NCBI RefSeq assembly: GCF_000150275.1
Contig: NW_002060946.1
Location: 4,359,454-4,423,453 of the forward strand
DNA from: Trichoplax adhaerens
Lineage: Eukaryota; Animalia; Placozoa
Length of the DNA: 64,000 nt
Direction: 5' to 3'
Every line of letters begins with the position of its first letter. Position 1 is the stretch's first letter. This document shows positions 1-64,000 of the stretch, piece after piece. The position numbers and the translations under genes were made by a program. The notes below the pieces were generated by a model. The model was not told the DNA's origin and did not search any database. It saw only the letters and a list, made by a program, of their open reading frames with translations.

Positions 1-486
1 AATTACAACTGAAAAGAAGTTTAAATCATGTTATTCGGACGAAATACATTTCTATTGTACATTAACTTTAAACATAGATGTCGTATGAGATCGTACCAAC
101 AAGTTATCTCTATAGGGTAAAGCAGAGAATACATTACAGACTACATTAAAATATAGTACAGTTATAACGAATTGCAGTATTTACAATACGTAACATATTA
201 CGCTATTTGCGGCGTTTTAGATCGAAAAAAGATTAGAATTCTACCAGTCCTGCCCAAGAAATAGAGCACTGGCACTGATAACTGAAAAGGCATAAGTTAC
301 ATACGCGCATACGTCTATACTTGTACGACTGTTGCAGATCCAAATGCGATAGGCAAATCAGCCTATTTTTATTAGTTACTAACTGCAAGTGGTATCTTGA
401 ATGAATAGTTTGTATATGATTCATTGTCGTCAAATAACGAAATTAGTATAGTAAATTGATATTTTGGGGATATACAATGGCCATGT

Positions 487-1973
487 TTACTGACTGTCTC
501 GATATTCCAGGTACGCTTCCATTTCTTTAGGAAAAACCTTAGCTAAACCTTCGCAAAGGGTAGTTTTAAAATTCTAGACGTATCAATGGAATAGTTATGA
601 TAAGAACAGGGATTTATAATAAAGGCACAAATACAATACCATGACAATGTTCAAATCTATTTTAAGAATATCAAAACTAATTACTGTACCTTGTAAGCAT
701 CAACTTTACCCTTCATCTCTTGATTCATCATGACAACCTTATCTAAACAGGCTTTGGTATACAGCTCGGGATTTCTTCCTTCATCTATGTAGCTGTTAGG
801 TTAAGAGATGAGAATTTAACCATTGATTAGTTTATTAAAACATACTCATTTGTTAAACAAGTAAAATTGAACCGTGATTGTACTCTTGCTTACAATTAAT
901 GCAAAAACTTGTTAACTCACACAAGTCGCAACTAGCGTATATCTTAGATTATACTGTATCGTACAAGTGACCGATATTAATCACTAATCTGAAATGTACT
1001 TTGGGGTAGAATAACTTGCGGTTAATGCTGAACAATTCTTTCATCAAGAAGATGGCCTATCAATGTCTTACCTGAACACCTCTAAAGGAACTTCAATATC
1101 ATCAAACTTTTCTTTCATATCGTTAATTTCGCGTAAATTGGTAATTAATCCACGACTAAAGATGCAATGACAAAGCAATTACATACGATCTGTAACAATT
1201 TCCACGATCATTCAATACTGTTCATAATAAGATAAAATAGAAAATTTGCTGCTTCAGAGACGCTGAAGTAGAAAGCTATTTTAAAACTTGTTATAGCGTT
1301 CCTTTTGCTATCCTATTCAGCCGTATGTTGATCGTTGTATAATAAAAGTAAATTATTGTCATAGTTTTACGTAGGTCTAGACGTATGTTAAAGTTAACCA
1401 ATAGAATGTTAAATTGTCCAATGTCGTACAGCAAAGATCGTTTAACTTTGAATACTGAATTACTGTTTCAATTTGGGTTATAGCCACAGTCGAGTGCGTA
1501 AACCATATCGGGTATGATCGACTTCATTAAATAATGCATCGCGATCAATCCTCTAGTCTACTGTAGCCTTAAGATCAGCTGCGTACGATCACCATTACAT
1601 CATGTTTGATTACTATTACGTTAAAGAAGACCTTAAAATGAAACTTCAATGTCAACTCTACATACAGTATTATACAATATACAGCAGCAGCTATTCTTAA
1701 AAACGAAATGTTGACACACTATTGACATCTTTTTGCTCCACATTACACTGAGTACAGTACAGTACCGTAGTATTGAGCTCAAGATTTGTTTCAAAGAATT
1801 AGCTAATTTTAAATCACGGAAAAGTAACATTACAGTTTATCATTTAGAACTTTTTGACTTGTAGCTTGAAAATCACTAGCGATAATTCCGACTTGACGCG
1901 AAGTTTCGCATAATTGTTCAATTTGTTGTTGCAAGGTTTTTAGTGAATCAATATCAGAATCGTTTTCAGCCAT
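487..1973 (-). CDS. MED10: Mediator of RNA polymerase II transcription subunit 10 (4 exons)
   Basis: Spliced translation MAENDSDIDSLKTLQQQIEQLCETSRQVGIIASDFQATSQKVLNDKL...DDIEVPLEVF..YIDEGRNPELYTKACLDKV...NFKTTLCEGLAKVFPKEMEAYLEYRDSQ* matches the MED10 motifs (RQLGIIVSDFQ, VPLEVFEYIDQGRNPQLYTKECL). ATG at 1971-1973, TAA at 487-489, GT-AG introns. Confidence 0.95.
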
Positions 1974-2024
1974 GTTTTCGGTTATTAATTTGCGCATGCG
2001 TTGAAGGACGTTTTTTAGACTTGA

Positions 2025-3072
2025 CTATACTGTATACAGTACTGTACTGTACTCATGGTTACTGTACTGTATAAAAAAATACAGTGTCTGTGCCTAAGTG
2101 AGCATGAGACTACTTTGGACAGACAGACACTTGGCCTACTCTGGTCAATAAATTGTGTCCAATACTGTGTACAGTACAGTACAGTACAGTACTGTACTTC
2201 ATTATGACAGTACTTGAATACTGTATGCAGACAGTCGATTCTAAGAAAATGGACTGATTTTTTCTAAATGAAGTAATACTAGTGCAAACTCCCGTCGCTT
2301 TGCAGACGGTTTACGATAATGTGCTCATTTAACAGATAGTATTACCATTTGTAATTGCATTCTATTACCTGTTGCTAAGCTCGGTTTAGAAGCAGTCAAT
2401 TTAGATCATGAATGTTATTCAAATTAATACGAGCGATTTAGAATGCAGATACGGAAGCTTTATATGGAGTAAGTATTTTTTGCCCATTTTTGATGTTATT
2501 TGGTATAGAAAGTCCGTCCATCCGATTAGATTTTCAGGTCCAGGTACAGTAGTCGATGTCTGTACGTACTGTACTGTACTTCTTGGCTGTACACTACAGT
2601 GTACAGTGTACAGTGACACTGTACAGTATAGTACTGTACTACTGTACTGTACAGTTCAATAACGTCTACTGTACACTTTATTTGTGGCTCCTCCATACTA
2701 CTGTAGTGTTTACTGCTCCATACCATGATCGTCTGCCATAGTCTATGGGCTTCTCTTTTAACTTTTCAATTGATCCGCGCACCACAGTGATGTGGGCAAA
2801 TTGATCGGAAAAAGCTACACGCAATGGATGTATGAAATTGGACAATTTTAACTAGGACCTCTCTTAATCATAATTAATTATTATACAGTAGAGTGTAGGT
2901 TGATCTTTTTATCGAAGTCGCCGCCTGTACATACAGTACTGTATATACAATTATTAATGAAGTGGTCACCCTGCGGTGTTGTATAGTGTAAAGTATGAGT
3001 TTTGCTCATGGTACAGTCCAGTGTACAGTGTACAGTGTACAGTGTACACATGTACTGTACTCTGTGTGTACA
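2025..3072. repeat. Clusters of palindromic (CAGTA/TACTG)n and CAGTGTA simple repeats in the MED10/PPP1R16 divergent intergenic region
   Basis: Tracts at about 2025-2070, 2160-2225, 2560-2710 and 3010-3072, e.g. ACAGTACAGTACAGTACAGTACTGTAC. Confidence 0.85.
2279..2530 (-). mobile_element. Putative short non-autonomous Helitron
   Basis: On the minus strand, the hairpin CCGTC-TGCAAAGC-GACGG (2309-2292) is followed 9 nt later by CTAG|T (2282-2278), the typical Helitron 3' end. A candidate 5' A|TC end lies at 2530 but is uncertain. Confidence 0.45.
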
Positions 3073-4683
3073 CTCTAGTTACATTATCCTGGCGATGAAC
3101 CGCTATCGATTGACAATGTAGTCAAATCTCAATCCACGTAGATAGTGAATGCGACAATCAACGGGAAAACTCGTAAAGTGTTGTGAAAATGTACTGTGTT
3201 AACACAACGGTAGAACCCACGTTACGACACCATCCCATGCATCCATGCGCAACTTCAGTTATCCTCCTATCGACAAGCTTACAAGGTCCATTTTTGATTA
3301 CGCCATTGAAATTTCTTTGGGGGTCTTTGATTTTTTTTTTCCTTTTCATTTTACTGAGATCGACATTAGTTTATTCCCTTAGTTGGCATTATTTTTTTTT
3401 ATTTCTAAGCTTATGAACCGTATCGAAATAGTTCAATTAGTCAGTGACGCATGTTAAATGGGACCACTTTACCAATGTTTTCATTAGTGTAATTGGTATG
3501 AGAAAAAGTCAAGGTTACTTTTCAAAGACTAGACTAGTTGACTTGTAGGCAAGAGGAGTAGAAAGAATTGAACAATTGCTATTTTAAATTACTCTTATTC
3601 AGTCTAGTAGAATTCCAGCATCAAAGTAAATTTCACATTCTAGTACTTGTACTGACTTGACCTCCTACTACTACTACACCCTGTCGATGGTTTCTAATAC
3701 TGTACACACTACATCGGATACCAGTAATCGTGTCGACAAGTACAGTACTGTACGTATTTCTGGTCAGCCCATTTTTTGGCGTTTTCTTGCAGCCAATTTG
3801 GATCTTCCCCATTGGAGAAGGATAGACTTGTAATTGAAGGCTAATTTTACTCCATTTGTATACAGTACAGTGTAATTAGACAGTCATAGCTGTTATAAGA
3901 GATTTATCAATGTAGTATATTTCAGCCATTACTTCTTCATCCTTCGATATTACTTGATATCCACGCCAATTTTGCAGTTTCAACTGCAGTAATCCATTTC
4001 TCAAGGTCATCCTTTTGCCAGGAGATGCGCTATTTCAGCTCTTGATAACAACGATATTGCAGTAGCTATCACATATTTCACTTTTTTTGACCTCTATGCA
4101 AAGAAGATTTCGAGAATTCTGACTATAATAGCCATACGATCTTCTATCATCCTGGTATATGCATAGATTATACTGGTCAACACTGAATATCTCTCTTGGC
4201 TCTTTTTTGACTAAAATTTCCAACTTTTACTGAAAAGGACCGTATTCTGGCGTCAATCAAGTGGTATTTTGAATTGAGATTCGAGTTAAGGTTAGTTAGA
4301 GTGGTATGATTACCATTTTTATTGCCTTAAACTAGCATAATTTAGTCCAATTATTCTAGGATACTGCCTATTGATCAGTACCATTTCTGCGATTGTTATA
4401 TTTTCCATACCTGTTTATACAGTACGGTTATGCTGGCCAAAATAGTAAACAGTACTAATCAGTGGCCAGCTATATTTTCTACCAATGTATTATTATGACA
4501 CAATTTGGCTTCTAGTAATTGCATAGTAATGCACAAGTTCGTTTTTTCCTACTATCTCTCTCTATTTTTAATTGATTTTTTGTCCTGTTGTTGGCTTTGT
4601 TTTCCTTTTAACTAGTTAGTTATCCAATATTGAATTTTAAAGTCAAAGGAAAATAAGAGAAAATTTAAAAAAAAGATAGAATT

Positions 4684-7600
4684 ATGGCTAGTCACGATAA
4701 ATTAATTAAAGAGATGACGATGGTTGATAAAATGTCCACGGCTGAACGTTATGAATATGCCAAGAGACGTCGTCGAGAGCAACTCGAACGTTATTTTGCC
4801 GCGGTAGGAAATGGTCAGACTACAACTGATCATAATGGACAACGTAGTAATAACAATAATTATAACAGTCGAGGTTTAAAAATCACCTTTAAACCCGACA
4901 TCATCTTACTTGATTCTGCTGCGAGGAATGACATCGATGAAGGTTAGTTAATCTTACACGCTTATACACACCGTATGTAAAAAATTCCCTTCTTGACAAT
5001 TTTAATCTACTACTATGTACTACAGTCCACAAGTATAGAATTCTCTAACCTTAAAAATCGACCAACAACAGATGACAATATCATCACCGAAATGAAGATG
5101 ATCTGAAATCCTACAGTTATCATCTTAATATCTATTCTCCACATATATTATCGATCGAAATTAATTAGCTTTACCTGCCGTCTAACATTTATTATTTTTT
5201 CTTCACTCTGATCATTTTATTTTATTTTACCGCTTCAATAGTAATGTACTATATAGATACACATTACTATTTTTTCTAGCACAACTATACTACTATTTCA
5301 ATATGATGCTCTTAATGCATCTCTTCGTTTATCTTCGAAAAACTACGGCACATGTAATTTGAAACTGTTTGACATACTGTAGTATGATTTCGACCATTCT
5401 TGAAGCTAAATTGTATATAATATATCATTTCTTTATTAACTGGAGCTTTTATTAGTATATATTTGTACAGAGTTATTATTATGACCAATTTGTAGACTAC
5501 AGTAAGTCAATCTTTAATCACAGATGAACCATCATCTAACTGCCATACAATAGTAGGAAATATAGTAAAATTGAATTCTCGTAATTACTAAATTCAATCG
5601 ATGTATTACTTTTCCCTTATTAGACAGAAAGATAGGATAAATACGATAGGTAACACTATTCAATAAACGCTATTATAGCATAAAAAGTGGTTAATTACAA
5701 GTATTCATAGCAGAATTGCAATACAATAATAATAAAAATATCAAGCATACTTCAGAGACACGGATTACTAAAATGAATTTAGTAAAAGTCTCTAATAGAT
5801 GGACACGGTACAAGTACGCAATGCCGATAAGCCTGAATTTTTCGTTTGATTATATATAATTATTTAGTTAGTATAATTTAATTTTTTAGATGGGAATTAT
5901 AGCATTAAGTATGGAATCGCTAACGTAGTATACTCGTAAGTATTCGTATACCTGTAGTACGTAACAAAGTTCGAGAAGAAAGAGGTTAAGTGCTGTCATG
6001 GGTTAACCCCAATAAAAAGTAATTTATAGGTACTCGTACCGTAAATCTCTCTTATGTACATTATTCTACTTTATATAAATTGCTCTATAACAACTACTTT
6101 CGTGTCCTATAGTTCAGCCTTTCTAAAATAGTAATTTTTAATTAAAGAATACATATTAAGAATATTACATACAGTAGGAAGAGTCATAATTAATCTGTCA
6201 CTGTGGACTATGCGTATTCAGCAGTAAAGTATGTTTTATACCGCTATCATATCAACTGAGGACGTTGTCGACTAGTTGATAAATGTAATTAATTAATAAT
6301 AATTATTCTAGTATAAATATGCTGTTATTCGATTCGCTCTCTTGCATTTATCATATCTAACCCATCATGAATATTTGTAAAGTATTCTTTTATCGATATA
6401 ATTAATTAATATTATGCAATGCTCATTCGATTCACTTGAATTTATCATATTCTTCCTATCAATCAATTTGTACTGTATCATTGAAAACTTTTTACGAAAT
6501 ACATATATCTATGTTTTATCGTAACTATAAGTGTTCTATAGTATTACAGGTGCGATTTTAATTCAAATTTGTGATAGTAAAAGTGATAATAATCTTATAT
6601 ATTATTGAAATCGAAATGCAAAAACCTGAAGTTATTACTGTATAGGCTCAATATTATTCTATCGTTATCAGGCGATATAATAATGATGATCTATCCACTT
6701 AATAACATAGATTAGTCTAGATTAATGAAACGCTATGCTTGTATTCCATTTCATATTAATTTTTTATGGCTCTCTGTGTTGCATCCGTAAGACCTTTTTC
6801 CTATAATTATGATTATAGTTAGGCAATTATTAGAAGCCAAGGTTAATCCGAATGTTGCTAATTGCGATGGCTTAACAGCTCTACATCAGGTATGTTACTA
6901 CAGTATCATTTTTAGTTCACGCTATTACGGTGTTAATTTGTTATACATTGATATAATATAACCCCATATGCACTAGGTCCCCAATGATATTGGTATAATT
7001 ATTTTGCTAGCCTAAACTAACGATCCTAAATGTGACTAATGAAAGGAGCAGTTTATTTATTATGCTAAAGTAGTATGATCAGTTTAACCATCCTTTTTAG
7101 TTCTATCGGTATACATTAATCAATACAACAAGTATCGTACTCCTTTCCATTGACTGATAAAAATTGTGGGCTTTTGATTATCTTTTCTTAAATTACTTAG
7201 TTATTAACGATTTCATAAATACATGTGTTGCTGTGGTTATAGGAAACCATTGATTTTGCTGTTTCTGTTTTTGAGTAATTTAATCACTATGTTCATCTTA
7301 CTTTAAAGTAAACCAGTTAAAGTTAAAACCTCTACAAAACTATTCTGATTAGAATTCCTTTTTAAATTACAACCTATAAACAGCTGCGATTTTAAAACTA
7401 GAACACAAAACGTTTTACTCTGTCACTAAATGTAGAGTAATACTACAGTGTTGCTCAATTCAGAGTTAAATAGTGAATTCTAATTGTTTTTACCGAATTG
7501 TTAGATTGATTCTTATACGGTTAAATTTATATTGTTATTGCCCTTTGTCTCAATACCTATTATAAGCTTTGAAATAGCATTATCTCAGTCATGCCATGCA

Positions 7601-10600
7601 GTTTCTTATCGATCGTTTCGACATGGAATCAGTTTATCTTTTGTAGCTATTGACGTTTGTTTAAATTATCTATGACCATAGTGTATCTGCTAATGAACTT
7701 ATCCCTATTTTTTTATGAAAAGCATCAAGATAAATACTCAGACATCTAGAAATGTTAATGTTCTAATCAGATTTGTATATATATATCATCACAACATGAA
7801 TTTTATTTTACTGTTGTATATATTTAATGACTAAATACTTAAGGTGACACGATACTAATGGAATATGACCGTATGCGTATATATTCATATATAAAGTTAT
7901 TTATAAATTAGTTGCAATAGTCAGACTTTTAATAAGACACTAAAACAAACCTGAAGTAGATCTTGTTTTGAGCTGTTATTATACGTATCTCGTGGTTGGT
8001 CATGCTTTGAGTTATGATTATACGTATGTCGTGGTTGGCATTTTATGAGTCAATATACGAGTAAATATAGGCGATACTACTGTACCGGAATACAAATATA
8101 AACTAATTTGATCTAAAGTCTATTTTTAAATTGATTGCTCAATTTCGCAATAACCACTATATTTAACATTGATTAGCTAATCTTATACTAAATAATGTGA
8201 TTTTAACGGATGTGCACATTTGCAGTAAAACAAGAATACTGCTTGAGCTATACATCAAACTATTGAATAAATACGTATATTATATCTTTACATGTTTAAT
8301 AGCAAATATTAATACAGAATATTTGAAAAATTTCTATCTTTACCTTAATGTCGGAGTAATTAAAATGAGCGAGATATATTAGATGAGTTGATATGATTAT
8401 TCGAAATTAAATGTTTACTTGTCAATGTAAGTAATCAATATAGCGATTTATCCGTTGCCTTCGTAGTGTATTTTTATAATGCCATTGCGAAGTTGTAATC
8501 TAAAATTCTAATCTGATGATAAGATCTATGTATCATAACTACTATATTCTGGTATAAAGAAACTCTACCAAGCTGAGTTAATGTACCTTTATCTACAGTA
8601 CTATTATGCCACCTACTGGACTGCATAGTAGTACAGTATACTGTACATACACGCATAGGTATACGAGTTATACAAAAACTATAAAATGACGTTACGTTAA
8701 TGGCTCGTTGTTAAAGACAATTTTGAATTAGATAATATATGTTGCGTCTTTATCATTCATTGAGCTCATACTTTCCCTGCAATCCGTGCTATCTCACAAT
8801 GCGGTTACAAGTTACAAGTAGACTTACATCTTTACACGATACAATATAAAATATCTCATACACGGTACTGGATAGAAAGATTTTACAAGTACTACTTAAC
8901 ATACTCGTACGTGGTATAGAACCAGCTGTAATCACTTAGTATGTTTAATGGTCTCGATATTTATAGTAAATTAATATTTGGTGTGCTTCCGATCATAATC
9001 ACAATGATATCGTAATATACACCCCCTATACGTTACTAATAATTCATGTATATTTTAATATATTTGAGTAAAGGACAGTCATTGTTACTTCCTTTTTTAA
9101 TAATTTACATTCATAAAAGACTGATAGTTACTGTACTTAAGATTAAATAAAGATGATGGTTTTTCCCTGTGCATACTGCTTTTCTTCCTACTGTAGAAAT
9201 CGTTTGTGATAGTAAATTATAAATTAATGATGATGCCAATGATACTGCGAACGTCGGCACATTCTACAAACAAGTGTACAGTAGTATTAATATCTATACC
9301 TGTAATGTTACATTTCATTGAAAGGATCTCTATCTATATACATAATTGATGAGATGTTTATTTTATACGCTCGTACTTACATGGACGTAAAATCTACCTA
9401 GATATCTATTATTATGAGAGAAAATTTTATTAATTAGCAAGAATTGGATTTCGATTATTTCGTATTTAATTTTTTAAAGTTCTAAACTATTCAATAGAAC
9501 TTTAAATATCTGATAATGAAGGTTAAGTGGGATGTTATGAAAAGTATTTATCATATTAAGAATACAGAATTTCTTACTGTTCAAGTGCTTTTTGGCCTTA
9601 CTTAAGGATTCCAATCATGTGAACGTTCAGTGCGTTGTAATATTCACTTATTTCACGAGTGGTATAAAATTTATGACGAACTACAACGTTCATGGGCATA
9701 CCTTAAATATATTTTGTAAAATACTAGCAGATAAGATCTAAAATGTAATGTAATGTAATAATGATTTTAATTTAAAATCTTGGATTCTACTATATTGACT
9801 TGCTGTATACCATCACAGCATTATTTACACACGCTCTCTAGAGTTTATCTTTAGGGTATGATAATTAAATGTAATTTTTATCTCGGTAACATTCAAGTCA
9901 TTTCTTAAATTGATTGAAAGATTATCAACCTGTAATAGGGTTTATTTTAATTTAACCAGTCAATGGCCCTGGCATATGAAGTTCCAGGTTATCGTTCGGA
10001 AATTCAATACACAGTTGATAGTGATATTTTGTACAATAGATTAGAACTATAAGCTGTACTATAGAGGTGACCATTGGTCACTGACCAATTGACGTCCTTA
10101 TAAGAAATTACTCGCAAGAAACTGTATTTTCTTTAGAGACGTTGTCATTATTTTCTTCTAGCTCCTAAACTAATAATAAGCTACGGCTGTCGTTAATAGC
10201 CAGTATAATGGAATGTATGATTCATATTATGCATGGTACTAGTGAAATTTAGTCTAACCGGCTAAATTTCACATTAAACTAAGATAGAGAAATCGCTATA
10301 TGCTAAGACACTAAGAAGATTTTTATTTGCAGATTTTTATGATTGAAAGAGACCATTGTACAACATTTCATATTCTATTTTACAGTATGTGATAATCAGT
10401 TCTACAAAAGCACTACTTTTACTAATCATGAATAAATAATGAGGATCATAACAAAGTAAAGTATTTGTATACTTAAAGCCTAAGATTTGCCTCTATATAG
10501 TCCTATTTTTAATTCTTATAATTGTCTTATAGTCGGTGATACTGCAGGTAATAATACTGTTAAATAAGATATAGTTCCCAATTAAAATAAAATATTTCCC

Positions 10601-12746
10601 TAATCACTTTTTCTATATGCAATGCATTTGGATAAAAGTTCGTTGATGTTATTACACACTTATGCTCACTTATAATGAGGGAATTATCCGTAGTGAACAT
10701 ATTGATAAATTTCACTCAGCTTTAGTTAAATAGTGAATTTAGCGATATTGGCGCTTCTTTATTCAGTTATAATAGTAAATGATAATATCAAAGAGGACTA
10801 TTATTGTTTTATGTATAAATATGAAAATTTACAATAATTATGAATTTATGTAGCCAAATTACATGTATACATTCACGAAATCTTCACAACGATTAAAGTT
10901 TCTTCCAAAATTTTATTTAGGCTGTCATAGATAACTGCTTGGAGATGTGTCAACTATTAATTAACTTTGGTGCTGACGTAAATGCCTTAGACAAAGAATC
11001 CTGGTCGCCACTACATGCTGCTTGTATGTGTGGCCATGTAGATATTGCTAAATTGTTGATCGATAACGACGCAGATGTAGTCGCTTTGAATATTGATGGT
11101 TTGATGCCATGTGATATGGCGGAAGATGAGCCAATGGTATTCTATATCGATGAAGTTATGGAAAGCAAAGGTAAAACTTTGACAGGGAATTCTTGCTGAA
11201 AATGTCTGATTAGGTTAATTCGTTTAATAATGTTGTCTGTTCGCTGCAGTGTTCGTTTCTCTTTGATCGATAACCTTATGCGTCTCGTATCATACAGAAA
11301 TTCGTCTTCATATTGTCAGATATAGTATTAATGATTTTCGAATAGAATTTGTTACTAACAATTATCATCTTCATTTAACTAAGGACTTAACGAAGAAAGT
11401 GTTATGGCCATTCGCAATCGAGCTGCTGATCAGATGTTGGATGATATCAAAGATGCAGTGAGATCTGGGCGAGATTTAGAAGTTACAGATGAACACGGTG
11501 CTACCGCTGTACGTAATTTGATACTTTACCTCTTATATTTACCTACTGAAACTGTCAAAGTAAATCATATTACCGAAACTTTTTACGATATTAAGGCTCT
11601 TGAATTTATTGCTTCAGTTACACATAGCTTGCGCTAATGGCTATTATGATGTAGCTGAATATCTCTTGAAGAATGGGGCTAAAGTTGACAAGAAAGATAA
11701 GGATGGTTGGGAGCCGATTCATGCAGCAGCTTGTTGGGGCCAGGTAGTGTACATGCTGTACAAGTATTCTTATTTTGACTCTTTGATGATCTGATCAGGA
11801 AATTTTTATGCAGGACGGTGTACTAGAATTATTAGTTAAATACGGTGCGAATGTGGACGCTGAAACGAATAATTATGAGAGACCTTTCGGTAAACATTCT
11901 TGATGAAAGTAATTTAGTTAACGATGCTTGTTTACGTCTATTACGTTTGAATAATAGTACCGTGGTATACTTTTAATAGATTTGTCGGAAGATCCAGATA
12001 CTAAAAGATTATTAACATTACTGAAACGAAAAGCCGAACAGCAGTTATTTGCTCGACGATCCAGTTCTACGTCTCGACCCAGAAGCAACTCTCGAAGGTT
12101 TGCTATTAGCGCTAAGTGATAAATTTTATGTTCTTATATAATAAGCTCTTCAATTTTACAGTGAAATCATTATCTAAAAATAATACGTTTGTTAACTGTT
12201 CTGAGCTCGATTACGCTCTTCATTATACAAATTTAGTCAAGCTATTAAAAGGTTATCTATATCGGAGAAATCTAAAGTTTCCTATTCAGAAGCTGTCGCT
12301 GAAGCCAAGCTACGTTCTGAAGCGGTATAGTTATTCTTCTTATTGCTAATTGTATGGACATTTCATTCACAAATTGTATAATAATAGGCGTGTTTTTCAC
12401 ATTAAATTCGATACAGTTAATAAGAACGGATGTCTCTGAAGATACTGAACGAAATCGTCTTAACCAAGAACAACCAGCTAGCAAGCAAAGCGATTCTGCT
12501 ATTGATTTAGGTACAATCAACCCTGCGATTGATAAGCCAAAAGATGATAAAACTAGTACTGAAGGAGCAAGCAAGAAAAATACTCAAGAGGCAAGTGAGA
12601 CAGCAGAATCTAGTAATCATCGGAACATTGCTCCTCAGGAAACCCCAGATCATCGTCCGACTCCGGCGGCACCTGATCCACCTTCTCAAAAATCAAATAT
12701 TGATGATAAAAAAAGTAAAGATAAAGGTTGCTGCATAGTACTTTGA
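4684..12746 (+). CDS. PPP1R16A: Protein phosphatase 1 regulatory subunit 16 (MYPT3/TIMAP-like): ankyrin repeats, RVxF motif, C-terminal CaaX
   Basis: The N-terminus [34 protein letters not shown] resembles PPP1R16A. A KITF PP1-docking motif precedes ankyrin exons (about 6818-6888, 10921-11170, 11385-11508, 11617-11742, 11813-11889). The protein ends KGCCIVL*. It is probably co-orthologous to PPP1R16A and PPP1R16B. Confidence 0.9.
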
Positions 12747-13602
12747 ACGTAATGACGTTGTTTACGGGTAGCAAATGATATTGATAAAGAAATCTCTTAT
12801 AAAGTAATCTCTATTTTAAAAGTGTCTAATGCAATCATTTCTTGCATTATTATTTTTATCGCATTCGTATATCGTTAGAACGCATAAAGATTACTATTAT
12901 TGAGTCCTACGGTATTCCATTCTGGAATATAAAACTGCATTTTTTTGAAACAATCCTAAATTCAGTTACAGTCTCGTCTATATTGGACAAAAATATACTC
13001 TTTAAAGATATGTACGTGATATCATTTTATCTCTCAATATTTTCATCGGTTTGTTTAAGATTACTAATACGATTTTACTGGTAGATAATAGATAACAAGA
13101 TCATTCATTAAAGTAGCATTTTAGTTCTTGGATACATACAACAATAAAAATGGCATAATGGGCTACAGTAAAGAATACTTTTATAATTTTTACGACAGAA
13201 AATCTCTATCATATCATATCCCATATCCTATGCTAGGATAAGATATTATCATTATTTACTGTGAAGTATACATAGTCTCCTATATACTCAACACAACTAC
13301 TGTATTAACTTAAATGATAATGATTTTTAAGGCTGTTAATATTGAGTGTAAATTACTGCAACACTATAATACGAAACATCGATACAGTTTGTAATTGATT
13401 GCAGGAGTTTAATTTAATTTGGCTTGCATCGTTATTTGTTATTATGTGTTGACAAATTTCTAATATATAATACCAATAGTATCAGTGCTATTGGATTGAT
13501 CAATACGAGACTGGTTTGAAATGAAAAGAATTTTGTATATTATATTCAAGTGGCTAATCTGAATTTTTAATAAAAGATTGCTTTCATAACTATTGTTCAA
13601 TG

Positions 13603-16600
13603 TTAGCCATCTCTCCAGGTTACTAGTACTTCGTCAGTTCGATATCTAAGTTTAAGGGAAAACACAGTATAATTACGATAGCTTAGACTAGTTGTAATGA
13701 ATAAAAATTGAAGTACTTCTGTAATCTAACCGTTGAGTACACCACGTCTCGTTAAAAGGTGTTACTTGACCGGATGAAAACATTTCCCAACCAGCCTGTG
13801 CAATCATGGCTCCATTATCGATACAGTACCTTAATAATAATTATTATAAATAAAATGTATGTATAAGTGTAGGCTGTCTCCAGCTATAACGAAAGATACG
13901 TGGTTCTATTCTTTGTTATGAATACCTTTACAATACGAGTATAATTAATTAATTAATCAACCTTTCATCCGTGGCGCATAAAGTAGCCCCTCTCTCTTCA
14001 ACCATTTCACGCATCATTTGCTGAAGTCGTTCGTTGCCTAACAAGATAGAGTAAAAATAACGATAACGTATTCTAAAGGTCAATTTAAGATAGTATCTTG
14101 CGAGAAAGATTATTCCACTGTATGCTTACATCCTACACCGCCAACAATTAATACTTCATTAGAACCGCAATGAGCCATAGCGCGCTCTAAAATTTTTACA
14201 TGACGATAAATTTAGTGAGCATGTATTCATTACCTTATACTTTGCGGTAATACGAATCAATGAAGTTATATATGAATAGATTTTCAAAGCAAATACTGTC
14301 ATAGTAATCATAAGCATACCAGTAATTTCCACGAGCATTGCAAATAAAGTTTCTTGAAGTGAAAAACATAAATCTTCGGGTGTACATTCACCACCGTCTA
14401 ACTTCTTTTGAGCTATATCCTGCAGTAATAATAAAATTCTGGTAGCATACATTGTAGCCACTTTCTGCACTATCAAATATTCAAAATTATGTTAATATAC
14501 CTCGATATATGATAATATCCCGGAAAAGGAAACATCCATACCTTTGACTGTATAAGGCAGTTCGATAAATTTTTTACCTCTAGTCCACACATGAGAGCAC
14601 ATAAGTAGTTATGATAATTGACATGCTAATTACTGTATGTATACAGAAAATCAATTTCAACCTTTTTGCCATTTGTTCAATATTATAACCCGGACTAGGG
14701 TCGTTGGAGAGCTATTAGAAAGGAAGGAGATGCTTACATGGTTTCGTCTAATAAATTCGTGGATTATCAGGAAGTGAAAATAAAGCATAGACTATGATTA
14801 CTTTTAGGACACGAGCAAATCGATCAAGGCAATTTCCAACAGCAATATCGATGGTTTCACCGAAAATTCGATATCTATTCATTAAATAGGCTATAACCTA
14901 TAAAAATCAATAATATAAAAAGGGATAAAATTCTCTTACCATTGATGCTAAATTTAGTATTTTTTTTCTAGCAAGTACTATAGTATGGATCCCATCTACT
15001 GTAAGTAGTTGAAAATGGGGACAACGTTTAAGATGATGTTGCTCTTTCGTATTTCATTTTTTGACACAAAAGCATAGATATGTATAATCTAAATAGTATA
15101 CCTGTGTATTGCCACCACTAACATATAATACAGTTGGATTATCTGCTCCAGTTACTAAACGACCCATTTCGATATCTGAGAGTTATATTGTTAAAGACAA
15201 ATACTCCATGTAGTAACAGAAGAGTAAATCTTATCGTTACACTCTGTCACCATGATCATTCTCAAGGATAAGTATAAATTGCACTAAAATTGAGCATGAG
15301 TTTGTAAAATTTTCGAATGGAGATAGATACGTGCTATGCAATGATTAACAGCTACTATTGGCTTGTTCCATAGCTGCGCAACCGTTCTTGCAACAATAGC
15401 TACAGCAACCAAAGGAGCACCCATGCCAGGCCCTAGAAAAGTATCATTTCATTAGCAACAAAGATAGAGTAAATAATATTATAAAGTTGCTGTCATTGTT
15501 GTAATTCTGTCTTCTGTATATAAGACTATAATTGCAGTACCTTTTGTATAACAGACGCAGTCAATTTCATCTGGCGTAACATCAGCGTTGTCTAGTGCTC
15601 TATTTGAATAGGCAACGATAGTTTTTATTTACCAATTGGATAAGCAAAATTGTTAAAAAATTCTAGTTTGATTATTACAATTTCTTATCTAACATATATG
15701 TTTGGCAATTTTCTATGATAAAGTTAGTATTAATACAGGATATTTTTAAAGCAATCCAAATTAGTATGCCATTACTTTCGTAAGACGCTCAGTATATGAT
15801 CCCTATGATGCTTAGCAGTATCCCTCGGTTGAAATCCTAAGTGACAGGATGATATAGAAATATTAATAAAAATAAATTACATACTGTAAACAAGTATCTC
15901 TATTTGTTGTATAGTACGTACTATAAGTATACGTAGGTCATACATACACGTAATTAGTAAACGCTGAAATCTTGATCACTAATTACTTAATACGATAAGA
16001 TCGTCAACTAAACCTTCTGAAAGTATCACTCTCATACTACGTCAAGATTGAATAGATGGTGGACATCATGGTGTGGAAATTTTTCTATAGCAATTAAAGA
16101 CTGATCTCTTGCAAGATGTAGCTCGAATACAATCATTCATTTGATCGATTAATAAGACATACGTTAGCATGCATATTACAGTTATTGCTGTTAAAGTCTA
16201 TAAGGTAGCTGTGAGACATACGTAAGCATGCATATTACGGTTATCGATTAATAAGACATACGTAAGCATGCATATTACAGTTATTGCTGTTAAACTCTAT
16301 TTGCTAACTGTGTTAACTCACTCCCAATATGTAGTCAAAGAGTAGTCATCTATTAAATCGATATGTAAAATCTGAGCGTAAAAACAGTAATCTCCATTAA
16401 TTATTAATTAATTCTATCCATTGGTAAGGTGTAAACATGTACGAGTACTTTATAGTAGGTATCAGAACTGTGTAATCGGACCCAAGCTCACAACTGCTTA
16501 ATTTTGCAATCATTTGTAGAGGTCTGGAAGGTAGTGTATTGCAAAATTAATTGCTTCTATTGTACAGTAAATAGCGTTTTTGATAGTAAAGTTAACGCCT

Positions 16601-17046
16601 TTCAATATCGAGTAGAGTAGAAAAGTAATCATCCATTTTGATCAAGCTCACCACTGCTTAATTTTGCGAACCATTTGCAGAGGTTTGGTTGTTAATGTAT
16701 TGCAAAACTATTTGCTTCTACTGTACAGTAAATAACGTTTTTGATAACAAAATTAACGCCTTTCAATATCGAATAGAGTAGAAAAGTAGTCATCCATTTT
16801 GATCCATTACTAATTGTACTGCATCTATTTGTTACACAACGATCTGACATTTCTATTAGTAAGACATGATATCAGCATCTACTCATTGCACATTAGGCGC
16901 CACCTGCTGCAAGGTTACTAGCAAGACCTACCTTGACCTGGTGGTGTTATATAAGTATGGCGAACATTGGATAATACTTTCCCATCTCGGATTATGCCAA
17001 TACCTAATTTATTAGCACTGCCTTCAAAGCCAATAGCAGTAACCAT
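13603..17046 (-). CDS. OSGEP: tRNA N6-adenosine threonylcarbamoyltransferase (Kae1, KEOPS complex)
   Basis: Exons read [38 protein letters not shown]|[11 protein letters not shown]...YTK|GPGMGAPL...[29 protein letters not shown]...[24 protein letters not shown]...[16 protein letters not shown]...[13 protein letters not shown], near-colinear with OSGEP. Confidence 0.97.
16145..16803. repeat. Local tandem duplications in OSGEP intron 1
   Basis: A ~57-bp unit occurs at 16145-16201 and 16244-16300 with a partial copy between. A ~160-bp unit occurs at 16483-16642 and 16643-16803. Confidence 0.85.
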
Positions 17047-17574
17047 TGCTAGTGATCTCGATTGATTTATTCTTGTTCGCTATAGATGATTGGATTTCTT
17101 GCTCAGCTTCGATGAGCGATTTGCATCTATGCAGAAAGAAAATAGAGTATGATTACTCGAATGGCCAGCCTTGTCTCTCTTCTTGCAGTGTATACCTTAT
17201 ACGCTGATGGACTATTTCCAACACTTATCTTGAATATGACTTCGATCCAGCGATACTATAGCGTGTAGTAAACATGGCATTTGTACCATAGTAAATGGTG
17301 TTAATAGACTGAAATAGTCCTACAGCCTATCGTCACTACTATGCGAAAATCACTCGTTTCGCATACTATCGTCATAGAGCATCGTGGACACCACCCTCGT
17401 TTATTAGACATAGACTGACTTCATTAGCATCTCCAGGTGGATTCCATTTTACTACTTTAGTATCGCGGACGGGGACATTCAATATGAGGTTGGACGGTTC
17501 CTATGGTTGCAAACGCCAGCTTTGGCTAGACTATCGTTATGGCGCTTTGCTATCATAAAATCGACCAGCAGAAT

Positions 17575-18700
17575 GTCCACTTCATCCTGCACCGAAGACA
17601 TTAGACGATAGCATAGCTAATTTGTTTATTTAATCCACTTCATCATCTCCCATCTCCCATATTAATTAATAATTAATCAAGTCAAGAAGGAAGAGCTTGC
17701 ACAATCCAGTCAAGAAAGAAGGGCTGCACAATCCAATCAAGAAGGAAGAGCTTGCATAATCAAGTCAAGAAGGAACAGCTTGAATAATCAACTCAAGAAG
17801 GAAGAGCTTGCACAATTAACTCAAGAAGGAACAGCTTGCATAATCCAATCAAGAAGGAAGAGCTTGCATAATCAAGTCAAGAAGGAACAGCTTGCATAAT
17901 CAACTCAAGAAGGAACAGCTTGCACAATTAACTCAAGAAGGAACAGCTTGCATAATCAACTCAAGAAGGAAAAGCTTGCATAATCAAGTCAAGAAGGAAA
18001 GGCTTGTACAGTCAAGTCAAGAAGGAAAAGCTTGCACAGTCAAGTCAAGAAGGAAAAGCTTGCACAATCAACTCAAGAAGCAAGAGCTTGCACAATCAAC
18101 TCAAGAAGGAAGAGCTTGCACAATCAACTCAAGAAGGAAGAGCTTGCACAATCAACTCAAGAAGGAAGGAAGAGCTTGCACTATCAACTCAAGAAGGAAA
18201 AGCTTGCATAATCAAGAAGGAAGAGCTGGGATGCTTCTCGTTCAAGGCTAAACTTGATCTCTTTACTGCTTCTATCGTTCTCCTTATTTCATACACTTTG
18301 GATGCTACCTACCTCATCCTGCACCGAAGGTATCAGACGATAGAATAGCTAATTTATTTATTTATTCCACTTCATCATCTTCCTTAATCAAGTCAAGAAG
18401 GAAGAGCTTGAGTGCTTCTCACACGTTGGATGCTACCTCATCCTGCACCGAAGGTGTCAGAGAATAGAATAACTAATTTATTTATTTTTTCCACTTCATC
18501 ATCTGCCTTAATCAAGTCAAGAAGGAAGACCTTGGACGCTTCTTCTTGAAGGCTGAATTTTGTCTGTTTACTGCTTCTACTGTCTTCCTTATTTCACACA
18601 CATAAAGTCAAGAAGGAAGAGCTTGGGCGCTTCTTGTTCAAGCCTAAACACCTTGGTCTCTTTACTGCTTCTATCATTATTGCACATATTGGATGCTACT
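17575..18700. repeat. Higher-order ~120-bp repeat that contains the 28-bp monomer
   Basis: CATCCTGCACCGAAG..AGACGATAG.ATAGCTAATTT.TTTATT..TCCACTTCATCATCT..TTAATCAAGTCAAGAAGGAAGAGCTTG recurs at about 17580, 18312 and 18437, with partial copies to about 18700. Confidence 0.85.
17676..18228. repeat. 28-bp minisatellite (TCAAGAAGGAAGAGCTTGCACAATCAAC)n, about 19-20 copies
   Basis: Directly visible tandem copies with few substitutions. They explain the repetitive ORFs 17892-18251 and 18004-18348. Confidence 0.95.
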
Positions 18701-18797
18701 ATTGGAAACACTTTGATGACTCGATGGTAATAGTGTTAGCTAAACAAGGCTGATATCGTGGAACCTAATTCATTGCTTCAAGCTTGCATTCAACATC

Positions 18798-20587
18798 ATG
18801 GCCGTTCTTTCATTCAATGTTCGCACTATCTACAGTAGTATACCACAAGCTATCGGTGCTATCACCTTGTTTATTTGTATAGCTTTAGCCGAAAGTTTAA
18901 TTGCTTCACTAAAAGCTGAAACCAAGAAATATCGAGCATTTCGAGCTCAATTTTTAATGATCGTTCAAGTTTTACTCTTGATTGCAATACGGTTTATATG
19001 GGTACGAGTCAATGTTAATAAATGGTCAGGTCAATTTTGTAAATATTATTTACCTACGATTTTACGCTATCTATTAATCCTTTATTTCAGCCTTGTACAA
19101 GTAGCCTTTATTATTGGTACATGGCTAATGACAAATGATAAGAATTACTATAATCGTTCAATGTGTTTCATCATTTCACTTTGTTTGGGCTCGTTTTTTT
19201 GCCTACTATGTCTTGTTATTTTTATCGATCTCATCAATTATTTCAATCTTTGGCATCATTCACAAGAATTACGATTATCCAATAATTCCAAATGGCGAGT
19301 ATTAACTACAATTACGGTCTTTCTTTGTATCACTTGCGTTATCGTTTTTACTCTCTCGCGATCGCCTTATATCCAAACAGTAAATGTATCATTACGTCGT
19401 TTTCGCCGTGGTCAGCAAGGTATGGTTATCGCTCATCTCTGTAATATCCACCTCGGCCCCAACATTGATCAATCCTACTTACAAAGTATCGTTGAAACCA
19501 CCAATTCTGTTCATCCAGATTTCATTTTCTTAAATGGTGAACTCTTCAATCATGATGTTAATCAATTGATTCCATTGTTGCAACCTTTAAAACATTTACG
19601 AGCTCGACAGGGGATTTACTATTCGACAGGTAATGTGTGGCAATATAATGCAGCACAACCATAGATTATATTTAGCTTAGATCCTTACTAGAATTTACGG
19701 TCTCTGCATTAACAGTGTACGGTTAGTACAATAATGAATCTGTGTAAGAATTACGAGACCTTAACTATATCAATATCTATAGTTACATTGTACGCGTATA
19801 AATAAACAATGACGATTGTCTAATATTTCATATTTCATTAGGTCTACAAAAAAGTAAATCTTCCGATGTAGATAGCTGGATTAACGCGCTTAAATCTATT
19901 GGTATTACTACTTTGAATAATCAACGAATACAGATTAAGTATCATGCCAACAAACTAAATCAATTTTATCTAGCTGGCCTGGATTTACCTGAGAAATTCT
20001 ATACCAAGTAAGGATTTAACCAGAGATAGCCTAGTAAGACTCGTTGAATACTTGTAAGATCTAGCTAAAACTGTTATACTGTCATAATTGCATCTTTCCC
20101 TCACTGTGCTAATAAACCGACTATAATTGTTGGTAGTACAGTGGTAGTACATGGTAATGCTCTAATAGATACAGTACATATGAATTATTTGGTGTATTTC
20201 ATTATTTCTTAAAATTGGCTCATTTTATACAACCACTACGTTAGGAATAGAGATCAAAAACAAGAGTTACATCGGGTCTTAGCTGGTCGAAATACAAGTT
20301 GGCCGTTAATTTTATTAGCTCATCAACAGAAAATTTCCAGTCTTGTTATGAAATACGAGCAAAACATCGACTTATTATTAACAGCCAACAAATCTCCACA
20401 ATCACTCTCCTTTTTTCATATGGGCATGTATTTATACAATCCTTCTTTTGCTAAAGCTTATCATCATGATAGCCCCGTGTGTATTTACGTAAACGATGGA
20501 TTTAAGTACAAAGGCATACAAACAACTGTGCTTTCTGATAATTCTATCACTGTTATTAACTTACTGCCGAGGACAATAATTCCATAG
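18798..20587 (+). CDS. Transmembrane protein with a metallophosphoesterase-like domain (TMPPE-like); metal ligands degenerate
   Basis: Exons 18798-19629, 19842-20007 and 20245-20587 splice in frame. About five hydrophobic helices precede a calcineurin-like MPE scaffold (..IHLGP..PDFIFLNG..GIYYSTG..YLAGLD..ILLAHQ..IDLLLT..LYNPSF). Confidence 0.8.
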
Positions 20588-22195
20588 AAATGTTGTAAGT
20601 AAGATATCTATGCCTAATTTTCTTAAAATTTTCTCGAGTACAATTCAATGCAACCGTAGAGTTAACACTACGAGTCTACTCTAGAAAATCCCGCTAACTA
20701 CACGCGTACGAGTGCTTCTTATTATAATAGGAATACTGTAAGCTACTGGATAAATCCACATTTTATTCAAAAAACCAACTAATATAAATCCGTGTAAAAC
20801 GTCTTAGATAGTGACTATTAGTAAATATTTACATAAATTAGATAGTGATAACTATCTCACGGTCATTACTGTAAGCAAAAGCTACACAGTAACAATAATA
20901 TACTATAAATGAATCTATATTAATAATAAGAATGTAAGTATCCCCAGTAGACAAATATAATTAAATTATCGCATCAATTGTCAGCAGCTGTTAAACCGTA
21001 AGTTTACAGTATTGTTAAATGTTCACAAGTTGATTTTAATATTATTTTCCAGAAGTCACTTACAAAGTTAGTGATAAACAGTACTATTTAAGAGTAACAA
21101 GTTTGTAGCATTAAATGTTTTGTCAACTACATATATTATTGTATAATTACATTAACTTATTTTCCTTTATGGCAACTCTTCAATAGAAAACATGTTACAT
21201 AAAGCAATATTGATTGATATCAGCATTATTTATGTGGAACCAACTTTTACTACTAAGAATATTTCATCTTCTAACTACAATGTCGTATCACCTATGCAAT
21301 TACATTGATTTATTTTCTTTAGAGGAAATTCTTGATAGTACAATTTTTTTGAATATCCCATTGACTGTCTTTACAATACATAAATGACTAATTTCGTATA
21401 TACTATCGTTTAAATTATTAAGCGATATAAAAACAACATGTTACGAATTTAATCTTATGTTGTATTAGTAAATAACCAATCTCAGTGGCAGACTGACAAT
21501 TTTCTGTACTATCAATAAAAAGAATTGAACATATTACCATCTCCCGAAATACTGTCAATAATGCCGTACTCAATTATGATTTCACGTTTCAATTAAATGT
21601 TAAATCTTAATAAGAGAAACACTCCCACTTAATTTATTAGGATCTAATGATCAGGGACATCGTCATACGTAGCATAAACTGGCCTCGACACTAGATTAGA
21701 TGACATTTTTATGAAGCATAACAACTAAATGCTGGGTAATCGTTGGCCCTATCTTAATTTATAACGTATCACTTATGTGCGTGAATTTCCAATAAATAAG
21801 CACCTTTTGTAAGGTGCTATACAATTTATCTTTAGACACATTTCATTAATTTACTTTGACGTGATGTTCCGCGGACGGACCAAGAAAATATTCTTTTCTT
21901 TATTAGTCCGTTTTAGTTAATTCTCACATAAACAATTATCCCAATTTTAAACGCTTTTTAAAAAATAATATTTACAGTAATTTCTACAACAATAAGAACT
22001 ATTTAGAAGACTGTACAGATTTTTTAAGGTGATTATTATACAAATAAATAGAACTGTAATTCTATTAATTATATATTGTTTAGCAACTAACTCAACTCAA
22101 GTACAATCATCATTTCCGTCTACGTATATTGGATTTGGAAAATATAACTTCAACGAATTGCATGGTACACGTAAAGTAGCATCCATTCGAATTTT

Positions 22196-29886
<7,691 letters not shown>

Positions 29887-30328
29887 GATCCTTATAACAT
29901 GGTGTTGTCTCTATACAGTCTATCAGCCACAGCGTCATGACACGTCTAACAAGCAGTTTATTCCATTGACTCGAGCAATAGCGTCCCTGTCAGTCAAGAT
30001 TTGTCTCGATTTTTCTTGTTGACTACGATAGGATAACGGTGTTTTAAAAGCTGGACTCAGTTCTACTTCACTATATCTAAAAAGAATCCAATAAAATGGA
30101 ATAAATGTGCAATTCTCGGCTTGAGTTTTCACTGAATCTCGAGTAGAGAAGGCCTTGAAGAGCAAGCATAAACTCGTTCTCGCTGTTGAACAAGAAAGTG
30201 GTGCAGTCTGATTGCTCTTATATATTTAAGTACTATGATAGAGACTTGATTGCGTAGTACTATTGAAGCATAAATTCTCTGTGAAATCAATGAGTTCATA
30301 CTGTACACTCAGTGTTTTCACTGTCACC

Positions 30329-30346
30329 TTTGAAATATGGCGGGAA
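30329..30346 (-). promoter_or_regulatory. E2F site plus CHR element (DREAM-type) upstream of TONSL
   Basis: The plus strand reads TTTGAA-ATAT-GGCGGGAA, i.e. a CHR and an E2F/CDE-type site separated by 4 nt. Confidence 0.4.
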
Positions 30347-30347
30347 T

Positions 30348-31092
30348 GGTACGGCACGGTGCGGTTCGGTACGGTCTAGTACGATACGATACGGTACAGT
30401 ACGGTACAGTACAGTACAATGCCGTACCGTGCTGTCAGGTGTAAATGTCATGTCTGACTCACAAGGATTGTGTCGACAAGTTGAGGATGAAGGAAGGAGC
30501 TTTGTCGACAGGTTGATTACTGATGGTTACCCCGGCAGTCAGCGGCACAGAAAAGACAGTAATCCTCCTTAATTGTAATAAGGATAAGACTTGTATATGG
30601 ATAGTTATTAACTTATTAAGCTATAGCTCTTAGTAAGGCATTAGATGTAGTCGTCTCTGATTGGCTATCATTTTCAGTACAAGATAAGATAGTTACAGTC
30701 TTACAGATACTTACAGTACTATACTGTACTGTACAGTACAGTACGGTACTGTTACACCAGGGACTTGCGAGACATGCGATATACTGTAGATACTGTACTG
30801 TACGTTCGTGAATTTCCGCCGAAGAATTCTTGTTTCTTGAATAAATTTTATACCAATCGATAGAGAAAGTCTTCATTTACAAGATTACGTTGTTTAAATT
30901 TACATACGACGTCTAATTTCTTGGTAATTATTAGTTAGAGTGCGCTAATTGCTACAGTACCAAGAAAAAGTCAGAGTTTGCTACTGCACTGTACTGTACA
31001 CTGTACAGTACTGTACAGTGTACAGTACAGTATGTGTTACTGTAGACTACAGTACTGTACTATACACTGTACACTGTACAGTACATTACTGT
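30348..31092. repeat. (CAGTA/CGGTA/TACTG)n tracts in the TONSL/PSMG4 divergent promoter
   Basis: Tracts at about 30348-30430, 30710-30800 and 30985-31092. Confidence 0.85.
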
Positions 31093-31147
31093 CATGGCGA
31101 TCTGAGCTCAAAACGATACCACCAAAGTTAACGCCATTTGACGATCG

Positions 31148-32906
31148 ATGGAGACCAAGGATATAGAAAAAACACTAGATACACCAATCTATAATTTCTC
31201 AGCTGTTATTGGTGATACGACTGTGTATTATCATGTCATGAAGATGGATCAGAGTCTATTCTTTTGGATAGGTACTTCTCTTACAATGGATGATATGGCT
31301 GTTGCCATAGGAAATCGAGATAGCAATGTAAGGTTTCTATCTCACTTTTGTCATGAAATCATTCTACAATAATTATAAATTGAACGACCGACCAATCTGA
31401 GAGCTGACGCCAAAACGGTATATACTGTACCTTACTGAGAGAAGTTCTATCGTGATAGCTTACATTAAATAAAATATGCAATGATTCATCAATAACTGCA
31501 AGGGTTACTTTTCTCCAGTCGTCCTCAATGTACTAGGAGAAACAACTGCATAAAATTGTCAAGGCCAGCGAACTGTAATGAGATTCCTATGACTGTGTAG
31601 CAAGAAATAGAGACTAAATGCACAGAGTCTCTAGTAATGAAGCAAAACGACATAGAGAAGCTCACCATTTCTATCGATCTTTTTGTAACGTTTGATCTTT
31701 GAAAATTTGTAAATTGTTTTCCTCATTAAAATACGTGCTGCATAGTCATTGAACCCTGAAACCATGATCCGTTATTCTACGAATTTGACATGTACTCGCA
31801 TATACTGTAAAATTGTAATTAGCTGATAACTGCAATAGGTCACATGCGATACATAATAGGGTGTACGGTGGCTTCGACCAGATTTGCATCGATGATTACG
31901 TTAGCTTACCCATTACATAGACGATGATTTTACAATGAATGCAATCAATTCTACATCAAGCAAAGGTATAAAATGTAGAACTTATTAATTGCAGCCAGTA
32001 TAACTTATGATTTATCCCTTTATTCGATTACTTGTCATCCAGTAATGTGAACACGAATAGTACAATATTTTTATCCACTTTCTATTCTTAAATTTTCAGT
32101 AATAAGCCTAATAAACTAAGTCACAGTTTTGATTCATACAAATCGCTAACCCTTTGTTGTTGCATTTTATAGGATGGACCTCCTGTTGCATGTAAAATTA
32201 TAGGTGACATGACTGATATGACCCAAACAAATCTGGCACTAAAACTCTGTAAGTTTTGCTTCTAAAGCTCTCTCTTTTCATAACAACGATACAAATATAG
32301 CTAAATATAGTGCATTTCTATTTTGAATTTGTACCGTATACATCATAGTCTTGCTATATATATATAGTCTGATCTGTTTGTGTTTGCTCACCCCAAGTTT
32401 AAACTTATAATTTGTATATTATGATGTCAATTACTTACTATGCTATGTATTACTATTGATGTCTTAATATGTAATTGCATGTGAACGATAATGCCCCTCG
32501 TTCCGCTTAATTAAGTAATGCAATATTATAAACTTCTTAAAACTGCCTTGATACGATTATAATTATTTACTCAACGAGCAAGCCTATCGAATCACTCATT
32601 GTAATATACAGTATACTCAATGAATGTATCTCATCATTAGGCCACATATATTTTCTAGCACTACTGAAAGACTTCTACTCGATGTATGCGTAGTATATTC
32701 TTTATCATGTCAAACATTTAAAGTACTTCGCGGTGATAGCATATGGCATCATTAGTACTCTTAACCGAGTTATCTGTAAAACAAATATAGGTAAACGGAC
32801 CGGAAAGCAAAGCTTTGTTAGCTACAACGTTCCAGAGGAAGTCATGCCAGACCTCGTTCAGAAACGATTAATTGAGGAGATGGTCGATCATCCAGAAAAA
32901 TTTTAG
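31148..32906 (+). CDS. PSMG4: Proteasome assembly chaperone 4 (3 exons)
   Basis: METKDIEKTLDTPIYNFSAVIGDTTVYYHVMKMDQSLFFWIG...|DGPPVACKIIGDMTDMTQTNLALKL|CKRTGKQSFVSYNVPEE...LIEEMVDHPEKF* matches PSMG4 (HNFS, HVMRLTDSLFLWVG, KQVFVSYN, EEMEAFPEKF). Confidence 0.93.
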
Positions 32907-34472
32907 CTCGATTTACTGATTTACCGTTAAATACAAAATGTCCCAACATATGTACATACTGGTATATGCTCTGAATAATGCGTAATTAGAGCAGACTATT
33001 ATAGCTATAAGGTAGCTAAAAACAACTTAAAGGTATGATTTGTCTTAGTATAACCGACGGTCATTAACGAATAAAGCATTACCGATGATTTACCAAGATT
33101 GTAAGCGTTGGAAATGAGTCTACATACAATATAAAGTTGTTGTGGTATCTTTGCTATAATACAGTATCCTAGAAACGTTTTTGTAAATCATTTATTATTC
33201 TGATGCCCTATACATGCCGAATTCCTTTTATTGTAAAAAACTTATATATTCGTATATCATTTTGCAAGATATTTGATGCAATAAGACTGATGTACAGTAG
33301 GTAACCATGCTACATGACATGCATATTGCGATATCGGAAGTATTCATCAATGTTAATAAATCTTACTTTTGACCGAAGCTGTGCATACAATATTGGACGG
33401 TCTAAGCTACCATCTTCTCAACTACATCCTTAGTGAGATGTTGATGATAATAAACGATGCAAGTGATGTACTATAGGATTGTTAGTTAAATTAGTAGTTG
33501 CGCTTACTGCTTGTTTAGTCTTCTACGAGTATGTATCTTCTATCATACCTTAATGTAAAGGAATATCTACTTTGCTTGTACAATATTTATTACTTGGCCA
33601 AATTGAAGATAAAAATTTCAATTCCATCAAGTCAATAGTAAATTAAGTAAAATCCTTTTGAGACTACAGTAAAAGCACATGGAAACTGCATGTTCTGTCG
33701 TATTGAAATGACTACTTACTACGATCACTTATAATGATGATTACTTTATGTATACTTTACATACCAAAATCGATTTTATTATGCTATTAGCTACCAGGAC
33801 AAATCAGTAACTTATGCAATGTGCTGTTAGCTACAACCAAGCAAAAATTTTAAAAGACGGGATTTTTTTGCAAGACAGCATCTACCCTAACGTATCATAA
33901 CGCGTAGTAGACTTTTATAACCAAGCTAGATTGTACTTGACAGAGAGTAAGGCGTATCAAGTACTGTATAGCAATGAAATACTCTTTCGCAGCTTTATTG
34001 CTAATATTTTCAGTTTGCCAGCTTTCAATTGCCGTTAGAAAAGGGTACAAGATGCAGATAGAGCTATGAATTTAGTAGTAGCATAAACACATCAATTATT
34101 ACCCTACCATCATGGTTATTAAGATTGTTGATATCCGGCATCAGAATCAACAAAAATTCTCCTACAGTAATAAAAGATGATACTAGACAGAAACCTCATC
34201 AAAAACTGATGATCGGAAGATTGACATGAATAGAAATATCTTTTAAGATTGAATAGTTTAATAGGCAATAATAAATGCTCATTAAAGGGAATTTTCTATG
34301 ACCGATCCTGTAAATGAATAATAAAATAAATGATTATTGTACTAACAGATAGGTTAATAATTGAGCAAAGACGCGACGTGCAAGCGTATGCTAGTGGGAA
34401 AATGGCAACGACTGGGTACAGTATCATACGAGTACACTTGAAAAGCATTCATTCTATTGAAGCAAATATACA

Positions 34473-34871
34473 CTATTTCAACGTACGTTTGCCTAAAGAT
34501 TGTCCCTCTCTCCATGCAGCTACTTTTAATGTTGTCTCTTCTGTTTTGAGAGCTTGTTGGCGAAATTCCTTCTTCAATGAACGTCGCAAAGCTTGTGCAC
34601 AAGCATTGGAATATCTAATATAACTAACGATCAAAAAAAAGGGGAGAAAAAGAGATCATGAGAAATCTGCCAGTGGGCTAGTAGAAAGGCGTTCGCTGAA
34701 CAAAAATAAGAGAATCAATATGTAGTTCAAACTATATTGAGGATGAATATGTGAGATGGAATTGATCCGAATAGTTGTCATGTTATGATGTTATGCAGGG
34801 TAAGTTATTGAAATCACTGTACAATCATGGATGGCGTACTTTAATCCGGCTGCTCTCCACGATGACACCAT
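34473..34871 (-). CDS. ATP5F1E: Mitochondrial ATP synthase F1 subunit epsilon
   Basis: MVSSWRAAGL|NYIRYSNACAQALRRSLKKEFRQQALKTEETTLKVAAWREGQSLGK matches the WRxAGLxYIRYSxxCA motif. The ORF track misses it. The C-terminus is ambiguous: read-through stop at 34473, or a third exon ending at 34282. Confidence 0.92.
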
Positions 34872-34930
34872 CTTGCATTCGAGTCGACGCGAAAAGTCTT
34901 GTGGGACGGCACGCCGCAGGAAAATGATTT

Positions 34931-35285
34931 AATATTGCAGAGTTCGAGTACAGTACAGTACAGTACGTCAGTACTACAGTACAGTACAGTACAGCAGTAC
35001 TGTAATATTACAGAATCAGAGTACTGAACACTGTGCTGTACTGTACACTGTACACTGTACAGTACTACAGTACAGCAACAATATTGCAGAGTCAGAGTAC
35101 TGTACTGTAATGAACACTGTGCTGTACAGTACAGTACAGTACAGTACTACAGCAGTAATATTGAAGAGTCAGAGTACTGAACACTATGCTGTACTGTACA
35201 GTACTGTACTGTACAGTACTGTACTGTACTGCATAATATTGTAGAGTCAGAGTAGTGAATCGTGAACACTGTGCTGTACTGTACA
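34931..35285. repeat. ~76-bp tandem repeat (5 copies) built from an AATATTGCAGAGTCAGAGTAC core plus CAGTA/TACTG tracts
   Basis: Cores start at 34931, 35004, 35080, 35157 and 35235, with a further core at about 35492. Confidence 0.85.
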
Positions 35286-36101
35286 ATTTTTTTTACTATC
35301 TATTGACATTCAGTAGTACGTTCATGTTATCATGATAATCTATCTTCGGAGATAGCCTTCTATGGGTATATATAAATACTATGCAGGAATTTCAACGGAA
35401 TACAACTTTGATTTTTTAACGAAGAGGAGACATCGAAAATAATCAGATTGTACTGTACAAGTGTACATTACAGTACTGTACAGTACGGTACAGTATTGCA
35501 GAGTCAGAGTACAGTACTGTACTGTACTGTACTGCACACTTGACCTTTCAGATTTTGAAGTTGAATACTGTACTGTACAGCTTCAAATGAGTCCATGACT
35601 TTATGTATCATATCTAAAGGTATAGAACTTATTACAGATTCAATGCTATTTCGTAAGTCAACTAAAGTAACTCTATCGTTACTTTTATAAACACGGTCCT
35701 TGACATAACCCCATAAGAAAAAATACGGGATTAAGTCAGGGGATCGTGCTGGCCAGATCGATTGATGTATTATTTGTTCACTTTCCGAAATTTATTTGTT
35801 TTTGGATGTTAAAATTTATCGGCTGAAATATCTTAGACATACTGTACAGTACAGTACAGTGTACTGTACAGTGTACAGTAGTAGCAATTAATTAGAATAC
35901 AGTACTGTACACTGCATCATTAGAATTCTCAACTGGTTAATAATAGGAGAGAGGGGAAGTAGAGTGTAATTATGCCATATTTACTTATTTGCGTAGAGTA
36001 CAGTGTACTGTACTCTATATTAAGTTAATCTAGCTGCAAATCTTCTTTTTAAGGTACAGTACAGTTGTACAGTACTGCAGATTGTTTGGCCGTTCATTCA
36101 G

Positions 36102-36960
36102 GGGGATTTCCCAGTTTATTGAAAGTTATACTGTACTGTACCCCTAGTTCTTTAGGGGATAACTTTAAATAAACTAGCATCCGCTAATTTTGGTAACCGC
36201 ACATTTGGCAGTGACAAGTTGCTATTTCACATCCCTATAGTAAAGTACATACAGTACAGTTAATTACACATGACTTTATTGATCAACCTGAAAGAAACTA
36301 AAAGTAGCTGACGTCATCGTGAAGTATTGTGCCTAGTATCGCCTTTCATTTTAAAATCCTATTGTTTCCAAGTATTTTGAACATTTCCGGTAAGTAGAAT
36401 TAATTTTTGTTATCATTATCATTTCATATCTGGGTAGGGGTAAACCAATCCGAATTTCGTATTACCGGTACTACTCATTCATTCTTTTTATGAAGTAGGA
36501 AATCATTGCTGAAGGCCATTCCATGCTTGTCTACAAGCTATTTTTAGTAAGGTAAATAAACATGATTTAAACGTTATTTCTATAAATTATGAATTACGGC
36601 ATACAATATTATACAATATCGCTGGCAACACTTTGCAATATTGTACATTTCTTCTCGTACAGTACTTGTCCACTACAGGACAAACATGGACAACAACGGA
36701 ATGCATAGTAATCATTTTTAACCAATCGACCAACTTCAATTCTAAATGATATACACCTCTGCGACTACAATAACTACTGTATGTTTTTGAACATTAGAGC
36801 ATAAATGTTCACACCGTAATCGAAAGGAATATTAATTAATGTACACGATTAAATTAAATTACTATGCAATCTTTATTTTTAAAATTCTGGTAAAAATTAC
36901 GTCATGCATGGTCTTTCAGCTAGCTCTGCCAACGTTACGTTTGATGCAAGCTCATAAAAA
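36102..36960 (+). promoter_or_regulatory. Cluster of inducible/immune-type TF motifs upstream of the secreted protein gene
   Basis: kB GGGGATTTCCC 36102-36112; IRF-E-like GAAACTAAAAGT 36294-36305; CRE TGACGTCA 36309-36316; GAS-like TTCCGGTAA 36385-36393 and TTCTGGTAA 36885-36893; TTACGTCA 36897-36904; C/EBP-ATF TGATGCAAG 36942-36950; TATA-like CATAAAAA 36953-36960. Confidence 0.5.
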
Positions 36961-37065
36961 GACGTTCCTAAAGATTATCTGATCCAAAGAACAGCATCGC
37001 TCTATTACAGTAGATCAATTTTAAACTTATTATTTCCTGCTTCCTTTTTATTTACCACTATCAGG

Positions 37066-37689
37066 ATGCACATCTATTCCATTTTGGTCTTTATCGCGCT
37101 TTTATCGTCAAATTCGGCTGAGGCAAGGCCATCGAAAAGGAACGTATTTGATGCTTTTGCTGATAATCATCCAGGATCAGACAATAAACTATTCAACAAT
37201 TTGAAATATTTGGCAAATAATAGCCATCGTTTACAAGAAAAGTTGAGCAGGAATCAAGATAACCTAAAGTTGAAGTTGTGTTCCACAATTACCAATTCCA
37301 TAGATTGCATGGTACCTGCTAATTTTTCATTGACTAGTCTATCACGAAATAAAACTTTATTGGCCCAATTCTCCAATGATAACTGCTCAAAAAATGTTGC
37401 CGATTCTGGATTAAGTACGTATTATCGATACTTCAGTTTTGCCAAAATTCTTCTCTTAAATGTGCAACAAAATCTAGGTAATACTATTATTGATTCAGAA
37501 TTAAATGCTACTCTTGAATCATTATTCCAAATCTCTAAGCTATTAAGTTGTAATCTTAATCAGTTTATGATGAGTAATATACCAGTTTGTTTAATACCAA
37601 TAGATGTAAGATACAAATGTAATATAAGTTTAACGTTATTAAGTAAAGTATTGCAATTACTAAAAATCGATTTACAATCAAGTAAGTAA
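37066..37689 (+). CDS. Intronless secreted 207-aa protein, candidate long-chain four-helix cytokine (IL-6/G-CSF/LIF-like)
   Basis: A long uninterrupted ORF in AT-rich DNA. It has a signal peptide (likely cleavage AEA|RP), 6 Cys, 6 N-glycosylation sequons and four amphipathic helical segments. Coding status is likely; the family assignment is inferred. Confidence 0.75.
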   Translation: MHIYSILVFIALLSSNSAEARPSKRNVFDAFADNHPGSDNKLFNNLKYLANNSHRLQEKLSRNQDNLKLKLCSTITNSIDCMVPANFSLTSLSRNKTLLAQFSNDNCSKNVADSGLSTYYRYFSFAKILLLNVQQNLGNTIIDSELNATLESLFQISKLLSCNLNQFMMSNIPVCLIPIDVRYKCNISLTLLSKVLQLLKIDLQSSK

Positions 37690-39615
37690 GAGTTTATGCT
37701 GGTTAATTTACCTTTACTAATTATTGTAGTATATAATTAATGACCATTGTGTTATTCTTTATCTATATCTTGCATATTTTATCATTCGACTAGAGTACTT
37801 GTTTCGATCCTATAACACATAAATGAAATCAGTAAATATTTTATCGCCTACAATAAAATCGATATAGCTGTTTTTGTACATGCATTGTAATATCACGAAA
37901 ATATCTGTTAATCTTCGTTTAATGTTAACTAAGCTATGTTATCGATAAGATTTTTAAAAATGAATATTAGCAACACAATTGAATTAATAGAGTGTACACG
38001 AATATTTTTCAACCTCTATTTTAATATATATGTTATATCTTAATAATTTTGATAAAGGCACTAATATATAACTAAACAATAATACTAAAAATTGACTATG
38101 ACCGTCATCGATTAAAATAATAAAGTTAAACTAATTCATAATTAAAAAAATGACCGTACTCTTATTGCAGTCTACTACGTTATAAGAAAATTAGATACCA
38201 TGTTTAATAGTATTGAATAATAATTCTTTTTTATGGTATAATGTACTGTAGAAGCCTATGCTAATACAAATTCGGTTACTATTACATCAGAAGATAAATT
38301 AGCAGCCAATTACTGTTAGAATTCTAATCCGTATATGATGCAACTAATACTACGTGTATATTTCATGCAATTGCTAATCTCTGCCTTAAATGAGTAACCT
38401 CGATAAAAGGAGGATTGGTTTGATAAATCACAAATGAATGCAAGTGAAAGCTCTTTGCATTATAATTTAAGGCTATGGACTATACATACATAATAATATA
38501 TGCATATTTTGATTACATCACTCCAAAATAGGAATACTTGTCGAAATTTTCGCTTTAAACAGCTTCAACGAAAACATATCGCTGTAAATATACCACAATA
38601 ATATACTCGCATACACGTACGACTTCGCGATCTTGTGACCGTTATTATAAGATTATTATTGAAAATCGATAACTGGATAACACAATACCGTACTAATCCA
38701 ATCTGACGACGATTCAAATTTACACTCTTCAATTTTATTACCTAATTTTGTCCACAAAATATCAGTTTATTTTATGCATAATGATAGCATGAATAATTAG
38801 TACAGATTCGTCAAATCAATGCATAAAAATTTTTATTATGTACCGTATACTACTGACAGTGAATAAATTATGATTGATAATATCTTATAAGTTTTTTTCA
38901 TCAAACAAATTTTAACTTGCATATGGGATTTTTAGAATATCTTCAGGCTAAATTCTATTATATTATATTATTCTCCATTTTTATTAATTATGAATAAATT
39001 ACTGGGGATATCGTATCTGTCAGATATTTTATAGATATCTTCATTAAAAATATATATTAATCTTCTGTATGATTATACAGCAAGCGAGTATGTTCGTACA
39101 TATTCATTGAAATAGTTAGCGCAATGTGCTCGATATGTCTATAAACATATGTAATAAATGTATACATTTTGATATGTAATAATTTAGAATAAAAATCAAT
39201 TTTGCATGATGTGATCGTTTATAGTTATAACTGTAAATTGTTAGCTTTAAATGCGTATCCAATAAATAACCCTTTCTTACGTAGCAATTCTGGTACTGTT
39301 AATGTTATTAAGTGCGGATACCGATAATTTGATCAACTATACTTGTGACTATACTCGTACAACAGATACTAAATAATAGCTTTTGAGTAATGAGCAAGTA
39401 GACATATTCCTCATCATCTGGTCATGTAAAAAAATTGTATCACACTTCCGAAACATGTAACAATATCCATTAAGTTTGAACAGTATATATTAATACTTAA
39501 TCATTTATATAGGGAGATTTTGTAAAATCGAATAAGCAAATATAACCACAATTCTAATAATACCTATTGTGTATTCATCTATACAATACAACGTAAAAAT
39601 TAACGTTTGAGAATC

Positions 39616-42600
39616 CTATTCAATTCGGCTTTGCAATTTCTTCAATAATTCGTCAATATAATCCTGTACGTAATAAATTTTCACATTTATTATATCAGAA
39701 TCAGAAAGGATAACGACGTGAAAGTAGGTAGTGAGGACTAAAGCTAAACTTACTAATTTCATGTAGCATATAATTCTTAACTTATTGCGTTTTATATTTT
39801 CTTGCTCAAGCACTTTCAACGCATCATTGAGGCATATATTTTCGTCCATTCCTATCACCTAAAAGTTGTTTCATTCAAAGACGTACATAGTTATAATATA
39901 CATCAGCCATTTTTATGCGAAAGCTGTATATTTTGTTATATCGTACTTTCGTCAATACTTATAAAAATGCATTACTATACCATAGATAAGCATATAATCT
40001 TTTCGCATCTTCCACACTTTTGATCATTTGGTAAAAGGCTTAAAGGATCAACCTTGTGTTTAGTTTTAGATTCTAAATAAAAATGAGCGCATTTCTTAAC
40101 ACTGAATAAGTAAGTATGCTGTAGGGAGTGATAAAAAGTTAGCCATATTATTTTTCATACTCTTATCTTCATCTTGAATTACAGTCATCTTCAAACCAAA
40201 CTTTAAGAGGGAATCAATAGCTTCACTTTCAGATTTTCTATTATTACAAAATAATCGTATTGATACACGTAAGTAAATAATAAAATGTGAAAAGCTTAAT
40301 ATAAATAAAAAATAGCGTTTAAATACAACATTTACTTAATAGCCGAAAGTTCATGGATAAGTTGGCGACAAATTGATTGACCATACGATTCCTAACAAAG
40401 CGCATTTATGTATATTTCAACGTTTCAATTAGAGAACATGGTGATTTTTCAAAATTATAATTATCTAGCATGTTATTTAAGAATTACAACTTAAAAGTAC
40501 TTATCAAAAATATGTAACAAGTTACTTACGGATGCGGCTGACATACAAATAATTGCTCTCTCAATTGAAAAATGTAGTTTTTTATACGTCATTAACTCCT
40601 GCATGATGATTATTATTCAATAGAAGAGAAAATCGAAATTAATATTGATATGCCAATTCCTAGAGCAGACATTTGCACTACTCACCTTACATATCTTTAC
40701 TCCGTCAGTAAGCCAATTTGTAGTTGCAAATTGTACTTCTTCAGAACAGTTGTAACCACAATTCGTGAATGTGTAATAGACCTAGTTAAATTGTTCAAAT
40801 ATATTTATACCCTTTGAAAGATACGCACATAACTTTAAAATTGCACTCACTGAAGGCAGAATAACAATAAATTCTTTCGGCTCTTGGACAATTCGATAAA
40901 CTGGAACGCCCATTTTCGCTAAAATACTTGGTGGTATCTAAACATTGTGTTGTATAGTATACAATATTAAAATTTGCAGACAATAAAGTTTAAGAATTAT
41001 TACCCTATAATCAGGCTATACAGCTAGAATTGTAGTGACTTAAAGCCGTAATCATACGACTCTTGTTGTTAATAGGGAAATTACTACTATAGTAGACGAA
41101 ATAAATATTATAATGTAAAATTCTTACAAGGACTGACGGATGATATTCTTTATTGCAAGACTTCAATGTATAAAATTTTATTGCCTTTTCGAGCCTTTTC
41201 GCATATCTTGAACTAACGCAATACCTAATTCAATGTCAAGGAAAATATCGTTTTAATTGTATTGATATGCAAACAAATCTAACTTTTTGATAATTTTTTA
41301 CATAATAGATAAATTTTTGTTTTATTACCAGATTCTCGGAGAGCCTGTATGGCAATAGTTCATTATGGAAAATCCATACTCAGAAAAACTCCAGGGCGTA
41401 GAAGAGTACAACATGCCAATATTTAGTCGCGGTGTAGTTAGATCTAATGTTAGAATAGAACAGAAATCTCAAATTAACGAACCATAAGTTAATAAGATTA
41501 CAGAAATGCGGATGGTAATGGTTTAGTGTACGTACTCTTATTATCATACTTAAACATAAAATTTGCTACCTGATACTGGCCCAAAATGATGAGAAATAAA
41601 ATTTTTATTTTTATTAAGTAAACATAAATTCCAAGAATGCCTAAAATTAAAAATATAAGATATAGAAGAGATCTTTATAGGGTCTACTGTTTACGCAAAA
41701 CATAAGAATTTAATTTATTTATAACTTCTAATAGCTACGACATAATTGGAGTAAGAAAAGTATAATTTTTGATATTATATTAGTTTAACCTCGAGTATGG
41801 GCTTGATTTTTGCGTAGGAAATCCACTTCTCGAAAGAAAATATTTAAAAAATGTGATATTATTTCGCTTAAGTAAAAATATTTAGGTGTGCTACCTAATT
41901 TCAATTCATACCTGCCATGCGCTTTGGTATCTAATGTAACTGAGTGAACACTAACGTGGAATTCACGATTCTCGACTAATTTCCAAAATTCGTTCTGAAA
42001 AATTAAATGTAATTAAATGTAACGTTCATTAAGGCGTAAATCTTATCATGGTCTAATAAGTATAAGAAACTGTGCAATTAAGTTCTGTTTTCCATTAATG
42101 ATGTGAATATATCCATGAATACAGTACTACCTCTAGTTGCTTCGGTAAATGTTTAGTTTTTGACACTGTTTCAGAGAAATTATAAGCCATGCGCCGAAAT
42201 GACGACAGTGCAAAGCTACGACCCTAGTAGTTCAGATATCGGTTAAGTAATTCTATAGGCATACTATAAGTAATATCTGCGATACAGATAGCATTCATAC
42301 CTGTACGTCACATAAATCTATTTCCAATGGATCTAAAATAAAAGTTTTAATGCAGATGAAAAAATTTTTTATATAATTACTAGAAATATTTTTAAACAGT
42401 GCAACGACGCATACAAACCATGTCATCCTTATGATAACTTATACAAGTATTTACCGTTGTCTTTCGTTTTCTCTTCCTCTTTTCGACAAAATTCTAAAAT
42501 ATTAGTTTTTTCATCCTGATTATTGGCGTGAGTATGAAATTATATAACAAGTTAGTTGTGATGGGTACGAAATACCATTACGTTCATTGAAAAATTAAAT

Positions 42601-45600
42601 ACTAACGTCTTCTAACATATCATAGGATAGCAAATATTTGTAGTAATCATCTTGTATTTTGGTTACACGATGAGGTACCTTTAAATATATTAAAAGTTAG
42701 AAGTATTATAATCTTGATTTCGTATAATGTATGCAAAAACAAGATCATTGTTCACTATGATATGAAATTCGACGTACTGTTTTCGGTATGTATAAAGCTT
42801 CACATACTTTATTCCATTTATTTTTATTAATAACCTGAAATTAGGATAAAACCAAGACCATTATGAGCCTAGTAAACTATCAATCAATACAGTTACTTCA
42901 TAAATGGAACAAAAGAGACCATAACCTTCTAGTAAAATGCCTAACTAAGTTAGAGAAATTAGAATTGCATACTACCTGCTGTAATCCACCAAGTTCTTTG
43001 ATTACTTTCGAAAGCCTCGGTAAATCGATATCGATTCCACCAAGCTAAAGAATAAAAACATACTAATCTTTAATTTTTATCAATCACCAATATATTTATG
43101 TGTTAAAGTTAGTTCTTTATACTAGAAAACTGTTGCTCTGTTATATGGTAATTTTACAAGAGAGACATATTGTGCAATGACTTGGATTTAACACTAACTG
43201 ATGGAATCTGCTTTAATTCTATGCCTTCTTTCATTAAATGCTTCCTTATGCAATCTAGCTGTTCCGAATTAGGACCAAATCTTTCAGCAATTTAATTAAA
43301 AGATGTAAAAATTAATAAGTAGTAGTTTACGCGGATAAATTTAGAAAACTGCCAATAATTCTAGATAAAGCTAAAAATACCTTTGAAATAATTGTTCAAC
43401 GTATTGCACATTACTTGTAAAGTGGATATTATCATTGACTTTACATTCAGGCTATGTTTGTAAATTTGGAATCGTAGTTAATCTGTAGTGAGTTACATCG
43501 ATGATTTAACATTTCAAAAAGACTAATGAAAATATTAGATATTTAACCTCCCAATCATTTGGTGGAGTAATTTTACAAATCCCATATTCCTTAACTCGCG
43601 AACATATCGAATCTAAAAAATTGGCAGGATCGGAAAATTCTTCCTTACTAGGCTTGAATGTCGGTGCTTCCACTGTTGTTTTCGTTACAGTCAATTCGGT
43701 CGATCTGCGTTGTTTGGTCTTATGCATCTTATTATCGTAAACTTTCGAGTGTGAAGGAGTTTCCATTCCAATTTCTATACTGCCTTCCTTATCATATTTT
43801 TCTTCTACCACAATTATCAAATATTGTATTATTCAAATAACGTAATTGTAACGTACAAATTAAGGCGACGTTTATAGAAAATCTAGCTAATATCATTATA
43901 CGTTAGTACTATACATTTACTGGTTTGGTCTAAGAAGGATTTTCCAAGTTTTTCTTGATCATTAAAGCTACCCTGGTTGGTAACCTTAGCTACACGACCT
44001 ACGTAAAGATAAATAAAGTCAACCATCAGAATCCTGCGTACGATTAGTTGATGTATTCTCACTAGTATACTGTATAATTGCAGATTACGAAAACTGAAGT
44101 ATCCAACATGGATACAGCATATTAAGAAAATAAGAAAGGCTTTAGTATCAAGCTGAGCAGACAAACAATATTTGCAGCGTTACGGCAGTTCCTACATACT
44201 AAATTTGAGTTGGCATACATTAAATAGAAAAACAAATCGATTCGTCCACACTATACACATCAATGAAATTATACCTTTATTATTTTTTACTAATTTTGCA
44301 GATTCTGAATTATCATATTCCATACTTTTTCTTTTTTTAGGAACTTGAATATACTCATTGCTTTTCATTGGCATTGAATGCACCATGGGTTTGGCATTAT
44401 CCGGGCACGAATTTAATTGCATGTACGAATAAGGTTGAGGCACAGAAGGATAATTGTACAAAGGATAGTTTGAAAATGTCGGTGAATTAGAAGGATGTAC
44501 AACTGGAGGTGGAAATGGATACAATGGCGTTGGTTTCAATAACAGAGCCGGATTGATACTAGCTAAAGAGGTGGCAGGATATATTTCAGACATTAACGTT
44601 GAAGTTGTCGAGGTGTATTCCGACGATGAACATGCCTCCAATCTATTTACAATTTCTCGATGCCTTTGTTTACTTTCTTTACGCTTTCTAGATGAAGATT
44701 CATATGATACCTCCTATCAGGTAAAAAAATAGAAACTTACATTAAACAGAAAGTTTTTAGTAATATCAAGAGTGAATTGTTATCGATATAACCTCGATAT
44801 TATTTGCAACTGAAGGTAAGCAGGTAGATGATGGACTAGTTTCCGTTTTTGAAGAACTTTTATCATCTATTCTAAGGTCATGTTGGGAATTGCAAACAAC
44901 AGATGTCGTATCAGGTTTTACTATTTTAGTCCTCTTTTCGTTAATATGACCTTGCATATTTGTTTCGGTAGAACTCTTCAATTTTAATAATGAAGATGGT
45001 AATTTAGGATATTCTATAATGAGAAAATGTGAGGTGTGAATTATAACGGACATAAAATGATTACAAATGTAATTTTGATAGTATTATGCCAATATTACCT
45101 TTGTAACAAAGAAAGTTCACTAGATCTTCGGTGTATACTTTGCTTCCATTTTGGTTTGTTTCCTTGTTGTACTTTAATGATAAACTTTACAAAAGTATGA
45201 TATGCCATTAAACGATATGCTATGCTACTGTATCAATAAAATGTTTGAAATTATAAATTAAATATTACATGGTTGTATCTACAAGCAAATATATTATGGT
45301 AATGTAACAAGCGTATGTGTGCGATACTTGATGAGATTAGAGCGTGAAAATTAATTTCTGCAATTACTTATAAAGCAGTGATTAACTGTCATGGTTCTCA
45401 TTCATAATTGGATTTTGTAATATTATATGTCTCCAGAAGTATTAAAATAGTACTAACAAGCTTTAAGGAAATTATAGAAATCAACTCTTTACAGTCTTTC
45501 TATGTATGTCTGGTAACACCTAGTAAGTAATCTAAGCATATCATTCTATCTACTTCACAATATTCATGAATGCTGATATGAAATATACTTAAAGGAATAA

Positions 45601-48600
45601 AGTTTTAGTTCTGAAAGTAGTGATTCTTACCATGTCTTTGCTTGAGAGCATGTTCTATTCGACGGATATTTACGTTGAGCTCTTGGACTACTATTAAAAT
45701 ATAAATGTAAATTAGTTATATTGATTAAATATTAATAAGGAATTTTACAATAATACTCAAAGTTTCCTCAATATTGAATGCTACACAGGACCATAATAGA
45801 TATTGTGAGTGTACTTTAAGTAATTAACTAAAATACAATTATACTAAGGTAATAATAAATGAAAATATACTAATATAAATGTCAAATGTCAACTACTGTG
45901 TTAAGTATGAGATAGAACTAGTAAGTTGAGATGCTCTTATATGCAAGTACCTATACCAATTAAAATAATGAATACTATAAATTACGCGTCTATTCTCTGC
46001 TTGTATTGCTTTGTTTACTATTGCAATCTCATTATTATTACAACTGTATTAAAATCGAGAAATATTCTAGATTTATGTGTATGCTATAGTATAATGGCCC
46101 ATCTTTCTAGAATAATTTAGCGTACTCCAATAAATTCATTCTATTCACGATTTATTTATTAAATCCTTTCGGAAACGAAATCGATGCAACAACTTTAGAG
46201 TCGATGACTTTGATTCTACACTCATATTACGGTTTTTAAAATTAAGTGATTAATTCTTACTTTGTTATTTTTTCAAACGGTGATTTTCGATTTATTTTAC
46301 CACTAGGAGAAGTATCGTATTCTTTATCTTTATCAGAATAGTCATCTTCACTATTATTAGGAGTAACACTTGATCTGTCTTGTCCATCTTCCGATATGAT
46401 ATCAATTATGTCATCGGTATGACTCTGAGGTTGCTCTTTACTTTCTTCATTACCATTCTGATCTTGCTGTTCTCTTAATGAGGCATATAAGGCTCGTTTC
46501 AAAGCAATTTCTTCTGCTCTAATTAAGCCATAATCGTCGTTCTATTATGTTAACAAAAAAATATTTTAGAAGGATCATTTATTGCTACTTCAATCCGCAT
46601 TTTATTAGATCAAACAGTGCTATTGACATTAGTGCATCAAATTAGAAAAATTTAGGACAAATGTCTACAATAAAAAATTCAATTAAAATCAACTGTTGCA
46701 TTAGAAATAAATTACATATAATTAAGTTTATATAAAGAAATAGGCAAGATTGGAGTCAACTGAAATATAATCAAGAGTAGAACTGTATGATAATGAACTA
46801 TTGACGAATGGCCAATTGATCATGCTAAACAATTACTACTGTACTATTCCCTATACCTGCTCTACTAGGCTATGGAATACAGTCAGCAAACAGCCAATTT
46901 GTACAGAATTGGCATTTACAGTTTTCTCTTCTCAATATATTAGCTCAAGGAATAAAGACACTTTATTAAAGTTATCTAGTATTTCAGAAATAAATCAGCT
47001 CTAATCGAGTTTACGTGAATCTTTAAGAGTGCAATACTTGAAGTATGCGAAGCGATGTGGTCGAGAGTAGCAATTACATTTTCATTTTATTCAATTTACC
47101 GTGAACTTTAGAAGTACATCGAATTTAATGGAGTTTGTAGTTAAATAAATATGCAAGAATGCAAGCAGTTAACGCAAAGTCACCAAGAATAGAAGTTGTG
47201 TTTCAAACTTGACGCAATCTACGTAATACTTGAGAAGTGAAACAGATTTTCATCCAGTTCGTTTAAGTAAATATACAAGATTGCAAACAGCTAATGCTGT
47301 GCAGTCAAGAATAGAAACCATGCACTGTGTTAATTTTACTCAATTTATCCTGCGATTTAGAAGGTAAGCGACTTTAATCGAGTTTATGTAAATAAATACG
47401 CAAAGTTTGAAGTATTTAATGCAATGTAATCAAGAGTAGAACCGTATTTTAACCTTACTAAATCTGCCTTGAACTTTAAAGGTAAAATCAACTTTAATCG
47501 AGTTCGTATGCAAATAAGCACCGCAGGATTACATGCAGCTAATGCAATATGGTTAAGACTGGAAACAGGTTTTTTATAAAAGCTATACCCAATCTATTAA
47601 TGCAATATAATCTTGAATAGAAATAATAATTTAAACTTTATCTGCTCTGCCCTTTAGAAGTAAAACCGATTTTCACCTTGTTCGCTTAAATAAATATGCA
47701 AGACCTTAAGTATCCAATGTAATATAATCTAGAATAGAAATAGTATTTGAAACCCAATTTGCCCTGCACTTTTAGGAGTAAGACCAACTTTGATTTTGTT
47801 GACTTAAATAAACATGCAAGATTGGATTAATGCGATGCAGTTAATCTAAAATAGAAATAGTATTTTAAACTCAGTTTACTCTATAGTTTAGAAGTAAAAG
47901 CAACTTTCATCTTGTTCGCTTTAATAAATTTACAAGATCTGAAGTATTCAGAGTAATATAATCTAGAATAGAAAAAATATTTTTAAACTCAATCTATTCT
48001 GATTTTAGGAGTAAAAGCGATTTTCATCTTGTTCGCATGAATAAATATGTAATATCTGAAGTATTCAACGCAATGTAATCTAAAATAGAAATAGTATTTT
48101 AAATTTAATCTGCCCTACACTTTTAAGAGTAAAGCTGACTGTCATCTTATTCGCTTAAATAAATATGCAAGATCGGACGGATTCAATGTTATGTAATCCA
48201 GAATAGGAATAGTATTTTGAACTCAATCTACTCAACACCTTTTAGGAGTAAAACCGACTTTCATCTTGTTCGCTTAAATAAATAGGCAAGATCTGAAGTG
48301 TTCAATGCGATGTCATCTAGATTAGAAATAGCATTTTAAACTAAGTGTCTACCTTGTGTTTTAGTAAACTTTTGGTTAATTTATTGATAATAAGATACAA
48401 TTGCTATCGTACCACTCCTAAAAGTTTCTACAAGACTATAAACCGTAAATTGTCTATGGTACAAAAGAGCATGAAATAGCCATTTTCTCTATCACTGTAA
48501 TATGCAGATTAAAAGGTCAATGCCTGTCAACAGAGTAAAATAGCCTTGGGAAGAATACTCTTTTCTATCTTGAGAGAGGAAATAAGACTAGAATGAATTA

Positions 48601-51379
48601 CGAGTGTCAATTTTGACTATTTTCTGCTTATTATAGCTTAATTTAAAGGCTTGGATATCAATACTGTCTTGGTATTTCCATTCAATTGAGCGTCGATAAT
48701 AGAGTTCTATCACAGGTATTGTAGTCATGGCTGAGTTTAGAAAATAACAGTGGACGAAACACTATATAGAAACTATATTACAGGCACCTAATACAAACAG
48801 TAAACTAGACTCAGTATGCAAAAACGTTAAATCTTCAATCCTTTTTTATAATTTGTTAAGAAAGAAAGAAAGAAAATGCAAAAGATGACAATGAAGAAAG
48901 GGAAAAATGCCTAAGATCAAGCTATTAATTTATGCTGCTGCCTTATTCTAGAGATATTTCTACTATAGTCTATAGTTTCAATATTAAATTTCATACTATA
49001 AGATTCGAACAATTTCAATCGGAATATTGATTAATATCGTACTTCAAATCTCACAACTTTTTACAGCGTCGTTGATTAGCATCATTAGGATATTTAATTG
49101 TTAATGTACGAGTATATAGAATTCCATATATACAGTATTTGCTCTCTCTATAGTACGGCAAAAGAGTCCAATTCTAAATCATTCTGTAGTCTCGGAAATC
49201 TTACTTCGAAATTGCTACTTGTCATCGAATCATACATAAGATGATAGAAAGGTTTATCGCTAATAAAAATATGTTGCAATTATCATTCCTGTTTGTACTC
49301 GTATGATACCTGTGCTAGAGCATGGGGTACTTGAAGAAGACCTTCTAGGATTCTTCTAGTAGCCCATGGTTAGAGGCATACCTATATCAGGGACTATTTT
49401 CTATAGATTATTATTTTATCGCACGCTTCAAGATGTAGATAAATTAAAAGTAACCTCATTTGTTAGCCATATCCATGCTGTATAAATCATCAATCCATCA
49501 ACTAGCTTTCATCATGAATAGGACAGAATAGTTAATGAACTTACTAGTCTATATTACTCAAATCGACATGGAGAAGACTAATTCTAAGCTAGAATAATAA
49601 TAATATTAACAGTAATAATACAGTATTGCTGATATCACTAAAATTAAATAAAAACAAGCAACCAACCAATGACATAATGTCTGTTATGATCTACTTCCAC
49701 TCTTGAGACTTGGCTAAAATCTATAGTAAGATGTGTTGTAAATAGTTATGCATCGCTTCCTTTCTCTCTCTATGCTCATTAGTCAACCGATTCTTCCGTT
49801 ATTACGACGGTTTGTGTATTGGACTGCAGTAATAACAATTGGTTACAGATAGAGCGTTTTTGCTTATTCTTAAGTAAATCATCATAATCGTTATTTATCT
49901 CATTCCTGATAAAAGAGTCGGGCATTGATGGGGGCAAAAAGTCATCAATCCATCAATGCCAAATGACTGACTGATTCACGTATACTTCCAATATAACATT
50001 TGTATAGTATATTTATTGTATTAACCATTAGAAAATAATAAAAATAAATTTGTTGTAGACGATCAAATAAGAATTTTGTCATGACAAGGATAATGGCACT
50101 AACAACAAAAAGAGGAGAATTGATTACTCTTACACTTTCGAAACAGCAATCAAGGCATCGATAAGAGTGATACTGGTGATATGAGCTTATATAATTCAAG
50201 CTAATCTACCTATCGTTGTGAGCGATGATAACAAGCAGCCTTTACATGGATAGATTGGCAGAGACAACAAAAATTTGTAGGATCTAAACAAGGCCATCAT
50301 TGAAGTCATGGCTTGTAAATTTGCTGAAAGTTCCGTGATAAATCTATCTCCAGTCTAGAGTAATTCTACAGTATATGATACTGTCTGGCAAATGAGATGT
50401 TCAATATACTAGAATCCTACAGATGTTTAACATTGCCATGGATAGAACACTAACTAACATTTCAACTGTGAATGATGTATCCTACATTTCCTCTACTAAT
50501 TAAAATAACTCATTATTAACATTGACTCCCTGTCGATTAGGTAAAAAGGACTTTTTCCCCTTCTATATGATACGACAATATAGTAGTGGCATACCTTTCA
50601 TTATTTCGATATCAATAGTCTTTTCGTCGTAACTATTGCACAATAATAAATCATGCTACAATCAATTACATTACTATCCTCATGATTCCTATAACATGGA
50701 TAGCCTACATCGCAGCCAAACTATCAAGTCAATATCTTCTTCTTGTCGATTAAGTAAATGCTTCTTTCTCTTCCGCATCATTCAAGAATGCACGACTACT
50801 GGCACTTTATATCCACATCCTTGATCCTTTCATCACCCACATGGCACAACAATAAATCATGCTATGCATTAGGTATGCAGTATGAATTATTTTCCTACCC
50901 TATAATTTCCACAACAGGAGCAATTTCCATCCCAGTAAAACTACAGTGCTGTACACAGTCAATATCAGCTCGTTGTCCATTCGATCGATGCTTCTTTTCT
51001 CAATAATAATTCGATAATTCTCGACGACTATTTAAAATAATTTCTACGCCTCTATTCCTTTCATTACAACTATTGGCACAAGCATAAATGATGCTATCAG
51101 TTGCATTACTACCCTTATAACGCTCATCATATGGGCAACTTATATCCCAGTAGTACCATCAAATAAAAACGACGATAGTAGTTACAAAAATGATTGATGG
51201 AATACAAATAAAAACATGCTCCAACGCGTAGACCAAATTAGGATATTGCCATTCATTTATTCCCTCAACTTTACTCCTTATTTAGCTATATTTTTTTTCC
51301 ATCTACAACAACTAAGTAATAACATCACTCTACTTACCGCCCGTCTAGGTGCAATTTGTCTTGAAGAGCGACGTTTCAT
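39616..51379 (-). CDS. JARID2: Jumonji/ARID domain protein 2 (PRC2.2 cofactor): UIM, JmjN, ARID, inactive JmjC, C5HC2-like finger
   Basis: Exons 1-2 read MKRRSSRQIAPRRA|NDDYGLIRAEEIALKRALYASLRE and exon 3 reads SPRAQRKY. JmjN is EAPTFKPSKEEFSDPANFL..YGICKITPP. An ARID region follows (LGGIDIDLPRL..LGGLQQV..KWNKVCEAL). JmjC reads PRLNIGMLYSSTPWSFSE..NYCHTGSPRIWY..NCGYNCSEEVQFATTNW. Cys cluster CGRCEKIICLS. Stop at 39616. Confidence 0.88.
46735..48365. repeat. Diverged tandem array of a ~118-123-bp unit (about 11-12 copies) in JARID2 intron 1
   Basis: The anchor AAATAAATATGCAAGAT..AAGTATT.AATGCAAT.TAATC.AGAATAGAA recurs at about 47143, 47265, 47390, 47512, 47688, 47806, 47923, 48039, 48157 and 48276, with degenerate copies at about 46738 and 47020. 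Confidence 0.9.
50630..51165. repeat. Three diverged copies of a ~200-230-bp unit in JARID2 intron 1
   Basis: GCACAA..ATAAAT.ATGCTA recurs at about 50637, 50843 and 51076. AGTCAATATC...ATGCTTCTTT recurs at about 50727 and 50957. Confidence 0.65.
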
Positions 51380-52045
51380 CTCGTTCAAACGATGAGCTAA
51401 ATCCAACCAATAAATAAAATAAAAATTGTCTCGATTGGAAATTTAAAACTTGGCTTAAACAAGAGGTAAACACTAGGGCCTGGCGATTCGACAGATTCCT
51501 AGTAAAACTATGATAAAAATACGATCAAATTACGCTTGCGCAGTGTGAACTATATCGGAAAGCAGGTGTGAACTTGCTATTGTTTGGAAAACGTTATCTA
51601 GATTATCTAGATCGCTTACTGTAACAAGTCATGCTACTGTAAACAGAGTGATTATAATAGGTGTACAATATAGATGGTTGGAATACTGAGTTGTTCTCAT
51701 ACTACGGGTAGTCGCTATTGGTATTGTTTGTGCATTTCTGTTAGTAGAGTATTGAAGAATAAAAGGAAGACACAATAGAATCTACAGTACTGTACTGTAC
51801 AGTAGAGTGATAAGTACGGTGAATAGACACGTAGAAGTACTGTATCGGACAAGCGGACAGACGCAACAGTCCCTGGCAATTTGGAGCTCATTCACAGCTG
51901 AGGTCCTTCCAAGGCAGCAGTGGATGCCATGCAGGAGACATTATTTTAAATTGGTAATGCCAATTGAATCGTAGCTATACTACTACAAATGAGATAATAA
52001 TTTAATAGCAATTAGTAACACCTGCAGGGCAACTGAAAGACAGTC

Positions 52046-54014
<1,969 letters not shown>

Positions 54015-54420
54015 AGAACTAATTGCAGCAGTTGTCAAATTTATATGATGTATCTTTAATTCCTTTATTAACATAAAGAGTGCTTGAAAGCGTTGCAACT
54101 ATTAATGATTTTCTTAGATCTCTGATGATCAACAGCCTTTATTATTCTGTCTTTAATGCCAAATACAGATATGTGTATACAGAGATCTAAATATCGGGCA
54201 ACCTTATAAAATAGATCGATTGTAAACTACGTCTAAAAACTTGATACCAATATCTCTTATATTGTAAGGTTTAAGCAATTTCGTTATCATAATCCTATAA
54301 TCAGGCAAATCCTGTATCTTTTAAGCTACAGATCATAAGCAAAACGTACTGCATTGCTTTCTAACTATAGCAGTCGAACAAATTACAAATTCTGTGGAAC
54401 TACAAAGTTCACGTATTCAT

Positions 54421-57400
54421 TTATTTAAAATTAAATTTTATCTTGACCAAGTATTTCATCTTGACCTACGGAATACGTATCAGTGCATTAGTAACATGAA
54501 ACACAATGCATTTATTTCATCTACTAACATGATAGTAATATCTATTTGAGCCCCCATTTTTCATATGACAATAATTAATACGTTATAAACTAAATAAGTG
54601 CAAAGATTCTACTGCATTAATACCAACCTGATTTGTGTTGTAGACAACGTATTCTAAAATAAGAAAAGTATGGTCATTACAATCCAAAATAAAGACATAA
54701 AGAGTAAGCAAATGTATCAGAAAATACGTATTTATCTTACCATTATAGTTGAGTGTGTAACCGCCAGGATTGTTAACACCAGTATTCATAACTTTACCAA
54801 GAGGAACAACTACTCCATTAGACCTTTATTAACCAAGCAATCAGAATTAAGTTTATGCAACATAAATGCGACTGACGAAGTACGGTATTGAATATACGAC
54901 TACGAGTAATAATTATCGAATTATGCTTCAGCCCGTTTTACAAGCCACAAAAACAAATCTATTCTTGACATACAGTGTTGTATTAGAAGTGGTATTAGGA
55001 GCGCTTCGTCCTAGTCCTTTTGTACTATGATAGCCTACGGGTAATTGATCAGCATCATAGTCTGCCGCTAGTAGTTCCCTAGATTTACCCAGTGAAACCT
55101 ACCGTTACAATTAGTAGTTAGTATTAAGGACAGCCGATTGAAATAACGCTAATTAAAACAACAAAAATGATCGCTAACACAGTAGATAACTTACGTCACA
55201 TAGCAAAACTAAGCCAACATCATTACTTCTTGTTGCGAAACAGTAATTTGCACTTTTTGAAGAAATATCGGCAAAGTATATACCCTTCCCGAACTAACAT
55301 TGTAGATATCGTAGAAACAGATCACACAATTTAATACTATTATCAAGATAATAAGGACATCTATTTTACTAAATTACGAATTATACCATATAACCAGTGC
55401 TAGGAGCATCAGGTGGTGCAATTCGGAGGCCTTTAGTAAGAATACCTATCCAGTTCGCTAGCCGAGATCCATGCCAAAGAAGCATCCTATCACGTATCAA
55501 TAAGAAATAACATATACAGGCTTATCAAAGCTGCCTTACAATGATATATCTCAGTCAATAAATGTCGAGTAGAAATATTGGATAATACCTATTATCTGAA
55601 TCTTTAAAGTTTTCTTCTTCCTTATCTTTATCGAGTTCGTAGATATCCAAGATACTCATAGTATATCCATTGTGCGTTTTTGCATGAGTTATTTGCAAAT
55701 ATTTATCAATTATCTACATTCGTTAAAAAATTATCGTAGGTATTGGCTCAAATTAAAGAGGTAAAAGTACCTTCATTGATCATAGACCAAAAACGCAATA
55801 GGCGACAACTTAAAAATGACAAACCTTATAGGTATCATTATTCTTATCCATGCTCTTAATTTCGCATTTCAAAGATTTATATAACTTATACATAGGGTCC
55901 TCATCCTGGCTTTTATCATTTATAGTCTTTAGAGCAACTTCTATATCTGCTAAAGTCTGCATAAAAGTGAATCAGATAGCACAAATTTAAAGTAATATCG
56001 CGCAGATATTCGATAATAAAAATAAGTATTAGGCGAAAATTCTACTTATGGAAGAGTTAGAATAGTTAGAATTGATTTAAAATTAGCTATCGCGCGAACG
56101 TAAGGACAAAATTTTTTACTTATATGACAAGTTACATTAAGAAGGTCCAGTTTCATCTTGGCTTCAGCTTTGGTTCTAATGACAGGTGGTGTTCGCATTC
56201 TAAAGAATAATGCAGGAAATACGTAATAAAAATACCAATTACATGAATGTTTAGTATTTAATGTCAATAAAAAAGACAGAGCATCAGATGTGGACTCAAA
56301 AAGGGCCTATCGTACCCAAAGTTATGAGGTATTCTGGTATAAAAACGATTACAGGCTTGCACTAGATTTTTTCCAGTATCATTGTTATTGATACAATCTA
56401 ATATATCTCGAACAGCTTGATATCCCGCCTGAATTTGTTCCTTGCTTAATTTGCCTTTAGTGCAATGTCATTGGAAATCAGGCAAAATTGATATTACCAA
56501 AATTAATACAATAAAATCTCATTGCTTACCAAGAGGGGACTTTTTAATATCGTATTTCATTTCCATGACAACCTCTTCCATTTTCTGGACATTACCAATC
56601 AGCTCCAATAGTGACTAATAAAGACAAGCACTATTGCTTTATCAGTCATTTGAAATAAAACAAAAAACTTTCTTACCTGAATTGATTTCTCTAATTTTGA
56701 CTGTTGTTGAGAACTTGCAGCACTAGAAGAAGTCTGAGATGGACTCTCTTCTACATTTTCTGCATCCTATTACGAAAGGAAGATGTTAATAGTTTGAATA
56801 AGATAACTATTAAAATTTGGAATTTCGATCAACTCCTATACAAAAGGAAAAACTACATTGAAAAAAGGTACGTACATTTCCTGAGTAATCAATTGCTACA
56901 AGGTCATACTTTCCACGAACTTTCTCGAAGTTTTCTCTATCGCTCCAGTTATTCCTTGTCTTATCCGAAAACCTGAATATTATCACAGTTGTATTAATTC
57001 TAACAACAGGAGTAGGTGTGCGTGTATTACAATTAACTACTTACTTTTGCTCAAAAATCGACTTAGCTTTATCCAAATCACTACCGCACGCAAAAGTCGA
57101 GCTATGTCCTTTCTTTCCAACTATACACAAATATATTTGTTGATAAGATTTTAGAAAAATTTACTTAATTTCTTAACAAATATTTTAACCATAACAGTTT
57201 TCTGTATTTAAATCTGAGCATGATTCGTAAATAGTTACCTCTACCCCATCTTGTCCAAACATGAAAATGCTTTGCATTATCATCTTCCAGCAATTGTATA
57301 GCGTAATATTTATTATTATTAAATTCGATATTGGTTTGATTCAGCATAACATTATATATATCATCATCTTCTACATAAACATGACATGACGATTTAAGGC

Positions 57401-60400
57401 TACATTCAGGATCAACGGGTGCTTTTCCTTTCTTTATAATAGTTTGCACAGAGCTAATATTATCTACAAAGTTAAAACCAGTATATTTTATTAAAACAGG
57501 TAAAATTTTTGTAGAATCATTCTAAAGGTAAAGTAATCTAAACTGTACATAGAAGGAATTGACTTTGCAGAATCGACAATTCACTATATACTACGTATTA
57601 GATCAGTTGATGAAATATCACTCGACACCCGAAATCTGTCATAATATATCAGCTACTTGATAAATTCTTTGCAAGTATTTGATAACTAATACATAATTCA
57701 ATTTACATCGTTAGTAATAGAAAAGTAGCTCTTTTCCTATATAAAAACATTTTATAAGTCTACACTTACTTCACGGTATTTGTATTACCTGTAGCGTCAG
57801 TTTTCACATTATTGGTAGAACTCTTGGCTTTTACTTTTGTTACATTCTCATTATTGGAAGATTCTGAAGAACTTGCAGTCTCATCTCCTTCCTGTATGTT
57901 ATCAGATACTGAATCTGTTGTTGCAGCTGTATTCGATGCAGCAGCGTTATTGCTACTACTAGCACCTAAATAAACCGTAAGAATGCAATATTTTTATTTT
58001 CTAACTAGGGTAAACACTATGAGAAGTCGAAATTACGATGACCATCTGCGCTATACTTGATGTGATTATAGGTATGGCAATTGCTGTAACACTTTGATTG
58101 CGTAAAATTTGGACGAGAAGTACAGTGTATTACGATCCCTTTCATTCAAGGACTCAAGCAATAACCATCTAACTCGCTGTACAGTATCTCTAAAAATATG
58201 CTACTTTGAATTAAACTGTATTCTTTGAGCGCGTAGGTACATTTCGTTGACGTACGAATCTATTCCTACTACTAATAGCATCGATACGTTCAATATATAC
58301 TACATATCCATAAAATACCTACCAGAGTTTGATTGATATTCAGTTCTCTTTATTTTACGAGAGTGACCACTACGCACATTGACTTGCTTTAGGCGTTTAA
58401 AGTGGATCGTATAGTTAGTACCGTTGATATTTAATTCAGTCATGCTTTCATTGTAAATGTGACAGGCTTCTAAATAGCGACTGCATTCACTGTCATATTC
58501 AACGGTTGTACCATCATCTCCAATCCATTCCCATTTATATGCTAATATGGGAAAAATAAGCAGTAATTTAAAATTGTTACAAATCCTAAATACCGCATAA
58601 TACTTTGCATACTAATTGATGCGCGATCGACAAGTTGCTATCCCAGATGACAAAAATAAGATCAGGTGGAGTTACAGTGCTACAGCATCTATACGCTTGT
58701 ACCAGTAAGTTGATTTAAAGTATATAACATTAATCATAATTATTGCATAAATATTATGCCGTATTGTATTTGATAAGAGCAGACGGTACCGTATCAAAAT
58801 CTATTTAAGCAAAAATATCTTTGGCGATAAGGAGTATAAAACTTATTCATTTAAACTGACTATCGTACACGCTATAAGATAATCTGATTAAAGATAACTA
58901 ACTGTAATCAGAGCCAAACTTTTGACATCTCACGGAACGTTCTCTTCCTGTTGTCTTATTTCTTTGAACCATTCTGGAAAAGATTATAACAGGTTTGGCA
59001 ACAGGACTTATGTTAAGCTGTACTTCCGATTTAGATTTGCTAAATGCATTGTCGATCTCCACACAACAATCATCGGAAAAATTTTGCCATTTGCCTCCAT
59101 CATCTTCCCATTGCCATATTACTTCTCCAGCAGAAATTTTAGGACGTTTTGATGCTGAATTACTTCTTGTAACTAAATTTGCATGAAAAAATATCAATAT
59201 ATGTATTAGAACTGAGTAGTAAAATAATAATCCAATTCTATTATGTACATTATAATACATACGTATATACTATACCCAATTGATGCCTTTTCGTGTGTTT
59301 AAGTAGCATACAAAAAGCATATATCTACTATGATACACAGGTAATTATAGGATATATTTTTGTACGTTCTTCATAAGGTATTACTTGTAATATGATTTGC
59401 TATAGCCAATTCAACCCTCCCTTTATAGTATAAATCTACGGATTGATGATTAAGCCTAGAGAGTTAACTTGCTACACGTGAAAATTGCAAAATCATAGTA
59501 TACGAGTAGATATAATTGGTGACGAATCATATCGAAATTCAGAAATCTATTAGTACAATAAAAATATTTCTATTCTTTCTTTTGGTAATACTTTGTTGTG
59601 TTAACCAATGTAAAGGATAATCGTCAAATAACAAGCATGATAAATATAATTTTGAGTATCAAAATGGCACCCGCTAATTGTTTCTTATTACAATATACTG
59701 TAATCTATATAATTATTACTATACTTATGAATTCATGAGTATACTGTAGTACCAGCACAATTCAAAAGCATCTTTTATTGTTAATCAATGAGATAACTTT
59801 ACGATAGCTATATCAGCAGTGTTATGTTTGCTAGTAATAAGTAGAATAATCATAAATTGATTTAAAAGAAACTAACTATACTATACTGTAGGATCCGGTA
59901 AAATTTGCGCAGGAATTAAAAGTTAAACATTTAACCGGTCATTTCCATGCAGAGAACAGCAATACTGAATTAACTTCATATTTGCAATTGCATTTATCTT
60001 TCTATTTATAATGATTATGATTTAATATCTTTCAAATTTTACAATCTATGCCGATGAAAGCTATATCATTCGAATTACCATCGACCAAGAGCATCCGATA
60101 CAAAAGTAGCTTAATTCAGTTTGTGACTGTCTTGAACACGATTTAACGCCTTGGCAATGGTATTGCCGTTGTTGCCATGAAGCACCAATATAGCATACGA
60201 TATGGTACCAATTTATAATACATTCGCTTACGATGATGTTAATTATACTAATTATCTATCACAATTTATAAATTTTTTTTCGCCATTTTTCTTGTAGTAG
60301 ATTTGCACCATTTTAATTCCTTCAACCATTTTATAATTATAATATTAACAGACTTGTGCTAGTAAACAATGATGTTGTGAATGGTAGGCGAAATAGTTAG

Positions 60401-61378
60401 GCTTCAATAAACGACCGAAATACATTGTTCTCATTAGTTTATCTTACCCTACTGACTGACATTACTGCAGGTTTATATAGCATTTGCGTAATGATGGCAC
60501 TTATGTTTTATTTCCATCTAAGTATATTGCGAGTATTTGCAACATTATGATTTATTGTCAATTGAGTGGTGATGGCTAGCGTCGTATTATTATTGGGTTT
60601 TCATCTGAACTACATTCCACGTCTGCAATACTGCAATTTTATTAGTAATTGAGAAGGATAGTTAACGGTTAGTTTGTAAGTTGATGGTTAAAAAAGATTA
60701 CAGTCAGTGAAAATGATGAGAATGTCAGTTTAGTTTCATCTTCTTGTTATAAAGTTATCTTTATTATCATATAGTACACTAGATTACATCGCAACGTAGT
60801 ACCAAGTGATGCCTTGCGCTATAATACGTATACAGTAGTCGAAGGAGATGATTTGCCAGATGGAAGATGTTTTGATTAGCACTAATCTATAACTTGATAT
60901 TATATATTTAATGCTTAGACACACACGCAGGTGATTGATTAGAATAGTGATGAATACTACATAAAGTGCCTGTAGAAATTTCATGTTGTACAATTTCGTA
61001 TATTACCATATCTCAACATAAAGTGCCTGTAGAAATTTCATGTTGTACCATTTCGTATATTACCATATCTCAAATCCAGTGTACTATATAGTAGGACAGA
61101 AAGATGTTCTATATCATTTAGGATACACTTTAAGACAAGACACTATCAAGGTTGGAGGTTTTTGTTGATGAAATCCCACTTATGATAGGATAAAGAAGTT
61201 GCAATCAGTTAGAGCTGTACTGTAGTAGAGCATCGATCAAAGGTTGGCTACTGCTGTACTGTACAGAATATAAGAATGATGCATGTGTACTCTAGTCAAA
61301 ATAGTCAGTATTCAATCTCATAAGCAAAAGTAGATCCGTATTTTTAACTACATTACCTATCTTTCTTCTACTCTGCAT
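54421..61378 (-). CDS. PARP2: PARP2-like poly(ADP-ribose) polymerase with two N-terminal WWE domains, WGR, regulatory and catalytic domains
   Basis: Start exon MQSRRKI (ATG 61376-61378) splices in phase to WWE1 ([30 protein letters not shown]) and WWE2 ([25 protein letters not shown]). WGR reads [32 protein letters not shown]. The catalytic H-Y-E triad is intact (LLWHGSR; [12 protein letters not shown]; YNEYVVY). Stop at 54421. Confidence 0.9.
60959..61072. repeat. 57-bp direct tandem duplication (1 mismatch) in the first coding intron of the PARP2-like gene
   Basis: ACATAAAGTGCCTGTAGAAATTTCATGTTGTAC[A/C]ATTTCGTATATTACCATATCTCA occurs twice. Confidence 0.95.
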
Positions 61379-61829
61379 GATGTTGTACCAAGTTGCACCT
61401 ACAGGTGAGATAGCATGTTATCAACTTGTTCTCGCAAACTATCCTTCAACCTGTACGAACTAGTTTGATATCCATTAAATGAAATTCTTGAAAATAAACC
61501 TTACCAATTAGAATGAGTCCCTAACGAAATTGTTGATGGATAGAGCCAAAGATGAAATTGAAAAGCTAATTTCTCCGCTTATTCCTATTAATTTGAGCTC
61601 ATTGAGAGGACAGCAAGCTCAGTATATCCTCGTGCAGCTGCTCAGGTACCCGTAGTCGAGCAGATAGTAAATATAAATACTGTATATAGCTTACTATATA
61701 CAACGGAGGGAGTGTCATCCCTGACGTACGTCACCCTATCTATAATAAGATAGCCAAGACCAAGGTGACGTACATGCGTGGAATGCCATTGAAGCCAGAG
61801 GACAAGTTGGTACACGCCAGTGAGCATGC

Positions 61830-61950
61830 GTACAGTACAGTACAGAATTAAAAAGACCAAGGTGGTGTACAGTACAGTACAGTACTGTACTGTACTGTAG
61901 TCACCACAAACACACTGTACTGTACAGTACAATGTACTGTACACCACAGT
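61830..61950. repeat. (CAGTA/TACTG)n palindromic tract upstream of the PARP2-like gene
   Basis: TACAGTACAGTACAGTACTGTACTGTACTGTA, enclosed by a perfect 15-bp inverted repeat (61862-61876 / 61933-61947). Confidence 0.85.
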
Positions 61951-62121
61951 AGTAAAGGCCTTCATGGTACTGTATGTTCCGGCATGGACCAGGGTCTCCT
62001 GTTAACAACGGGCTGTAAGACGATATGGCGGATATGCAAGTAGTACACATGACGTCATAGACTACGACAGACGGAACGAGACGTAGGACAAAACCGCGTA
62101 ACTTTGCTAAGGTGTACAATT

Positions 62122-62160
62122 GGCTCCTTAGCAACAACACTGCTGTGTCACGTTAGCAAC
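62122..62160. promoter_or_regulatory. Two RFX X-box-like motifs
   Basis: GGCTCCTTAGCAAC 62122-62135 and GTCACGTTAGCAAC 62147-62160, each with a strong GTTGCTAA half-site on the minus strand. A CRE TGACGTCA lies at about 62050. Confidence 0.45.
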
Positions 62161-63951
62161 GGTATCATGTTTGTCGTCGGGGTAAGACCCCAAGTGCTGT
62201 TATGGCCATCACTAATCCAGTCTATTCACACATTACTCTTTCATGATTGAGTAGCTTAACGTACATCGCAGACAAACCTGAGTTTATTGCTACGATTGAC
62301 GTCGTTAAAAATATAATAATAATAATTAGCAATTATAATGTTCAAAATCAAGGTACAAATCCTAATAACAACTGTCTTTGCTTTATCATGAGCATCCTAA
62401 AGAACTTACAATGATATAGTTAGTGGTTAGCCTTATCATGAAATAATTATCATTGATCGAATTTCCATATCGCTGAATATTGTGGTTCAAGTTGAGCACA
62501 AACTGTCTGCATCGTGAGACAATCATTTCATCAATAATTAATCTATAGGTAAGAATGATGAAACAGCACTATCACTCTTCGTTTTTCAAGTTTTCATCAG
62601 TAAACGTCATTTCTTTTTTAAATAGAAGTATTAGTATATCCTCTTTCTAGATATTATTCTTGACAGCAGCATCTTTGCTGTATTTCTAACTATTTCAGAA
62701 TAATTTATTCACTAGCGAGTATATAGTCATACACTGATTTTAAAAATCAAATATAGTAAATCTCAATGCATGATACTAGAGTAAAAAAAAATAAGAAAAA
62801 TGATATCATTTTTCTAGCTCAGTAGAAATGATAATACATCAAATACGTAATAAAACCTATTTAGCTGCAATACTTAAAGAGTTAGTATTTTAATAAATAA
62901 AACTTCTACAGCAGATAGTAGAAATATAAGTTATGACGATCATCCTGGAAATTAAATGTATATTGCGTTATTTCATCGTCGATACAACAATATCATAACA
63001 TCTAGAAATTGATAATAGTTAAATTAAATGAAAAGATTAAGTAACACAGCAACAGAATGACTTCTGTCTTTAAAAATTGACAAGGAACGATACTAAATAC
63101 AAAAACTTCATGTACGAAAGTTAACAGGTTAAAATATTATCATGTATATTTTATAGAGGATAACAGAATAGTTTATTTCAATAGAACCAATCGCATCAAT
63201 TAAAACATTTTCTACGATACTCTTTCTTTATCCAGTACCACCAATTATAACATTACGTTTAACATAGAAGAGCCACATTAGTGGCTGGTAAATTAATGCA
63301 TATTCGAATTCGAATAAAAAAACTGAAATAATTCTACAGTGATTAACTAAATTGTTGATTGCCTATTGCTGGCATTGTTTCCATATTTTAGCAGTAATAT
63401 AGAATAACTATATTATAACTCATAATACAGTATACCATAATTAAATTAGCAATGTATATAATAACGGTATTATAAAATCACTAAATAGATACAATATTCT
63501 CATGCTTTTCGATTTTACTGCAATCAAGAAATGTTTTTCATCTTATTTACTTTAATTAATAGATAGACAACAAGACAAACAAGTCCACGACGACCTTGAT
63601 TTATCTTTCAATTATGACCAAGCAATTTTAACTTTGCTTTATTTTTATCGACGATTATTGTCTGACTTCCGATACCCGTCATCAAAAATTTTTTATAAAT
63701 TTTATAAAGTACTTTACTAATTACCGTAAAGTAATCGCAGTGAATTTATACAGCATCACCAATTACTAAAAGCGGCGTACAATTGGTATTTTTTGTACGA
63801 TTGATACTTATAAATTACTTTCAACGATGACAGTTTCATCGTTGCTGGCACGGTTACTTTATTAATTATATTTCATTAATGACTAATGAAAAGCATTAAT
63901 TAGAAAAACAACTAACGTATAGACAGTAAATTAGTAGAGACTACATTCATC

Positions 63952-64000
63952 ATGGAAGAATTAAATGATGCTGGCTTGGATCATATCCATCAAGCTACTA
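63952..64000 (+). CDS. Possible start of a gene truncated by the window edge (ankyrin-like?)
   Basis: ATCATGG context, open frame MEELNDAGLDHIHQAT, which weakly resembles an ankyrin GxxxxHxA start. It is too short to confirm. Confidence 0.25.
   Translation, partial: MEELNDAGLDHIHQAT

What the first reader, a model, noticed from the sequence alone, without database searches (positions are those of the whole stretch)
37066..37689. Intronless secreted orphan resembling an IL-6/G-CSF-family four-helix cytokine in an apparently early-branching animal
Seen: single-exon 207-aa ORF with a signal peptide (1-20), a KR site (24-25), Cys at 72/81/107/162/175/185 and six NxS/T sequons. It has four amphipathic stretches: A about 41-72, a long AB loop, B about 110-137, C about 143-168, and D about 182-205. 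Known: IL-6 and G-CSF carry a Cys pair closing helix A (G-CSF EKLCATYKLC; here LKLCSTITNSIDC). They also carry the signature C-x9-C-x6-G-L-x2-[FY]-x3-L; here the match is C-x7-GL-ST-Y-YRY-F, lacking the first Cys. Helix C SELNATLESLFQISKLLSCNLNQFM aligns without gaps to recalled G-CSF PELGPTLDTLQLDVADFATTIWQQM. Helix D has the L-x3-L-x6-L spacing and ends in KIDL, like the xxDL end of CNTF/CT-1. Inference: this is a class-I helical cytokine ligand for a gp130/Domeless-like JAK-STAT receptor. Such ligands diverge too fast for BLAST and are poorly documented outside bilaterians. Caveat: the CD loop (about 13-15 aa) is short for a long-chain topology.
Basis: partly seen in the sequence, partly recalled or inferred. 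Interest (0 to 1): 0.92.

Follow-up and report, generated by a model that had tools for sequence, protein, structure and literature searches.

The report
Trichoplax secreted helical cytokine-like orphan gene
A real, transcribed, intron-less gene of the simple animal Trichoplax encodes a secreted all-helical protein with no detectable sequence relatives; a protein language model places it next to IL-6/CNTF/LIF-type cytokines, which would be new for so early-branching an animal, but its 3-D fold, family membership and receptor are unproven.

Summary
Window 37066-37689 (+) is a 207-codon ORF with a canonical signal peptide, K24-R25, six Cys, six N-x-S/T sequons and four long predicted helices. 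It is a real gene: RNA contigs from three studies cover about 37018-37870 unspliced, Trichoplax sp. H2 annotates the identical protein, and the only two H1/H2 differences in the ORF are synonymous while the flanks differ more.

It is a strict sequence orphan. Pfam, PDB sequences, 5.8 billion and 1.84 billion protein sets and its own genome return only itself.

The cytokine reading is partly supported, by one line of evidence. ESM Atlas neighbours, with or without the signal peptide, are all long-chain helical cytokines (IL-6, G-CSF, IL-11, IL-12A, LIF/OSM, CT-1/CNTF, GH). The Atlas's own moderate model (pTM 0.54) best matches a cardiotrophin-2-like cluster (TM 0.55).

Against it: the strict IL-6 signature is not met, two AlphaFold2 runs gave pLDDT about 39, and no JAK-specific or class-I receptor domains were found. 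Two STAT genes were found.

The scan has already reported similar candidates on other DNA of this genome (s1-733977, s1-752961). I found no homology between this ORF and the s1-733977 array.

Odds: cytokine-like fold about 45%; canonical gp130/JAK ligand under 10%.

The parts
36954..36960 (+). ATAAAAA, a possible TATA-like box about 60 nt upstream of the first RNA-covered base
   Evidence: Read directly from the sequence. This is inference only, because such strings are common in 32% GC DNA.
37018..37065 (+). 5' untranslated region. It contains no upstream ATG, has A at -3 of the start codon, and carries a polypyrimidine tract plus AG just before the ATG.
   Evidence: RNA contig X5 starts at 37018 and runs colinear with the genome. 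RNA runs X5, X7 and X13 give no cover over 36288-37017. Sequence.
37066..37689 (+). Coding sequence: 207 codons plus stop, single exon
   Evidence: The identical protein is annotated in GCA_003344405.1. The two H1/H2 differences (37098, 37341) are both synonymous.
37066..37125 (+). Signal peptide, residues 1-20, with predicted cleavage after A-E-A
   Evidence: Sequence. Assigned by the -3/-1 rule, which is established knowledge; no predictor was run.
37126..37140 (+). RPSKR: a short N-terminal piece ending in the dibasic K24-R25, a possible convertase site
   Evidence: Sequence. Whether it is used is untested.
37183..37305 (+). Predicted helix A (residues 40-80), whose end carries C72 and C81
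   Evidence: DSSP of AF2 models. Hydrophobic moment exceeds shuffles, p 0.001.
37306..37413 (+). Long A-B loop (residues 81-116, 36 aa) with three sequons, a short helix at 96-102, and C107
37384..37434 (+). C107-x7-G-L-x2-Y-x3-F: a relaxed match to the second half of the IL-6/G-CSF signature, lying at the start of helix B
   Evidence: the relaxed pattern occurs in 200 of 200,000 shuffles, and the strict pattern is not matched.
37414..37473 (+). Predicted helix B (residues 117-136)
37495..37572 (+). Predicted helix C (residues 144-169), containing C162 and the N147 sequon
   Evidence: Amphipathic, p 0.026.
37573..37605 (+). Short C-D loop SNIPVCLIPID (residues 170-180, 11 aa) with C175 and two Pro
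   Evidence: The boundaries come from low-confidence models.
37606..37659 (+). Predicted helix D (residues 181-198), containing C185 and the N186 sequon
37690..37870 (+). 3' untranslated region with AATAAA at 37852-37857
   Evidence: RNA contigs X5 (to 37775) and X7 (37643-37868); a further X7 contig reaches 38050. Hexamer read.

Best explanation
This is a genuine, transcribed, single-exon gene, so far seen only in Trichoplax (H1 and H2). It encodes a secreted protein of about 21 kDa after signal-peptide cleavage. The mature protein is basic (calculated pI about 9) and probably N-glycosylated. It is built from four long helices joined by a long A-B loop, a short B-C loop and a short C-D loop. 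Its six cysteines probably form three disulfides.

The most likely fold is a long-chain four-helix bundle of the kind used by IL-6/CNTF/LIF-type cytokines and growth hormone. The most likely role is therefore an extracellular signalling ligand that binds a cell-surface receptor through its helix faces.

Shown: the ORF, its transcription, its conservation between H1 and H2, its orphan status and its helical secondary structure.

Inferred: secretion, disulfides and glycosylation (from sequence rules); the bundle fold (from one protein-language-model source); the ligand function (by analogy).

Membership of the IL-6/G-CSF family is not shown. The receptor is unknown and is probably not a canonical gp130/Domeless-JAK module, because no such parts were found in the genome.
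For: - Gene reality. The ORF is far longer than window shuffles give. RNA contigs from three studies (X5, X7, X13) cover 37018-37870/38050 colinearly, with nothing upstream. These runs are shown to be RNA by spliced contigs of the neighbouring JARID2-like gene. The identical 207-aa protein is annotated in Trichoplax sp. H2, GCA_003344405.1.
- Constraint. H1 and H2 differ at 2 sites in the ORF, both synonymous, against 13 differing alignment columns in the 1 kb upstream and 7 in the 1 kb downstream (about 9 and 7 events after merging one indel cluster). At the flank rate of about 0.8%, roughly 3.8 non-synonymous changes would be expected and none is seen (my Poisson estimate, p about 0.02).
- Coding signal. 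The codon-usage score in frame (0.16) lies within the range of known exons of the window (0.08-0.25), and the off-frames are negative.
- Helices. Two AF2 runs give the same four long helices. Helices A and C are significantly amphipathic.
- Fold and kind. ESM Atlas feature neighbours of the whole protein and of residues 26-207 are all long-chain helical cytokine clusters: IL6, GCSF, IL11, IL12A, LIF_OSM, CNTF/CT-1 and Hormone_1. Scores are 0.84-0.89 with 167-191 shared features (all but one row at 171 or more). The tool states that 170 or more is seen in 9 of 10 true family hits and in 1-2 of 10 chance hits. By structure, the best hit for residues 26-207 is a cardiotrophin-2-like cluster at TM 0.55/0.48 over 151 residues, above all unrelated helical hits (0.43 or less by query).
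- Motif. A relaxed IL-6-type C..GL..Y...F motif sits exactly at the loop/helix-B junction (p 0.001 on shuffles, before allowing for post-hoc relaxation).
Against: - There is no sequence or profile support at all: Pfam gives 0 families at E<=10; the PDB gives only a chance hit at E 0.67; the 5.8-billion and 1.84-billion protein sets return only the protein itself; there is no paralogue in the genome.
- The strict IL-6 signature and its first Cys are absent.
- AlphaFold2 without an alignment gives pLDDT 39-40 and pTM 0.24-0.25 and no compact bundle. Foldseek and VIA searches with those models give nothing meaningful.
- The Atlas evidence is a single source with scores below 0.9, which the tool calls 'a lead only'. 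With the whole protein as query, the Atlas structure search gave no cytokine. The Atlas model itself is only moderate (pTM 0.54).
- The predicted C-D loop has 11 residues, which is short for an up-up-down-down crossover.
- GC content is flat across codon positions (0.32/0.32/0.29), unlike known exons of the window. This fits a young or very fast-evolving gene.
- Contigs cannot give the strand of the RNA.
Confidence: 0.45

Rival explanations
1. A lineage-specific secreted all-helical protein that is not a cytokine. It could be a component of mucus or secretory granules, a defence protein, or a carrier or lipid-binding helical bundle. On this reading its resemblance to cytokines reflects only shared general features: secreted, about 190 aa, Leu-rich amphipathic helices, and a few disulfides.
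For: It is a complete orphan by sequence. The language-model scores are below 0.9, and the tool warns that shuffled proteins reach 0.8 a third of the time and that a third of shuffles also give ten-of-ten agreement on clan. There is no confident 3-D model. No JAK or class-I receptor domains were found. The C-D loop is short. The scan reports many other Trichoplax-only secreted orphans.
Against: The neighbours are consistently one clan in two queries, with shared-feature counts in the range the tool gives for true family hits. The one structural neighbour above TM 0.5 is a cytokine cluster. The loop pattern (long A-B, short B-C) and the C..GL..Y motif at the start of helix B fit the cytokine layout.
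Confidence: 0.38
2. A bona fide homologue of the IL-6/G-CSF/Unpaired class-I cytokines that signals through a gp130/Domeless-like receptor, JAK and STAT.
For: The Atlas neighbours and structural hit, the relaxed signature, and two STAT genes in the genome.
Against: None of the three JAK-specific Pfam domains and none of the three class-I receptor ligand-binding domains gave even a first-look candidate in the genome. The strict family signature and the Pfam models are not met. A published survey found IL-6-family ligands only in vertebrates and IL6R no earlier than molluscs (PMC13203501), although that survey used BLAST and did not cover placozoans in detail.
Confidence: 0.08
3. A transcribed non-coding or very young (de novo) locus whose long ORF and signal-peptide-like start arose by chance in AT-rich DNA. 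On this reading no functional protein is made.
For: By my arithmetic, about 0.3 ATG ORFs of this length are expected by chance genome-wide at this composition. Base composition is flat over codon positions, and the amino-acid make-up is AT-driven (L, S, N, I, K). There are no relatives anywhere. Two non-synonymous variants (M82I, T149I) occur in other strains.
Against: H1 and H2 show 0 non-synonymous and 2 synonymous differences, with more diverged flanks. Across all haplotypes seen there are 3 synonymous and 2 non-synonymous changes, where about 1:3 is expected under neutrality. The ORF has a canonical signal peptide, an even number of Cys, and four long helices of which two are significantly amphipathic. 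It fills about 73% of a compact transcript and starts at the transcript's first ATG.
Confidence: 0.06
4. A prohormone or neuropeptide precursor from which small peptides are cut.
For: A signal peptide followed by a dibasic K24-R25 site. Trichoplax is known, from my own knowledge of the field, to use many secreted peptides.
Against: There is only one dibasic site. It would release a 5-residue piece and leave a 182-residue helical protein. There are no repeated peptide copies and no Gly-Lys-Arg amidation sites.
Confidence: 0.03

Closest known systems
Long-chain class-I helical cytokines of the IL-6/gp130 group (IL-6, IL-11, LIF/OSM, CNTF, cardiotrophins; Pfam IL6, IL11, LIF_OSM, CNTF) and G-CSF
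   Same: Secreted, about 180-200 mature residues. Four long helices with a long A-B loop and a short B-C loop. A small disulfide loop at the end of helix A. A Cys followed by G-L-x2-Y at the start of helix B. They are the nearest neighbours by language-model features, and a cardiotrophin-2-like cluster is the nearest by the Atlas model.
   Different: No HMM or BLAST-level similarity. The strict signature is not met and the first Cys of the second disulfide is missing. There are six Cys rather than four. The predicted C-D loop is much shorter. The gene is intron-less, whereas vertebrate genes of this group have introns (my own knowledge). No gp130-type receptor or JAK was found in the genome.
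Drosophila Unpaired (Upd1-3), the invertebrate IL-6-like ligands of Domeless
   Same: Fast-evolving, glycosylated, secreted helical proteins that standard sequence searches do not link to vertebrate cytokines (my own knowledge; PMC13203501 mentions Upd as the insect ligand).
   Different: Upd acts through Domeless and the JAK Hopscotch, neither of which was detected in this genome.
Growth hormone / prolactin family (Pfam Hormone_1)
   Same: It appears among the Atlas neighbours. The layout of one long-range and two short-range candidate disulfides (C72-C81, C107-C162, C175-C185, if paired in that order) recalls prolactin (my own knowledge; pairing not tested).
   Different: No sequence match. 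The family is known only from vertebrates.
Trichoplax array of secreted cytokine-fold-like orphan genes 78-97 kb upstream on the same contig (earlier scan finding s1-733977; G000:C1411:4262725-4280980)
   Same: Single-exon genes for secreted, sequon-rich, Cys-containing proteins of 235-253 aa on the same chromosome piece. The signal peptides begin alike: M..YS[IL]L.
   Different: The mature parts show no similarity: BLASTP gave nothing; hhalign aligned only 12 signal-peptide columns at probability 1.4%; alignment scores are no better than shuffles, z<=0.

Membership tests
IL-6/G-CSF/MGF family (Pfam PF00489 IL6, PF16647 GCSF) and gp130-group relatives (PF01291 LIF_OSM, PF01110 CNTF, PF07400 IL11) | Significant match to the family profile HMM | tested here: not met
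   hmmscan against Pfam-A at E<=10 returned 0 families. phmmer against PDB sequences found no cytokine.
   Neither the full pattern nor its second half matches. Only the relaxed C-x(6,8)-G-L-x2-[FY]-x3-[LIVMF] matches, at residues 107-123, which happens in 200 of 200,000 shuffles.
IL-6/G-CSF/MGF family | Two conserved disulfides: one closing the end of helix A, one tying the A-B loop to helix B | tested here: inconclusive
   C72-x8-C81 could be the first, though the spacing differs from the C-x5-C that I recall for IL-6 and G-CSF. The second lacks its first Cys. The actual pairing is not testable here.
Long-chain class-I helical cytokine fold (four-helix bundle, up-up-down-down) | Four long helices with long A-B and C-D crossover loops and a short B-C loop, packed as a bundle | tested here: inconclusive
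   The four helices, the 36-aa A-B loop and the 7-aa B-C loop are present. The C-D loop is only about 11 aa. AF2 tertiary models are unusable at pLDDT 39-40. The Atlas model (pTM 0.54) gives TM 0.55/0.48 to a cardiotrophin-2-like cluster over 151 residues.
Long-chain class-I helical cytokine fold | Nearest neighbours in an independent representation belong to the clan | tested here: met
   All listed family-bearing Atlas neighbours in two queries are IL6, GCSF, IL11, IL12, LIF_OSM, CNTF or Hormone_1 clusters. Scores are 0.84-0.89 with 167-191 shared features. The tool rates scores under 0.9 as a lead only.
Ligand of a gp130/Domeless-JAK-STAT pathway | The genome encodes a receptor with a cytokine-binding homology region | tested here: not met
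   EpoR_lig-bind, IL6Ra-bind and Lep_receptor_Ig gave no candidates. There is only a borderline Tissue_fac-type FN3 hit (27.9 bits against a cut-off of 27) and a sub-threshold Interfer-bind hit. The search is exon-wise and weakly sensitive.
Ligand of a gp130/Domeless-JAK-STAT pathway | The genome encodes JAK | tested here: not met
   FERM_F2, Jak1_Phl and FERM_F1 (the JAK-specific Pfam domains) gave 0 candidates even at E<=1 to 10. The same sensitivity caveat applies.
Ligand of a gp130/Domeless-JAK-STAT pathway | The genome encodes STAT | tested here: met
   STAT_alpha scores over the cut-off at two loci (34.9 and 27.9 bits), each with a faint STAT_bind hit about 350-450 nt away.
Ligand of a gp130/Domeless-JAK-STAT pathway | Binding to the receptor and STAT activation | not testable with these tools
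   This needs recombinant protein and living animals or cells.
Trichoplax secreted orphan array (s1-733977) | Detectable sequence homology to the three intact array genes | tested here: not met
   Only the first 12 signal-peptide residues align.

The most novel reading that the evidence does not exclude
The protein is a true long-chain helical cytokine, of common descent with the IL-6/CNTF/LIF/Unpaired group, in Placozoa. Together with the other candidates the scan has found in this genome, that would place the origin of helical cytokines before the split of placozoans, cnidarians and bilaterians. These ligands would then have first worked without JAK, through another receptor type (for example a two-FN3-module receptor) feeding the two STAT genes or another pathway.
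Probability: 0.22. Interest if true: 0.85.

Novelty: new member of a known kind. Interest (0 to 1): 0.55.

Why it matters
Class-I helical cytokines are documented only in bilaterians: vertebrate IL-6, G-CSF, LIF and CNTF, and insect Unpaired. A recent survey found IL-6-family ligands only in vertebrates (PMC13203501). Where these ligands came from, and what they bound before gp130-type receptors and JAK existed, is an open question.

An expressed, compact, intron-less Trichoplax gene whose product looks like such a ligand gives a concrete protein to express, crystallise and use as bait for its receptor in one of the simplest animals.

If the fold is confirmed, the origin of helical cytokines moves back to before the placozoan-bilaterian split. 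If it is not, the gene is one more fast-evolving placozoan secreted orphan, and a useful warning about language-model neighbours for Leu-rich helical proteins.

Tried and rejected
- Sequence homology. Pfam at E<=10, PDB sequences, the word-indexed 5.8-billion protein set, the full HMMER scan of 1.84 billion representatives and a six-frame search of the own genome all returned only the protein itself or chance hits.
- Paralogy with the upstream orphan array (s1-733977) was rejected for the mature protein. Only the signal-peptide start is similar.
- Run X1, offered as possible RNA, covers the whole 5.5 kb evenly with unspliced contigs. I treated it as DNA and not as expression evidence.
- Literature. 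The held library contains no paper on placozoan helical cytokines. Statements on CRLF3 in Placozoa conflict: absent in PMC6797617, present in PMC12026705. I did not resolve this.
  - HHpred-type profile comparison with cytokine families, because no cytokine sequences were available from any tool and I did not type any from memory.
  - A search for orthologues in other placozoan genera, because no eukaryotic genome collection was available.
  - Assignment of the transcript strand, because only contigs were available.
The read-laying run used 5,501 letters.
Full report
**What is there.** Window 37066-37689 (+) translates to a 207-residue protein without stops. It is the second-longest ATG ORF of the 64-kb window. 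None of 50 shuffles of the window reached that length; the maximum was 157 codons. Cys lie at 72, 81, 107, 162, 175 and 185. N-x-S/T sequons lie at 51, 86, 95, 106, 147 and 186. K24-R25 follows the signal peptide. The N-terminus has a 12-residue hydrophobic core and Ala at -3 and -1, so cleavage after residue 20 is expected by rule; no predictor was run.

**Which genome.** The window lies in a 105.6-Mb assembly of 1,414 contigs at about 32% GC. The identical protein is annotated on contig NOWV01000005.1 of GCA_003344405.1. I recognise that accession as Trichoplax sp. H2 (Kamm et al.; my own knowledge). The window is 99.4% identical to it over 20.6 kb. The window is therefore from Trichoplax, most likely T. 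adhaerens H1 (inference). In the H2 record the neighbours are a PAC4 gene and an ATP-synthase-epsilon gene upstream, and a JmjN/ARID/JmjC (JARID2-like) gene tail-to-tail downstream.

**Is it a gene?** I laid contigs of four runs on 35000-40500.
- X1 covers everything evenly with unspliced contigs. I treat it as DNA.
- X5, X7 and X13 come from three different studies. They carry spliced contigs of the JARID2-like gene, with joints at 39662/39753, 39856/39979 and 40072/40161, so they are RNA.
- In these RNA runs the ORF is covered colinearly: X5 at 37018-37775; X7 at 37068-37510 and 37643-38050; X13 at 37126-37472. There is no RNA cover over 36288-37017.
- The transcript therefore runs from about 37018, 48 nt before the ATG with no upstream ATG and A at -3, to about 37870. 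That end is 11 nt past an AATAAA at 37852-37857. No intron is present.
- Contigs cannot give the strand. However, the minus strand has no ORF of 50 codons or more in this interval.

**Constraint.** H1 and H2 differ at two sites in the ORF, 37098 and 37341. Both are synonymous. The 1 kb upstream carries 13 differing alignment columns and the 1 kb downstream carries 7; merging one indel cluster gives about 9 and 7 events. At that flank rate of about 0.8%, roughly 3.8 non-synonymous changes would be expected and none is seen (my Poisson estimate, p about 0.02). Other strains in the runs add one synonymous change (37119) and two non-synonymous changes, M82I and T149I; T149I removes the N147 sequon. 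A simple codon-usage score trained on nine ORFs of the window puts the ORF (0.16 in frame, negative off frame) inside the range of those ORFs (0.08-0.25). GC content is unusually flat over the three codon positions. Overall this is a real protein-coding gene under at least moderate constraint, probably young or fast-evolving.

**Orphan status.** There is no Pfam family at E<=10. The PDB gives only a chance hit at E 0.67. Only the protein itself appears among 5.8 billion proteins and among 1.84 billion cluster representatives read in full by HMMER. There is no paralogue in the genome. I cannot tell whether other placozoan genera are represented in those sets, so 'Trichoplax-only' means 'not seen elsewhere so far'.

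**Structure.**
- Two AlphaFold2 runs without an alignment (residues 21-207 and 38-207) gave pLDDT 39-40 and pTM 0.24-0.25.
- Their secondary structure is reproducible: helices at 40-80, 117-136, 144-169 and 181-198, with short helices at 27-33 and 96-102.
- Helices A and C are significantly amphipathic; B and D are hydrophobic but not significantly amphipathic.
- Loop lengths are 36 residues (A-B), 7 (B-C) and 11 (C-D). The first two fit a long-chain cytokine. The third is short for a crossover, although SNIPVCLIPID is Pro-rich and beta-branched, and the helix ends come from low-confidence models.

**The one positive line for the cytokine reading.**
- The ESM Atlas holds this sequence, with its own model at pTM 0.54.
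- By language-model features, the whole protein's neighbours are an unnamed cnidarian cluster, a mollusc cluster in which 11% of members hit Pfam IL6, and then chordate clusters named G-CSF-like, IL-6, IL-11, IL-12 alpha, LIF and Hormone_1. Scores are 0.86-0.89 with 179-191 of 256 shared features.
- Without the signal peptide (residues 26-207) the neighbours are the same families plus cardiotrophin-1/CNTF, at 0.84-0.88 with 167-186 shared features. So the signal peptide does not drive the result.
- The structure search with the Atlas model of residues 26-207 puts a cardiotrophin-2-like cluster first (TM 0.55 by query, 0.48 by target, 151 residues aligned over 40-207). Unrelated bacterial helical proteins follow at 0.43 or less by query.
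- The tool's own calibration says that scores under 0.9 are leads only, and that a third of shuffled proteins also get ten-of-ten clan agreement. It also says that shared-feature counts of 170 or more are typical of true family hits (9 in 10) and rare for chance hits (1-2 in 10).
- With the whole protein as query, the structure search found no cytokine.
- I count all of this as one moderately informative source.

**The signature.** The relaxed form C107-x7-G-L-x2-Y-x3-F is present exactly where helix B begins, and occurs in 0.1% of shuffles. After allowing for the freedom taken in relaxing the pattern, this is suggestive at best. The alignments to G-CSF helix C and the CNTF-like ending rest on recalled sequences and were not tested.

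**The pathway.**
- Six-frame Pfam searches of the genome found STAT_alpha over the cut-off at two loci.
- Each of those loci has a faint STAT_bind hit about 350-450 nt away. This confirms two STAT genes. It also shows that the exon-by-exon search barely detects a domain that must be there.
- The JAK-specific domains FERM_F2, Jak1_Phl and FERM_F1 gave not even first-look candidates. Neither did the class-I receptor domains EpoR_lig-bind, IL6Ra-bind and Lep_receptor_Ig.
- A Tissue_fac-type FN3 hit just over the cut-off (27.9 bits) and a sub-threshold Interfer-bind hit are the only receptor-like signals.
- Published surveys place IL-6-family ligands in vertebrates only and IL6R no earlier than molluscs (PMC13203501). 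They disagree on whether CRLF3 exists in Placozoa (PMC6797617 against PMC12026705).

**Earlier notes of this scan.**
- Similar candidates have already been reported on other DNA of this genome. One is an array of secreted 'cytokine-fold-like' orphans ending 78 kb upstream of my window (s1-733977). Another is a spliced IL-6/Unpaired-like gene on another contig (s1-752961). A third is a class-II-cytokine-receptor-like membrane protein (s1-741771).
- I fetched the array and aligned its three intact single-exon genes, which are 31-34% identical to the first.
- My protein shares with them only the start of the signal peptide, M..YS[IL]L: hhalign aligned 12 columns at probability 1.4%.
- BLASTP and shuffle-calibrated alignment scores of the mature parts (z<=0) show nothing. 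Common descent is not shown.
- In fast-evolving secreted families the signal peptide can outlast the mature part (my own knowledge), so common descent is not excluded either.

**Verdict.**
I put about 45% on a long-chain four-helix, cytokine-like secreted ligand, about 22% on true common descent with the IL-6/CNTF/Unpaired group, and under 10% on signalling through a canonical gp130-type receptor and JAK.
- The main rival, at about 38%, is a placozoan-specific secreted helical protein with no cytokine relationship.
- The decisive work is a placozoan orthologue alignment followed by HHpred and AlphaFold, a solved structure, and a receptor screen.

Noticed in passing
window 34947-35880: Blocks of tandem repeats built on 5-nt units (AGTAC/CTGTA/GTACA) and a 77-nt unit lie in the intergenic region upstream of the gene. 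They draw enormous summed contig depth in every run, both DNA and RNA (hundreds to about 30,000, against 3-90 for the surroundings). This looks like a very high-copy, transcribed repeat family of this genome.
   Followed up: partly
window 38707-40237 (- strand): This is the 3' end of the JARID2-like gene (JmjN/ARID/JmjC in the H2 annotation). RNA contigs show three short introns at 39663-39752, 39857-39978 and 40073-40160. A 3' UTR of about 0.9 kb ends near 38707, tail-to-tail with the orphan gene.
   Followed up: partly
window 37030-37065: A long polypyrimidine tract ending in AG lies directly in front of the ATG and looks like a 3' splice site. RNA contig X5 runs straight through it from 37018. 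An alternative transcript with an upstream non-coding exon is not excluded.
   Followed up: partly
G000:C1411:4262725-4280980 (L008:727-1431, L008:8527-9261, L009:8220-8978): Three intact single-exon genes for secreted 235-253-aa proteins, 31-34% identical to the first. Their signal peptides begin M..YSLL, like the MHIYSIL of the gene studied here. The mature parts show no similarity to it.
   Followed up: yes
L004 (G000:C1414:9845024-9845248, -) and L005 (G000:C1413:8995512-8995727, -): Two STAT loci. STAT_alpha exons score over the Pfam cut-off, and each has a faint STAT_bind hit about 350-450 nt downstream on the same strand. No JAK-specific domain was found anywhere in the genome.
   Followed up: partly
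L011 (G000:C1400:1370063-1370332, -): An internal exon matches Pfam Tissue_fac (the first FN3 of class-II cytokine receptors and tissue factor) just over the cut-off (27.9 bits), with four weaker hits elsewhere. I did not build the gene model.
   Followed up: partly
run X1 on window 35000-40500: Run X1, listed as 'RNA? (a guess)', covers genes and intergenic DNA evenly at about 93x with an unspliced 2,784-nt contig, so it behaves as a DNA library. It carries the variants M82I (37311) and T149I (37511).
   Followed up: yes
window 17892-18348 (+): Overlapping ORFs in this stretch encode a repeated ...KSLHNQLKKE..AQSTQEG.AC.INSRR... unit, pointing to a tandem repeat. I did not examine it.
   Followed up: no
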